This document shows, in pieces, positions 1-64,000 of a DNA stretch of 64,000 nt. Origin of the DNA: Prasinococcaceae sp. CCMP 1430 (lineage: Eukaryota > Plantae > Prasinodermophyta); assembly GCA_013416795.1 (NCBI GenBank), contig RQSC01000020.1, positions 414,735 through 478,734 on the forward strand, written 5' to 3'. Both the position numbers and the translations under genes were made by a program. The stretch's first letter is position 1, and each line of letters begins with the position of its first letter. Under the pieces are notes generated by a model, which made no database searches, was not told the origin of the DNA, and was given only the letters and a program-made list of their open reading frames with translations.

Positions 1-1
1 G

Positions 2-88
2 TTCTCGACCATGCTGTACGTGGCGTGCGGGGCGGCGGCGTTCTCAGCGGCGGTGCCGATGGCATGGATGAGGCGATTGAAGCTGTGA
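2..88 (+). CDS. Possible 3' end of a membrane-protein gene entering from the left edge
   Basis: Frame 2 reads FSTMLYVACGAAAFSAAVPMAWMRRLKL*: a hydrophobic helix with a basic tail, followed by AT-rich sequence resembling a 3' UTR. No family recognised. Confidence 0.3.
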   Translation, partial: FSTMLYVACGAAAFSAAVPMAWMRRLKL

Positions 89-140
89 CCCCCAACAAGT
101 CGTGTACTGTAAATTGATCTCCTTGTTAAAACACAAACAA

Positions 141-257
141 ACACACACGCGCCGGAGTCGCGGCACGTCGAAACGCCTTCGGAGCTCCTTTAAACTTAAA
201 AAAAAAACACACACACGCGGGAGTCGCGGCACATAAAAACGCCTTCGGCGCTCCTTT
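141..257. repeat. Two-copy imperfect tandem repeat of about 50 bp
   Basis: acacacacgcg(cc)ggagtcgcggcac-N-aaacgccttcgg(a/c)gctccttt at 141-191 and 209-257. Confidence 0.8.
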
Positions 258-483
258 TTTTATTTCCTTTTTTTTCTTTTTTCCCTTTTCCGTCAGGTCA
301 AAAGGGCTTGTTGGAGCGGGCGCCCCCCTTTTTCGACCCCGGCCGGCGGCGCTTTCGAAACCGAGGCCCGCGCGCGCTTTCCGTCGCGTTTCCCGTCCCC
401 GTTCCGCCCGTTTTCAAGACGGAACGCGACCGGGCGCGCGCGCCGCCGCGCGCCGAAATGCCGATCCGCGAATACGGCGAATC

Positions 484-519
<36 letters not shown>

Positions 520-670
520 CGCGCGCGCGCGCTCGCGCGAGGGTGAGGGGGCGGCCGCGCGCCGGGGGCTCTCCCAGAGCGCGGGGAGGCGCCGGGCGTG
601 GCGCGTTTGGAGGGTGGGAGGGCCCGCCGGCTCGTGAGGCTGGGCCCGCAGCCCGTCGGCGCCCCGCGCG

Positions 671-1856
671 ATGGCTGACGACGAGTTCGAGTACGATGAC
701 GAAGAGTTTTATGGGTCGTCCAGGCCGGCCGGCGGGGACGACGACATGAAGGTCGTCCAAAACCAGCCGCACGACGAGGAGTACGAGCTGAGCGACGACA
801 GCAGCGAACAATCGCTGGCCGGAGGCGAGATGCCCGGCAGCAGCGGCGCTCAGCAGGACGAGCTCGGCGGCGGCGGCGGTGGCGACTTTGATCGCGACCC
901 ACGCATGGGCAGCGCGGGGCTCGGGCCTGGGAGCGCGGCGTCATCCCCGCGGGAGGAGCACGGGATGCACGGCACGATGGCGGTGGGAGCTCGCGGTGGC
1001 AGCAGGTAGGTCCCTTTGCGCGAGCGGCCCCACGCGCGCGCGCCAGTGCAAGCTTGCGCGAACACATGCTCACGCAAAAGCGCCCACGCTCTCGCGCGCA
1101 CACACGCGCAGTTTGGACGACGGGCATGGCAGCAACGTGGATGGTGGCATGGGAGGCGTCGGAGGCAACGGTGGCGCGCCGCCGGGCGCGTACGACCCTG
1201 CCGAGTTCGCCGACCTGGATGCACCCGAAGACGTCAAGGAGATCTTGCAGTACATCGGCCGATACAAGCCGACCGTGGTGGACCTCGAGACGCAGCTCAA
1301 ACCCTTCGTGCCCGACTACATCCCTGCCGTCGGCGACATCGATGGGTTCCTCAAGGTGCCGCGCCCCGATGGCCAGCCCGACTACCTCGGGCTCAAAACG
1401 CTTGACGAGCCGGCAGCCAAGCAGTCGAACCCGACTGTGCTCAACCTGCAGCTGCGCGCGGCGTCGAAGCAGGCGTCCGCCGGCCCGCAGCGCGTGGGGT
1501 CGATCGCCGACGCGTCCCGCAACGCGCCCAAGATCAAAGAGTGGGTGGCCAGCGTCGAGCGGATGCACCGCGACACGGGCGCGGCCTCCGCGACGGTGGC
1601 CTACCGCAGGCCCATGCCTGACGTCGAGACGCTCATGCAGGAGTGGCCGCCGGAGTTTGAGCGCATGCTCAGGCAGGTGCGGCTGCCCGACGCGGAGGTC
1701 GACCTGGACCTCACGACGCTCGCCGGGCTGGTGTGCAACCTGGTGGACATCCCCGTGCACGGAAACGTCGTCGAGTCGCTGCACGTGCTCTTCACGCTGT
1801 TCCACGAGTTCAAGTCGAACCCGCACTTTGCAAAGCGCGCGGCCGATGGGTACTGA
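671..1856 (+). CDS. IFT46: Intraflagellar transport protein 46; 2 exons (671-1005, 1112-1856)
   Basis: Acidic N-terminus, then YDPAEF..EILQYIGRYKP..LKPFVPDYIPAVGDIDGFLKVPRPDG..LGL..LDEPAAKQSNPTVLNLQLR, the IFT46 core. The GT-AG intron 1006-1111 joins the exons in frame. Confidence 0.95.
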
Positions 1857-2229
1857 GGTGCCGCTCGCGCTTGCGCCCGCCCGCGATTGTGCGCGGCGGG
1901 CGCACTCGCGCAGTAAGGCGCCCTCTGGCCCACATTCGCTCTTCACTCCTGTAGGCACCCGCCTCGCCGCGCCGCGCCGTGATGCGGCGCGCGCGTGCCT
2001 GCGCGCGCGCGAGCGCCAGCGTGCGAGCGCCTTCGCCAGCGAGCGGCGCCCGCACCCGCTAGTGTGCGTCCGCGCACCGTGTTGGCGGTGGATTTTCTAG
2101 GATTCGCTCGCATCCGTCCCCCCCAGTTCGTTACGGGGGCGTTGCACCACGATCAATGATTCCACTGCGCCGCTGGCATCCCACACCGTGCACGAGGGGA
2201 GCCCCCCCTCGCGCGCGGAACCCGTTGCA

Positions 2230-2928
2230 ATGGCAGTCGCCAACTTCAGCGTGGAGCTGCCGCCCGGCGTCAGTGAGAGCGCGGCCTTCGCGCTCCTCTC
2301 CGACTTCACGCGCGTGCCGGAAGCTAGCGGTTACTACATATCTGTGACTCCACTGCCGGACGGCCCACCGCCAGGCAGCGTCGGCGCGCGCTACAGCGCA
2401 CAGACGCGCGAGCCGAAGCCGCCGGAGCTATGGACGATGGTGGAGTGTTCTCCCCCGACGCGCTATGCCGTGCGCGTGTCCCCCTCCACGCCCGGTGCCG
2501 CCGACGGTGCCCTCGCGACGTACGAGTTCGGCGGCGGCGAAGTGCGTGGGCGCATTGAGCTCGACCCGGGCGACGACGGCTGCGCGAAGTGCCTATTCAG
2601 CGCATGCGGCTGTTGCTTCACGGACGTCCTCGAGGAGGAGTCTGAGAAGTACATCCGCTTGGCCTTCAACCGCGCGTTCGGGCCGCAGGAAGCCGCGGCT
2701 GGGAGCGCCACGCCACAGTTCGCCGCGGCGCCACCGGCCGCGGTGTTGCCGCCGCCGATGATGCCTGCGCCCGTGCAAGCGCCCGCGCCTGCGGCGGGCC
2801 GCGGACGCCCCGCGGTGCCGGTGTACGCGCCCGCGCCCGCGCCCGCGGTGCCGATGCACGCCCCCGCGCCGACGGTGGCCGGCGGCATCCAGTACAACAC
2901 CGACGTGCTCACCTACAATACAGGCTGA
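2230..2928 (+). CDS. Hypothetical protein with a SRPBCC/START-like N-terminal domain, Cys-rich motif and Pro/Ala-rich tail
   Basis: Intronless ORF with coding-like composition. AFALLSDF...GARY...WTMVECSPPTRYAVRV resembles the polyketide-cyclase/START-like pattern; also CAKCLFSACGCCF. Confidence 0.55.
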   Translation: MAVANFSVELPPGVSESAAFALLSDFTRVPEASGYYISVTPLPDGPPPGSVGARYSAQTREPKPPELWTMVECSPPTRYAVRVSPSTPGAADGALATYEFGGGEVRGRIELDPGDDGCAKCLFSACGCCFTDVLEEESEKYIRLAFNRAFGPQEAAAGSATPQFAAAPPAAVLPPPMMPAPVQAPAPAAGRGRPAVPVYAPAPAPAVPMHAPAPTVAGGIQYNTDVLTYNTG

Positions 2929-3181
2929 GGGCCACAACGCGCCGGCCAGCGCCTCGCGGGGGGCCTCGCCGGCCCGCGCCTCGGGGAACCGAAACACCGG
3001 CTAATGCCACCAGCATCGAATAGTATCATTAAGCCACGGGCGAATTATTGCTCAATCGGCTGCGCCCGAGCACGTTGGCGACGCTACAGCAGCAACCCCC
3101 ATGCTAGCTGCGCGCAGACGCGCGCGGAACAGGTGTGTGTGTGTGTGTGTGTGTGTGTTTGTATGCTTGCGTGCGCGTGCA

Positions 3182-3662
3182 TCACGCGTCGACCTCGAGC
3201 GTCACGGGCGCCGAGCAGAACGGGCACGCCCCGAAGAGCGTGCGGAAGCTCTGCCGCGCGTTCGCGTCGCTCTGCAGCCACTCGCGCATGCAGCGGCGGT
3301 GGAAGGGCATGCCGCATCCCTCGCAGGCCATGTCGGGCGCCGCGCCCTCACCATCCCCTCCTCCGCCATCCTCCCCGCCGCCCGCGTCGTCATCGAGGGG
3401 CAGGTGGTAGCTGTAGCAAATGCCGCACTCGGCGCCGCTCTCGCCCCCCACGGTTTGTCCCCCTCCCACCGCTCCATCCGCGCCGTCCGTGCCGCACGCA
3501 TGCGAGTCCGGCGCGAGCATGGCGAGGAGGGGGTGCACGACGGCGCGCAGGTTGGCTAGCACGGAGATGCCAGCGTCCCACCGAGGCCCTCGCCGCCCCT
3601 CCCCTTGTGTGATAGTGTGTGGGCGTGCGTTGTGTTAGTATGTGCGTGCGCGTGTGTCTCTG

Positions 3663-3693
<31 letters not shown>

Positions 3694-4646
3694 GGATTTG
3701 TGTACGTGCGTGGGTGTGCACGTGTGTGAGTGACTGTGCGTTTGTGCGCGCGCGCGCGCGCGTGTCGTACCTCGGCCCTCCTCGCTGCCGGGGGCGCACG
3801 CGGCGGCGAGCGCGGCGCGCGGCGCGGCGACGGCGACCTCGGCGCCAAGGAAGGCCACGCGCGTGGGCGGCCCCCGCGGGTTGTGCGCGTCGAGCTCGAG
3901 CATGACGCTGGCGTGCCTGTCGGATGTGCGCGCGTGCGTGTGCAAGTGTGCACGTGTGCGTGTGCGCGTGTGTGTGCGTGCATGCGTATGTGCGTATGTA
4001 AGCGTGTGCATGTGTGAACGTGCACGTGTGTGCCCGCATGTGCGCGCGTGCGTGCGTGCGTGCGAGCGCCTGCGAGTGCGCGCTCTCACTTTTCGAGCGC
4101 GATGCGCCTGTACGTCGCCGCGCGCGGCGGCGGCTTCCTGGACGGCTCGAGCACCACGCAGGCGGCGTCGATCGCGTCGAGTTCGGCAAAGAGCGCCTGG
4201 TGCGCCGCCAAGCGCGCGGAGGCCTCGGCCAGCGCAGCCTCGAGCGACTGCGCCACGCCCGCCCCCGCGCCGGCGCCCGCCCCTGACGCGGCGAGCGTGG
4301 CGATCGGCGCGCCGGGCGCGTCAAGCACGCAGCGCGCGGGCGCGCCGCCGCCAACCTCGACGGCGAGCTCGTGCTCGCGCCCGGCACCGTCCTCGAGGCA
4401 CACGGACAGCGCGCAGCGCGGGCCGAGCGAGCGCACGCCCCGCAGGCGGTGCCAGCCCGCACACCGCAGCTCGGCGCACGTCGAGCGCAGCGCGGAGGCG
4501 GAAGCGCGCGCGCCGACCCCGGAAGCGGAGCCGGGCGCGCTGAGAACGTGAGCGTGAGCGTGTGTTGTGTATTGAGGGCAAACCCCGACCCCGCCAGGCG
4601 ACGCCAGAGCGAGAATGTGGGCGTCAGGGTGCAATCGTGCGCATGA

Positions 4647-4681
<35 letters not shown>

Positions 4682-4934
4682 TGTGCGCGCGCGGTGTGCG
4701 CGCGTGCGTAAATGCGCGTGCGTGCGTGTGCATGCGCGCGCTCTCCTACCTCGGTGCGCCGCCGAGCTCTCTGGCGGCCGCGGCGAGCGCCGCGTCGACC
4801 TCTGCGAGGAAGTCGCGCACCGTGCGGCACGCCGCGCGCGCGGCGGCGAGCTGTGAGCGCGCGCGCGCGCTGCTGGCGAGCAGATCGTCGACGACGCCCT
4901 CACCGCCCACCTGGTGTATGTGCGCGCGCTCGCG

Positions 4935-4972
<38 letters not shown>

Positions 4973-5288
4973 CGCGCGTGCGTGCGTGCATTCGTGACAG
5001 CAAGCGTCAGAGCTCGCACGTGCGTGTGTTCATGCTCGTATGTGCATGTGTGCATGTGCGCATGTGTGCATGCGTCTGTGCGCGTGCGCGCTCACGCACC
5101 TCGGCGTGCGCCGCGGGGCGCTCCGCGCGCGGCTCGAGGCCGCCCACGCGCAGCGCGGCGTGCGTATATGTGTTCGTGTGTGCGCGCGCGTGTGTGCGCG
5201 CGCACGCGAGCGCGACGAAGCCCCGGTACTCGCGCAGCGCAGCGTCCGTCGGCAGCAGCAGCGGCAGCGGGGGCTGCGCGGCTGCCAT
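3182..5288 (-). CDS. FANCL: Fanconi anaemia E3 ubiquitin ligase FANCL; multi-exon
   Basis: N-terminal PLLLPTDAALREYRGFV, central ELDAIDAACVVLEPS..RRIAL, C-terminal RING CGICYSYHL..CEGCGMPFHRRCMREWLQS..QSFRTLFGACPFC. ATG at 5288. Confidence 0.9.
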
Positions 5289-5292
5289 CGCC

Positions 5293-5346
5293 GCAGCCGC
5301 AGCCGCAGCCGCAGCCGCAGCCGCAGCCGCAGCCGCAGCCGCAGCC
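5293..5346. repeat. (GCAGCC)9 hexanucleotide microsatellite just upstream of the FANCL ATG
   Basis: Nine perfect copies read directly. Confidence 0.95.
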
Positions 5347-5412
5347 GCTGCCGCCGTGTGTGTGTGCGCGCGCGTGTAGGCGTGCGTGTGGCGCACCGGC
5401 CCGCGCTCTCTT

Positions 5413-5421
5413 TTTCCCGCC
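5413..5421 (+). promoter_or_regulatory. Candidate E2F site TTTCCCGCC in the FANCL/EBP divergent intergenic region
   Basis: Exact match to the plant E2F consensus about 125 bp upstream of a DNA-repair gene. A short motif, so a chance match is possible. Confidence 0.45.
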
Positions 5422-5771
5422 CAACGCAACTTCGAACAGCCGCATGCTTACGTGGCGCGCGCGCGCGCGCGCGCTGCCTACACGCACGGCACACGCGCAC
5501 GCGCGCGCGCACACACACACACGTGGCGCTCCCCTCCACCGCCCCCCACGCCCCCGGCCCCTCACACCACACCACAAACCACTACCACCGCCACCACCAC
5601 CACCACCACACATACACACACACACACACACAAACGTGGCGCACACACACGCACGCGCGCACGTTTCCACGCACACGTGCGCGCACACACATACGCGTAC
5701 GCAGGAGCACACGCACGCACAGCGGCCGCTCTCTCCCTCGCGCCTCCAGCCTGCGCGCGTTCGCGCGCGCG

Positions 5772-7175
5772 ATGGCTCCCGGCGCGCGCGCACGCACGGC
5801 GCGCACGCCTTACTCGCCGCTCGCCGACCCGAGCGCGTGGTTCGTGGGCGCGTGCGCGCTGGCGCCGCCGGCGCTCGCTGCGCTCGCCGACGCCGAGGCC
5901 AAGGGGATGCTCCCGGACGCCGAGGCACTCGCGGCGGCGTACACGGCGTACGCGACGCACCCGCTCGTCGCAGGCGCGGCGGCCGTCACGGCAGTGGCGG
6001 CGTACGCGATGCGCGCGGCAGGGCGAGGGTGCGCATGCGCGCGCGCACACACGCACGCTACACGCTCACACGCGCATGTGCACGCGCTCACACACGCAGC
6101 GCACTCGCATGCTCACTCGAGCGCGAGCAAGTGCACGCGTGCTTGCGGCGAACTGATGCAACACACGCACTATATACACGCGCTCGCGCACACGCGCGCG
6201 CGCGCGACGAGCGCAGCCTGCCCCCCCTTCCCGCCTCGGACGCTCGCGCGGCGAGCTGGTACCTCCTCAACGCCACCGTCGTCAAGTCTCTCATGGACGG
6301 CCTGCACGACGGCGTGCCTGCGTTGCGCGCCGCGTACGCGCGCGCTGACGCGCGCTTCGCAACGGGTTGCGGCAGCGAGGGCGCTCCGGAGCTGGATGGC
6401 GGCGCGGCGGCGGCATGCGTGGTGACGACGTGCGAGCTGGTGCGTTGCGCAGTGTGTGCACACGTGCGCGCGCGCGCACGCACGCCCGCACGCACGCACG
6501 AGCGAATACGCACACGCACGCGCGTGCATGCACACACTCTTACACACATTCGCATGCGCGCGCCTTTTCGTGTGTAGGTGGTGATGGCCCCGCTGTGCGC
6601 GCTGCTCGCGTACGCGTACGCGGCGCGCTGGCGCTGCCGCGACGCCCTCGAGCTGGTGGTGTGCACACTGCAGGCCTTCGGGACAGTCGCCTTCGCCGGG
6701 CCGCAGCTGCTGCTGAAATTCAGGGTACGAGACCGCACACACACGCACACACCGACACCCACATACACAAATCGCTTATCCTTCGCGCGCTCGCGCACGC
6801 GACTGACGGGCGCGCACGCGCACCCGTCACTGTCACCACCACCGTCACCTCGCGCGCGTGTATTCGTGTATGTATGCGTATGCGTGTGCGTGCGTGTGTG
6901 TGTGTGTTGTGTGCATATGCTTTGTACCTCTGGGTGCGTGTGTCTGCACGTGTGCGCACGCGATGCAGGACGTGTGGCGCGGCTGGGAGCTCAGCGTGTC
7001 GAGCGTGGCGTACTTTTGGTTCGCCTTCGCGGCGTGCATGCCCGTGTGGCTGGTGGTGCCCGCGCTGCTCGGCGCGCGCGCGTGGCGCCGCCTCGACGCG
7101 GCGCTCGCGCGTGCGGCCGTCTACCGCGAGGTAGTCAGGGCGAGCCCCGACTTCGCGACTTATAAGACAAGGTAG
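5772..7175 (+). CDS. Emopamil-binding-protein / EXPERA family sterol isomerase-like membrane protein; 4 exons
   Basis: Hydrophobic helices with SWYLLNA..MDG..AYARADARF..ELVVMAPL..LELVVCTLQAFGTV..YFWF..PVWLVVP, the EBP-family pattern. GT-AG introns. Confidence 0.75.
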
Positions 7176-7245
7176 TGGCAGGCAAGGGGCACACGCATGC
7201 GTGCGTGTGTGCGTGCGCGCGCGTGCGCCCCGGCGGCCGCAAGGA

Positions 7246-10200
7246 TTATGCCTGCTTGCGCTTCTTGCGCGCGCGCTCGCCGCCCGCTCCGCCGCCGCCG
7301 CCCGCGCCCCTCTTTGCGGCGTTCTCGATGAGCTTGTCCACCACGGCGCGGATCTTCTCCTTGCGGCGCCCCGTGAGGTAGCGCGCGGCCCCGGCGGGGT
7401 CCGCGCCCCCCGCGGCACCCGCCGAGGCCGCGAGCACCTTGGCGGCGGCCTTGTCGGTGAGCTCGTCGTACAGGCGGTGCGAGAGCGCCTTGGACTTGTA
7501 GTGGGGGCGCAGCACGCTGCGCACGTAGTTGCGCACGAGCTCCCCCACGCCGCTGCTGACGTTGACCGCCCCAGCTGCCGCGCCCGCGCCCGCCGCCAAG
7601 GCGGAGACGGGCGCACCCGCGCCCGCGTCGCCCGCAGCCGCCTCCCCGCCTTCGCCCTCAGCACCCCCTCCGACGTTATCCTCCTCCCTGTCACCCCCCT
7701 CCCCCTCCTTGCCCTCGCGCCTTTCCCCCTCCCTCCGCGCGCGCTTCTCTTCGCGCTTCTCCTCGCGCCGCGCCGCGCGCGCCTCGTCGCGCGCTCGCCG
7801 CCGCTCTTCCTTGGCCGCGCGGCGAGCGGCGCGCTCCTCCTCGGTGGCGGGCGCCGCGTCGGCCCCCTCGGCGCCCTCGGCGGCGTCGGCCCTGCGCGCC
7901 TCCTTGAGCCTGTCGCGCACCTCGCGCGACGCCTTGCGGAACTTGCGCGCCTTGGAGTTCTTGGGGTCGACGAAGCCGTCGAAGTCGACCAAGGTGGGCA
8001 GCACGATGGGCGCAGTGCGCTCCTCGCGCTCCTCGGCGTCGGCGTCAGCCGCCGCCGCAGCGGCGGCGGCCGCCGCCTCAGCGAGGCGCGCCTTCTCGAG
8101 CGCCTCGATCACCCTGGGGTCCCGCTCGACGTGCGCACCCACCTCGGCGTCGAGCTCCGCGCGCGCGCGCCGCGAGGCCTCCGCCGCGTGCTGGCGGCGC
8201 TTGAGCTGCTCCGGATCCTCGCGGTATCCATCTGCCGTCTCGAAGTCCACCTGCACGTCCTCGAGCGTGCGCGCCCAGCGCGCGAGCGCGTTCGTCGCCG
8301 ACGCCTTGAGGACCTTAGCGTCCTTTGCGTCCGCCAGCGCAGCGCCGGCGACCTCTACGAGCTTGAGCCAATCAGTGAGGCCCCTCTCCGCCTTGGCCTC
8401 GGCGCACGCCACGTGAGCGGCGTCCGCGATGTTGTACAAGAGCCCGACGAGCTTCTCGGCCACGGCCATCGAGTCGTACGCGATGCTCTTATCGAGCCAG
8501 CGGGCGACGGCCTTGACGAAGTGCCTGTCCTTCACGAGGGTGCGAACCTCGGGCCTGGCGAGGGGCGCATCCTTCCCACGCGCGCTCAGGCAGACGGCGA
8601 GCATGCGCGCGAGCTCGAGCTGCACACCCGCTGACTTTGGCATTCCGCCGCGGCACACCAGGTCGTGCAGCGCCTCGAGCCTCTCGACGGATTTGTCGGC
8701 GCCGGCCGCGCGTTTGTACAGTGTCTTCAGCTCCACCTGCTCGGCCACGCTCTTGTCACTCTCGTTGTTGCCGGCAAGGATATCCAACGTCACGGCCGCG
8801 TCGGTGCCCCGACCGTCAGCGACTGCGTGGACCGTGTCGACGCCGCGCTCGCGCTGCTCCTTGGTGCTGGCGTAAAAATCGTCCATAGTCACGCCACCAC
8901 AAAGATTTGCCGAGCTCTTCGCGCTGTCGGGCAACGCGTCGAGGAAGTTGGCCGTGATCCGCGCCGCCTCGCGCAGCCCGCTGAGGACGGCACCGCCAAC
9001 TGTATCGGGGTGCTCCTTGCACGTGTGCTCCCCGGCGAAGTACACCTGCTTCTTCAGCGGTGCCATCAGCCTGTCGTAGTCGAGGTACGACGCGCCAATG
9101 CCAGTGCTTGAATACGAGCCCATCGCGAACGGGTCTGAACCCCAGTCAGTGACGTGCCAAGCGATTGGGTCCGGCACGGTCTCGCGGGAGAAGATGGTGC
9201 GAAGGACCTTGAGTGCATGCTCCTTGGCGGCTTCGCCGCCACCGGGCCGCAGTGCAGCATGTGCGGCCTCGCCGGCGAGCAGCGTCGTCAATATCGGCTT
9301 TCCGTGCACGAGCTCGCCGTTCCAGAACATGAAGCAGCGCCCAGCGACGGAGCTTGTGAGCGATGCGCCGTCGAAAGCTTCCACGCCGCGGTCAGCGTCG
9401 TCGTCGCTGTCGCTGTCACCATCCGTCCTCTTCGCCGCCTCAGCAGCCTCGGCGCCTGCACCTTCCTCAGGCTCGGCGACCACGCTGACCATGGGTCCAG
9501 CGAATGCCGGATGATCCTTCCAGAAAGACTGCGGGAATTCGAGCACCAGCTTTTCAAGCCCGCCACAGCAGAGCTTGTCAATGGCATTGCGCTTCGCGCG
9601 CGGCAACGGTGGGTCAAACTCGATCGAGCCGGCCTTGAGCACGCCCAGTGGTACCGTGACAAGGACCGCATCGCACAAGATCTCCTCCGGCTCGTCGTTG
9701 CCTCCGGCGCCCGTGCGGGATGCCAACACGCTCACCGCCCTGCCACCGCTGGTCTCGCCATCCACCCACGCGATCTCCTTTACGATCTTTCCGTGTCGGA
9801 TGTCGAGGCCCTCCGCCATGCGCTCCGCCATCGTAGACCAGCCCCCCCCGATCATGCAATGCTCCCCGCCGAAGGCGCCGAAGATTTCGTCGTCGTTCCA
9901 GTGGTGCAAGCTGAGGGCTCCGAGCTTCTCCGAGCATCCGTACTCGAGGTGGGCCAGGTGCCACTCAAACAGCCTGTCAACGATGTCCTTGACCTCGTCA
10001 GTGACCACTCCCTCGGCCACGATCGTCACCCCGTCGGGAGCGACAGCACTCTCCTTGGTGACAGCCGCTGCGCCTGTCGCCGCAGCCTCAGCAGCCTCAC
10101 TCGCGCCCCCATTAGGGGTCTCCACCTCCATGGCACCGCCCGCCTCGGCGAGTGCGTCGCCCTCCGCCTTCGCGCGCGTCTGCGATTCCTTGCCCATGAG

Positions 10201-11811
10201 CTTGGCCACCTTCACGAGGGTTGCACCCCTGCGTCGCATCCAAGCCGTGCGCAGTGCTGGCTCCAGAGAGGTGTCCTCCGCGCCACGCCTCGTAGCGGCG
10301 TCGGCCACAGCCCGCAAGTCATCGCACACAGCGTTGAACGCCTCAAATACAACGTCGTCAACGGCGGCATCGATCTGCTTGCCGTCGCGCGCGTCGAAAA
10401 TGGGCAGCGCACCCTTCGGGAGTGTATGCATCGATAACCCCGCCTGCTTGCAGAATGCAGTCGAGGGATCCGGCCTCTTTTCGTAGCCAGTGTCTTTCTC
10501 AATGTCCGCGGCGGTGCCGGTTATGAGGCTGGCGCCCAACTCGACCGGGGCGCTGAAGGTCCCTCGCTCGGTGTGTATCCTGCCGCCAACTCGGCCCCTG
10601 GCCTCCAGCACGATGCACGCGGCCCCGCGGCGCTGCAGCATGCGCGCCGCAGCCAGTCCTGCTGCCCCCGCGCCGACCACCACAACGAGCCGCGAGCGAA
10701 GGGCCTTCTGCGGGGCACCGATCTTTTTCGCACCGAGCGAATCCGCCGGCGTGCGGCGCTCCCAATCGGCGATCACCCCGGCGCGGCCCTCGTCGGCGCT
10801 GATGCTGTTGTTCACCGTGCAGTGCTGGTTGAGGAACGCGAGGAGGTGTTGCACAAGCTCCTCGCGCACCTCGGGCTCGCCGAGCACGGCCGATCCCGCG
10901 AGTTTGTCCATGGCCACCGAGTATGCGTCCTCGTAGGAAAGGGCCTTTCCCGCATTGGCCGCAGTGAGGTCGGCGAAGAGCACGGCGTTGCGGGCCTCGG
11001 TTATCTCCACGCGCGTGGTCCGCCCCTTGCACCATTCCGCGAGCGCCGATCGCTCGGCGAAGCAGAGCTCGTTCGACGGGAAGCCGGCGCTCGCAGCGAT
11101 CAGGCGCAGCTCATCGGTCACGCGGGCCTCGCCCGCGCTTGCAGCGGCATCCCCTGCGGCGACGCGGTGCGCGTACCGGCCCTCCCTCTTCCGCCGCCTC
11201 GGTTGGCCCAGCCCCTGCCCCTGCTGCTGCCCCTGCTGCTGCTGCTCCGTCCGTCGGGCAAGCTCGAGCCGAGCCTCGGCACTGGCATCGTCCTCGTCGT
11301 CCTCCAAGTGAGCGCCACCATCCATGAGCTCGCCCTCCACGGCGTCTTCGAGGATCTCGTCCGCTCCTGCTGCAGCACCGCCACCAGTACCGACCGCGGG
11401 AGAACCTTCCGTCACATCAGCGCCCCCGGCATCGGCAATCACACCGGCAGTTTCCGTTGCCGCACCCTCTGCCCCTCCTCCCACGGGCGCGAGCTCGTCA
11501 GTGGCACCTCCATCGCCCTGCACTGCTGCCGCATCACCGCCCGCATCTGCGTCTGCGTCCCCATCTGCCGCAGCGCCATCATCAGGGGAGCCGCTGCCGC
11601 CTCCACCGCTGGCCCCTCCAAGCTGCTCGCCCGCCGGCGGCGCGCTCGCGCCCCGCGCGTCGTCGTCGGCGGCGGCCGCCCCGTGCCGCTCGAGGTACGC
11701 AGCGACCTCCTCCTTGACGACGCGCTTGAAGTCCGGGTCGCCGGCGGCGGCCGCGCCGACGCGCTCGGCGACGGCGCCGCGCACGTCGCGCTCGCCGTCG
11801 TCTCCGTCGCG
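7246..11811 (-). CDS. LDL3: LSD1-like lysine-specific histone demethylase of LDL3 type (SWIRM + FAD amine oxidase + TFIIS-N-like + SRI-like C-terminus); 5' end unresolved
   Basis: 1512-aa ORF: VVVVGAGAAGLAAARML..VLEARGRVGGRI, ELGASLITG, WHLAHLEYGC, VLVTVPLGVLK, GSYS, YFAGEHT..HPDTVGGAVLSGLREA; C-terminal VRNYVRSVLRPHYKSKAL..RKEKIRAVVDKLI. No ATG in frame before a TAG at 11812-11814. Confidence 0.9.
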   Translation of the reverse strand, partial: RDGDDGERDVRGAVAERVGAAAAGDPDFKRVVKEEVAAYLERHGAAAADDDARGASAPPAGEQLGGASGGGGSGSPDDGAAADGDADADAGGDAAAVQGDGGATDELAPVGGGAEGAATETAGVIADAGGADVTEGSPAVGTGGGAAAGADEILEDAVEGELMDGGAHLEDDEDDASAEARLELARRTEQQQQGQQQGQGLGQPRRRKREGRYAHRVAAGDAAASAGEARVTDELRLIAASAGFPSNELCFAERSALAEWCKGRTTRVEITEARNAVLFADLTAANAGKALSYEDAYSVAMDKLAGSAVLGEPEVREELVQHLLAFLNQHCTVNNSISADEGRAGVIADWERRTPADSLGAKKIGAPQKALRSRLVVVVGAGAAGLAAARMLQRRGAACIVLEARGRVGGRIHTERGTFSAPVELGASLITGTAADIEKDTGYEKRPDPSTAFCKQAGLSMHTLPKGALPIFDARDGKQIDAAVDDVVFEAFNAVCDDLRAVADAATRRGAEDTSLEPALRTAWMRRRGATLVKVAKLMGKESQTRAKAEGDALAEAGGAMEVETPNGGASEAAEAAATGAAAVTKESAVAPDGVTIVAEGVVTDEVKDIVDRLFEWHLAHLEYGCSEKLGALSLHHWNDDEIFGAFGGEHCMIGGGWSTMAERMAEGLDIRHGKIVKEIAWVDGETSGGRAVSVLASRTGAGGNDEPEEILCDAVLVTVPLGVLKAGSIEFDPPLPRAKRNAIDKLCCGGLEKLVLEFPQSFWKDHPAFAGPMVSVVAEPEEGAGAEAAEAAKRTDGDSDSDDDADRGVEAFDGASLTSSVAGRCFMFWNGELVHGKPILTTLLAGEAAHAALRPGGGEAAKEHALKVLRTIFSRETVPDPIAWHVTDWGSDPFAMGSYSSTGIGASYLDYDRLMAPLKKQVYFAGEHTCKEHPDTVGGAVLSGLREAARITANFLDALPDSAKSSANLCGGVTMDDFYASTKEQRERGVDTVHAVADGRGTDAAVTLDILAGNNESDKSVAEQVELKTLYKRAAGADKSVERLEALHDLVCRGGMPKSAGVQLELARMLAVCLSARGKDAPLARPEVRTLVKDRHFVKAVARWLDKSIAYDSMAVAEKLVGLLYNIADAAHVACAEAKAERGLTDWLKLVEVAGAALADAKDAKVLKASATNALARWARTLEDVQVDFETADGYREDPEQLKRRQHAAEASRRARAELDAEVGAHVERDPRVIEALEKARLAEAAAAAAAAAADADAEEREERTAPIVLPTLVDFDGFVDPKNSKARKFRKASREVRDRLKEARRADAAEGAEGADAAPATEEERAARRAAKEERRRARDEARAARREEKREEKRARREGERREGKEGEGGDREEDNVGGGAEGEGGEAAAGDAGAGAPVSALAAGAGAAAGAVNVSSGVGELVRNYVRSVLRPHYKSKALSHRLYDELTDKAAAKVLAASAGAAGGADPAGAARYLTGRRKEKIRAVVDKLIENAAKRGAGGGGGAGGERARKKRKQA

Positions 11812-11844
11812 CTACGCCGCGCATCCAAGTCTGCGGCGTCCTCA

Positions 11845-12099
11845 TNCGCCGCGGCCGACGCCGGCGGCGTGCGCACGCCCGCCGACTTCCTGCGGTCGAT
11901 CCGCGGGCGGCCCGTGCGCGTCAAGCTCTCGTCGGGCGCCGACTACCGCGGCACGCTCGCGTGCCTCGACGGGTACATGAACATCGCCATGGAGCAGACG
12001 GAGGAGTACGTCGCGGGGGAGCTCAAGAACAAGTACGGCGACGCGTTCATCAGGGGAAACAACGTGGTGTACATCAGCTGCTCGACGAAGGCCGCGTAG
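11845..12099 (+). CDS. LSM6: U6 snRNA-associated Sm-like protein LSm6; start codon lost at the single N (11846)
   Basis: RTPADFLRSIRGRPVRVKLSSGADYRGTLACLDGYMNIAMEQTEEYVAGELKNKYGDAFIRGNNVVYIS. Confidence 0.93.
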   Translation, partial: XAAADAGGVRTPADFLRSIRGRPVRVKLSSGADYRGTLACLDGYMNIAMEQTEEYVAGELKNKYGDAFIRGNNVVYISCSTKAA

Positions 12100-12525
12100 G
12101 GCGCGCAGTGTCCCGCGCCACGCCGAGCTGTGCCACGACGCCGCGGCGCACGCCGACCCGCGGAGCGCTGCACTTAATAGATCCAAGGGGTGGTGTAGTC
12201 ATCGCGAGGCCGCCGGGGGGAGGTGGAGGGCGGGGGTGTCGGTGCGCAGGCCCGCGCGCTGGTGCCGACGCCCGTTCCGCGTCCAGGGCGCATGCGTGTG
12301 TGCACACCTAGCGAGGGCACAGCCCCCTCGCGTTGCGGACGAGGCGTGCGTGGCCACGCATCACGCGGGGTTGGTGCGTGCGTGCGCTCTGTCCGCTGCA
12401 GCTACCAGTTCGCGCGCCGCGCGTGGAGGTGGCCTGCGTGGCTTCCGAAGGTTTCGTATGTGTACAGGGCGCACTCCCGCCGCTTGCCTGAGGCCAGGGT
12501 CGCGATCTCTCACGCACGCAGGCGC

Positions 12526-13865
12526 TCAGCGCTCCCACTCGCGCGAGCGCTGCGCGCCGGCGGAACCCGGCGGGGGAGGCGGCCTCGGCAGGCCACCACC
12601 ACCAGAACCGGCGCCCGCGCCCGTGCCAGCGCCGCCTGGGCCGCCGCCATAGCGCTGCGGCGCGGTGGGCGCCCCGTGCTGTCCCGGCCCGCCTCGGTAA
12701 CCCTGGCCGTACCCACCTTGTCCATAACCCTGCGGCCCTGTGCCGTAGCCGTGATGAGGCCCGCCCGGGGCACCGTGGGGCGGCATGCCGTGCGAGTGCC
12801 ACCGTTGCGGCGGTCCGCCGCCGTGCATGCCGTGGGGTGGCATGCCACCGTGTGGCACGCCGGCATCCACGTGCGGGGCGCGCGCATCTGCGCGCGGGTC
12901 GCCCCTCTGATCGCCGCGCGGGTCTGCGCGCGCGTCGCGCTCGCGGTCGCGGTCCATGACAGTCCCTTGCCACCCACCGCCATGCACGCTGTGCCCGCTG
13001 TGGCCACCGTGCCATCCATGCCCGTGCTGTGGCCCAGGTGCACCGCCCATTGATCCTCCGTAGCCCCCACTGTGCGTGGCGTGGGCGGGCGGAGGTGGCG
13101 GCCCTGGCAAGGGCGTGCGGCCGGCCATCGCGCCGTGCGGCCCCCCTGCACCGCCAGGCTGCACCTTGGGCGAGATCGACGCCGGGGGCGTCAGAGCGGG
13201 CGGCGCGCCCGGCGTGGGCGCGCCCGGTGTAGGTCCGACGGTCGGCGACGCAGCCGCTGCCTTCTTCCTGCGCGCGTCGTCGTCGCGGATCGTGCGTTTG
13301 AGCGACAGCACGAGCGCATGTTTCGAGCGCTGCATCTCAGAGATCTCTGCCTCGAGCTGCGCCAGGTTGTGGCAGGTGCAGAGAGAGGTGGGTAAGGGGA
13401 GGGGTTTCGCAAAGCGGGCGCGGGTGGGCAGCGCGTGCATTGGGCGATGCGAGGGCGCCGCGGCGAGGGCGTCAGCGCGCGTGCCGCCGGCGCTAGGGCG
13501 AGCGGCGGCGGCCGGCAGACGTCACCGCGCAATGAAGGGTGACAGCGAGGCGATGTCGCTGCTGGCCTCACCTTCACGATCTGCGACGTCGCCTCCTTGT
13601 CAATCTCGGGGCCGGCTTCTTCCGCCTCCTCATCCTCGTCATCGAGTCTGTCGAGCTCCTTGCGGATGCGCCGCATCTCAGCGGTCTCGCTGCCGCCGCC
13701 ACTCTGCGAAGCCCTGCCACCCCCGCGCCGCCGTGACTCGCGGCGCGCCGCACGGTCGCTGCGCTCTTTCTCCTGTCGTGCCGTCATTGCGTCCGAGCCT
13801 GACGCCGTCTGTTCGCGCGCGGCCACGCCGCGGCGCGCGGGCCACTCCGGTAGAGCTGCGGCCAT
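12526..13865 (-). CDS. Coiled-coil plus Pro/Gly/His-rich low-complexity protein, GPS2-like; 2 exons (13865-13572, 13356-12526)
   Basis: The GT-AG intron joins DKEATSQIVK|LEAEISEMQRSKHALVLSLKRTIRDDDARRKK in frame; a prion-like tail follows. The family call is from memory. Confidence 0.6.
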
Positions 13866-13960
13866 CTCGGGATTCCCCCACGCCGCCTCTGCGAGGGGCG
13901 CGGAGGCGCGACGCGAGCGAACCGGCGCGGCCGCAGGGTCAGCGCGCGCGCGAGCGCAAG

Positions 13961-15082
13961 CGCAGGGAGGCTCGCGCGGCGGCGGCACGCGCGCCGCGGT
14001 GCGCGGCAGGCGAGCCCGCGGAGGGCGCGGAGGAGGTGCCGTACGGCTCCGACGTCGATGCCAACCTGAGGCCCGACTGCTTCCTCGCGCTTGGCCTCGC
14101 GCACTGCTTCGCCCTCGACGCCGACGGCAAGCTGCAGGATGCCTTCGTGCTCGAGCCAATCCCGGCGGGCGCGTACGAGGCCATGCTCTGCGGCTCAAAG
14201 ACGAGCTACACGCACGTCGTTGGCGTCACGTGGGAGCAGGTGGAGGCCATGGACGTCGACAAGGTGCGTGCGGAAGACCCAGCGGACGACGAGGCGGATG
14301 CGCGCGCGAGCGCCGAGACGCCGGAGCGCGCGCGCGCCCGGCGACCCGCCCTTCTGGACGCCCGCACGCGCGGCACGGCCGCATGGTCCCGCTGTGTGGC
14401 GCATCGCTCGCTGACCCGTCGACGCGCGATCGCTCGCCGGATCGATCGACACGCACACACACCAACGCACGATCTCCCGCGGTCCACCTGCTCGCGCGCA
14501 GTTGCCCGAGGAGTTCCGCGCGGCGAGCTTCGCGGAAGACTTCGAGTTCCGCGCCAAGGCGGCGCTGCGCACGTGGCAGCGCCCGCATGCCATCGAGAAG
14601 CTCACGCCCGAGCTCGGCACCGGCGACGTGCGCGGCGGCGAGGACTTCAACTTCGACATCTCCAACAAGGTGAGAGTACACTCGCCCTCGCAGGCTCGCA
14701 CGGGCGCCCGCGCGCAGGCTCGCACCCCACGCCAGCGGTGTGACCATCGCGCGCCCCCTCGCTCGCCCGCCCGCTCGCGCATGCTGACACGCGCGCCGCA
14801 TTTGTGCCTGCCTGCGACGCGTGCCAACAATAGCGCGTGCTCAACCACGTGCACGAGGTCGACGACTCGGACAACATCAAGCAGGACATGTCCATCGACG
14901 TCTACGGCCGCGACAAGGACGAGAAGGTGCGTGCGTCGCCGGGCGCGCGGCGTGCGTGCGCCTGCGCTGCGCAACTGTGCGTGGGCGCTGACGAGCGCGT
15001 GCCGCACGTGACCGCGCGATCCTGCCGTGTCACCCAGGCGACCAAGCCCGACGCATCCGTCGAGGAGCTGTACAACGCCTGA
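13961..15082 (+). CDS. Conserved hypothetical protein of algal/cyanobacterial type, probably plastid-targeted; 4 coding exons visible, start not found
   Basis: Exons join as CFLALGLAHCF..VLEPIPAGAYEAM..TSY..|LPEEF..FAEDFEFRAKAALRTWQRP..FNFDISNK|RVLNHVHEVDDSDNIKQDMSIDVYGRDKDEK|ATKPDASVEELYNA*. Confidence 0.7.
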
Positions 15083-15252
15083 TGTGTGGGAGAGGCTCGG
15101 AGGCGGCTCGCGCGCGGCAACGACGCCCTCCGCCCCCCAACGCATTTGCTATCACTCCGCGCGCGGACGCCCGCGCCGTAACTTTTGCCTCGAGCGCTAC
15201 GCTCTGAGATGCTGCGCGCAATTGTGAACTGGAGGCACGCAGCGCACGGCGC

Positions 15253-15292
<40 letters not shown>

Positions 15293-15621
15293 TTCCCCGC
15301 CCGCAAATCGCGCGCCCCCGGAGGCGCCGCCGTTGTAGTGTCAAAAAATGAGTCGGCTCGTTTGAATGTGGAAGGGCACGCTGAGAGAGCAACGACAGCA
15401 ACTGCGGAGTGCACGCGGGGCGCACGTGCCGCGAATGGCGGCGCCATCGCGTCACCGCCTATGCGCTGCGCCGCGCCTCCGCTGGCCTCTTCCTGGCCGA
15501 CATTATCACCCTTGCGCGCGCGCGCCCTCGGGCGGGCGCGCGCCGCGCGCACCTACACCGCTACTTCACACCCCATCGCCGCATAACATACAACCACCGC
15601 CGCTGCCGATGCGCGCGTGGC

Positions 15622-16358
15622 TTAGTGGCCGCCGCCCTCCTTGATGCCCAGGAAGCGGTTGATCGGGTCGCCGCCGGTCGACGCAAGCGACCCGTAGACG
15701 ACCGCAAACGCGATGCCGCCGACGATGCCCGGCGCGAGCGTCGTGAGGCCACGCGGGTTAATGAGCGGCTGTGCGCGCGCCGGCGTGGGTACGGGCGCGG
15801 TGCCGGCGAACGTGGGCGTGCGGCCAATGGAGACTGGTCAGCTGTGTGCGCACACGCCGGGACGCGCTCTGGCGCGCGGCCGAAAGGGAGACACAACAAG
15901 TGCGCAGCGCCACGAGGGCAGGGCAGGGGCCCGGCCCTCAACGCAGGCGGCCCCATGTAGAAGACATCCCACGGTTGCGCTGGCCGGCGCGAGGCTGCCG
16001 CCCATCTAGCATGGGCACGCGGGGCGCGTCGGCTGCCGCTGGGTGCGCTGACTTAGGGTTGGGACCGCCAACCACCTGCCTCCTGCCTCGCCCGCTGCCA
16101 TGCGGAGCGGCGGGAGCGCGCCTAGCTCCGCCGGGCGGAACGCGCGCGTCCTCATGGGTCACGCTAGGCAAGGCCCGCTCCCCACACACCACGCGCCCGC
16201 TCGCCCCCACCGCGCGGGCGCGCCGGCGCCCGGGGGCGCCCAGCGCGCCTGCTCGCGCGACGTACGTGCTTGCGCCACGCGGCGACGTTGGCGAACGGGC
16301 TCGTGCGGTTGGTGGGCTTGTACGTCGGCGACTCCAGGCCATACTTGGGGTCCGCCAT
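15622..16358 (-). CDS. NDUFB3: Mitochondrial complex I subunit B12 (NDUFB3); 2 exons (16358-16266, 15768-15622)
   Basis: Not called intact by the ORF track. The spliced product MADPKYG..NVAAWRKH|PLINPRGLTTLAPGIVGGIAFAVVYG..GIKEGGGH* carries the WRKHP + PG-hydrophobic helix signature. 497-nt GT-AG intron, phase 0. Confidence 0.8.
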
Positions 16359-16779
16359 CGCGGGGCACGCGAGGGGGCGGGGGGGTGTTCGGGGAGTGGA
16401 GGGAGAGTGTGTGCGTGGGTCGGTGGTCGTGAGGGCAGGGGGCGCCGCGCCGCGCCCGCCGCGCGCGGTGTGGCGCGACGGCAAAAGCGAAACAGCGGAA
16501 CTGCGCGCGAATCCGAACCGCCCCAGAATCCTCCTGTGCGCTCTGATAGCACGCCCCGATACGCACGCCAATAAATAATGTTATGCTGACGCGAATTCGT
16601 GCTCCGTCGGACACAGCGCGCTTTTTCTTTTTTTTGCGCATTTCGACCGAAATTCTCGCCTAAAAACGGCGCGGCGGCGCGCGGCGATTAGCACCCGTTC
16701 CCCGATTCGGAACAGACCACCCCCCCCGATTCGGAACACGCCGCGAGCGCGCCACACGGCGGCGGCGGCGCGCGCCGGC

Positions 16780-17109
16780 GAGGGCGGCGCGACGGTCTTG
16801 GAGCGCTTCGCCAGGGAGAATCCGCAGGTGGAGGTTGTGGCCGAGGAGCGCAACGGCAAGCACCCGACAGCCGACGCCGAGTACATCAACGGTGCCACAC
16901 GTACCGCGCCGTTGCGAAACTTCGACCCCGAGCTCATCCACGAGCACCTCAACCGGCTGCGCGACCACCACGGGCGCAAGATCACACGCGTGCGCAGACG
17001 CATCGATCGTGGTGCCACCTCGAGCGTGCAGGGCGCATGGCACGGCACCACGCACGGGGCGGGCGCGCAGCCCAGGCTTGATGGCTCCGAGCCCGGCGTG
17101 CGGAGATGA
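16780..17109 (+). CDS. MRPL43: Mitoribosomal protein mL43 (L51/S25/CI-B8 domain); N-terminal part and start missing
   Basis: FARENPQVEVVAEERNGKHP..AEYING..LRN..LNRLRDHHGRK..SSVQGAW matches the mL43 C-terminal two-thirds. No in-frame ATG or N-terminal beta1/alpha1 segment is visible. Confidence 0.8.
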   Translation, partial: EGGATVLERFARENPQVEVVAEERNGKHPTADAEYINGATRTAPLRNFDPELIHEHLNRLRDHHGRKITRVRRRIDRGATSSVQGAWHGTTHGAGAQPRLDGSEPGVRR

Positions 17110-17257
17110 GCGCGGCACCGCCGCCGCCACACGCCGCGATTCTTTCCACGCGTAACTCACCATTGAGGGCGTGCATGTGCATATCTTCGAGTTGCTGAGC
17201 CGAGCTGAGTGCGATTGCTAGTGTGATTACTTGACTGCGTGTGCACGCGCGCATGCA

Positions 17258-17258
<1 letters not shown>

Positions 17259-17312
<54 letters not shown>
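17259..17312. repeat. (CA)27 microsatellite (intergenic)
   Basis: Read directly; one of many in the window. Confidence 0.95.
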
Positions 17313-17313
<1 letters not shown>

Positions 17314-17386
17314 CACGCGCGCGCGCGCGCGCTTTGCGTGTGCATGTGCACTCGCCTGCGACTGCGGCAGGCACCGCGATTTGACT

Positions 17387-19240
17387 TCAGACCATCGAGT
17401 CGGAGCCGTCCCTGCCGCCGGGGCCCATACGCTCGTCGCCAATGCTAAATGACACGCGGGGCGTCAGGCTCGCAGGCGACTCGCCCGAGACGGAGCGCGA
17501 GTGCGTTGGGCGCGCGGATGACGACGCCCCGTGCAGCGGCGCGACGCTCATCGTCAGCGACCGCTGACGCGCGTGCCGAGCGCCGCCGGTGCCGACGCCC
17601 GAGGTCGAGGCAGTCCGTCGGTGCGCGACCTCGCCACGGCCCGCACTTACGCCCGCCTTCGCGGGCGAGGGCGAGGGAGCGCTCGTGGCGAAGTTGATGA
17701 GCTTGGCCGCCGCGAGCTGCAGCGGACTCATCGGCCCTGAGTCCTCCACGATGCTTGTGCTGCGCGAGCGACCATGCGTTGGCTTCGTCTGCGCCGCGGG
17801 CCTCGCCGCTCCAAAAGCATCCCCGCCGCTCGCCTTGCCGCTGCTCGCCTTGCCGGCGCCCATTTTGGCGCCGCTCGCCTTGCCGCCTCCGCTGCCACCG
17901 CGCACCGTCCCGCCACCGTTGTCGTCGCCCCTCTCCAGCCCAGGTGTGCGTGTTCCGCTGGTGCTGACGACCACCTGCCTGAGCGCCGTGAGCATGTCGG
18001 GTGTGGCGAGCTGCATGGCGGGCGGCGCGGCGTCGCTGGCGGGCGGGGCGCGCGCGAGGCCCGCGTTGCCCACTGCGCGCGAGACGACCTGTTCCCAGGG
18101 CTGGTCTGTAAGCTGCTGCAACGGCACCTCCGCTGCGTCGAGGTAGCGCGTGGCCGCGATGATGAGTAGCGTGGCCGCGCCCGCGTTGCACCCTGCGATG
18201 ATGCCCAGCGCCACCGGCAGTGAGGTGGCCTTCTCGATGATGAGCCACACCACCAGCGCACCGTTGCCTAGCAGCGCGGCGAACACCATCAGCAGCTGCC
18301 CCAGCTTGAGCACGAAGTAGCGTGCGCCCATGTGCTGCACGAGCGTCTGCAGTGCCGCGGCGTCGCTCGCCTTGGGCTCGCCGTCCGCGCTCTCCTCGCC
18401 GGGCGCGCCGCCCTCGCCCGCGGCCTGCGACACAACAACGCCGCCGCCGCCGCCGGTCGCGGGCGCCACCAGCGGCTCAAGGACGTCCTCCGCCGCCTCG
18501 GCGAGCGGGTCCTTCGCGGTCTGCTCGGCGGGCGCCGACGTGACGGTAGGCACGCCACCACCCACCCAGCCCTTGGTTGCGCTCGGCCAGCCGTGGCCGC
18601 CGCCCGCGTTCGCCTCGGCGACGCGCTCCAGCCAGCCCGAGGCGAGCGCCGCGGCGAAGGTATCGAACTGCGCGGCGTCGAGGGCGCCCGCGCCCGCGGT
18701 GTCGGCGACCGCGAAGGCCTCCACGGCGACGGCCGCCATGTACGAGCGGGCGGGAAGGGCCAGCGGCGGAGGCGGGGGTGCCTCGCCATGCTGCTCCGCG
18801 CGGGCGCACAAACGTGCGAGGACGTCGAGCGCCTGTCAGCGATGCGCGCACCGGCGGCGAAGGCGGCACGCGCGGGCGCACGCGTCGGCCCGAGTGCGTA
18901 CCTCGTCGCTCTTCCTGTCGGCGGCACCCGCAGCGTCGGCCTCGAGCTCAGCCAGACCCACGGCTATGAGCGCGTCGGCGGCAGCGACGGCGTTCATCGC
19001 CGCTTGCACGGCAGTCGCGCGGCTGACGCGCGGCAGCCGTGCGGAGCTCGAGGATGGCAGAGGGGCGGAGAGCAGCGCGAAGAGTGCAGCGGCGCGCGCG
19101 CGCTCGTCGCCGCGCGCGAGGCCCACAAGGGCGCACACCAGGCGCGCCGGGTCGACGGCGTCACCGCCGGCCTCGTCGGCGAGCGCACCACACAGAGCGG
19201 CCGCGAACGCGGGCGGGAGCGCGGTCGCGTCGGGCGCCAT
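17387..19240 (-). CDS. Degenerate EF-hand (NCS/calcineurin-B-like) protein with two transmembrane helices and a disordered tail
   Basis: DAVDPARLVCALVGLARGDERARAAALFALL and AVEAFAVADTAGAGALDAAQFDTF follow NCS/CBL spacing; hydrophobic pair YFVLKLGQLLMVFAALLGNGALVVWLII / LPVALGIIAGCNAGAATLLIIAA. Confidence 0.55.
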
Positions 19241-19826
19241 CGCGGCCACGGCTGCCGCGGCAGCTGTGGCAGCGACGCCAGCGCGGGCCGTGAGACGACG
19301 CCTGACCCCAAAAGCGTCTGTGTGCGATTTTCGCGCCTGCATCAGCGCGTGCGTGCACACGCGTGTGCACGCACGGGCGCTCATGCGCGCGCGCGCGCCC
19401 GCATGACCGGTCGGTTGCGCGGCGCCATACCCCGTGCGGCCGGCGCGGGGGTCGGGCGGCAGAGGCTTCGTCGACTCGGCCGACGAGGAGATTGGCGCCG
19501 AGTCGCAGCTCATTGTTGTCAAGCTGACAGTCAAGATTACCGAGCGCGCCGGCAAGGGGGGGGCGTGAAGACTACCCGCAGGGAGGACGACGGTGTGGCG
19601 GGGCGGCGATCTCATGTGATGAGGCGGCGGGCTGGGCGAGGGCGCGCGCGACGGGGGCGCGCGCCCTCGCACCTCATCACACGCGCGCCGACACTCTAAT
19701 GCCACGCAAACGTTCGACAGGCAACGGGCGCTCCTCGAAGCACGCACGCGCTGCGGCCCTTCCTGGTCCATGCACCCTCTTTGCTTAAAGCGTGTGGTCG
19801 CGCGCGCATCGTGCACTCGGCCCGGC

Positions 19827-20927
19827 CTACTGGCGGCGCTTGAGGAAGCTAGGGATGTCCACGCCGCCAAAGCCGCCACGCGGCTCCGGCTGCGGCACCG
19901 ACACGTTCCCCCCCTGCGGCGCCGCGGGCACAGCGCTGTCGCCATAGACGCCCGCGGCGCCGGCCTGCACGCCGTACGCGGCGGCGCCCAGCGTGGCCGC
20001 GTCGACCGGCGAGCCCTCGCCGAAGCCGGTGGCGATAAGCGTGATCGCCACCTCGTTGTCCATGTCCTCATCGACCACGGCGCCGAAGATGAGGTTGGCG
20101 TTGGGGTCGACAAGCTCGTAGATGATCTCGGCAGCCTCGTTGACCTCGTGCAGGCTGAGGTCGGAGCCGCCGGTGATGTTCCAGACGATGCCCGTGGCGC
20201 GCTCGATGCCCACGTCGAGGAGCGGGCTCGAGATGGCCGCGATGGCCGCGTCCCTGGCGCGGCTCTTGCCGCTGCCCAGGCCGATGCCCATGAGGCTCGA
20301 GCCCGCGTCGGCCATCACCGCCCTCACGTCGGCGAAGTCGACGTTGACGAGGCCGGGGACGGTGATGATGTCCGAGATGCCGCGCACTCCCTGGCGCAGG
20401 ATGTCGTCCGCGTACTTGAATGCCTCCTTGACGGGCGTGTTCTGCGCGACGGTGGTGAGGAGCCGATCGTTGGGGATGACAATGAGCGTGTCGACGGCGG
20501 CGCGCAGCGCCTGCATAGCGTCCATGGCCTGCGTGGAGCGCCGCCGGCCCTCGAAGGAGAAGGGCGTGGTGACGATGCCCACGGTGAGCACGCCCATCGC
20601 CTTGGCCGTCGCCGCGACCACCGGCGCGGCGCCCGAGCCCGTGCCGCCGCCCATGCCCGCCGTGACGAACACCATGTCCGCGCCGGCCACCGCCTGCTCG
20701 ATCAGCTGTTGGCTCTCCACCGCCGCACGGCTGCCAATCTCCGGGTTGCCGCCCGCGCCAAGCCCGCGCGTGAGCTGCTCGCCGATCTGGATGCGGTTTT
20801 CTGCCACCAAGGGGCTCTCGTCGAGCGCCTGCGCGTCCGTGTTCACCACCCAGAACTCGATGTTGCTGATGTCGCTGGCGAGCATGCGGTTCACCGCGTT
20901 GCTGCCGCCGCCGCCCACGCCGATAAC
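19827..20927 (-). CDS. FtsZ2: Plastid division protein FtsZ2; main exon only, 5' exon and transit peptide absent
   Basis: [60 protein letters not shown], and C-terminal core motif [10 protein letters not shown] (FtsZ2-type). Exon preceded by a ctgac branch point and cag acceptor. Confidence 0.95.
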
Positions 20928-20959
20928 CTGCGCAGGCGCGGCGCGGCGGACGTCAGCGC

Positions 20960-21559
20960 CTCGGCGCGCTGCGCGCGCATCATTTCGTCGCACGCGATAT
21001 TGGATGCGAGGCCCGCCGCCCACACCGCCGCACCGAAGGCGAACTCGCGGCTCGTAAGGTGGCCCTGCGCGTACTCGGCGTGGGCGCCCAGCCATGCGCC
21101 GTTGATGAACGCATTCATGGTGTTGAAGGCAGCGGCCAGCACCGCGACGAGCATGGGCATCGTGGGCGTTTGCGGCCCCTGCGCGAGCGTAGGCCAGCCG
21201 TACGCCCGCACGGGGTAAATGAAGGATCGGTAGGTGTAGTGCACGAGCCAGAGCACCGCGAGCACGCTGCGCGTATCGGCGAACGCGAATGCTGCGTCGC
21301 CCGCCGACGCACAGTACACCCATAGGAACCACCACACGCTCACGGCCTCCATCACCATCCATCCCAGCGCTGCAGACATGCGCGGTCCCCACGCTGCCGC
21401 CGCCGTGTCGTGCCTGCCGTACGGCGCCTTGACGAGCGCCGTGGCGACAGCCGTGACGCACGCGGCGGCGACCTCGCACGAGATGGCACGCTCCACGAAG
21501 GCTGCGCTCGTCGCGCGGGCCGCCACCGCCGCGTGAGCCGAGCGCAGCGCCCCCTGCAT
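20960..21559 (-). CDS. Steroid 5-alpha-reductase (DET2/SRD5A-like), truncated at the C-terminus
   Basis: [59 protein letters not shown]. The conserved YxIPxGG..PNYFGE..EW half is missing. Confidence 0.85.
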
Positions 21560-21640
21560 CGCGACCGCACTGGCAGCGCGCACCACGCACGAACTAGGCC
21601 GGAAGGACGGGGGGAGGGCAAAACGGTTGGAGGCCCGGGG

Positions 21641-22553
21641 NNNNNNNNNNNNNNNNNNNNNNNNNNNNNNNNNNNNNNNNNNNNNNNNNNNNNNNNNNNN
21701 NNNNNNNNNNNNNNNNNNNNNNNNNNNNNNNNNNNNNNNNNNNNNNNNNNNNNNNNNNNNNNNNNNNNNNNNNNNNNNNNNNNNNNNNNNNNNNNNNNNN
21801 NNNNNNNNNNNNNNNNNNNNNNNNNNNNNNNNNNNNNNNNNNNNNNNNNNNNNNNNNNNNNNNNNNNNNNNNNNNNNNNNNNNNNNNNNNNNNNNNNNNN
21901 NNNNNNNNNNNNNNNNNNNNNNNNNNNNNNNNNNNNNNNNNNNNNNNNNNNNNNNNNNNNNNNNNNNNNNNNNNNNNNNNNNNNNNNNNNNNNNNNNNNN
22001 NNNNNNNNNNNNNNNNNNNNNNNNNNNNNNNNNNNNNNNNNNNNNNNNNNNNNNNNNNNNNNNNNNNNNNNNNNNNNNNNNNNNNNNNNNNNNNNNNNNN
22101 NNNNNNNNNNNNNNNNNNNNNNNNNNNNNNNNNNNNNNNNNNNNNNNNNNNNNNNNNNNNNNNNNNNNNNNNNNNNNNNNNNNNNNNNNNNNNNNNNNNN
22201 NNNNNNNNNNNNNNNNNNNNNNNNNNNNNNNNNNNNNNNNNNNNNNNNNNNNNNNNNNNNNNNNNNNNNNNNNNNNNNNNNNNNNNNNNNNNNNNNNNNN
22301 NNNNNNNNNNNNNNNNNNNNNNNNNNNNNNNNNNNNNNNNNNNNNNNNNNNNNNNNNNNNNNNNNNNNNNNNNNNNNNNNNNNNNNNNNNNNNNNNNNNN
22401 NNNNNNNNNNNNNNNNNNNNNNNNNNNNNNNNNNNNNNNNNNNNNNNNNNNNNNNNNNNNNNNNNNNNNNNNNNNNNNNNNNNNNNNNNNNNNNNNNNNN
22501 NNNNNNNNNNNNNNNNNNNNNNNNNNNNNNNNNNNNNNNNNNNNNNNNNNNNN
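21641..22553. other. Assembly gap
   Basis: N run. Confidence 1.
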
Positions 22554-22610
<57 letters not shown>

Positions 22611-22687
22611 GCACGCACACACGCGCACACGCGCGCGCTGCGTGGCGTGAGCGCTCGCTGACCCGCGGCGGGGGGCGGGGGCCGCAG

Positions 22688-22940
22688 CGGCGTCACATGA
22701 CTGCGCCACTCAGTGCCCCACCTCCCTCACCTCCTCCTCCGCCTCCGTCCCCTCGACGGCGCTCTCCGCGACTGCCGAGGCCGCCGTCGAGGCGCTGCAC
22801 GATGCCGTGACGCGGTACTACCGCGGCGCCGCCAAGGTGGACGCTCTCGTCGGTGAGGATGCCATGCACCCGGACTTCACGCTGGTACGCGCGAGGGATT
22901 GGGCGTGCGGGCGCGCGCGCGCGTGTGTGTGCGTGCGTGC

Positions 22941-22977
<37 letters not shown>

Positions 22978-22993
22978 CGTGTGCGTGTGTGTG

Positions 22994-23034
<41 letters not shown>

Positions 23035-23715
23035 GTGTGTGTGTGTGTGTGTGTGCGCGCGCGCGCGCACGCGCGCGCCTGCGCGTGTGCGCACACGTGC
23101 ACGCGCATGCGCGTGAGTGTGCGCCGCGTGTCAGCACACACACACACCCGCCCTGACGCCGCGCGCGGCACCGCGCAGGTTCTCCCCGCGGACGCCGACC
23201 CGTCGGGGCGCCTCGTGTCCGCCGCGGAGGCCCGCGAGATGTTCGCGCCCGGCGGCAGGGCGCCGCGCCCCGACCAGTCGTTCAGCACGCGAGCCACAGG
23301 TGCGTGTGTGTGCGCGCACACACACACGCACACACGCACGCACGCACGCACGCGCACACGCACGAGGGGTTCTCTCGCACACGTGCGACAGCACTCGTAC
23401 ACGCACGCGCACGCGTGCACCAACGTGCACACGTGTGCACACGCGCTCACACGCGCGCACTTACGCATGCGCACAAACCGCGCGCGCGCGCGCGCGCGCG
23501 CGCGCGCGCACAAACTCACACACATGCGCCGGCGCAGACGTGCGCGTCGTGGCCGCGACCGAGGGCGCGCTGGTGGCGACCTTCGTCGAGGAGCAGCGCG
23601 CGGGCGCGCGCGGCGCGCGGCGGCGAGGCGGCGCACGACGGCGGTCTTCGTGCCGCGCGCGGGCGGCGGCGGCGGCTACGTGCTCAGGCACATGCACGAG
23701 AGCGCCGTCACATGA
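22688..23715 (+). CDS. NTF2/SnoaL-like (DUF4440 / sucrose-phosphatase C-terminal-like) domain protein; 5' end in gap; 3 visible exons
   Basis: Spliced EALHDAVTRYYRG..MHPDFTL|VLP..G..|DVRVVAATEGALVATFVEEQ..RRTTAVF..YVLRHMHES*. Confidence 0.65.
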
Positions 23716-23828
23716 CACACAAACATACACAAACACGCACACACGCGCGCGCGCGCGCGCGCGCGCGCGCGCACGCGGGCGCGAATTGCAACCTTATCGC
23801 CACGTGCTACGCCCACGCCCGCGCGCGC

Positions 23829-24386
23829 TCACGCCTTGGCGAGCTTGTCGATGGCCGCCTTGTCGGGCATGGCCAGCATGAAGTCCCACAGGCCCGCCAC
23901 GTCCTCGGCGCGCGTTGACACCGCGGCGACGCCGCGCTGGGCGCTCCACTTGCACAGGAGGCGCCTGGCGAGGATGCGTGGGCGTAAGTGTGTGTGTGTG
24001 TGTGCGTGTGCGCGCGCGCGCGCGGCGTCAGCGGAACGCTCTCTCGCCTGCACGCGCCCCGAGACAGATACGCGTGCTGGTGCACATGCGCATACACACG
24101 AGCGCGCGCGCGCACACACACGCCCACGCGCGCACACACCTGGCGTCCACCCCGTTGAAGCGCTCGGCGACCTCTGCGACCTCCGGCAGCTCGGCGTCCG
24201 CGTCGGTGCCGTCCTCGCCGAGCGGCGCCGTCGAGAGCAGCGCGAGGCCGTGGCGGCGGCAGAGGCCGCACAGGCGCCGCCGCGCGGCGCGCGCGCACAG
24301 CGGCGCCGCAAAGAGCGCCGGCGCGTGGAGGGAGGAAGAGGACGCGCACGCGCCCATCAGCTGCGGGGGCGGGCGCGCGGGCGGTG

Positions 24387-24444
<58 letters not shown>

Positions 24445-25650
24445 AAGTGGGAGCGTTAGCGATCCGTGAGTGACATGCGTGGGTGGGTGTGCGCGTGCGT
24501 GCGTGTGCGCGCGTGTGCGCAAGCGCCTGCGACCGCGCGTACCTCCGCGAGCGCCGCCTCGTCGATGTCGGACACGCCGAGCGCGCCGCACAGCCCCTCG
24601 TCGAGTAGCGCGCTGGCGCCCGCCCAGTGCGCGCTCGACGCCGCGGCGCCAGCCACCACCACCGCGTCCACGCGCGCCACGCTGCCGCCCAACGCCTTCA
24701 GCGCGGCGCGCGCGCACGCCACAACGGCCTCGCCGCCGCGCGCAAGCTCCTCCGACCCCGGCGCGAGCGCCAGCGCCACGAAGGCCTCGGCGGGTGCCGC
24801 GGCGAGCGCGGCGGCGGCCGACGAGTCGGCAGCGGAGACGTACACCAGAAAGGGGGCGCCTGGGGAGGACGCGGAGAGGGCGCGCACGGCATCGGCAGTA
24901 GCGCCCTGTATGCGTGTGTGTGCGCGTGCGTCAGCGCTTCCCGGACGCCTGCACGTCGCGCCATTCTCTCTCTCTCTCTCTCTCTCCCTCTCTCTCTCTG
25001 TCGTCCCGTCCGTTCGCGCACACATATGCACGCGGCCGCACGCACGTCCACACACGCGCACGCACGTACACACGCGCACGCTCGCACGCGCACACACACG
25101 CACGCGGCCTGGCGCGTCACGTACGCCCTCCCCTCCAACGCGCAGCCCGCTGAGCGGCATCCTGGCGCCCCCCGTGAGCGCCACGTTGCGCGTGCTCTTG
25201 TCGGCGCCGCGGTAGTCCTCGTGGGCGTGGTCGTACGTGGGCAGGCCCTTGCCCGTCGCGCCGGGGCCGTACCAAGTGCCGCTCGCGTACGGCTTGTCGG
25301 GACGCGCGTTGCCCTCCACGCCAGGCTGTGTGTGCGTATGCGTGTGCGTGTGTGTGTGTGTGTGTACAAGCGCTCGTGCGTGTGCACGAGCGCGTGGCGT
25401 GTGAGCGGACAGGGGAGAGGAGGTGTCTGCTCGCGAGGCGCGCGCGCGCACGCGCGCGCGCACACGCATGACGCGCGCGCACCTGCGCCCTGGGCGTCGG
25501 CTTTCCCTTGGCGGCGCGCGCCGCGGCGCCCTCTGGCGGCTGCCCGCCCTCGAGCGACGCGCAGTAGAGCTGGCCCTGCCCCGGCAGGTAGTGGTACATC
25601 GAGCGCAGCAGCTCGCCCTCGTTGAGCCGCTGGTTGCCGTCGGACGCCAT
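23829..25650 (-). CDS. Divergent aldo-keto-reductase-fold protein with N-terminal extension; 5 exons
   Basis: VALTGGARMPLSGL, HWAGASALLDEGLCGALGVSDI, LCRRHGLALLSTAPLG, PEVAEVAERF, LLCKWSAQRGVAAV. Catalytic residues not recognised. Confidence 0.65.
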
Positions 25651-26347
25651 CGCTTCGGCGGCGGTGGCCGGAGGGGGGCGCGGGCGCCTGGCGCGGTGTG
25701 GCCGCCGCCACACACGCGCACGCCAGCGCACGTCCGCGCGCGCACACACACACACGCACACACGCACACGCACACGCACGCAGCGCGCGCACGGACGCGC
25801 ACGCACACGTGGCGAGTGCGCGCGCGCGCGCGCCCCTCCCGAAACCCTCACCTCCCATCGGGTGCATTTTCATGTGCACTGTAAACCCTTCTTGTCTTAA
25901 GCCCTAATCGCGCGCGCCGCGGCGCGCCGCGCGGGCGGCAGAGGTGGGCTGGGGTCGACGTGTGCGTGTGTGCGTGCGTGTGTGTGTGTGTGAGTGTGTG
26001 TGTGTGTGTCTGTGTGTGTGTCTGCGCCCGCGTGCGTGTGTGTGTGCGTGTGTGTGTGTGTGTGTGTGCCTGTGTGTGTGCGTGTGTGCCTGTGCGTGTG
26101 TGCGCGCGCGCGTGTGTGTGGGTGTGGGTGGGTGCGTGTGTGTGCGTGTGCGTGTGTGTGCACGTGTGTGCGTGAACCCCATGATTGTCGTGTGAGGTGT
26201 GTGGTGGTGTGTGTGTGCGCGCACTCGCTCTCGCTCTCTCTGGCGTGCGCTGGCTGTGTGTGCGCGCGCGGTGCCACAGCTCCCGCTCCCTCGCCCGCGC
26301 TCGCGCGCGCGCTGCGAGCGAGCGCGATGGCTGCGGCGGCGGCGGCG

Positions 26348-26485
26348 NNNNNNNNNNNNNNNNNNNNNNNNNNNNNNNNNNNNNNNNNNNNNNNNNNNNN
26401 NNNNNNNNNNNNNNNNNNNNNNNNNNNNNNNNNNNNNNNNNNNNNNNNNNNNNNNNNNNNNNNNNNNNNNNNNNNNNNNNNNNNN
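26348..26485. other. Assembly gap
   Basis: N run. Confidence 1.
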
Positions 26486-26680
26486 GGGGGGGGTCGTATG
26501 TGCGCGGGGGAGGGCGGTGTGCCCCGCGTGCGCGTGCTCGTGAACCCGCAAGTGCGTGCGTGCATGGGTGCTTGCGCCGCGATCGCGTGGGAGCTCTGCG
26601 CACGCGCGCACGCCCTGACGCCCTCCATCCTATCTCCCCACGCACACACACTCGCACGCGCGCGCGCATGCACACACGCG

Positions 26681-26721
<41 letters not shown>

Positions 26722-26730
26722 ACACACCAG

Positions 26731-26881
26731 GCCGAGATGGAGCTTGACTCGTCCGAGTGGGAGCTCCTCCGCGCGGGCAACCCCGGCGTGCCGAGCGTCC
26801 CCGAGTGGCTGTGCTCGCGCCTCCCCGCGGGCGCGAGCGTCGGCTTCGACCCGTCGGTGCACTCGCAGGTGCGTATTTGTG

Positions 26882-26933
<52 letters not shown>

Positions 26934-29058
26934 CGCGCGCGCGCGCGCGCGCGCGCATGTTTGCGCGTGCGCCTACGTCCGTGTGCGCGTGCGCACACAC
27001 GCGAGCATTCGCACACACGCACACGCATACGCGCACGCGCACCCACACGCGCGCAAGATCACAGGGATGCACGCGAACGCGTGCACAGGCCCGCAGGCGC
27101 GCACGCCGACAACTGACCCACGCGCGCTCGTGCAGGCGGACGCCGAGGGCCTTCGCGCGTCGCTCGCTGGCGCGGGCATCGGCCTCGTGGCGCTCGCGGA
27201 CAACCCCGTGGACGGCGTGTGGGGCGCGGCGCGGCCCGCGGCGCCCGCGTCCGCCTCGGCGGCGCAAACGCCAAGCAGCGCAAGCGCTCGCCAACGCGGG
27301 CGCGCCCGCGCGCGACAAGCTGCGCGCGCTCGCGCGCGAGTGCGGCGCGCAGGGCGCCGACGCGCTCGTGCTCAGCGCTCTCGACGAGGTCGCGTGGGCG
27401 CTCAACCTGCGCGGGGCCGACGTGCCGCACTGCCCCGTCGTGCTCGCGTACGCCATCGTGCGCGCAGACGCAAGCGCAGGAGACAACGCCGGCGCGTACG
27501 TGCGCGCACGCGCGCGTGCGCACGTGTGTGCTTGCGTGCGTGCGCTCTCGCGTGCTCGCGTGCTCGCGCGTGCGCGTGTGCGCGTGTGACCTGACCCGCA
27601 CACACCACGGACACCAACGCACGCAGCGACGAGGGGACGCCCGCCGCGACGCTGTACGTCGACGAGGCCAAGCTGGGCGACGAGGTGCGTGCGCACCTGG
27701 AGGCGTCGGGCGTGGCGGTGCGGCCGTACGCGACGGCGTGCGGCGACCTGCGCGACCTGGCGCGCTCGGGCGCGCGCGCGTGGCTGGACCCGTCGACGGC
27801 GTCGGCGGCGCTCTTCGCCGCCGCCGAGGCGGGCGCCGCCGCGCGCGCGGGTGCGGCGTTCGCGCGCGCCAAGAAGGCGAGGGGCAACGTGGGCTACGAG
27901 AGCAAGGAAGGAGCCGAGGCGGCCGCAGCCGAGGAGGCCGTGCTGCGCGCCCCCTCCCCCGTGGCGCTCGCCAAGGCGCTGAAGAACGACGCGGAGCTCG
28001 CCGGCATGCACGCGTGCCACGCGCGCGACGGTGCGGCCGTCGTGCGCTTCCTGTCCTGGCTGCAGGGCGCCGTCGACGCCGGCGAGGCGCTCGACGAGTG
28101 CTCGGTGGCCGACGTCCTCGAGGGCTTCCGCGCCAAGGACCCGCTCTTCCGCAGCCTCTCTTTCGACACCATCGCCGGCGCTGGACCCAACGGCGCCATC
28201 ATCCACTACCGGGCCGAGCCGTCCAGCTGCCGCGGCCTGCGCGCGGGCGAGCTCTTCCTGCTGGACAGCGGCGCGCAGTACGAGGACGGCACGACGGACG
28301 TCACGCGCACGGTGCAAGTGGGCAGCGGCGCGGCGGATCCCTTCCACTCGGCGTGCTTCACCGCGGTTCTCAAGGGCAACATCGCGCTCGACTCCGCTAT
28401 CTTCCCCGAGGGCACGCCGGGCTTCGCGCTGGACTCGTTCGCGCGGCAGGCGCTGTGGCGCGCGGGGTTGGACTACCGCCACGGCACGGGCCACGGCGTG
28501 GGCGCCGCACTGAACGTGCATGAGGGCCCTCAGTCCATCTCGCCGCGCTGGGGCAACACCACGCCGCTGCAGAGCGGCATGGTGCTCTCTAACGAGCCCG
28601 GCTACTATGGTGCGAGCGCGCGCAAATCCCCCCCCCTCCCCCCCGGCTCATATGCGCAGCAGCACTCGCCTGCCGACGCTAACGGTACGCGCGTGCGCGC
28701 ACACACACACATAGAGGACGGGAGCTTTGGCATCCGCATCGAGAATCTGCTCGTGGTCCGCGAGGCGAAGACGGAGCACAATTTCGGCGGCAAGACCTAC
28801 CTGGGCTTTGAGCGCCTCACGCACATTCCCATTCAGAAGGCGCTCATCGACGTGGCCTTGCTCACGACCGAGGAGGCCGACTGGGTGGACGCTTACCACG
28901 CCGACGTGTACGCACTCATCGCGCCGCTGCTCGAGGACGACGAGGAGGACGCGAGCGCGCTGGCCTTCCTGAAGGAGGCCACCGCGCCGCTCGATCGCGA
29001 GGGTCAAGGGAGCGCCATCCGCGGCGCGCCCGCGCTCGTCGGCGCCGCACGGGAGTAA
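26731..29058 (+). CDS. Xaa-Pro aminopeptidase P (M24B); 5' exons unresolved; apparent frameshift near 27250-27290
   Basis: LDEVAWALNLRG, KALKNDAELAGM..CHARDGAAV, SFDTIAGAGPNGAIIHY, LLDSGAQYEDGTTDVTRT, HGTGHGVGAALNVHEGP, SNEPGYY|EDGSFGIRIENL. Confidence 0.93.
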
Positions 29059-29152
29059 TTTTTTGTCGCTGGCCGCACGCACGCACGCGCGCGCGCGCGC
29101 GCGCGCGCGTGAGTCTACCTATGTACAGTATTAAGAGAGCGGGCGCGCGCAG

Positions 29153-31941
29153 CTACGTGCTTTGGGGCGCGGACGCACGCCGCGCGCCACGCTTCCTGGG
29201 TGGCTCCCGCGCGTCCTTCGCGCGCGGGCGGCCGCGGGGCCTTGCGGCGAGGCCCGCGTGCTCGCGCACGGCGCGCGCTCCGTGCTTCTGCAGCGCCCAA
29301 ACCAGGTCGCTGCGGCCCATGGCGAGCAGCACGGCGCGGCTCGGCATGAAGAACGTGTGCTCATGCGCGTCTCCGTCGCACTCGCCGGTACCGTCGTCAC
29401 CGCCAAGGCCAGCTGCGTTCGCATACACGCCGCGGTCCTCGAGCCGTTGGTGCTCGCTGCTGGTGGCCACTACTCGCATCTCGGTGGCAACCGCAGCGAT
29501 GTCGTCCCAGCGCCCGGCACGCACGCCCCGGCCGCGCGAGGAGGGCACGCGCGCGCGTGCGCGCGCGCGCGCGCGCTCTTGCGCGCGCGCGCTGCGCTCG
29601 GCCGCGATGGAAGCGCTCTCGAGGCGCGGCGCGCGTCGCAGCCCGAGGGCGGCGGCGACGACGCGAGTGCCGCCCAGGCGCTTGATGCCGGAGAGTAGGC
29701 GCACCTCCCCCGCGGCCTCGAGCGCCGCCACCGTAGGCATGACGCCGTCGGCGGCGAAACTTTCAGCGTTGCGCGCAGCGAAGGCGTCGAGGGCGTCGGA
29801 CACCTCTGCAAGCAGCGACTCGCCGTCCGCGCGCGCGAGCTCGGCCTCGACGTTGTCGCCGATGAGGGTGCGCGCCTGCGAGGGGGGGTCCTCTTCGAGC
29901 TCGGCGTAGTAACCCGCCGCATCGCTCGCGTAGCGAATGTGCGTCACCTGGTGCGCGCGCGTCAGCGAGCGAGCGCACGCGCGCGCGCGCGCGCGCGCGC
30001 GCAAGCACGTAGGCACGCACCGTTTCCTCGCTCAGCTCTTGCTCCGATGGCGCGCGCGCGCGCGCAGTGCCCTCGGCAGCCGCGTTGGCATGCGCGCGCG
30101 CCAGCTCCGCCTGACCACGCCCCGCGAGCCCACCAACCACGCGGCCGATCTTGAGCGCAAATCGCGTGTAGTGGCCGTGCAGGCCGATCGCGTGGTCGAG
30201 ATCCCAGCGCCGCGCTTTCAGCACGTCGCGTCGCCGCGGCATGTGCCGAACTGACTCGTCAGCCGTACCCGCAGCCATCACGTCCTCGGTGAGGTCCTCA
30301 TCGTTCACCACCGCACCGGTGAGCGTGTGTCTCCACATCGGCGCCTCCGCAGCGCCGAAAGGGAGGAACTCCTCCCAATGGTCCGCCATGAATAGCCCGA
30401 TCTCGTAGTCTAGCGTCTCAGGGTCGTCCCAGTACCCGTCCTCCACGCGCCCAACGCGCATGCCAAGCGCTGCTGCGACGTCGGCGAAGCCGCCGGCGTC
30501 GTCGATCTGATCCACAAGGTCATGCCTGCCCGCGCGCTCGAGTGCGGAGCGGCTGGGCATGCGCCCAAGGGCGCTCGAAGCGCTGCGCTGGCCGGAGGGG
30601 AGCGCGCCGTCCTCGGAGTCGGCATCCTGTTCGCTCGCTGCCTTCGTGTCGCCGGCTGTCGCCTCATCACCACCGCCCTCCTCGTGGTGCCCCCGCTGCC
30701 TCTTGGCGTCGCGTCGCCGTCGCTTGCGGAACTGCGAGGCGACGAAGCGCTCGAGCTCCACCATGAGCTGCATCATGTCGTCCTCGCCACTGTAAAGTTC
30801 GAGGAGGCCCTCCGGCGGCGCCACGTGCAGCTGTCGGGCGTCCGTGTCCACCACGGGCACAATGTCATCCACAAGCGGGAGATAGAAGCTCGACGGAGGA
30901 CGCGCGCCCTCAGGCGTAGACTCGTACAGCGACTCGCTACCGGCTTGGTCGTCACTGCAGGGGTCGCTCCCGATTCGCAGCAGAAACGCCGTCGCGCTCT
31001 GCTCCAGCACCTCCTCGACCACACCCAGGCGCACACCGTCTACGTGGTGAAGCACCTGCGCACGCAGCAACCATTCCTCTGCTGGTCAGCTCTCAGACGC
31101 GCGCCCGAGGCGCGCATTCGCTCGCGCCTTCGCGCCCGCGCGGCCACGAACGCCCACACGCACCTCCCACCCTTGTAGCTCCTCAACCGGCACGGAAACG
31201 CTCTTGTGCGCTCGGGCCTCGCCCCGCACTCCGGCATCGCCGGCGCCGGCGTCATCCGCGTCCGCGTCCTGAGCGCGCCGCGGGCACGTGCGCGCGAGCG
31301 AGCTTGTGTCAGAGCGAGGCGGCGCGCGCGAGGAGCATTCGTGCCGGCGGCGGGGCGCGTTCCGGCGCGAATCGCACCTCGAACTCCTCGTCCAGGTCGT
31401 CCATGAACGGGTTGAAATACAACCTGTAGCCAGCGGCGCCCTCGCCCTCGACGTCCACGGGCGGCGACGCCTCCGGCAGGATGCCAAGCTCGCCGTCGCT
31501 TCCCCACTCGCTCTCGTAGTCGGTCTCGCTCTCATACTCGTCGCCGCTGCCGCTCGGGCCGGCAGCGGAGGAGCGCTCGCGCGCGCTCGCGCGCGCCCCT
31601 GTCTCGGCCGCGCGCAGCGCCTCGGCTGCGGCCGCCGCGTTGCGCTCCGCCTCCTCGAGCGCCGCCTCGAGGTCCATGGAGAAGCGCGCCAGCTCGTCCA
31701 TGTCATCAGAAGCGGCATCCTTTGCGGAGGCGCGGGGGCGTGTCAGAGCAAGAGTTGACGACGCTGGCCTTGGAGCGAGCGCGGGTGCGCGCGCGTGCGG
31801 GCGAGCTTGAGCGCACCTCGTCGTCGTCCTCCACGAACCCGGTCAAGGGGTCGAAGCGAACGGTCTCGTCGACGCCATCGTCGTCTTCGCCGCCGCCGTC
31901 CGAGCCACGGCTCGCGCGCGCGCGCGGAGGCGCGCGTCGCC
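29153..31941 (-). CDS. RimM-like PRC-barrel protein with an acidic N-terminus and four C-terminal helical repeats; start unresolved
   Basis: PVEELQGWEV|..DGVRLGVVEEVL..FYLPLVDDIVPVVDTDARQLHVAPPEGLLEL resembles the RimM C-terminal barrel; MP..L..GR.DL..I...GG repeats at about 30560, 30242, 29740 and 29347. Confidence 0.65.
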
Positions 31942-32987
31942 TGGAGAGGCGACCTCGCACGGCCCCACGCCGCGCGGGCGCCCGGGCAGGGGGGAAGGAA
32001 GGGGGGTGGGGGGAAGGGGGGGGGGGGGAGCACCCCCTCCCCCTCGCCCGCGACAGCACCCCCTCCACACACACCTCTCCTCGCACGCGCGCACTGTGGC
32101 AAGGGGCGCGTGCGTCCCCGGCGCCTTTGCGGTTTCGCCGGGGTTTGGGTTTGGGCTCCCGCCTTTTTAAAAAAAAAAGATGTGTGGCGCGTTGGGAGGG
32201 CTTTCCGGAAGCGCATTTCGGAGCGTGGGTCCGCGGTCCGCGCGGGGGCAGTCTGATCACGCGAGGACCCTTCGCGCGCTCGTTTTACGGCAGCAGGCGT
32301 TTTGGGCACGGGTGCTCCGTACAGGCCAGCGCACAAACAAAAACAAAAAAGAAAAAGAAAAAGAAAAAGAAAAAGAAAAAGCGAGTGCGCGCGCGATGTC
32401 ATCGATTCGATTGAATCGATTGCTTCACAGCGCATACATACGCACATGCGTTGTGGAAATGGTATCAGAGGGGCGTGCCCGTGCGTGACGGTTCGCGTGC
32501 GGTCCGCTCCAATGCACCGTGATGGGACATGCGCACCACACCGCAGAAACAGAAAAAACAAAAAGATTTCGGTGTAAGGGTCCTTCTACGCGCATTCTGA
32601 CCTCTCAATTCTTTTCGTTTTTGTTGCTATGGGTATTTTGATGTGAAATGCATGTTCGCGACAAGATTTGGGCTCGGAGTAGTCTCCCGTGGCCTCGATG
32701 ACAGACGGATGCACATCATTTCAAGAGGTTTTGATGGTGCGCGTGCGTGTGGACCCTGATGGCGGGGACGCGACGGCGCCGACGGCGGGAGGGAAAAAAA
32801 ACGAAAAAAAAGCGCGGGGGAAAAGGCGCGAAAAAGGTCGCGTGCCCGTAACCCTCGCCGGCGGCCCGAGCCGCCACGCGCGCGCGCGCAGCGATTGCCC
32901 CATCGAATCGCAAGGCGCTGAGCCGCACCTTCGCAAAGCAGCGCCGCGCATGCGGNACTTGCCATTCTTCTCATAATCTCGCAGAAA

Positions 32988-34919
32988 GTGTTGCACGACG
33001 GGCGGGGACGAGGCACGGGAAACCGCCTCGGGAAGCGGGCGCTGGCCGGCTTGCAGCGGCGTCCGTGCGACCGCGCGCGCATCGGCGTGCTGGCGCGCGC
33101 GGCCAACGCCAAGCCGCTGACCGAGGGGCAGGAGGACGAGGAGGAGTTCCTGGCCTTCCTCGAAGAGCTTCGCGACTGCTGGCCCGACCTCCAGATGTTC
33201 GCGATGCGCGACTTCTGGCGCGCACAGCTCGAGTACTGGCGCGATCCCGACCGCGCCGACGCAAAGGCGCGCGCCGCGCAGCTGCGGGCGCGCCGCGTGG
33301 CCGACGCGGCGCGCGCGCGGCTCGAGCGCCGCTCGCTGCACCGGGACGAGGTCGAGCTCGACCTGCTGCAGCTGGAGCCTTACCTTGACTTCATTCCGGG
33401 CGAGGGCGAGCGCGAAGAGCTCGAGGAAGGCGACCTTCCCTTTGGTGCCACGCAGACCGACGAGGAGCGCGCCGACGCCGAGCTCAACGGTTACGCGCTG
33501 GAGGACCGCGAGTACGAGGCGGCGATGCAAGCGGCGCTCTCGGAGGCGCTGCTGGGTGCCGACGGATCCGAGAGCATTGACGAGAGCGACACGGCGCTGC
33601 TCACCGCCGACACGCCCCTCGAGCGCAAGAAGCGTGCCCTCGCGTCCTTCTCCAAGAGCCCCAAGGCGTTGGCGTTCCTCAAAGAATCCACCGAGCGGCT
33701 GGAGCGCGCGCGCGGCGGCGCTGGCGCCAGCGGAGCGGGCGTGGGTGCCCAGGCCGAGCTCGAGCTCGCCCTCGACCCCGAGACGGGCGAGCCGGCATTC
33801 GACTGGGGTGTGCCAATATTCAGCTCGGAGCGGATTGAGGAGCTCATCGGCAGCGGCCTCGGCCAGGAGGATCGCCACACGACCGAGCACGACGCCCAGT
33901 GGAACTTCGACTTCGTCTTCCGCGTGGACCCCCTGCTGCGCCACTACCAGAACGGCTGGGGCATTTTCTCGTCGCGGCGGCTCGTGCGCCGGCAGCTGCG
34001 CCACATTCGGGACGCGCTGCCCGACCTCAACCCGGTGGAGATCGTCCTCAACGACCCCTTCGCGATGACATTCGAGCCCGAGCACGACCCGCGCCAGTGC
34101 TTGCCCAAGGCGCAGGTGCCGCTGCTCAAGGATCTGCTGGAGGGCGCCGACGTGGAGGCGATGGTGTACCGCCACGGCTGCCTGCTGGCGGCGTATGTGG
34201 AAGAGGTGTCGGCGCACTTCGACGAGGTCAAGGAGCTGCTTCCGCACGAAGAGGCGATCAAGCTCGTGGAGGCGGTGCCGGAGCTACTCACTGTCGGCTT
34301 TAACGTCGAGGACAGGCAGCACAACCTCGACTGCCTGCGCGCGGCTCTCAAGGCGGGCGCCGACATCGGCCTGCACCCCGCACGCGTGTGCGACATGGTG
34401 CGCCACAACCCCAACATCATGCTCGCGGCCGACGCGCCGGCGATCAGCGCGGCGATCGTGCGCTGGGTGGACATGCTCGCCGAGTCGCCCGCCCCAGGCA
34501 ACGGCGTCTGGTATACCTACGGCGTCATGCCCATCGTGGCCTTCAATGACCCGCAGCTCGTCCAGCGCTACGCTTTTCTGCACGAGTGCCACGCCGAGCA
34601 GGAGCACCTGACGTTTGCACGCGTCATGGAGCCCGACGACGAGCAGTTCACGGAGCTCTTCCCGGATTATGCGAGCTGGTGCAACTCCAACGGCGTGGGC
34701 CCTGGCCACGTCGAGTGGGGCCCCGGCACGCACCCGTTCGAGGGCGACGTCGTCACGTTCGTCGACGAGGACGTGTACGAGTCGCTCGATGAGCGTGACG
34801 AGATGACTGTGGTTGAGTACGGCGAGGACATGGAGGGTCTGTTGGACATCCCGCGGGGCGGCCTGACGGCGTTCTCGCGGAATGCCACCACCGGCGTGCC
34901 GTGGAAGCCGTACGAATGA
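32988..34919 (+). CDS. Acidic organellar-type protein with mTERF-like helical repeats; start obscured by N at 32956
   Basis: 643-aa intronless ORF with transit-peptide-like ..VLARA. Repeats such as IRDALPDLNPVEIVLNDP, EAIKLVEAVPELL and VCDMVRHNPNIM resemble mTERF motifs. Confidence 0.55.
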   Translation: MLHDGRGRGTGNRLGKRALAGLQRRPCDRARIGVLARAANAKPLTEGQEDEEEFLAFLEELRDCWPDLQMFAMRDFWRAQLEYWRDPDRADAKARAAQLRARRVADAARARLERRSLHRDEVELDLLQLEPYLDFIPGEGEREELEEGDLPFGATQTDEERADAELNGYALEDREYEAAMQAALSEALLGADGSESIDESDTALLTADTPLERKKRALASFSKSPKALAFLKESTERLERARGGAGASGAGVGAQAELELALDPETGEPAFDWGVPIFSSERIEELIGSGLGQEDRHTTEHDAQWNFDFVFRVDPLLRHYQNGWGIFSSRRLVRRQLRHIRDALPDLNPVEIVLNDPFAMTFEPEHDPRQCLPKAQVPLLKDLLEGADVEAMVYRHGCLLAAYVEEVSAHFDEVKELLPHEEAIKLVEAVPELLTVGFNVEDRQHNLDCLRAALKAGADIGLHPARVCDMVRHNPNIMLAADAPAISAAIVRWVDMLAESPAPGNGVWYTYGVMPIVAFNDPQLVQRYAFLHECHAEQEHLTFARVMEPDDEQFTELFPDYASWCNSNGVGPGHVEWGPGTHPFEGDVVTFVDEDVYESLDERDEMTVVEYGEDMEGLLDIPRGGLTAFSRNATTGVPWKPYE

Positions 34920-35350
34920 GGCATGATGGCGTTCGTAGGCGCCGCGGGTGTGAGCGCACGCGCTGCGATCGGCCGTGCGCTGGGCAGATTGTCCGGCACT
35001 CGTCGCGTGCGCACACCAGCACGCGCGCGCAACGTGCCTCGGGCGCCCGCGCCGCGGGTGCAGCTGCTGGCGTCGTAAACAATGACGTTGACAATGGCAA
35101 CGCGGGGAGCCGCGGCGCGTGTGTGCGTGGTCGTGCCCGCGCGTATGCGAAGTTGTTGTTGCGAGGTTGAGGTTACGAAACGTGGGGTGCAAGGGAGAGC
35201 CTGCGGGCGGGGCGCATGCGGCGCACCTGTGGCGCGCGCGGCCACTTGCGTGCGCGCGCGGCCACTTGCGTGCGCGCGATGACTGCCACCCCGCGTCGCA
35301 CGGCTACGGGCCGGCCACAGGGACGCCTGCGGCAGGCGCTGGACGCCTCT

Positions 35351-36209
35351 TCATTCGTCCTCCTCGTCCCCTGCCCGCGCCGCAGCCGCCGCGCGCCCCC
35401 GTCGCCTGGGCTCGAGCGCACGGCGTATCTTCTCCTGCTCTTCCTTGGTGAGCTCAGCCGCGCTCGCGAACGGGTGGTCCTTGGGCACCGTCACCGCACC
35501 ATCCTTCTCGTTGACGTCGAAGTCCTCGCCCTCGCGGAAGGTCGTTTCCGTGGGCAAGCCCTCCGCCTGCGCGGTGTCCGCGACGCGCGTGGGTGAGGGT
35601 GCGGGCGTGTGCGGGCAAATACGTGCGCGCGTCCGCACGATTGCGTCAGAACTTGAGCACGCGGGGGGGGATGGACGCGGAGGGCGCCGAGCGAGCGAAT
35701 TCAAGGGGGGCACGCTCGCTCGCGCCTCATGCATGCACACGTGTGGGAGAGCAGGGCCATTCAGCATCGCCCTTGCTCAAGGGCGAGCGCCGCCTCAGCG
35801 CCGCACGCGCAAGAGAGAGGGAGAGCGAGGCGGCGCGCGAGCGCACCTTAAGCTGCTTGGCGCGGCGTTCACGCGCCTCGAGGATCTGCTGTTCCGTCAG
35901 CTCTGGCACCGACGTGCGGTTCATGCCCTGCGCATCGTTAGGGTCAGCCACGACGCCGCGGGCGAGAGCGAGACGAGAGAGGGGGTGGATGAGTGCGCCG
36001 CCTGAGCACGGGTAAGGGCAGGCGACGGGGAGAGGGGACTTGGGGTCAACCATCGGCGCCTGACGCACCTTAAGCGCCTTCTCCACGTCGCCATCCTCCC
36101 CGCTGGGGCGCCCCTCCTCGAGGAAGCCGCGCTCCTCGAGCGAGCCCATGCTCCCGCCCCCGCGGCCGCCGAGCACCGCGCGCGCGGCGAGCGCGAGCGC
36201 GAGCGCGCC
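35351..36209 (-). CDS. MCD1-like membrane protein; exons 36209-36069, 35927-35847, 35566-35351; 5' end in gap
   Basis: Phase-0 GT-AG splicing gives a TM helix then GSMGSLEERGFLEEGR..VEKALK|GMNRTSVPELTEQQILEARERRAKQLK|AEGLPTETTFREGED..VTVPKDHPFASAAEL, collinear with motifs recalled from plant MCD1. Confidence 0.6.
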
Positions 36210-36933
36210 NNNNNNNNNNNNNNNNNNNNNNNNNNNNNNNNNNNNNNNNNNNNNNNNNNNNNNNNNNNNNNNNNNNNNNNNNNNNNNNNNNNNNNNNNNN
36301 NNNNNNNNNNNNNNNNNNNNNNNNNNNNNNNNNNNNNNNNNNNNNNNNNNNNNNNNNNNNNNNNNNNNNNNNNNNNNNNNNNNNNNNNNNNNNNNNNNNN
36401 NNNNNNNNNNNNNNNNNNNNNNNNNNNNNNNNNNNNNNNNNNNNNNNNNNNNNNNNNNNNNNNNNNNNNNNNNNNNNNNNNNNNNNNNNNNNNNNNNNNN
36501 NNNNNNNNNNNNNNNNNNNNNNNNNNNNNNNNNNNNNNNNNNNNNNNNNNNNNNNNNNNNNNNNNNNNNNNNNNNNNNNNNNNNNNNNNNNNNNNNNNNN
36601 NNNNNNNNNNNNNNNNNNNNNNNNNNNNNNNNNNNNNNNNNNNNNNNNNNNNNNNNNNNNNNNNNNNNNNNNNNNNNNNNNNNNNNNNNNNNNNNNNNNN
36701 NNNNNNNNNNNNNNNNNNNNNNNNNNNNNNNNNNNNNNNNNNNNNNNNNNNNNNNNNNNNNNNNNNNNNNNNNNNNNNNNNNNNNNNNNNNNNNNNNNNN
36801 NNNNNNNNNNNNNNNNNNNNNNNNNNNNNNNNNNNNNNNNNNNNNNNNNNNNNNNNNNNNNNNNNNNNNNNNNNNNNNNNNNNNNNNNNNNNNNNNNNNN
36901 NNNNNNNNNNNNNNNNNNNNNNNNNNNNNNNNN
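36210..36933. other. Assembly gap
   Basis: N run. Confidence 1.
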
Positions 36934-36967
36934 GCGCGGGGGTCGGCGGGGCGGGCGGGCGGCGGCG

Positions 36968-39283
36968 ATGGGGAGGTGCGAGGCGCGGGCGGGCACCCGC
37001 CGTGTGGCGGACGGGGGCGAGTCCTGCGGCCCGCAGAACATGCTGCCCCGCGAGACCTACATGCGGCTCCTCATCCAGTCGCTGAGCAACCTGGGATACG
37101 CGGACGCGGTGTGAGCGCTCCAGCGGGGGTCGGGCGCCGCGCCCGAGGCTGAGCGCGTCGCCAAGCTGCGCCGAGCGGTGCTCGCGGGCGAGTGGGACGA
37201 CGCCTCGCGCGCGCTCGCCGACGTGCAGCGCGACGCCGACGCCGAAATTGAGGCCCAGAAGCCGGACAGCGACGGCGCGGGAGCGCGCGCGCACCCGCCC
37301 GCTGCGGCGGCCGCCGCGCGGTTCGCCCTGCTGCAGCAGAAGTACCTCGAGGCGCTGTACTCGGGTGACACGTCCGCCGCCATGAGGTGCCTGCGCCAGG
37401 AGCTCGCCCCCGCGGCCGCTGCCGCCAAGGCGGCCGCCAACGTTGATGAGCTGGCGCTGGCGAGGCTGCTCAGGCAGGGCTGCTCGCCCGAGGTTGATGC
37501 GCCGCCCACGGGGTCCGCGCTGCCTACCATGGCACAGCTCGCGCTGTGCATGGCCACCAAAGGCGGCAAGGCGCTCGAGCGCTCGGCGGCGGCCAGGATG
37601 CTCGGATGGAAGGGCGCGGGGGAGGCTGGGCGCATGGCCCTACTCGATCGCCTCCGTGAGCTGCTGCCCCCCCACCTCGTCCTTCCCGAGCAGCGCCTCG
37701 AAGAGCTGCTCGAGTCGCAACTGGCGACGAGGCAGGCGGCCTGCCCGTGGGTGCCGCGCGCGCACCTCTCGCTCCTGACCGACGCTACAGACAGTGGCTC
37801 GTACATCCCGAACGTCACCGCGCAGGTGCTCGAGGGGCACACGGACGAGGTGTGGCACCTGCAATTCAGCCATGGCGGCACCATGCTGGCCACGGCCAGC
37901 AAGGACGCGTCCACGATCATCTGGGACGTGCGCAGCAGCACCAAGGTCACTCTGCGTCACCGGCTTGTGCAGGCCGCGTCGGCGGCTGGGTCGGGTTGGA
38001 GCGACTCGTACGGCACCACAGGAAGCGACGACACAGACGGCGGCGCGGGTGGAGCCGGCGCCGGTGCAGGAGGTGATGACGCGCCCGCCGGCACCGCCGC
38101 ACAGATATCGTACTGCGCGTGGTCCCCCGATGACTCGCGGCTGCTCACCTGCGGCAACGACAAGCGCCGCACAAACGTCGTCAAAATGTGGGACTCTAAG
38201 GTGCGCTCCGTGCCGAGGCGCGTGCTGCGTGCGCGTGCGGGTGCGGGTGCGGGTGCGTTCGGTGCATTGCTCAGGGGGCTGACGCGGGCGCGTGGGCTAT
38301 TGCCTTGTACCGCGCTGCCCTGTTCGCAAGACGGGCGCGCTGCTGCGGACATTCGCGCACCACAGCGACAGCGTCACCGCGGTGGCGTGGATGCCTGGCG
38401 GCACCCATTTCTTCAGCGGCAGCCTCGACAAAAAGCTCATCATGTGGGACGCCAACAGTGGGGCCGTGCACGAGATTCTGGAGGGCAAGCGAGTGAACGA
38501 CCTGGCCGTGAGCGCGGACGGTGCGTGTGAGGCCGCGCACGAGCGGCGGTGTCGCGCAGCAGTCTTGCACAGCGTCTCTCCGATACCCATTCGTCTGACA
38601 CTCGCCCGCTTGTCCGCACGCGCGCGCAGGCAACACACTGGTGAGCATCGTGAGCGAGTCGAGCATCCAAGTCCTGCGCTTGGACACCAGGTCGCAAGCA
38701 TCTCGCGATCTGGGCGACAACTGCACGAGCCTGTCCATGAGTGCAGACGGGCGCTCCATCCTTGTCAACTTGAGCGCGCAGGAGGTACACCTGTACGACC
38801 TCGCCCGCTCCGTCGACGTGCTGGACGAAAAGGCACCACCCGTGATGTGTTATCGCGGCCAGAAACAAGGGCGCTACGTCATCCGCTCGTGCTTCGGTGG
38901 GCGCGATGAGTCATTTGTGGTCAGCGGCAGTGAGGACTCGCAGGTGTACGTGTGGAATCGCGCCACGGGCGAGCTGCTCGACGTGCTTGCCGGCCATTCG
39001 GGGACGGTGAACGCCGTCGCATGGAACCCCGCCGACCCGTACCAGTTCGCGAGCGCCTCGGACGACAAGACGGTGAGTACATGCGCGCGCGCGCGCGCGC
39101 GCGCGCTGGCTGCGCGGGCGGCACGCGTACGCATCCGCACTGTGCTGACCGTTCGCCCATACGCGCTGCGTGCGCTCCCACTCGCGACGAAAGATTCGCA
39201 TCTGGTCCACTCGAGGCAAGGTGATGGAGGCCATGTCGGCGAGCGCCGATGAGGACAGCCCGTCGGCCGGGGTCGGCGCGTAA
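36968..39283 (+). CDS. WDR26: WDR26/GID7 (LisH-CTLH-WD40) subunit of the CTLH/GID E3 ligase; in-frame TGA at 37112-37114
   Basis: RLLIQSLSNLGY, LRRAVLAGEWD, RFALLQQKYLEAL, LPEQRLEELLE, QVLEGHTDEVWHLQFSHGGTMLATASKD, YRGQKQGRYVIRSCFGG..FVVSGSEDSQVYVW..GHSGTVNAVAWNP..FASASDDKT|IRIW. Confidence 0.9.
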
Positions 39284-39493
39284 CGTGAACATTGTATTAG
39301 CTCTCTCTTAAAGAGACGAGGCATGTCAACCGCCATGGGTGGTGCCGGCGCGCTTCCCTGCCTGCTCGGTCGCCGCCAGCGACTCGTCCTGTTCGAGCAG
39401 GACGAAACGCATCCGGCCGGTCAAATGGCCCAGGGTGCCCAGCCGCCCCTGCGCGTCGCACAGAGCCACGGGCTACAAGGCTCGATCCTTTTC

Positions 39494-42400
39494 TCACGCG
39501 GGCGTGCAGCCCTTCTTCTTGCTGTAGGTGCAGTGCTTCTTGGCATCGCCCTTCTTGCACGCCTTCTTGGACTTTGCCTTCTTGCACAGCTTCTTCACCT
39601 GTTTCTTGCTGAGCTTGACCTCTTTGTTGCCCTCTTTCTTGCTCTTCTTTGACTTCTTGGATTCGGACAAGTCGAGGGGCGGCGGGACGCTCGTGTCACT
39701 CACCAGGGGCGCGTCGGGCGTCGAGCTCGCCGCCGAGACGACCGAGCCGCCCTTCTTGGCCTTCTTGGCCTTCTTGGCCTTCTTGGCCTTCCTGGGCTTC
39801 TTGGCCTTCTTCTTGGCCTTGTTGGCTGGCTTCTTGGGCTTCACCTTCGGGGGGGGCGGGCTCGGCGGTGGCGGGCTCGAAGGAGGAGGCGGGCTCGGAA
39901 AAGGCGCGGGTGCGTCGCCCGTGTCGTCGTCGCCCGCACCCTCGCCGTCGGGTGTGCCGCCGCTGCCTGGCGGGCCACACCACTCGCTCTCGGGGGTCTC
40001 ATGCCACTCGCAGATGCCCGCGCCCACGGCCTCGCACTCGTCCTCGCTCAGATCCGGCGTGCAGCTCTCCCGCGGGTCAATCGGGAGGGAAGGCACGGGC
40101 TCATCGTCGCCCGTCTCCTCGCCTTCAGGCGCGTCGCCGTGGCTGGGCGGGCCGCCGCCGCCTGGCGGGCCACACCACTCGCTCTCGGGGGTCTCATGCC
40201 ACTCGCAGATGCCCGCGCCCACGGCCTCGCACTCGTCCTCGCTCAGATCCGGCGTGCAGCTCTCCCGCGGGTCAATCGGGAGGGAAGGCACGGGCTCATC
40301 GTCGCCAGCGCCCCCGTGGTCTTCGCTGGGGCTCTCTGCATCTTCCTCCTCGTCGTGCTGCTCTTCGTCACCGTCGCCCTCGCCCGCGCCTTCGTCAAGT
40401 GGCACAGCCTGGCCGCAATAATCTCCACTCCACGCGCAGTGGGTGTCGGCAGCGCACTGCGCCGCTCCGGTGGACCGCCGCATGTATTCGGAGCATTCAT
40501 ACGCCGCCTTCTCGCATCCACCAGTGCCGTCGGAATTCAGATACCACACACAGCGCTGCTCCGTCATCGCGCCGCATTGGACCTCGTCCTGCACGTCCTT
40601 GCAAAAGCGCGCCGCTGCGCGACAGCTCCCACGAACCCAGCGGCCGCACGCCGGGTCGGCCTTGCAGTCGGCCTTGGAAGAGTGCCTCCAGCACTCGGCT
40701 GCGCAGTCACCACCCCACCCGTCGCCGCACCATTCCTCAAAGCCAGCCTTGACACTGCTTGTGGGGGCACTGTCGATGGTCAGGCTGTCCCAGGTCGTGC
40801 CGCTCAGAAAGCCCGCGCGCGGTGGAAAGTACGCCACTGGCTCGTCGTCTGGGTCGACGCTCGACACGTAGATGCCCGTGGTTGAGAAAGCGCAGTCGTA
40901 GTACTCCAGGCCAAAGGCGGGGTCGTCGCACGCAGGGTTGTCCGCGTAGTAATCGCTGGGCAGCGGGTTGGGCTCCGCTTCGGGGCTCCCGTCGACGACC
41001 ACGTCACAGCCTCCCGGGGGCTGCTCCCGAATCCTCGAAAAGATCGGGACAGGCACATAGCCGACTTCCATGCCCTCGGGTGGCGTGAGCAGCAGGTTCG
41101 AGTCGAGCTCGACCAAATCCTTCGGCAAGGCTCCCACGCCCTGCGCCGGCGAGAACCAGCCAGTGGTCGAATCGCTATTCGTCATGCGGTGGAGATTTTC
41201 GATGCGCGCCTGCATGTACGCCTTCGCGGCTCTCCGCTCAGAGTCGGAGCGCATCGCCGCAAAGGTGTTCGTCAGATCCGGCTGGTCGACAAAGCGGTAC
41301 CACTTGAAGCCAATCCATTGCTCCGTATTGGTCCGGGTACAGTACATCTTGTCGTCAGCCGGGCCTGGCGCCTCAAAGCAGTCGCCATCGTTCTCGTGTG
41401 GCTCCAAAAAGTTGCCCGTGTTGGGGCGGTGCGGCGGGAAGCGATTGGCCGACAGAGCCTCCAGCACGCTCTGTGACAGGTCCTTCTCGTCATGTAGCTC
41501 CACGCTGCCGTCCGCGCCTTGCTTGAGGATGCTTTGCACGATGCAAAAGCCCGGCTTGCTGTCGCAGTCGAGCTTGGAGGGGTCCAACTTGAACGCTGAC
41601 GGACAGCCTGCCTCGAGGCGTTGGGCGTCGTCCAACGTGATGGGTTGGACGCCCTCCACGGGGATCTGGAGCTCTGCGCCATCAAGCTCGGGCCCGAAAC
41701 GCAGCGCGGCGTCCTCGGGTGGCGCGTTGCAGTTCGGTGTGCCGGCCACAGCCAAGGCCGCGGCAGCGATGTCCGCCGGTGACTTGCCCGCGGGATCGGT
41801 CATGATGGTGTCCAACACCGACTCCATCGGCCGGCCCAGGTAGTACTGGAATCCCGACATAATGGTGCACGTTTCGCCGTCGTCATCCACGGGCAGCGCA
41901 AAGGCCGTCAGATTGTAGTACGTCTCCGATCCGACAGACGCACTGCGCGCGCCCAGCGCGCCTTCGAAACCGTTGGCAATGTAGCCGTAGGACACGCGCG
42001 GGTCGGCCCAGCTGATGGCGTCGGGATGCCAGTTGACGCGGCTCTCCCAGAAGTACTGCGCAGTGGCGAGCGCCGGACCGGCGTAGTTCTTGGCGTGCAC
42101 GAGGATGGTCTCGCCGTTGGTGTCGTCCTTCGGGCCGCGCCTCAGAATGGGCGTCTGAGTCAGCATGTACCCGAACATCCCGTTAATGCTCTCTCCGCCC
42201 TCGAAGCTCAGGAAATCCGACGGCACCAGCAGGCGGTTCGAGATACGAACGGCGCCGCCCAGGTTGGCGCACGGCTGCCGTCGATCGTTGAGGAAGGTGC
42301 CCCCGAAGAGCTCGTAGTTTCCATTGGTCGAGCCTGGCAGCATGAACTTCACCTGTCCGCGCGCCTCGGCGGTGTACGGCCAGTAGCCCATGCCGCCCTC

Positions 42401-43004
42401 GATCGAGCCGCGCACGCCGCAAAGGCCCTCCGCCTCATTGCAGCACCAAACGGAGCACTGCGAGTCGGTCGGTCGGGCGGGCGGGCGGGCGGGTGCGAGA
42501 GCTTGGGGTCAGCGGGCGCGCGAGACATGTGAGGCACCAGAAAGTGACGCACGCGCGCGCGCTCCCTAGCCACGTGCGCGGCGCGCGCTCACGCACCTGC
42601 TCCCTCGCAAATATGTCGTCTCCCGTTGCGCCGGTGGCGGCACCGCAGAAGGCCACCTCGGGGTTGGAGAGGTCCGGCTGCTCGTCGGGGGTGACGCACA
42701 CGAAGGACTGGTGGTTGATGTTGCACGTATCTGCGGGCGGCGCCTGCGGCTTGGTCCACTGGCCCCAGCCGAGCTGCTTCTGGGGCCCCGGCGCGCCCTC
42801 GCCGACGTCGGCGAGCAGATTCGCTGCGCGCAGGTAATACGACCATCCGCGGAGGTTTGCGGCCGGCCACTCGACGCTCGAGGTCGTCATGAAGACGTGC
42901 ACCGTTGCGTCCGACTCGGGGTGCGTGACGCACGGCGGGCGCGCGGACGCCGTGCCCGCGCCGAGCGCCGCGCCGAGCACGCGGCGCCGCGCCGCGCGCG
43001 GCAT
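39494..43004 (-). CDS. Large, probably secreted protein: unknown core + Cys-rich repeats + extensin-like Pro + Lys-rich tail; 2 exons (43004-42597, 42457-39494)
   Basis: 973-aa ORF plus a phase-0 upstream exon. Core motifs GSIEGGMGYW, KWYRFVDQP, LLLTPPEGMEVGYVPV; tail SPPPP, KKAKKAKK, CKKAKSKKACKK. Confidence 0.85.
39965..40306. repeat. Exact 147-bp intragenic duplication (39965-40111 and 40160-40306)
   Basis: Encodes DDEPVPSLPIDPRESCTPDLSEDECEAVGAGICEWHETPESEWCGPPG twice; no differences seen. Confidence 0.95.
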
Positions 43005-43780
43005 CGGCCCATCCCCCTCGGCCGCGCCTGCGATCGGAGGGAGGGAGGGAGGGAGGGAGGGAGGGAGGGAGGGAGGAGGTCCCCCCGTGCGCTCCCTCTG
43101 GACGCCCTGCACGCACGCGCGCCCCAGCCCCATCCGGCGCCCCGTTCCCCCAACCGACAGCAGCGCGCGCGAATCCGACCGAGCCCCAAACCTCGACCGT
43201 GGGCAGTTGCGCGCCCGCGCGCGCATGTACGTTCAACTTGACGTCACTTCGCCGATATCATAAACCCTCTAGATCTTACCCGAATGCGCACCGCGCGCGG
43301 GCTACGGCGCCGCAAGCTACGGCGCGCCCCCGGCACCCATCACATCATTGTGAAGGCAGTTTCTGAAAGAGTTTGGGTATGAAATGCACGACGCAGATGC
43401 GGTATCAATTTGAAAGCGGTCTTAGGGATGGTTGGGGTATAGGGTCCATGGGTCAGAGGCGGCGCGCCATCCCGGGGAGGAGCGAGACGCGGGTGTCGCA
43501 CCAGGGGGAACGCGCGTGGCGTGTACCAGGTCTGACCTTCGGTGGCACCGGTCTTTACCCGGTGTCGAGTTGGAGAGACCCGGTTCGAGAGGACGTAGTG
43601 CAGTTTCGTTCGCCGCAGCTGTTCCCCGATCGGCGCGCAGCTGGCGATGCGCGCCGCCGGTGCTGGTGTGTGGGGGGGGGGTGAGGGGGGCCAGCCCGTG
43701 CTGCTCTGCTGCAGGCCGGCAGGCGCTGTGAGGGCGCGCGGCGCCTCCCGTGCGGGGCACTGCGCGCGCGGCGCGCGGCG

Positions 43781-45337
43781 CGAGCGCGGCGCGCGGCGGC
43801 GGCGCTTGTCGCGCTCGCGGCGGCAGTGGCGGCGGCGCACCCGGCGCACGCCAAACAGGTGAAGGACGCGCTGCAGGCTGACACGCTGACGGGCGCGGAG
43901 CGAGCCGCGGCCTTTGCCGAGTGGGCGGCCGGCGGTGGCGCGACCCTGGAGGGCGTCGAGGTGCGCACGCGGTACGGCGAGGATGGCCCCGGCGCGCAAG
44001 TCGGCGTCTTTGCCACGCGCGACCTGGCGGAGGGCGAGGCTTACCTGAGCGTGCCGCTGTCCAACACGATCGGCCTTGAGACAGCCACGCTGCATCCGGT
44101 GGTCGGAGATATTGTCGAGGGGCTCACACAGGCGGTGGGCCGCGACCCCAAGGGCGCTGCACTGGTGCTACTCATGCACGAGCGACACCTGGGCGCGCGC
44201 TCGCGCTGGCACGGCTGGATCCAGTCGCTGCCCTCGAACTTCACCTCGCCCATCTTCTGGGACGTGGGCACCGCGCGGCTCATGGAGGGCAGCGCTACGC
44301 TCAAGGAGCTCGTCCGCATGATGATGAGCTTCAGGCCGATGTTCAAGACCATCAGCGAGCGCATCTTTGAGCCTGCCAAGGGCCTGGACATCTTCCCGGA
44401 CGACCCCAAGAGGTGCCAGGAGTACCTCATGTGGGCGCTCTCCATCTGGCACTCCCGGGCCTCGCGGATCCCAGGGATGGATTACGACGTGGTCGTTCCC
44501 GGCGCTGACTTCATCAACGACGCGCGTGCGTCGCCCGACGCCGCTGCGCGCGTGGCACGCGGCGACGCGTGCGACGCGCGCCCTGAGCCGAGCTTCGTCG
44601 AGGTCGATCGCGCCCTCGACGTCGCCAACGTGTACAGCAAGCGTCCTTACGTCAAGGGAGAAGAGATAACGGAATTCTACGGCGACATGCCGATGGCCGA
44701 CACGCTCATGTCCGCTGGGTACCTCCCTTCGGACGTGGGGAACGACTGCGCGGCAGTGAGCTTCGAGGCGAAGCACTTCATGGCCATCGAGGGCTCGGCG
44801 CTCGCCAAGGTGGACAAGACAGACTTCACGGCGGCCATCTGCGAGAGCGCCGGCATCCCGGCCGGGCCATTGATGACGTGCGTGCCGCCACACACGCCGA
44901 AGACGATGGCGCAGCTGCGCGATTACTTCCGGACGGCGGCGGCCGCCGAGGTGGTCGCCGAGGCGCAAGTCGCTGGCAAGGCCGAGGAGGAGCTCATCGC
45001 CGCCTCTGATGACGAGCTCGATTCTCGCGCCGCCAGGCTGCTCGCGGGCCTGCTCAGAACGCACCTCAAGGGCTTCACGCGGACGCCCGAGGAGGACGAG
45101 ACCATCCTGGCGACACGGTGGCCCGAGCCCACAGGCGACGAGGAGGAGGACCAGCGCGCCGGGGAGGACTTCGACGTCGCCAAGGCGATGATCCTCGGCG
45201 GCGAGGGCGCCAAGCTCTCCGTGGAGCTGGCCATGCGCGAGAAGCGCGCGATCGCCGCCTACGCCGCCGAGGCGGAGGCCTCCGCCGAGGCGGGCAACGG
45301 CCTCTGCTTCGAGCCCAGGCCCCGGACCTGCCACTGA
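43781..45337 (+). CDS. SET-domain methyltransferase of the Rubisco-LSMT/SETD3 class; start unresolved
   Basis: FAEWAAGGG..GVFATRDL..YLSVPLS..LLMHERHLGARSRWHGWIQSLP..YLMWALSIWHSRA..VVPGADFIND..GEEITEFYG..LMSAGY, and a LSMT substrate-binding-like tail ending AMREKRAI. Confidence 0.85.
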   Translation, partial: RARRAAAALVALAAAVAAAHPAHAKQVKDALQADTLTGAERAAAFAEWAAGGGATLEGVEVRTRYGEDGPGAQVGVFATRDLAEGEAYLSVPLSNTIGLETATLHPVVGDIVEGLTQAVGRDPKGAALVLLMHERHLGARSRWHGWIQSLPSNFTSPIFWDVGTARLMEGSATLKELVRMMMSFRPMFKTISERIFEPAKGLDIFPDDPKRCQEYLMWALSIWHSRASRIPGMDYDVVVPGADFINDARASPDAAARVARGDACDARPEPSFVEVDRALDVANVYSKRPYVKGEEITEFYGDMPMADTLMSAGYLPSDVGNDCAAVSFEAKHFMAIEGSALAKVDKTDFTAAICESAGIPAGPLMTCVPPHTPKTMAQLRDYFRTAAAAEVVAEAQVAGKAEEELIAASDDELDSRAARLLAGLLRTHLKGFTRTPEEDETILATRWPEPTGDEEEDQRAGEDFDVAKAMILGGEGAKLSVELAMREKRAIAAYAAEAEASAEAGNGLCFEPRPRTCH

Positions 45338-45399
45338 TGACCGAGCGGGCCTTCCGCTAACCTCCCCCCCCGGCTCCGATTGGATTGGGGTATTTGGGT

Positions 45400-45407
45400 T
45401 AGGGTTT
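45400..45407 (-). promoter_or_regulatory. Telo-box (AAACCCTA) about 300 bp upstream of the CCCH gene
   Basis: Exact motif in AT-rich intergenic DNA. Function inferred from plant promoters. Confidence 0.4.
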
Positions 45408-45701
45408 GATGTAAGATACGGTTCGCGTCCGTTGTGACTGGGGGGCATTCCTCCTTCCCGTGCGTCGTTATTAACGGATTTGATTTTTTGCCACGGGTGC
45501 GCGTGCATTCATCGAAATGCATTCGGGAAAAACTCTTTGCGTTTTTGAAACCCGCGCTTCCGGAAGCTGCTCGCACGCTGCGCGCGCGCGCGCGCGCGGT
45601 GGCGCCACACTGCGGGCGGGGCGCGAGGGGCGGTGGCGAAGGACCTCGGCGGCATCCTTCTGGACCTCAAATGAACAGGGAGCGAGGGAGCTCCGGCGCC
45701 A

Positions 45702-47712
45702 ATGCCAATGCCGACGCCAGCTGCCGCTGAGGGGGGTGGCGGGGGGGCGCCCGCGGGGGAGGCGCCCGCGCCTTCGTCCCCAGGTGTTCCGAGCGCCGCC
45801 GTGCGCGCGGCGATGCGCGCGGCAATCGCCCGCGCGGTGGCCGCCGACCACCCGGAGCGTTACGACGAGGAAGGAGAGGTGCGTGCGCGCGTGCGCTCAT
45901 TCGCGCGTGGCGCGGCCGCGGCCGCTCCTGCGCCGACTCCTACTCATACTCCTGCCGAGCGCGAACGCCGTCGCGCGCGCGCGCACGCTGACGAGCGCGC
46001 GCGCGCGCGGTGCCAGCAGCCGGTCGAGGTGTGCAAGTACTACCTCAACACGGGCATGTGCAAGTTCGGGCGCGCGTGCCGCTTCCATCACCCGCGCGAA
46101 GCGAGCCGCTGCCCGGAGCTCCTGAACAGCGAGGGCTACCCGCTGCGCCCGGGCGAGCCGCCATGCCCGCACTTTGCGCGCACGGGCGCCTGCAAGTTCG
46201 GCTACGAGTGCAGGTTCGACCATCCGGGGAAGGTGAGGGCGCGTGACTGCGCGTTCGAGCGAGCGGGCGCGCGCATTTCACGCGCGGCGGCTCGCGGTGG
46301 TGCGCGCGGGCTGACGTACGCGCGTCCGCCAGCTGGGCAACGAGCACACGCTCCCGGCGCCGAACCTGTGGATAAACTCAAAGGCATCGGCAGACGCGCC
46401 CCAAATCCCAGCCATGGGGGCCGACACGGAGACCGATGCGATGGAAGGCGCCCAGGTGGGTGGTGAGAAGAGCTTGGCAAACGGGGACACCGCGGAGGGG
46501 AACTTGACGGCTGCGCGCGCCGACGCGGACGCTTCCGAGGCCAAGGCTGACGACACCACGGCCGACCGCCGCAAAGCGAGACCGCACGCCACCCCGGTCA
46601 CGCGTGGCGGCAAGAGGGATGGTGCCAGCGCATCGGTCCAGGTCTCAAGTGGTGCCGGCGCCTCCAGGGGCCCACCGCGGCGTGCCTCGCGGGGCAGCGG
46701 CTCGTCGCGCCGCTCGCAGATGGCCACCGCCCGCGACCAGTACGAGCGCGCATGGGCAGCGATAGCCTCGCAGCCCATCACACCGTACGTTGGGGTCGCG
46801 GATGGCAGCCCCCATATCATGCAGGCCGCGCACGCCCAGGGACAGCTGGCGCTTGCGCATGCGCAGCCGGCCAACGCGCACAGCAGCTACCTGGCCACCG
46901 CGACCGTCGCGCAGCCATTCCCTGCGATGCACGGCGCTGCAGTGCCGTGGATGCCCGTGATGGTGCCAGTTGCGGGTGCGCATTTCGCAGTAGGTTCGCC
47001 TCCCTCGGGCGCGCGCATCACACCCGTCGTCGGGTCCGCTGAGGTGCCTGTCAACGTGGCGACGCCGGTGGGTCCGGCGGGGCTCTCGAACGGGCCGGCG
47101 ATGCGCACGCAGAACGCGCATGCCAATTCCTCGGGTGGCCCGCAAGGCACGCGTCCGCAGGACGCGCACTCTTACCCCGCGTACATGTACACGTCCGCTC
47201 AGCCTGCGGCATATGTGAGCGGCGGGCCGGCGGGCGCCGTCGGTGCAGAGGACGCGGCAAGCGCCGAGGCGCTCGCCGCTATGTCGCTCGGTGGCGTGAG
47301 CGTGCCATCCACTCCGTACATGATGTACCCCGTGGCGTATGCGCCAGGCGGCATCCACCCCGCATATTTGCAGGGAGCGCAGGCCGCAGCATACGCAGGC
47401 GCTGGCGTGCCCGCGGTGACGCCGGCGCCGGCGCACGCGCACGCGCACGCGCCCGCGCAGCAGGGACACGCGCACCAGACGGCAACTGCGCCCCCGGAAG
47501 CGCCCAACGGCGAAGCGCACGCGGACACCGAAGCGACTCGTGGCACCGATGTCGATACCGCGCCTTCTTTCTCCGAGGCAACGAGCAGCGTGGGCGTGAG
47601 CGCATCCTCCAAGGGCGACGGGCTCGCGACCGCCGATGCGTCGGCAGCGACTACATCAGGCAACACTGCGGCGGTGGCTGACGGCGAGGCTGCTTCGACC
47701 GCTTCGCAATGA
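45702..47712 (+). CDS. Tandem CCCH zinc-finger RNA-binding protein (plant ZFN/HUA1-like); 3 exons
   Basis: CKYYLNTGMCKFGRACRFHHP..LNSEGYPLRPGEPPCPHFARTGACKFGYECRFDHP, then a long low-complexity tail. Confidence 0.85.
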
Positions 47713-47922
47713 TGCAGGCAGCCTGTTGCTGGACATGCTTGAACCCCCTTCAGGCCGCCCGGCTAGCGCGCGCGAGAGCGCGTCGGAGCCAGCCAGGAAG
47801 GACCCACGAGCGTGAGTAAGTCGCAGGTGTTTAAAGACTGGTGAAATTTTGAGTTGAGGAGATGATACACGCCTCCACGCGCATGCACACTGGCGCTAGT
47901 TTCAGCTCCTGTAGCTATGGAC

Positions 47923-49483
47923 CTAGGAAATGACGCATTTGTCCTTGGCCTTGTCCTTCACCGAGCGCTTGCCGGTGTGCCCCTGCTGCCGCCGCTGGCG
48001 TCGCTGTGCCTGCGTTTGTTGGGCGTGCGCCTGCTGCGCCTGTCGAACATGAGATGACTGTCCCTGCTCACGCGCGCGCCGCTGCCGCCGTTGACGCTCT
48101 TCCTCCTCGTCGGCAAGCGCAAGTGCTAGCGCAAAGTCTGCATCGAGATCGCCAGCCGCCCCGGGAGTGTTGGCGACGCTCTCCTGCGCCCTTTGCGCCT
48201 CGCGTACTTGTTGTAGCATGCGCGCCTGTGCGCGCGCCTCACCCGACTGCGGCGCAGGGGCGCGCGGCGCCTCAGCCGCGCTTGCGAGGAGCGCCGCCGC
48301 CATCTGCGCCTGCTCGGATTCGGTCATCTGACTCTGGGCGGGTGCATGGTGCGAAAAGTCCGCCCCGACGTACTGAGTGTCCCCGCTCACGCCATCTAAC
48401 TTCTCCCACACGACGCTCGCCTCCCGCATGAAGCCCTGGTCGGTCGCCAGCAGGTAGACCTCCCCGCCTATCTTGAATATGGTGCCGAAGTGGTTGTTTC
48501 GAAACAGCACGGCCAGCTGGCGCTCGCGCACGGCAGCCTTGAGCTCGACAAGCCCGCGCGGCGTGAGCTGCGACTGCGTGCGGTCGAGGAAGTCCGAAAG
48601 GGTAGCGACCTCTTGCGCACGCGCAGCGGCGGCCTCATCCCCGGCCTCCTGTTCCCCCCCCCCTCCGTCATTGAGCGCGATCAGCCTCTCGACCAGCGTG
48701 TTATACGTGTGCCTCGTTACGTACCGCGCCTCGGCTGCGTCCGCTGAGTCGGCGACCCAGCCGTGACACAGCAAGATGTCGAGCAGATCGAAGATTGCAC
48801 ACTCCCCGGTGAACTCGAAGCGCGTGGTGCCACCGAAGGCCACATTCACGTCGAGGCCCGTTGCGAGCTTCGGCAGCACCGCAAGCGTGTCGGCGATGTT
48901 CTGCCGCAGATTGACCCCCGAGGCGTCGACGGTCACATCTGCCCCTGGCCCTCCACTTCTGCCACCGGGCGCGGTCGCCCGCTCGTTTGCGTCAAGCAAG
49001 TGCCCAGCCACCAGCGCGGTGAGGCCCTCCAGGGACACGTCTGTCTGGTCTTCGCGCAGCGAGATTGCGTTGCGCAGCAGCAGCACGTTGGCGATCGCGA
49101 GCAGCGGGCACGGGCCATTTTTGCTCTGCATCACCACGGCGCGGCGGGCCCCGAGGAAGTCGATGCGACGCACCGCGCATGTCGAGGGCTCGCCGCTCGC
49201 TGGTGCATCCGGCGGCCTCGGCGCGGAAACAGCGGGCGCGGGCGGGTCGGGCGCGAGAGCCTCGAGCGCAACGGCGGGAATCTCGTGCAGTGGCGCGGGC
49301 ACCTCGAATGATGCCTTGGTAGGCGCACCGATCGCAGGAGCGCGCATCTCCGCGGATGGCGGAGATGCGGGCGCGGGCGCCTCGAGGGTAGGTGCAGGAG
49401 TCTCGGGCACGGCCGCAGGAGCCTCGGGCGCGGCCGCAGGAGCCTCGGGCGCGGCCGCCTCGGGCGCCGCCGCAGGCTCGTCG
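47923..49483 (-). CDS. MINDY1: MINDY1/2 (FAM63) K48 deubiquitinase; native 5' end not visible
   Basis: Catalytic QSKNGPCPLLAIANVLLL, GLDVNV, IFDLLDILLCHGW, FRNNHF, LLATDQGF..VVWEKL; MIU-like DFALALALADEE; C-terminal CaaX CVIS. Confidence 0.9.
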
Positions 49484-49705
49484 ACCTCGAGGCGCTGTAC
49501 TCGGGTGACACGGCGGCGGCGATGAGGTGCCTGCGCCAGGAGCTCGCCCCCGCGGCCGCTGCCGCCAAGGCGGCCGCCAACGTCGATGAGCTGGCGCTGG
49601 CGATGCTGCTCAGGAAGGGCTGCTCGTCCGAGGTTGATGCGCCGCCCACGGGGTCTGCGCTGCCTACCATGGCACAGCTCGCGCTGTGCATGGCCACCAA
49701 AGGCG
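49484..49705 (+). pseudogene. Duplicated 222-bp fragment of the WDR26 CTLH exon (source 37344-37565)
   Basis: Gap-free alignment at offset 12140 with 9 mismatches counted by eye (about 96% identity). Confidence 0.9.
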
Positions 49706-50045
49706 ACAGGGCGCTCCGAGGGGGTGGTGGGCTGACTCCGGTGGTGTTTAGAAACACCGGTGTGACTCCCCCTCAACGTCCCAACCCCCCACCGCCCCCG
49801 CCGCGCGGGGCACGCGCTCTGCCCCCGCCGCAACACCCGCCTCGCCGCCGGCCCACCGCGGCGGTGTGCTGCAGTTCCCCGCACGTCCGCCACGTCAAAC
49901 TGAATGGCCGCGCATCGATATCGATGTCGTGTGTGGAATACACATATCTTATGTATATGTAAATTAACCACGGGAGATCAGACACGTGCGATTTGACGTT
50001 TAGCTGTTCCCCTGAGCGGCGACAGCGCTGCGTGGAGGGTGAGGT

Positions 50046-52538
50046 GTGTGTGGACCGCGGCGGCGGCGGCGGCCAAGGCGGGCGCGCGTGACAGGCCAGA
50101 CGAGCGTGGCGGCGCTCGCTCGCTCGCTCGCTCGCGCGCACGCCGCCGCGGGCGCGCGCGCCGCAGAAGCGCCGCACCTTGTCGTGCTTCTGCCCACGCC
50201 ACGCGAGGACGCCGCTGCGGCGCTCGCCGCGGAGATGCCAGGCCTCGCCGAATGCAACCGGACGGTCGTCCAGGCGCGCGCACGCACGCCTGCGCGCGCC
50301 CGCGAGTGCGCGAGCGCCCGTGCAGACGAGGGCGCGCTGCGTGACGCCAAGGCGCACAAATGTGGCGGTGCCGAGGGCGTCCTCGGCGTGCGCGTGGTCC
50401 TGCACGACTGCGCACCGCTGCCGAACCCGTTCGCGTCCGCCGAGGCCCGATACGCGGGCGTCTTCACCAAGCTGCGCGCCTGGTCGCTGCACGCCGCGCC
50501 GTTCAAGGCGCGGCGAGCGCTCTTCCTCGATGCGGACACGCTAGTGCTCGACGACGTTAGGGATCTCTTCGAAAGGGTGGATCCTCGCCTGCCGCGCCAC
50601 GTGGTCGCGGCCCCCGACGTCCTGGCCCCCGACCGCTTCAACGCAGGTGTGCTGGCCTTCGCCGTTGCCCCCGCCGCGGAGGCGTCGCTGCTTGCCGCGC
50701 TCGCCTCGGGGAGCCTCGGCAGCTACGACGCAGGTGACCAGGGGTGGCTCAACGAGTACTTCAGCGGCTGGTACGAGAGCGACGCGCGCTTCAGGCTACC
50801 GCTGGCGTACAACCTGCCCGCGGAGGTGGCAGCGCGCGAGCCCATGCTCTTCAGATCCCTGTGCGAGGGCGCCGCGGCCCATGGCACGGCCACCCCTCCC
50901 TGTCCCCGTGTCCCCCGCGCGCTCCTCGGCGCGGGCTGCGGGGCACGCGTGCTCCACTTCTGGGGCGGCGGCAACGCCAAGCCGTGGGCGGCCTCCTATG
51001 CGGCCTTCTTCGACGCCGCCGAGGGGGGCACAGCGGCGAGGCGGAGAAAGCTGCGCGCGCGGCTGGGCGCCGAGCGCTACGCGATGCTGGCGGCCTGGTG
51101 GCGGATCTACCTCGACGACGACCCTCGCCTCGAGCGTCTCCTTAGCGAGGACGATGACGTCGCATCTTTCGAGTGCCCGAGAGGCCACGATGGGGGCAAG
51201 CAGGCGATTGCGAGCCACGGCAGCGCCCGCGTCCCCGGGGAGGAGGTTGTGGGCGAGGTCCTTGGCGAGGCCCTCGAGAATGAAGGGGGCGCCGAGAGAC
51301 ACGAGGAGCTCGCTGGTGAGAAATTTGAGACCGTTCGGGACACCCAGGGCATCTTCGAGGGCGCCGACGTGCGAGGGGCCGAGGACGCGCCAGCAGAGGG
51401 CGCGCACGCGCGCGCACGGGTGTGCCCAGCTCAGGGCAAAGCGTATGACGCCGGGGCAGCCTTCTGGAGGCGCGTGGGCTCAACCGAATTTGCGACGCGC
51501 ATGCTCGCGGGCGTGAATTCTCTACCCGAGGAGGTCGATAGTGATACGGACAGCGACGACGAGGAGCACACGCCCGCGCTGCTGGCCGCGGCGCGGCGCG
51601 CCCGTGCAACCGCGCTGCGGGCGGGAGTGGTGCCTGTGTTGGTTGACCCGGGCGCCGAGGAGGTGCGGAGCCATCTGCGGAGCGGCTGCCCATGTGTAGT
51701 CAGGGGCTGGTTGCCGCGCTGGCGGTGCTACACGTCAGGCGCTTTCACGCTCGCTGCGCTCGCGGCAAGGCGGCCATCCCTCGAGGTGCGCATTGACACG
51801 AACGGGCGCTCCGAGGGCGGCGGCGCGCCCGAGTGGCGCGTCATGACGCTGGCGGAATTCGAGGACGCGGTGGCGCGCGCAGGCAGCGACGCCAAAGCCA
51901 GCTCGCGCGAGCTGCCGTACCTGCGGCTGTGGACATACGCCCAGGACTTTCCCGAGCTGGCGAAAATGGTCGTGGCCGACGCGGCCGACGGACCGTTCAA
52001 GGATCACACTGCAGCAGTCTTAGCTGGCACCAAGGGCGTGCAGCGGCGCCCCTCGAGCCTTCCCTGGTGGGTCTTCGCCGGGCCGCCGGGCACGCGCGCG
52101 CCGCTGCATGTCGACCCGTACGCGTCGCATGCCTGGTTTGCGCAGCTCTGCGGCGCCAAGCGCTTTGAGCTCTACCCGCCAGAGGATTGCAAGCTGTTGC
52201 ACGACGGCGCCGACTTCGTCGATGCGGACGCGCTCAGGCGCGCGCAGCGCGTGTCCGAGGGTGGTGGAAGCGCGCACGGCTCACACGTGCGGTGCGACAC
52301 GGGCGTGACGCTGCTCGAGAGATTCCCCAAGGCGCTCTGCGCGCGCAGGGTGACGGCGGCAGTCGGCGAGGGCGATCTGCTCGTGCTGCCAGCGAACTGG
52401 GCCCACGCCGTGTACGCCGACAGCGCGGGCGAGGGCAACGCGTGCGTGAGCCTCACGCACAACTTCGTTGACAAGGCTGGGGCGGCCGAGCTGCGCGCGC
52501 TGTACGCGCGCTTCCGGCTGAACAAGGCGGTCAAGTGA
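50046..52538 (+). CDS. GT8 (glycogenin-like) glycosyltransferase fused to a JmjC 2-oxoglutarate oxygenase; start unresolved
   Basis: Single 830-aa ORF. GT8: FTKLRAW, LFLDAD (50529-50537), FNAGV, GDQGWLNEYF, LPLAYN, VLHF..KPW. JmjC: PLHVD (52107-52115), GAKRF, WAHAV (52404-52406), SLTHNF. Confidence 0.85.
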   Translation: MCGPRRRRRPRRARVTGQTSVAALARSLARAHAAAGARAAEAPHLVVLLPTPREDAAAALAAEMPGLAECNRTVVQARARTPARARECASARADEGALRDAKAHKCGGAEGVLGVRVVLHDCAPLPNPFASAEARYAGVFTKLRAWSLHAAPFKARRALFLDADTLVLDDVRDLFERVDPRLPRHVVAAPDVLAPDRFNAGVLAFAVAPAAEASLLAALASGSLGSYDAGDQGWLNEYFSGWYESDARFRLPLAYNLPAEVAAREPMLFRSLCEGAAAHGTATPPCPRVPRALLGAGCGARVLHFWGGGNAKPWAASYAAFFDAAEGGTAARRRKLRARLGAERYAMLAAWWRIYLDDDPRLERLLSEDDDVASFECPRGHDGGKQAIASHGSARVPGEEVVGEVLGEALENEGGAERHEELAGEKFETVRDTQGIFEGADVRGAEDAPAEGAHARARVCPAQGKAYDAGAAFWRRVGSTEFATRMLAGVNSLPEEVDSDTDSDDEEHTPALLAAARRARATALRAGVVPVLVDPGAEEVRSHLRSGCPCVVRGWLPRWRCYTSGAFTLAALAARRPSLEVRIDTNGRSEGGGAPEWRVMTLAEFEDAVARAGSDAKASSRELPYLRLWTYAQDFPELAKMVVADAADGPFKDHTAAVLAGTKGVQRRPSSLPWWVFAGPPGTRAPLHVDPYASHAWFAQLCGAKRFELYPPEDCKLLHDGADFVDADALRRAQRVSEGGGSAHGSHVRCDTGVTLLERFPKALCARRVTAAVGEGDLLVLPANWAHAVYADSAGEGNACVSLTHNFVDKAGAAELRALYARFRLNKAVK

Positions 52539-52798
52539 GTCGTCGCAGCCATTTGAGCTGGATGACGACCGGCCGAGAGCTTGCAGAATGCCTGCGTGCC
52601 CGCGCGCCCGAGAGCTCACAAACGCCACACATGTTGTACGTACGATCTGTGTACATTGCAGTCATTAACAAAAATAACACGTATGTGTGCGTGTGCGTGT
52701 GCGGCGGCGGCGGTGGTGGTCGCGGTGGGGGGAGGTGGGTCCGCTGGTCGAGCGCACCGCTTGCACTCGCCCCACCTCCCTCCCGATGTTCACGCGCC

Positions 52799-53744
52799 TC
52801 AAGTCGCGACGAGCGTGCCCCAGTTCTGCTTGGTCTCGTCGCTCAGCTTGGCCCATGCCATGCGCACGTCCTGCAGAAAGGCCACGTGCACGTCGCCCGT
52901 CGACGAGGCGTCGTCGAGGCCTTGCGCGCGCATGCGCGCCCGGCGCTCGTCGCCCTTGCGGATGAAGGCGTTGGCGACGTCGAACGGATCGTCGCCGGTC
53001 GGGCCACCGCCGAGCATGATGCCGACATCGACTCGCTGACTCTGGGTCATGGCCCACTCCAACACCGCCAGATTGTTCTTGGACACCATGTGGATGCAGT
53101 CCACCGGGCAGACCTCCATGGCCTCCTGAATCTCGTCCTCCTCATTACCCCACTGCGTGTGCACGCGCGCCCGACCCCACATCTCCTCGTGCCCAAAGGT
53201 CCCGGGGCACACGTGAACGCATTGCATACACCCGATGCACGCCGACTCGTCGACGAAGGTCGCACGCTGGTCGCCAGGCCCGCGCGAAGGGTCGTCACGC
53301 GCCCACTTGGACAAAGGCTCGCCCGTGTACCCCACCTTGATGTGCGCTCGCAACGCCTCCACCTCGGAATCGTATATGCGACGCAGCGACGGATCCGAGA
53401 GCGCCGCGTACGCCTCGTTCATCAGGATGCACACCTCCATGGTCTCGGGCCCGGCGATGTCCGGGTGGCAGCGCTTCTGCAGCCTGCGGTACGCCTCCTT
53501 GATCTGGGCGTCGGACGCGGAGGGGTCGACGTCGAGCATCTCGTAGAAATCGCGAGGATACACGCCGTCGTCGGCGACGCTCCCGAGCGCCGACAGGGAG
53601 CCTCTGGCGCGCGCGTTCTCCTTGCCCACGAACTCGAGGCCCGTCTCAGCGGCGCCATCCGAGGCGGTCGCGCTCGCTCGCGCTGGCGCGCGCGCGTCCG
53701 CGCGGCCTCGCAGCGCCCGCCGCGGCGCTCGTGCCGCTTGCGGC
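52799..53744 (-). CDS. Plastid DnaJ + 4Fe-4S ferredoxin protein (CDJ3/4, DJC76-type), copy A; 5' end in gap
   Basis: J domain DFYEML..QIKEAYRRLQKRCHPD..MNEAYAALSD and Fd FVDESACIGCMQC..CPVDCIH. Confidence 0.9.
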
Positions 53745-54559
53745 NNNNNNNNNNNNNNNNNNNNNNNNNNNNNNNNNNNNNNNNNNNNNNNNNNNNNNNN
53801 NNNNNNNNNNNNNNNNNNNNNNNNNNNNNNNNNNNNNNNNNNNNNNNNNNNNNNNNNNNNNNNNNNNNNNNNNNNNNNNNNNNNNNNNNNNNNNNNNNNN
53901 NNNNNNNNNNNNNNNNNNNNNNNNNNNNNNNNNNNNNNNNNNNNNNNNNNNNNNNNNNNNNNNNNNNNNNNNNNNNNNNNNNNNNNNNNNNNNNNNNNNN
54001 NNNNNNNNNNNNNNNNNNNNNNNNNNNNNNNNNNNNNNNNNNNNNNNNNNNNNNNNNNNNNNNNNNNNNNNNNNNNNNNNNNNNNNNNNNNNNNNNNNNN
54101 NNNNNNNNNNNNNNNNNNNNNNNNNNNNNNNNNNNNNNNNNNNNNNNNNNNNNNNNNNNNNNNNNNNNNNNNNNNNNNNNNNNNNNNNNNNNNNNNNNNN
54201 NNNNNNNNNNNNNNNNNNNNNNNNNNNNNNNNNNNNNNNNNNNNNNNNNNNNNNNNNNNNNNNNNNNNNNNNNNNNNNNNNNNNNNNNNNNNNNNNNNNN
54301 NNNNNNNNNNNNNNNNNNNNNNNNNNNNNNNNNNNNNNNNNNNNNNNNNNNNNNNNNNNNNNNNNNNNNNNNNNNNNNNNNNNNNNNNNNNNNNNNNNNN
54401 NNNNNNNNNNNNNNNNNNNNNNNNNNNNNNNNNNNNNNNNNNNNNNNNNNNNNNNNNNNNNNNNNNNNNNNNNNNNNNNNNNNNNNNNNNNNNNNNNNNN
54501 NNNNNNNNNNNNNNNNNNNNNNNNNNNNNNNNNNNNNNNNNNNNNNNNNNNNNNNNNNN
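53745..54559. other. Assembly gap
   Basis: N run. Confidence 1.
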
Positions 54560-54763
54560 GAGCCCGGCGCGGGGACCGCGCGGCCGCGGGCCGCGGCGCT
54601 GTCGTCGCGGACTGCGCGGACACCCGCGCGGGCGCGCGCGCGTGTTTGTGTACACACACGCCGAAGTAATTACAGGGGGCTCCGTCCGCTGGTCGATGGC
54701 CGGCCCACTCGCACACACACCGTTGCGCTGCGCGCGATCGACCCTCCGGAGCGTTCGAGCGCC

Positions 54764-55709
54764 TCAATTCGACATGAGCGTGCCCCACTCCCGCTTGGTC
54801 TCGTCACGCAGCTTGCCCCACGCCACGCGCACGTCCTGCAGAAAGGCCACGTGCACGTCGCCCGTCGACGAGGCGGCGTCGAGGCCTTGCGCCCGCATGC
54901 GCGCCCGGCGCTCGTCGCCCTTACGGATGAAGGCGTTGGCGACGTCGAACGGATCGTCGCCGGTCGGGCCACCGCCGAGCATGACGCCGACCTCCACGCG
55001 CGTGCTCTGGGTCATGGCCCACTCCAATACCGCCAGGTTTTGCTTCGAGACCATGTGAATGCAGTCCACAGGGCAGCACGCGATGGCCTCCTCGATCTCC
55101 TCCTCGCCGCTGCCCCACTGGGTGTGCACGCGCGCGCGGCCCCACTCGTCTTCCAGGCCGAACGTTTCAGGCGCCACGTGGCAGCAGTGCTGGCACCCGA
55201 TGCACAGGGTCTCGTCGACGAAGGTCGCACGCTGGTCGCCAGGCCCGCGCGAAGGGTCGTCGCGCGCCCACTTGGACAAAGGCTCGCCCGTGTAGCCCAC
55301 CTTGATGTGCGCTCGCAGCGCCTCCACCTCGGAGTCGTATATGCGACGCAGCGACGGCTCCGAGAGCGCCGCGTACGCCTCGTTCATCAGGATGCACACC
55401 TCCATGGTCTCGGGCCCGGCGATGTCCGGGTGGCAGCGCTTCTGCAGCCTGCGGTACGCCTCCTTGATCTGGGCGTCGGACGCGGAGGGGTCGACGTCGA
55501 GCATCTCGTAGAAATCGCGAGGATACACGCCGTCGTCGGCGACGCTCCCGAGCGCCGACAGCGAGCCTCTGGCGCGCGCGTTCTCCTTGCCCACGAACTC
55601 GAGGCCCGTCTCAGCGGCGCCATCCGAGGCGGTCGCGCTCGCTCGCGCTGGCGCGCGCGCGTCCGCGCGGCCTCGCAGCGCCCGCCGCGGCGCTCGTGCC
55701 GCTTGCGGC
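54764..55709 (-). CDS. Plastid DnaJ + 4Fe-4S ferredoxin protein, copy B; 5' end in gap
   Basis: Same architecture, FVDETLCIGCQHC..CPVDCIH; collinear with copy A at offset 1965. Confidence 0.9.
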
Positions 55710-56689
55710 NNNNNNNNNNNNNNNNNNNNNNNNNNNNNNNNNNNNNNNNNNNNNNNNNNNNNNNNNNNNNNNNNNNNNNNNNNNNNNNNNNNNNNNNNNN
55801 NNNNNNNNNNNNNNNNNNNNNNNNNNNNNNNNNNNNNNNNNNNNNNNNNNNNNNNNNNNNNNNNNNNNNNNNNNNNNNNNNNNNNNNNNNNNNNNNNNNN
55901 NNNNNNNNNNNNNNNNNNNNNNNNNNNNNNNNNNNNNNNNNNNNNNNNNNNNNNNNNNNNNNNNNNNNNNNNNNNNNNNNNNNNNNNNNNNNNNNNNNNN
56001 NNNNNNNNNNNNNNNNNNNNNNNNNNNNNNNNNNNNNNNNNNNNNNNNNNNNNNNNNNNNNNNNNNNNNNNNNNNNNNNNNNNNNNNNNNNNNNNNNNNN
56101 NNNNNNNNNNNNNNNNNNNNNNNNNNNNNNNNNNNNNNNNNNNNNNNNNNNNNNNNNNNNNNNNNNNNNNNNNNNNNNNNNNNNNNNNNNNNNNNNNNNN
56201 NNNNNNNNNNNNNNNNNNNNNNNNNNNNNNNNNNNNNNNNNNNNNNNNNNNNNNNNNNNNNNNNNNNNNNNNNNNNNNNNNNNNNNNNNNNNNNNNNNNN
56301 NNNNNNNNNNNNNNNNNNNNNNNNNNNNNNNNNNNNNNNNNNNNNNNNNNNNNNNNNNNNNNNNNNNNNNNNNNNNNNNNNNNNNNNNNNNNNNNNNNNN
56401 NNNNNNNNNNNNNNNNNNNNNNNNNNNNNNNNNNNNNNNNNNNNNNNNNNNNNNNNNNNNNNNNNNNNNNNNNNNNNNNNNNNNNNNNNNNNNNNNNNNN
56501 NNNNNNNNNNNNNNNNNNNNNNNNNNNNNNNNNNNNNNNNNNNNNNNNNNNNNNNNNNNNNNNNNNNNNNNNNNNNNNNNNNNNNNNNNNNNNNNNNNNN
56601 NNNNNNNNNNNNNNNNNNNNNNNNNNNNNNNNNNNNNNNNNNNNNNNNNNNNNNNNNNNNNNNNNNNNNNNNNNNNNNNNNNNNNNNNN
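55710..56689. other. Assembly gap
   Basis: N run. Confidence 1.
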
Positions 56690-57004
56690 GGCCGGCCTGC
56701 GGGGAGGCGCGGCGCGGCCCCTGCGGCGAGGCGCGCGCGCACCGCCGCGCTCTTCGGCGGAGGCGACAGCGACGGCGAGCAGAAGGTGCGCGCCGACGCG
56801 CGTGCGTGCATCTGTGCGTGCTGTGTGTGTGTGTGTTTGCAAGTCGCGTGCGAATGTTTTTGCGCGCGTGCTTTGTCCGCGTGCGTGTGTGCGCGTGTGC
56901 GTCAACGAGAAGGCGGCGATCGACGCGATCGAATTGCATCCACGCCCGCGCGCCCACCGGGTCGCCCGAACGCCGCTGACGCCAAGGCGTCGTGTCTGCG
57001 TGCA

Positions 57005-57041
<37 letters not shown>

Positions 57042-57469
57042 GCGTTTGTGTGTGTGCGCGTCCGCCCGTGCGCGTGTGTGTGTCCCCCCCGCCCCACCCC
57101 ACCCCGCCCCACCCCACCCCACCCCGCCCACGCAGAAGCGCAAGGGCCTCCGCCGGGAGGACGAGCCCAAGGAGGCGTGGCTGTCCGAGGCGGAGAAGAC
57201 GGGCGACCCCACGAAGATCTTCGACGACCCGCTGGCGAAGATCGGCGTCTTCGCCATCTTCGCGCCCTTCCTGCTGCTGGTGAGCGAGCGCGCACACTCA
57301 CACGTGCACACACACGCACACACGCACACACACACGCACGGCCTCCCCTTCCTCCTCGTTCCCATCCCCCCGTGCGCACGCGCTGACACCTGCGCCCTCC
57401 GTCGCCGCCTCCCCCGCGCAGATCCTCTTCATCGCCACGGGCCTCATCGACCTCGACACCGGCTACTAG
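56690..57469 (+). CDS. Small plastid-type membrane protein of the green lineage; exons ..56786, 57136-57279, 57422-57469; 5' end in gap
   Basis: Spliced ..AALFGGGDSDGEQK|KRKGLRREDEPKEAWLSEAEKTG..DPLAKIGVFAIFAPFLLL|ILFIATGLIDLDTGY*; resembles a plant family recalled with (T/K)REEEPEQYW..PF motifs. Confidence 0.7.
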
Positions 57470-57739
57470 AGAGGCGCGGGGTAGGCGCGCGCGCGACCGA
57501 GTAAGAGCGCGCCTCGGGAGCACGTCCGTGCGTGAGCGCGAACGCGAGAGTGTGTGTGCGTGTGTGCGCGTGCGCACGTGCGCGCGCGCACACATGCGTG
57601 CACGGGTGTATGTGTGTGCGTGTTTCTGCGCTTGTGCGCGCGCGCGTGTGTGCATACGTGTGCTCTCTCGCTGTTGCGCGTGTGTGCGTATGTGTGCGTT
57701 ACGCGCGTGCGCGCGTACGCGTGCGCCGAGCGCGGCGCG

Positions 57740-58488
57740 TCACGCCCTGGGCACCGCCGCCTCCTTGAAGTAGAGCGGCGCCGCAGCGCCGCGCGCCGCG
57801 CGCTCGCGCGCCGCCACCGCCGCGCCTGCCGACGCCGACGCCGACGCCGATGCGGCCGCCGCCGACAGCGCCGCGTCGAGGAGCGACGGCGACGACGCCG
57901 GAACGCCGAGCGCAGCGCACGCCGCAGGGGCGGAGATCGTACGGTACGCCGAGGCGAGGACCTGGGCAAGGCGTGTGTGCGTGCGTGTGTGCGTGCGTGT
58001 GTGCGTGCGTTTGTGCGTGTGCGTGTGTGTGTGCGTGCGTGCGTGTGTGTGCGCGCGCGTGTTGTGGACGAGCGTGAGCGCGTGCAGACGCAAGCACGCG
58101 CGCGAGCGATCACGAGTGCCGCGTGTGTGCGCGCGTGTGTGTTGTGTTTCGGCGCGCGAGCGCACCTTCGCGCCCGCCGCACGCATGTGCGCGTCGCCCG
58201 CGGCGGCCACGCGCGCCAGCAGCGGCGTCGGCGCCGCCTCGAGCGCGCGCCAGTGCGCCACGTACGGCGCCCACAGCCCCGCCCGCGCGCCCAGCGCCGC
58301 CGCGCCCACGCGCGCCGCCCACGCGCGCATGCCGTCGCCGCCGTGCGTGCACGCGTGTGCGTGCGTGTGCGCGTGCGCCTGCGCCCTTGCGAGCGCGCGG
58401 CCGAACTCGGCGGCGTCGCCCGCCACGCACGCGAAGTACGCCGCCGACGCCGCGTGCATCTCCGCCTCGCGCGGGAACGCGCCTGCGG
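57740..58488 (-). CDS. SAC3/GANP/THP3 (PCI-fold) family protein, C-terminal exons; 5' end in gap
   Basis: MHAASAAYFACVAGDAAEF..APTPLLARV..MRAAGAK|VLASAYRTISAPAACAALG fits the winged-helix end of SAC3/PCI domains. Confidence 0.55.
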
Positions 58489-58607
58489 GCAGCGCGCGGG
58501 CGCGCGCGCGTCAGCGCGGGCGTGCGCACGCGCAGGTGCGTGTGCACGTGTGTACCTCGCGCGAGGCCGTGTGTGATTGTGTGTGATTGTGCGTTTGTGT
58601 GTGTGTG

Positions 58608-59448
58608 NNNNNNNNNNNNNNNNNNNNNNNNNNNNNNNNNNNNNNNNNNNNNNNNNNNNNNNNNNNNNNNNNNNNNNNNNNNNNNNNNNNNNNNNNNNNN
58701 NNNNNNNNNNNNNNNNNNNNNNNNNNNNNNNNNNNNNNNNNNNNNNNNNNNNNNNNNNNNNNNNNNNNNNNNNNNNNNNNNNNNNNNNNNNNNNNNNNNN
58801 NNNNNNNNNNNNNNNNNNNNNNNNNNNNNNNNNNNNNNNNNNNNNNNNNNNNNNNNNNNNNNNNNNNNNNNNNNNNNNNNNNNNNNNNNNNNNNNNNNNN
58901 NNNNNNNNNNNNNNNNNNNNNNNNNNNNNNNNNNNNNNNNNNNNNNNNNNNNNNNNNNNNNNNNNNNNNNNNNNNNNNNNNNNNNNNNNNNNNNNNNNNN
59001 NNNNNNNNNNNNNNNNNNNNNNNNNNNNNNNNNNNNNNNNNNNNNNNNNNNNNNNNNNNNNNNNNNNNNNNNNNNNNNNNNNNNNNNNNNNNNNNNNNNN
59101 NNNNNNNNNNNNNNNNNNNNNNNNNNNNNNNNNNNNNNNNNNNNNNNNNNNNNNNNNNNNNNNNNNNNNNNNNNNNNNNNNNNNNNNNNNNNNNNNNNNN
59201 NNNNNNNNNNNNNNNNNNNNNNNNNNNNNNNNNNNNNNNNNNNNNNNNNNNNNNNNNNNNNNNNNNNNNNNNNNNNNNNNNNNNNNNNNNNNNNNNNNNN
59301 NNNNNNNNNNNNNNNNNNNNNNNNNNNNNNNNNNNNNNNNNNNNNNNNNNNNNNNNNNNNNNNNNNNNNNNNNNNNNNNNNNNNNNNNNNNNNNNNNNNN
59401 NNNNNNNNNNNNNNNNNNNNNNNNNNNNNNNNNNNNNNNNNNNNNNNN
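58608..59448. other. Assembly gap
   Basis: N run. Confidence 1.
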
Positions 59449-59667
59449 GTGTGTGTGTGTGTGTGTGTGTGTGCGTGCGTGTGTGTGTGTGTGTGTGCGT
59501 GTGTGCGTGTGCGCGTGCGTGTGTGTGTGTATGTGTGTGTGTGTGTGTGCCCGCGAGCGCATCCGCGCCACACGCGTGCTTCCACGCGCCGCGTTCTGTG
59601 CACGCACCGTCGCGCACGCGCACGCGCTCGCGCACGCGCACACACACACGCACACACACACGCCGCC

Positions 59668-60076
59668 ATGGTCATGAACTGCGGCGCGCCCGCCCTCGCA
59701 GCCGACCTGCCGCACGTGCGCATCGACGAGCACGCCGGCGCGCTGCCCTCGCACGCCACCGCGGGCGCGCGCACGGCGGCCGTGTCGGTCGCCTCCGTCG
59801 AGGCCAAGGCCGACGCCGTCGAGGACTGGCAGACGCCCGACTTCGACGAGTGGCTCGTCGTGCACGAGGGCGAGCTGCGCGTGGAGTCCACGCACTTCCC
59901 GCCCGTCGAGGCCAGGGCGGGCGACACCGTCTTCATCCCGCGCGGCGAGCGCACGCGCGCGGTGCTCGCCGCGGGCGTCAAGTACATCGCCGTGTGCGCG
60001 CCCGCGTTCGCGCCGGACGCCGCGTACCGCGAGGAGGGCTCGAGCGCCGACCCGTCGAAGGTGCGTGTGCGCGCGC

Positions 60077-60111
<35 letters not shown>

Positions 60112-61163
60112 TGTGTGCGTGTGCGTGTGTGTGTGTGTGTGTGTTTGTGTATGTGTGTGTGTGTGTGTGCGTGTGTTTGCGTTTGTGTGTGTATGTGCGC
60201 GTGTGTGCGCTTGTGTGCGTGTGTGTGTGTGTGCGTGTGCGTGCGGCTACCTGCGTGTTTCCCTGCGCGAGTGTTCGTCTGTGTACCAACTTGGTGGACG
60301 CCTACGCACACCACACACGCACACACATACTCACACACACACGTCCTCACACACACACACACACGCGCGCGCACCCGTACACTCGCAGGCGCGCCCCCCC
60401 CCCCACGACGCGCACGTGGACGTCTACCACCTCGTGCAGGCGCCGCTGTGGGAGCGCGTCGCGAGCGCGGCCGACGGGGAGGCCGCGGAGTACTTCCCGC
60501 CCACGTACGAGGAGGACGGCTTCACGCACGCCACGGCGGACCCCAGGTTCCTCCTGGGCGTGGCGAACCACTTCTACCGCGACACCGAGGCGCCGTGGAT
60601 CTGCCTCAAGATGACGCGGGAAACCATCGCCAAGGCAGGAAAGGTGCGCGAGCGCGCCTGCGCGTGGGCGTGTGTGTCCGTGCGTGTGTGCGTGTGTGTG
60701 TGAGTGAATGTGTGCGCGTGTGCGTGTGTGTGTAGGTGTGTGCGTGTGTGTGAGCGTGTCTGTGAGTGCTCGTAAGACGGCGTGTGTGTGTGCGGCCCTG
60801 ACTCCATTGCTGCTTGCACACACGCACACAACACGTGTATGAACGCGTACACACGCCTACGCGCGTACATACACGTGATACATACAAGCAAACGCGCACA
60901 CACGTACGCACACACACACACACATGTACACGCACACACACGCGCACACGCACGACACACACACACACACACGCACCGCACAGGTTCTCAAGTGGGAGTG
61001 GCCCTCCCCCGTGGGCACCACTCGCCCGCTGGACGGCGAGCAGTCGGGCGGCGAGCGCTTCCCGCACCTCTTCGGCGGCATCACGCGCGAGATGGTTGTG
61101 GAGACGTACGACGTCAAGCGCTCGGCCGAGGGGGAGTTCCTGAGCATCGAGGGCTTGTGCTAG
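59668..61163 (+). CDS. Cupin + DUF952 fusion protein; exons 59668-60060, 60389-60643, 60984-61163
   Basis: Cupin: QTPDFDEWLVVHEGELRVE..AGDTVFIPRGER..YIAVCAPAFAPD. DUF952: VYHL..W..YFPPTYEEDGFTHAT..VANHFY..|LKWE..FPHLFGGI. Both introns are phase 0. Confidence 0.8.
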
Positions 61164-61790
61164 CCGCGGGGAGAGGCGCGTGCAGACACACACACACACA
61201 CACGCGCGCGCGCGCACACACACGCGCACACACACACACATACACGGGCGGCCTCATCGGCAAGCGGACGTAAACCTTCAGCGTTGGTGTGAGATCTCAC
61301 GCATGCGTGGCCGCGCGCGCTGTGGGCGCCGCTGTGAGCGCGGGCGCGGCACACGCCGCGCGCGCGCGCCCCACACGCGCCAATTCGCGCCCCGCGAAAT
61401 CCAAATCCCACGCCCCTCCTTTAGGGTCAACCGTCATCAGGGTCCACAACTTTAGTGACACGCACGCCACTTTACCCACTTTAGTCGCACGCGCAGGGCG
61501 GGCCGCGCGCGCGCGCGGAACCCGCGGATTCTCCCCGCGCCGAATTCGCATTCCGCAAAACGCGAAATTGGAGCGCCCCAGAGCGGCGGCGGGGGAACGG
61601 CGCGCGGCCGGCGGCCCGCGCGCCGACGCCGTACATGTCAATGAAAATTTACTATTCATATACCCACGGGAGGCTGTACATCTGCAAACGCTCGCAACGC
61701 TCGCAATTGGGTGTGGCGTGACCACGGGAGAGCACCTTCGCAGGGGGATGATCGCCGGCATCGGGTTTGGGGTTTGGGTAGGCACGAGCT

Positions 61791-61798
61791 AAACCCTA
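61791..61798 (+). promoter_or_regulatory. Telo-box AAACCCTA, preceded by degenerate gggtttgg repeats
   Basis: Exact motif immediately before the ORF at 61799. Confidence 0.4.
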
Positions 61799-63297
61799 AT
61801 GCGCGAACGCGGGGGCGAGGAGGCCCCGCCGGGCGGCCCCGGCCTCACGCAAAGGCCGCTAAGAAGAAGAAGGGGGCGGCGACCAAGGGGAACAAGTCCG
61901 GCAAGGGGAAGAAGGCAAAGGCCACCGCCAGAAAGCCCGCGAAGGCAAAAAAGGCCGCCACGGCGCGCTCAGGCGCGCTCACCCGGGCCGAGCGCGCGCG
62001 GGGCGCGCGAGCTCTGGACGCGGGACTGCCCGAGCGGCGCGACGACGACGGGGCGGCCGCGAGGCGGCTCCTCGGCATCCTCGGGCTGCACGAGCGGGAG
62101 GGGAATGACGCGCCGCGTTGGTCGACAGGTGGTCAGGAAGACGAACACGCGTACGGGAGCTCGCTCTGGGACCTCGGCACTGTGGGCGCGGCGTCGCGAT
62201 GTGCAGGCCCGCATGACGAGCGCGGCTTTGTCGCATCCACGCGGCCGCGCGGGGCGGGATTCGACGAAGACGATGGCGACGCCAGCTCGTCGGGCGAGGA
62301 GTCGTGCCGAGCGCCGAGCGCGGCTGGCGAGCTGGGATCGCGACGAGGCGCCAGTGAGGCGAGCGGCGAGGCGCTTGGCGCGCGAGAGCGGGTGACTGTG
62401 TCGCGCGATGCCGTCAAGGCACGCGCGGCCATGTCCGAGCGCGGCGTAGCGATGTGCACGCATCTGGCGCTTGCGGGCGCGTGCTCCCAAGACTCGCTGG
62501 CCGCTGGTGAGACCGTGCTCGGTGTACTGCCTCTCGCGCGTCCGGCGGCCGTGCGGACCATCTACTCAGCACGTGGCAAGGAGTGCTACGTCATGTGTGC
62601 CGCTTGCGACCGCATGCGAGAGGAGCGCGAGAGGCACACGGCGAGCACGCGGGCGAGCGCTCGCGGCGAGGCGCAGTTGCGCGCGCGGCCGGGCGCACGC
62701 CCAAGCGCGCGCTCATTCGACCTGGACTCATGGCTGATGCAACCCGCACCCCCGGCCGATGTGCTGTACAGGGAAAACGAGGGCACAGCGGACACGCTGG
62801 CGCAGGAAGACGATGGCAAGGCGCCCCGCCCGCCCCTGCGGGAGCACTCGCAATTTTCGCAGAATGCGCACGCGAGACATGCGTCGCCGCGAGCGTCGCC
62901 GCAAGAGTCACTGCAGGCGCACCCACGGGCACAATGGCGGTCGCCCCTCTACCAAACGCCACCTCGTGCTGGGATAACGCCAGTATCGTCGCTTTCACTG
63001 ACGAGGCCCAGCCTTGAAGTGCCAAAAGTCAAACACGCGAGTGCTTGTGCTGCTCGCACCGGTAGGGGCTGCGGCGGCGACGAGTCAGCTTTCAATACCA
63101 TCTCCGAGCAGATGCAACNGGCGCTCCCGCAGGGGACGCCCCGCGACAACGAGGGCGCTCGCGCGCCCGTGCGCCGCGCGGGAAGCCGCGTCCGCCGCGG
63201 AGGCGCCCCCAGGGACCGGGAGGCCCCCCCGGGGCGCGCCTTCCCGCGCGCCTTCCCGCGCGCCGCCGAGGCGCAATTCGCGCGCCGCGTTCCGTAA
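61799..63297 (+). CDS. Hypothetical protein: Lys-rich (NLS-like) N-terminus, small Cys-containing globular region, disordered tail; interrupted by N at 63119
   Basis: 528-aa ORF 61711-63297 with coding-like composition. The exact start is uncertain and no confident family assignment was made. Confidence 0.6.
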
Positions 63298-64000
63298 AAA
63301 AATCGGCGGCGGGGGAGTGACCGCGCCGTCCGGCGGAGATCTTTTTCCGCCGCCGCGAGCGCGCGCGCGCGCGACCCCGCGAATTCGCCGCCCGGGCCCG
63401 CTCCCCATCTAAAGACTGAGCTTCGCCGCGCGCGCGCGCGCGCGCGCGGCGCCCCGGCGCGTGCGCTCGCCCACCCGTCGACCCGAATCGACGCTGAATT
63501 TACACCAAATTCGTAATCCGTCGAATTGGTGGGATGGGCCGGCCGGCCGGGTTTTGATTTTGATCGTTTCCGAGGAATTTGTCACGCGCAATTCGCGCGT
63601 AAATTCGCAGCGAAAAAATGGGCGGCCACGTCGCCCATTGTTTCACGGAGATTAATTGGAAACTACATTGTTCCAGAAATACGGTCTCTTGACATGAGAT
63701 GGTTTTATTTCGGTGGGGCTCTTTGGGGATACGGACCTTATCCGATGGGGCACATGCTGGGTGCGCGCGCGAGCGCGTGTGTGGGCGTGTGCGTGCACGT
63801 GCGCGTGTGCACGTGCCTGTGTGTGCGCGCGTGCGTGGGCAGGCCTGCGTGCACGGGTCGAGTGTGTGTGTGTGTGCGCGCGCGCGCGTGTGTGCCACAC
63901 CACGCGGGCGTGTGTGTGTGTGTGTGTGTGTGCGGCAGGGATGGCGGCGGCGGCGGCGGCGCGGTTGAGGCCCGCAGCGGCGGCGCGCGGGGGGGCGGCG

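What the first reader, a model, noticed from the sequence alone, without database searches (positions are those of the whole stretch)
50046..52538. GT8 glycosyltransferase-JmjC hydroxylase fusion: a possible one-protein 'hydroxylate then glycosylate' system
Seen: one uninterrupted 830-aa ORF with no N, stop or intron between domains. It holds a glycogenin-type GT8 domain (DAD motif, FNAGV, GDQGWLN, HF..KPW), an acidic linker, and a JmjC domain with the full Fe(II) triad H-x-D...H plus the 2OG-binding Lys (GAKRF). Established: JMJD4/6/7-type JmjC enzymes hydroxylate protein lysines, and hydroxylation followed by glycosylation occurs in PLOD/LH3, the mimivirus collagen-modifying enzyme and the protist Skp1 pathway (which uses a GT8). 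Inference: this could be an undescribed bifunctional enzyme that creates and then glycosylates a hydroxy-residue. I do not recall this architecture being characterised.
Basis: partly seen in the sequence, partly recalled or inferred. Interest (0 to 1): 0.8.

Follow-up and report, generated by a model that had tools for sequence, protein, structure and literature searches.

The report
Sugar-transferase fused to JmjC hydroxylase
A GC-rich marine alga encodes one protein that joins a glycogenin-like sugar-adding enzyme to a JMJD6-like oxygen-dependent hydroxylase; the fusion is real, conserved and very rare, and it may point to an undescribed "hydroxylate, then glycosylate" protein modification inside the cell, though nothing about its activity has been tested.

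Summary
Window 50046-52538(+) is one open frame of 830 codons. It carries a glycogenin/Gat1-type GT8 domain and a Cupin_8/JmjC domain, and all catalytic motifs are intact.

- **Start of the gene.** The GTG start is not real. Window 50054-50103 disagrees with independent DNA of the same organism. Five environmental alleles instead give an 839-aa protein that starts at an ATG and includes the first GT8 strand.
- **The "acidic linker".** Its motifs belong to the N-terminus of the JmjC module and also occur in standalone homologues. The true tether is window residues 367-470.
- **The fusion is not an artefact.** One contig of the organism covers 50104-52800 without a mismatch. Six alleles keep the frame. 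A relative about 47% identical has the same architecture, with an inferred intron inside GT8.
- **Rarity.** Among 1.84 billion cluster representatives, only these two clusters have this architecture. No paper found describes it.
- **Placement.** The GT8 domain is neither a glycogenin nor a Gat1 orthologue. The JmjC domain is an orphan branch of the JMJD6/5/7/FIH hydroxylases.
- **A second fusion.** An independent protein in the reverse order (JMJD4-like JmjC, Gat1-like GT8, GT32) exists elsewhere.

Sequential hydroxylation then glycosylation of a cytosolic protein is the best reading but is untested. No transcript spanning the tether was found.

The parts
50046..52538 (+). Open reading frame of 830 codons plus stop. 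It is the body of the fusion gene. The true protein is probably 839 aa, with an ATG start that the window lacks.
50054..50103 (.). Segment that disagrees with independent DNA of the same organism, probably a local mis-assembly or collapse. It replaces about 240 bp that hold the real ATG and the first GT8 beta-strand.
   Evidence: Alignment to L001. Contigs of run X3 break at 50053 and 50104 and run on as sequence unlike the window.
50104..51143 (+). Glycogenin/Gat1-type GT8 (GT-A, retaining) domain, window residues about 20-366. It has a disordered insert (P0001 78-118) and a C-terminal helix shared with standalone relatives P0004 and P0015.
50529..50537 (+). DxD motif (D162-A-D164), the Mn2+/UDP-sugar site.
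   Evidence: Nearly invariant columns D171-A172-D173 in alignment A4; coordinates.
50955..50987 (+). HFWGGGNAKPW motif: the third metal-ligand His and the UDP-phosphate Lys of glycogenin-type GT8.
   Evidence: Aligned to glycogenin 'vvHFlG..KPW'.
51144..51455 (+). True inter-domain tether (window residues 367-470). It is acidic and Gly/Ala-rich and poorly conserved; the stretch between the same two landmarks is 55 aa in the relative. Codon-position GC pattern continues through it. It contains no Met and no stop.
51462..51506 (+). N-terminal motif of the JmjC module (FW.R.GS.EF...). It is shared with standalone algal homologues and predicted as two short helices.
51537..51566 (+). Acidic Ser/Asp run (DSDTDSDDEE). 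It is also present in standalone homologues and is disordered in the model.
51456..52535 (+). JmjC/Cupin_8 2-oxoglutarate oxygenase module (window residues 471-830).
   Evidence: Pfam; family profile against PDB, JMJD6 1.8e-38; AF2 model pLDDT 84 and Foldseek hits to JMJD5/7/TYW5/FIH/JMJD6.
52107..52115 (+). HxD (H688, D690), Fe(II) ligands.
   Evidence: Invariant in the 17-sequence family alignment; aligned to the JMJD6 HxD.
52158..52160 (+). K705, predicted 2-oxoglutarate C5-carboxylate ligand.
   Evidence: Nearly invariant in alignment A3; aligned to 'GHKRW' of JMJD6.
52404..52406 (+). H787, distal Fe(II) ligand (NWAHAV).
   Evidence: Nearly invariant (at least 90% of sequences) in alignment A3; aligned to 'WWHVV' of JMJD6.

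Best explanation
**What is shown.** This is one conserved nucleocytoplasmic protein of about 839 aa. It has no signal peptide or membrane segment at the N-terminus, which runs straight into the GT8 fold. An N-terminal retaining GT8 glycosyltransferase of the glycogenin/Gat1 superclade is tethered by a disordered stretch of about 100 residues to a C-terminal JmjC-only 2-oxoglutarate/Fe(II) oxygenase of the JMJD6/JMJD5/JMJD7/FIH type. Both active sites look intact.

**What is inferred.** The two domains most likely act on the same substrate protein. The JmjC domain would use O2 and 2-oxoglutarate to hydroxylate a side chain; Lys or Arg is the usual target in this subgroup. The GT8 domain would then transfer an alpha-linked hexose from a UDP-sugar onto that hydroxyl, or onto a glycan on the same target. 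Glycosylation of that target would then depend on oxygen and 2-oxoglutarate.

**Confidence.** That the fusion is real and both domains are catalytically competent: about 0.9. The sequential two-step mechanism: about 0.35.
For: **The fusion is real**
- A contig of the organism (run X3) covers 50104-52800 with no differences.
- Four further metagenome contigs encode the full-length protein with the same ATG N-terminus (three of 839 aa, one of 832 aa) and a fifth encodes a 529-aa fragment; with P0001 that is six alleles, all keeping the frame through the tether, one with an in-frame 7-aa deletion.
- The relative on L002 has the same order. A single BLAST HSP covers P0001 123-837 at 46.7% identity.
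- The codon-position GC pattern (GC3 0.70-0.82 against GC2 0.42-0.58) continues through the tether and is absent in the flanks.
- There is no stop after the GT8 domain, and no Met between M356 and M495 of P0001. A separate JmjC product carrying its conserved N-motif would therefore have no AUG.

**Catalytic competence**
- GT8: DxD, FNAGV, GDQG.LN and H..G..KPW are all present.
- JmjC: HxD is invariant, and the Lys and distal His are nearly invariant, in the family alignment; all three align to JMJD6.
- Both domain models are confident, and their structural neighbours are glycogenin/Gat1 and JMJD5/7/6/FIH/TYW5.

**Functional link**
- Both modules exist as standalone proteins in other algae. The fusion joins two otherwise independent enzymes and is kept under purifying selection in both domains.
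- P0012 is an independent fusion of a JMJD4-like JmjC with a Gat1-like GT8 and a GT32 domain, in the opposite order.
- Known precedents for hydroxylase and glycosyltransferase in one chain are LH3/PLOD3, mimivirus L230 and Pythium PhyA-Gnt1 (my own knowledge). The collagen LH3/GLT25D1 papers are listed.
Against: - There is no biochemical data at all.
- No transcript was seen across the tether. Only small metatranscriptome contigs lie at 50265-50576 and 52391-52539, and these could be contaminating DNA.
- Characterised GT8 enzymes other than glycogenin glycosylate sugars, not amino-acid hydroxyls.
- No JmjC-made hydroxy-residue is known to be glycosylated.
- The inter-domain frame being open is weak evidence on its own: a second frame of the tether is also stop-free in both species.
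- The standalone JmjC gene in Pseudoscourfieldia has no GT8 neighbour.
- The giant-virus relatives of the JmjC domain have no GT8 beside them.
Confidence: 0.4

Rival explanations
1. Skp1/SCF-centred enzyme. The GT8 domain docks on Skp1, or glycosylates the Skp1 glycan, as Gat1 does. It thereby brings a JMJD6-like oxygenase to SCF complexes, taking the place of the F-box found in the protist F-box-JmjD6 proteins (JcdI/JcdH/FBXO13). On this reading the two chemistries need not hit the same residue.
For: - The best solved match of the GT8 part is the Skp1 alpha-galactosyltransferase Gat1. The domain sits on the Gat1 side of the GT8 tree.
- GAT1 binds Skp1 stably at the interface that F-box proteins use (PMC13278062).
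- JmjD6-like oxygenases with an N-terminal F-box bind Skp1 in Dictyostelium and Toxoplasma and are conserved across protists (PMC9485057; PMC11570480).
- P0012 joins a JmjC to Gat1-like and Glt1-like (GT32) domains.
- The divergent neighbour of the gene is a MINDY deubiquitinase, which is anecdotal.
Against: - The GT8 domain lies outside the well-supported Gat1 clade and lacks its GDTGFLN signature.
- The JmjC domain is equally far from JMJD6, JMJD5 and JMJD7 by structure. It is not shown to belong to the JcdI/JcdH groups.
- Whether this genome has the rest of the Skp1 pathway (PhyA, Gnt1, PgtA, Glt1) could not be checked here.
Confidence: 0.15
2. Two activities that are merely co-expressed or co-regulated, or that act on a non-protein substrate. 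Examples would be hydroxylation and glycosylation of a tRNA base, a lipid or a metabolite. There would be no hydroxyl-to-glycan hand-over on a protein.
For: - TYW5, a tRNA hydroxylase, is among the structural neighbours.
- GT8 enzymes have very diverse acceptors.
- JmjC domains of this group are found fused to many unrelated domains: methyltransferase, thioredoxin and sulfhydryl oxidase, and F-box.
Against: - The fusion is kept in two species about 47% identical and in all sampled alleles.
- A second independent JmjC+GT8 fusion exists. This argues for more than chance co-expression.
Confidence: 0.2
3. Self-priming, glycogenin-like protein. The GT8 domain glycosylates the protein itself, possibly on a residue hydroxylated by its own JmjC domain, to seed a glycan.
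For: - Glycogenin is the closest structural match.
- A long disordered tether could serve as an intramolecular acceptor.
Against: - The glycogenin acceptor tyrosine loop (..SYGY/TYTY in glycogenin-type rows) is replaced by AEVAARE with no Tyr.
- The domain lies outside the glycogenin clade.
- There is no glycogen-synthase-binding tail.
Confidence: 0.07
4. Annotation or assembly artefact: two adjacent genes read through because stop codons are scarce in 72% GC DNA.
For: - A second frame of the tether is also free of stops.
- No RNA spans the tether.
- The window does contain an assembly flaw at the 5' end of the gene.
Against: - The same in-frame arrangement occurs in two species and six alleles.
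- The GT8 part has no stop, and no AUG lies upstream of the conserved JmjC N-motif.
- Coding periodicity runs through the tether.
- A contig of the organism spans the junction without differences.
Confidence: 0.05

Closest known systems
Glycogenin-1/2 (GT8, self-glucosylating primer of glycogen)
   Same: - GT-A fold, TM 0.80 by target.
- DxD, FN.GV, GDQG.LN and H..G..KPW motifs.
- Cytosolic, with no signal peptide.
   Different: - Outside the glycogenin clade in the tree.
- No acceptor Tyr in the loop after YN.
- No glycogen-synthase-binding tail.
- Carries a JmjC domain instead.
Gat1, the UDP-Gal:glucoside-Skp1 alpha-galactosyltransferase of Toxoplasma and Pythium (GT8; PDB 6mw5)
   Same: - Best sequence match among solved structures, 1.4e-18.
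- TM 0.79.
- Same side of the GT8 tree.
- Cytosolic, single catalytic domain.
   Different: - Not inside the Gat1 clade, which has 99% SH-aLRT support.
- Signature is GDQGWLN, not GDTGFLN.
- Fused to a JmjC domain; Gat1 is described as a single-domain protein (10.1101/764241).
JMJD6 / JMJD4 / JMJD5 / JMJD7 / FIH / TYW5 (JmjC-only hydroxylases, Pfam Cupin_8)
   Same: - Cupin_8 hit.
- Family profile matches JMJD6 at 1.8e-38, JMJD5 at 2e-31, FIH at 1.5e-24 and JMJD7 at 2e-23.
- DSBH fold and the HxD...H plus Lys site.
   Different: - Only 15-21% identity to any of them.
- No clear orthology.
- Own N-terminal motif (FW.R.GS.EF plus an acidic run), shared only with algal and protist standalone homologues.
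F-box-JmjD6-like proteins of protists (JcdI/JcdH, FBXO13)
   Same: A JMJD6-related oxygenase carrying an N-terminal module that, in those proteins, binds Skp1 (PMC9485057, PMC11570480).
   Different: - No F-box detected; the N-terminal module here is a GT8 enzyme.
- Membership of the JcdI/JcdH clades was not tested.
Bifunctional hydroxylase-glycosyltransferases: LH3/PLOD3, mimivirus L230, Pythium PhyA-Gnt1 fusion
   Same: A 2-oxoglutarate oxygenase and a glycosyltransferase in one chain, and the logic of hydroxylating then glycosylating.
   Different: - Different families on both sides: those use lysyl- or prolyl-hydroxylase-type oxygenases and GT_PLOD/GT25/GT60 domains, against JmjC and GT8 here.
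- LH3 acts in the secretory pathway; this protein looks cytosolic.
- These comparisons rest on my own knowledge, except for the collagen papers listed.
P0012 (uncharacterised, Logan contig L010): JMJD4-like JmjC + Gat1-like GT8 + GT32
   Same: JmjC and a cytosolic GT8 in one ORF.
   Different: - Reverse domain order.
- The JmjC is from another subfamily, 23% identical.
- The GT8 is inside the Gat1 clade.
- It has an extra GT32 domain.
- It is a singleton cluster seen on two contigs.

Membership tests
CAZy GT8, glycogenin/Gat1 type | GT-A fold superposable on glycogenin or Gat1 | tested here: met
   AF2 model pLDDT 82.5. Foldseek: 3t7n TM 0.80, 6mw5 TM 0.79, E about 1e-15.
CAZy GT8, glycogenin/Gat1 type | DxD plus distal His metal site and the KPW lysine | tested here: met
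   LDADTL and HFWGGGNAKPW are present. The DxD is nearly invariant across the 28-sequence alignment; the HF..KPW motif is shared with most full-length rows.
CAZy GT8, glycogenin/Gat1 type | Pfam PF01501 at or above the gathering score | tested here: not met
   23.1 bits (window ORF) and 23.8 bits (P0001) against a cutoff of 24.3. Sequence matches to solved GT8 structures at 1e-18 outweigh this.
Glycogenin proper | Acceptor tyrosine (Tyr195 loop) and membership of the glycogenin clade | tested here: not met
   No Tyr in the aligned loop. The domain lies outside the 58-row glycogenin clade, which has 99% support.
Gat1 (terminal Skp1 glycosyltransferase) | Membership of the Gat1 clade, with the GDTGFLN-type signature | tested here: not met
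   The query groups with P0004 (SH-aLRT 91), outside the 22-row Gat1-like clade. The labels rest on motif and on the alignment with PuGat1, not on named orthologues.
Gat1 (terminal Skp1 glycosyltransferase) | Co-occurrence with PgtA-like and Glt1-like genes, and binding to Skp1 | not testable with these tools
The criterion is taken from 10.1101/764241 and PMC13278062.
JmjC / Cupin_8 2-oxoglutarate oxygenases | Pfam Cupin_8 above the gathering score, and a DSBH fold | tested here: met
   68 bits against 27.4. Model pLDDT 84.4. Foldseek to JMJD5, JMJD7, TYW5, FIH and JMJD6, E 1e-15 to 1e-11.
JmjC / Cupin_8 2-oxoglutarate oxygenases | HxD/E...H iron triad and the 2-oxoglutarate-binding Lys | tested here: met
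   H688 and D690 are invariant, and K705 and H787 nearly invariant (at least 90%), in the family alignment, and all align to the JMJD6 site.
JMJD6 (or JMJD4/5/7) orthologue | Clear closest relationship to one characterised hydroxylase | tested here: inconclusive
   The profile prefers JMJD6 (1.8e-38) over JMJD5 (2e-31). Structure search ranks JMJD5 and JMJD7 first. Identity is 15-21% throughout.
F-box-JmjD6 proteins (JcdI/FBXO13) | N-terminal F-box | tested here: not met
   No F-box family hit in Pfam at E up to 0.1 or E up to 0.001. Divergent F-boxes could escape Pfam.
Bifunctional hydroxylase-glycosyltransferases (LH3, L230, PhyA-Gnt1) | The glycosyltransferase acts on the residue made by the hydroxylase domain | not testable with these tools
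   This needs enzyme assays and mass spectrometry.

The most novel reading that the evidence does not exclude
JmjC hydroxylases and cytosolic GT8 glycosyltransferases form a previously unrecognised, oxygen- and 2-oxoglutarate-gated O-glycosylation pathway for nucleocytoplasmic proteins: a hydroxy-Lys or hydroxy-Arg, or similar, carrying an alpha-hexose. This pathway would be distinct from collagen hydroxylysine glycosylation and from Skp1 hydroxyproline glycosylation. It would have been fixed as a single polypeptide at least twice independently: in this alga and its relative, and in the JMJD4-GT8-GT32 protein P0012.
Probability: 0.3. Interest if true: 0.85.

Novelty: new variant of a known kind. 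Interest (0 to 1): 0.6.

Why it matters
JmjC-only hydroxylases (JMJD4/5/6/7, FIH) put hydroxyl groups on translation, splicing and signalling proteins. What these hydroxyls are for is largely unknown, and none is known to be glycosylated.

A conserved fusion of such an enzyme to a glycogenin-like transferase is a natural "Rosetta stone". It makes one hypothesis directly testable with a single recombinant protein: that cytosolic hydroxylation can prime glycosylation, as happens for collagen and Skp1. It also offers a handle on oxygen and 2-oxoglutarate sensing in marine phytoplankton.

If the Skp1-centred reading is right instead, the protein would show a glycosyltransferase domain standing in for an F-box.

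Tried and rejected
1. **Word-indexed protein search with the GT8 part alone.** It returned only P0002; alanine-rich words swamp the index. As a result, no named Gat1 or glycogenin orthologues were obtained, and the tree labels rest on signature motifs.
2. **Whole-protein Atlas search.** Scores were about 0.72, so it was uninformative. The top "procollagen-lysine dioxygenase GT" cluster is not significant and was not used.
3. **RNA evidence.** Only two metatranscriptomes hold 6-7% of the words, and no contig bridges 51100-51700. The high-share runs look like DNA, with flat depth over the intergenic flanks.
4. **Gene neighbourhood of standalone homologues.** No JmjC/GT8 adjacency was found.
5. 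**Giant-virus origin.** Standalone JmjC relatives at 27-29% identity occur in two giant-virus MAG contigs. There is no GT8 beside them and no fusion.
6. **Open frame through the tether as proof of fusion.** I gave this little weight, because another frame is also stop-free in this GC-rich DNA.
7. **Organism identity.** It is coded in the tools and was not resolved. It is a GC-rich (about 70%) alga, probably photosynthetic, found in TARA ocean metagenomes. I therefore did not use arguments from its storage polysaccharide.
8. **Mapping the Skp1-contact residues of GAT1 onto this domain.** Not done, because no full Gat1 sequence was available by reference.
Full report

The ORF list gives 50046..52538(+), 830 aa, with no N and no stop. 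ORFs in other frames that lie within this span are at most 289 aa.

Pfam finds Cupin_8 (residues 538-807, E 1.6e-18, 68 bits against a cutoff of 27.4). It finds a sub-threshold Glyco_transf_8 hit (23.1 bits against 24.3). The weak Pfam score understates the GT8 domain:
- phmmer against PDB sequences gives 1.4e-18 to the Skp1 alpha-galactosyltransferase Gat1 (6mw5) and about 3e-18 to glycogenin-1.
- An AF2 model of residues 1-380 of the full-length allele (pLDDT 82.5, pTM 0.84) superposes on glycogenin-1 and Gat1 with target-normalised TM 0.80 and 0.79.

For the JmjC part, a 17-sequence family alignment used as a profile hits JMJD6 (1.8e-38), JMJD5 (2e-31), FIH (1.5e-24), JMJD7 (2e-23) and TYW5 (1e-20). 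An AF2 model (pLDDT 84.4, pTM 0.86) finds the same set by Foldseek, both in PDB and in Swiss-Prot models. The iron ligands H688 and D690 are invariant in that family alignment; the 2-oxoglutarate lysine K705 and the distal ligand H787 are nearly invariant (at least 90%). All align to the JMJD6 site.

**2. The 5' end in the window is wrong.**

The frame opens directly after a TGA at 50040, starts at a GTG, and has no ATG before residue 63. P0001 is a 99%-identical 839-aa protein on a TARA metagenome scaffold (L001). It begins at an ATG and has 29 N-terminal residues that include the canonical first strand of GT8, "YVTL".

The DNA alignment shows that the two sequences agree up to about window 50048 and again from 50104. 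Between those points, about 50 bp in the window stand in place of about 240 bp in L001. Contigs from a run of the organism itself (X3, flat depth of about 28 over genes and spacers, so probably DNA) break at the same two points. One contig matches 49766-50053. Another matches 50104-52800 with no differences and then runs on for about 230 letters that do not match the window. Four further environmental contigs encode the same ATG N-terminus, three as 839-aa and one as 832-aa proteins, with natural polymorphisms.

I conclude that 50054-50103 is a local assembly flaw in a very GC-rich stretch, and that the real product is the 839-aa protein.

**3. Is it one protein?**

Several lines agree:
- The X3 contig spans both domains and the tether without any difference. 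That rules out a mis-join in the window.
- Six alleles keep the complete frame. One has an in-frame 7-residue deletion in a GT8 loop.
- P0002 is a second cluster (12 members on 13 marine contigs) with the C-terminal half of GT8, a tether and the JmjC module in one ORF. On L002 the N-terminal half of GT8, including its DxD, lies in an upstream ORF. A 269-nt GT..AG intron (5757-6025; GC 0.63 against 0.72 in the exons) joins the two ORFs in frame. The junction, FER|GAFAAAPDV, fits the family pattern. The resulting 722-aa model aligns to P0001 in a single HSP over residues 123-837 at 46.7% identity. The intron is an inference, since no RNA was seen. ORF calls that read through it give obvious non-coding translation.
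- The codon-position GC pattern persists across the tether (GC3 0.70-0.82, GC2 0.42-0.58) and is absent in the flanks.
- The GT8 part has no stop of its own, and there is no Met between M356 and M495 of P0001. The conserved N-terminal motif of the JmjC module, at 482-491, therefore has no AUG upstream of it.

The bare fact that the tether is open is weak evidence, because a second frame is also stop-free in both species.

RNA evidence is thin. Two metatranscriptomes contain short contigs at 50265-50576 and 52391-52539 that are identical or nearly identical to the window (0-3 differences each). None bridges the tether, and DNA carry-over cannot be excluded.

**4. Anatomy.**

Standalone homologues of the JmjC module begin with the same FW.R.GS.EF motif followed by an acidic Ser/Asp run. 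They come from Pseudoscourfieldia/Pycnococcus, Cymbomonas, Pyrodinium, Picozoa and unnamed marine contigs. In the model the motif forms two short helices with pLDDT of about 80, and the acidic run is disordered. The JmjC module therefore spans window residues about 471-830.

The real tether is residues 367-470. It is Glu/Gly/Ala-rich and poorly conserved, and the corresponding stretch is only 55 residues in the relative.

The GT8 domain carries a disordered insert (P0001 78-118). It also has a C-terminal helix (R..KLR..G....L..WW..Y) that it shares with its nearest standalone relatives P0004, P0011 and P0015.

The N-terminus runs straight into the GT8 fold with no signal peptide or hydrophobic anchor. 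The protein is therefore presumably nucleocytoplasmic, like glycogenin, Gat1 and the JmjC hydroxylases. This last point is inference.

**5. How rare is it?**

A full HMMER scan of 1.84 billion cluster representatives (from about 15 billion proteins) was run with the 839-aa protein. Only P0001 and P0002 carried both domains in this order. The next hits, from E 1e-37 upward, are single-domain JmjC or GT8 proteins. Prokaryote-style gene calling on metagenomes may split intron-containing eukaryotic fusions, so this count is a lower bound.

Full-text searches found no paper on a JmjC-GT8 protein. This scan's own notes contain nothing on JmjC in this genome.

Two giant-virus MAG contigs carry standalone JmjC relatives at 27-29% identity, without a GT8 next to them.

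**6. Where do the domains belong?**

A maximum-likelihood tree of 93 GT8 domains (quick search, SH-aLRT support only) resolves three groups:
- a glycogenin clade with signature GDQGLLN, 58 rows, support 99;
- a Gat1-like clade with signature GDTGFLN, 22 rows, support 99;
- a loose third set with signature GDQGF/WLN.

The query pairs with the standalone protein P0004 (support 91) in the third set. It sits on the Gat1 side of the tree, within a 35-row set supported at 99. Rows left out were near-identical members of the P0001 and P0002 clusters, and P0002 itself because its domain is partial.

The domain is therefore neither a glycogenin nor a Gat1 orthologue. The glycogenin acceptor-tyrosine loop has no Tyr here. 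The clade labels rest on signature motifs and on the PuGat1 alignment, not on named sequences. The one search that could have supplied names failed.

The JmjC module is an orphan branch of the JmjC-only hydroxylases. It is 15-21% identical to every characterised member. JMJD6 is best by profile, and JMJD5 and JMJD7 are best by structure.

**7. Independent fusion.**

P0012 is a 1040-aa ORF in about 50% GC DNA, seen on two Logan contigs. It has a JMJD4-like JmjC domain, then a GT8 domain inside the Gat1-like clade, then a GT32 (Gly_transf_sug) domain.

Its JmjC domain is only 23% identical to the one here, and the domain order is reversed, so it is an independent event. GT8-GT32 fusions without JmjC form a protist family, for example in Amorphochlora. 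In Toxoplasma the last two Skp1 sugars are added by Glt1, a GT32 enzyme (the GT32 assignment is my own knowledge), and by Gat1, a GT8 enzyme (10.1101/764241).

Two independent JmjC+GT8 fusions are the strongest computational hint that the two chemistries are functionally coupled.

**8. Mechanism.**

What is shown: both active sites are intact, both domains are conserved between species, and they are covalently tethered.

What I infer as most likely (about 0.35): the JmjC domain hydroxylates a side chain of a nucleocytoplasmic protein, and the GT8 domain adds an alpha-linked hexose to that hydroxyl or to a glycan on the same target. This would be analogous to LH3/PLOD3, mimivirus L230 and the Pythium PhyA-Gnt1 fusion (my own knowledge). 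The main weakness is that, apart from glycogenin's tyrosine, GT8 enzymes are known to glycosylate sugars.

A literature-based alternative (about 0.15) centres on Skp1:
- JmjD6-like oxygenases of protists carry an N-terminal F-box and bind Skp1 (PMC9485057, PMC11570480).
- GAT1 binds Skp1 stably at the same hydrophobic interface that F-box proteins use (PMC13278062).

A GT8-JmjC protein could thus be a "Gat1-for-F-box" swap that delivers an oxygenase to Skp1. Against this, the GT8 domain is outside the Gat1 clade, and the rest of the Skp1 pathway could not be checked in this genome. An unverified first-stage note reports an EGLN/PHD-type prolyl hydroxylase elsewhere in this genome (s1-377826).

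The remaining rivals are non-protein or unrelated substrates (about 0.2), self-priming (about 0.07) and artefact (about 0.05). They are set out in the Rival explanations section.

**9. Verdict.**

This is a real, conserved and very rare two-enzyme fusion. Its parts belong to known families, but its combination is undescribed, so I class it as a new variant of a known kind (hydroxylase-glycosyltransferase bifunctional proteins). Its function is untested.

Interest is 0.6. A specialist in 2-oxoglutarate oxygenases or cytosolic glycosylation would find it notable and easy to test. However, it is confined, as far as seen, to two related marine algae, and the key claim is still inference.

Noticed in passing
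window 50054-50103: About 50 bp in the window stand where a 99%-identical metagenome scaffold has about 240 bp, and the organism's own contigs break at both edges. This is a probable assembly collapse in a G-rich stretch that removes the gene's ATG and first 29 codons.
   Followed up: yes
window 47923-49971 (-): The divergent upstream neighbour is a MINDY-family deubiquitinase (Pfam MINDY_DUB, E 8e-79). Its start lies roughly 100-300 bp from the fusion gene, so the two may share a bidirectional promoter. The arrangement is not conserved on the relative's contig L002.
   Followed up: partly
window 52799-54718 (-): The convergent downstream gene encodes a DnaJ domain followed by a 4Fe-4S ferredoxin domain (Fer4_13). 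The ORF is interrupted by a run of N.
   Followed up: partly
L010 753-3875 (P0012): A 1040-aa ORF joins a JMJD4-like JmjC, a Gat1-like GT8 and a GT32 domain. It is an independent JmjC-glycosyltransferase fusion in the reverse order, in an unidentified organism with about 50% GC.
   Followed up: partly
P0182-P0187 (e.g. Amorphochlora amoebiformis): GT8 (Gat1-like) plus GT32 (Glt1-like) fusions form a protist family. They may be the last two Skp1 glycosyltransferases in one chain.
   Followed up: no
P0021, P0058, P0096, P0041: Large multi-glycosyltransferase proteins: GT64+GT8, and GT64+DUF6492+GT8.
   Followed up: no
L002 5757-6025: Inferred 269-nt GT..AG intron inside the GT8 domain of the relative's fusion gene. 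It has lower GC than the exons. Some metagenome gene calls read through it.
   Followed up: yes
L014 1864-4483 and L015 129-2856: In two giant-virus MAG contigs, a standalone JmjC relative sits next to a divergently oriented DnaJ-domain gene. A DnaJ gene is also the downstream neighbour in the window. This is probably coincidence.
   Followed up: no
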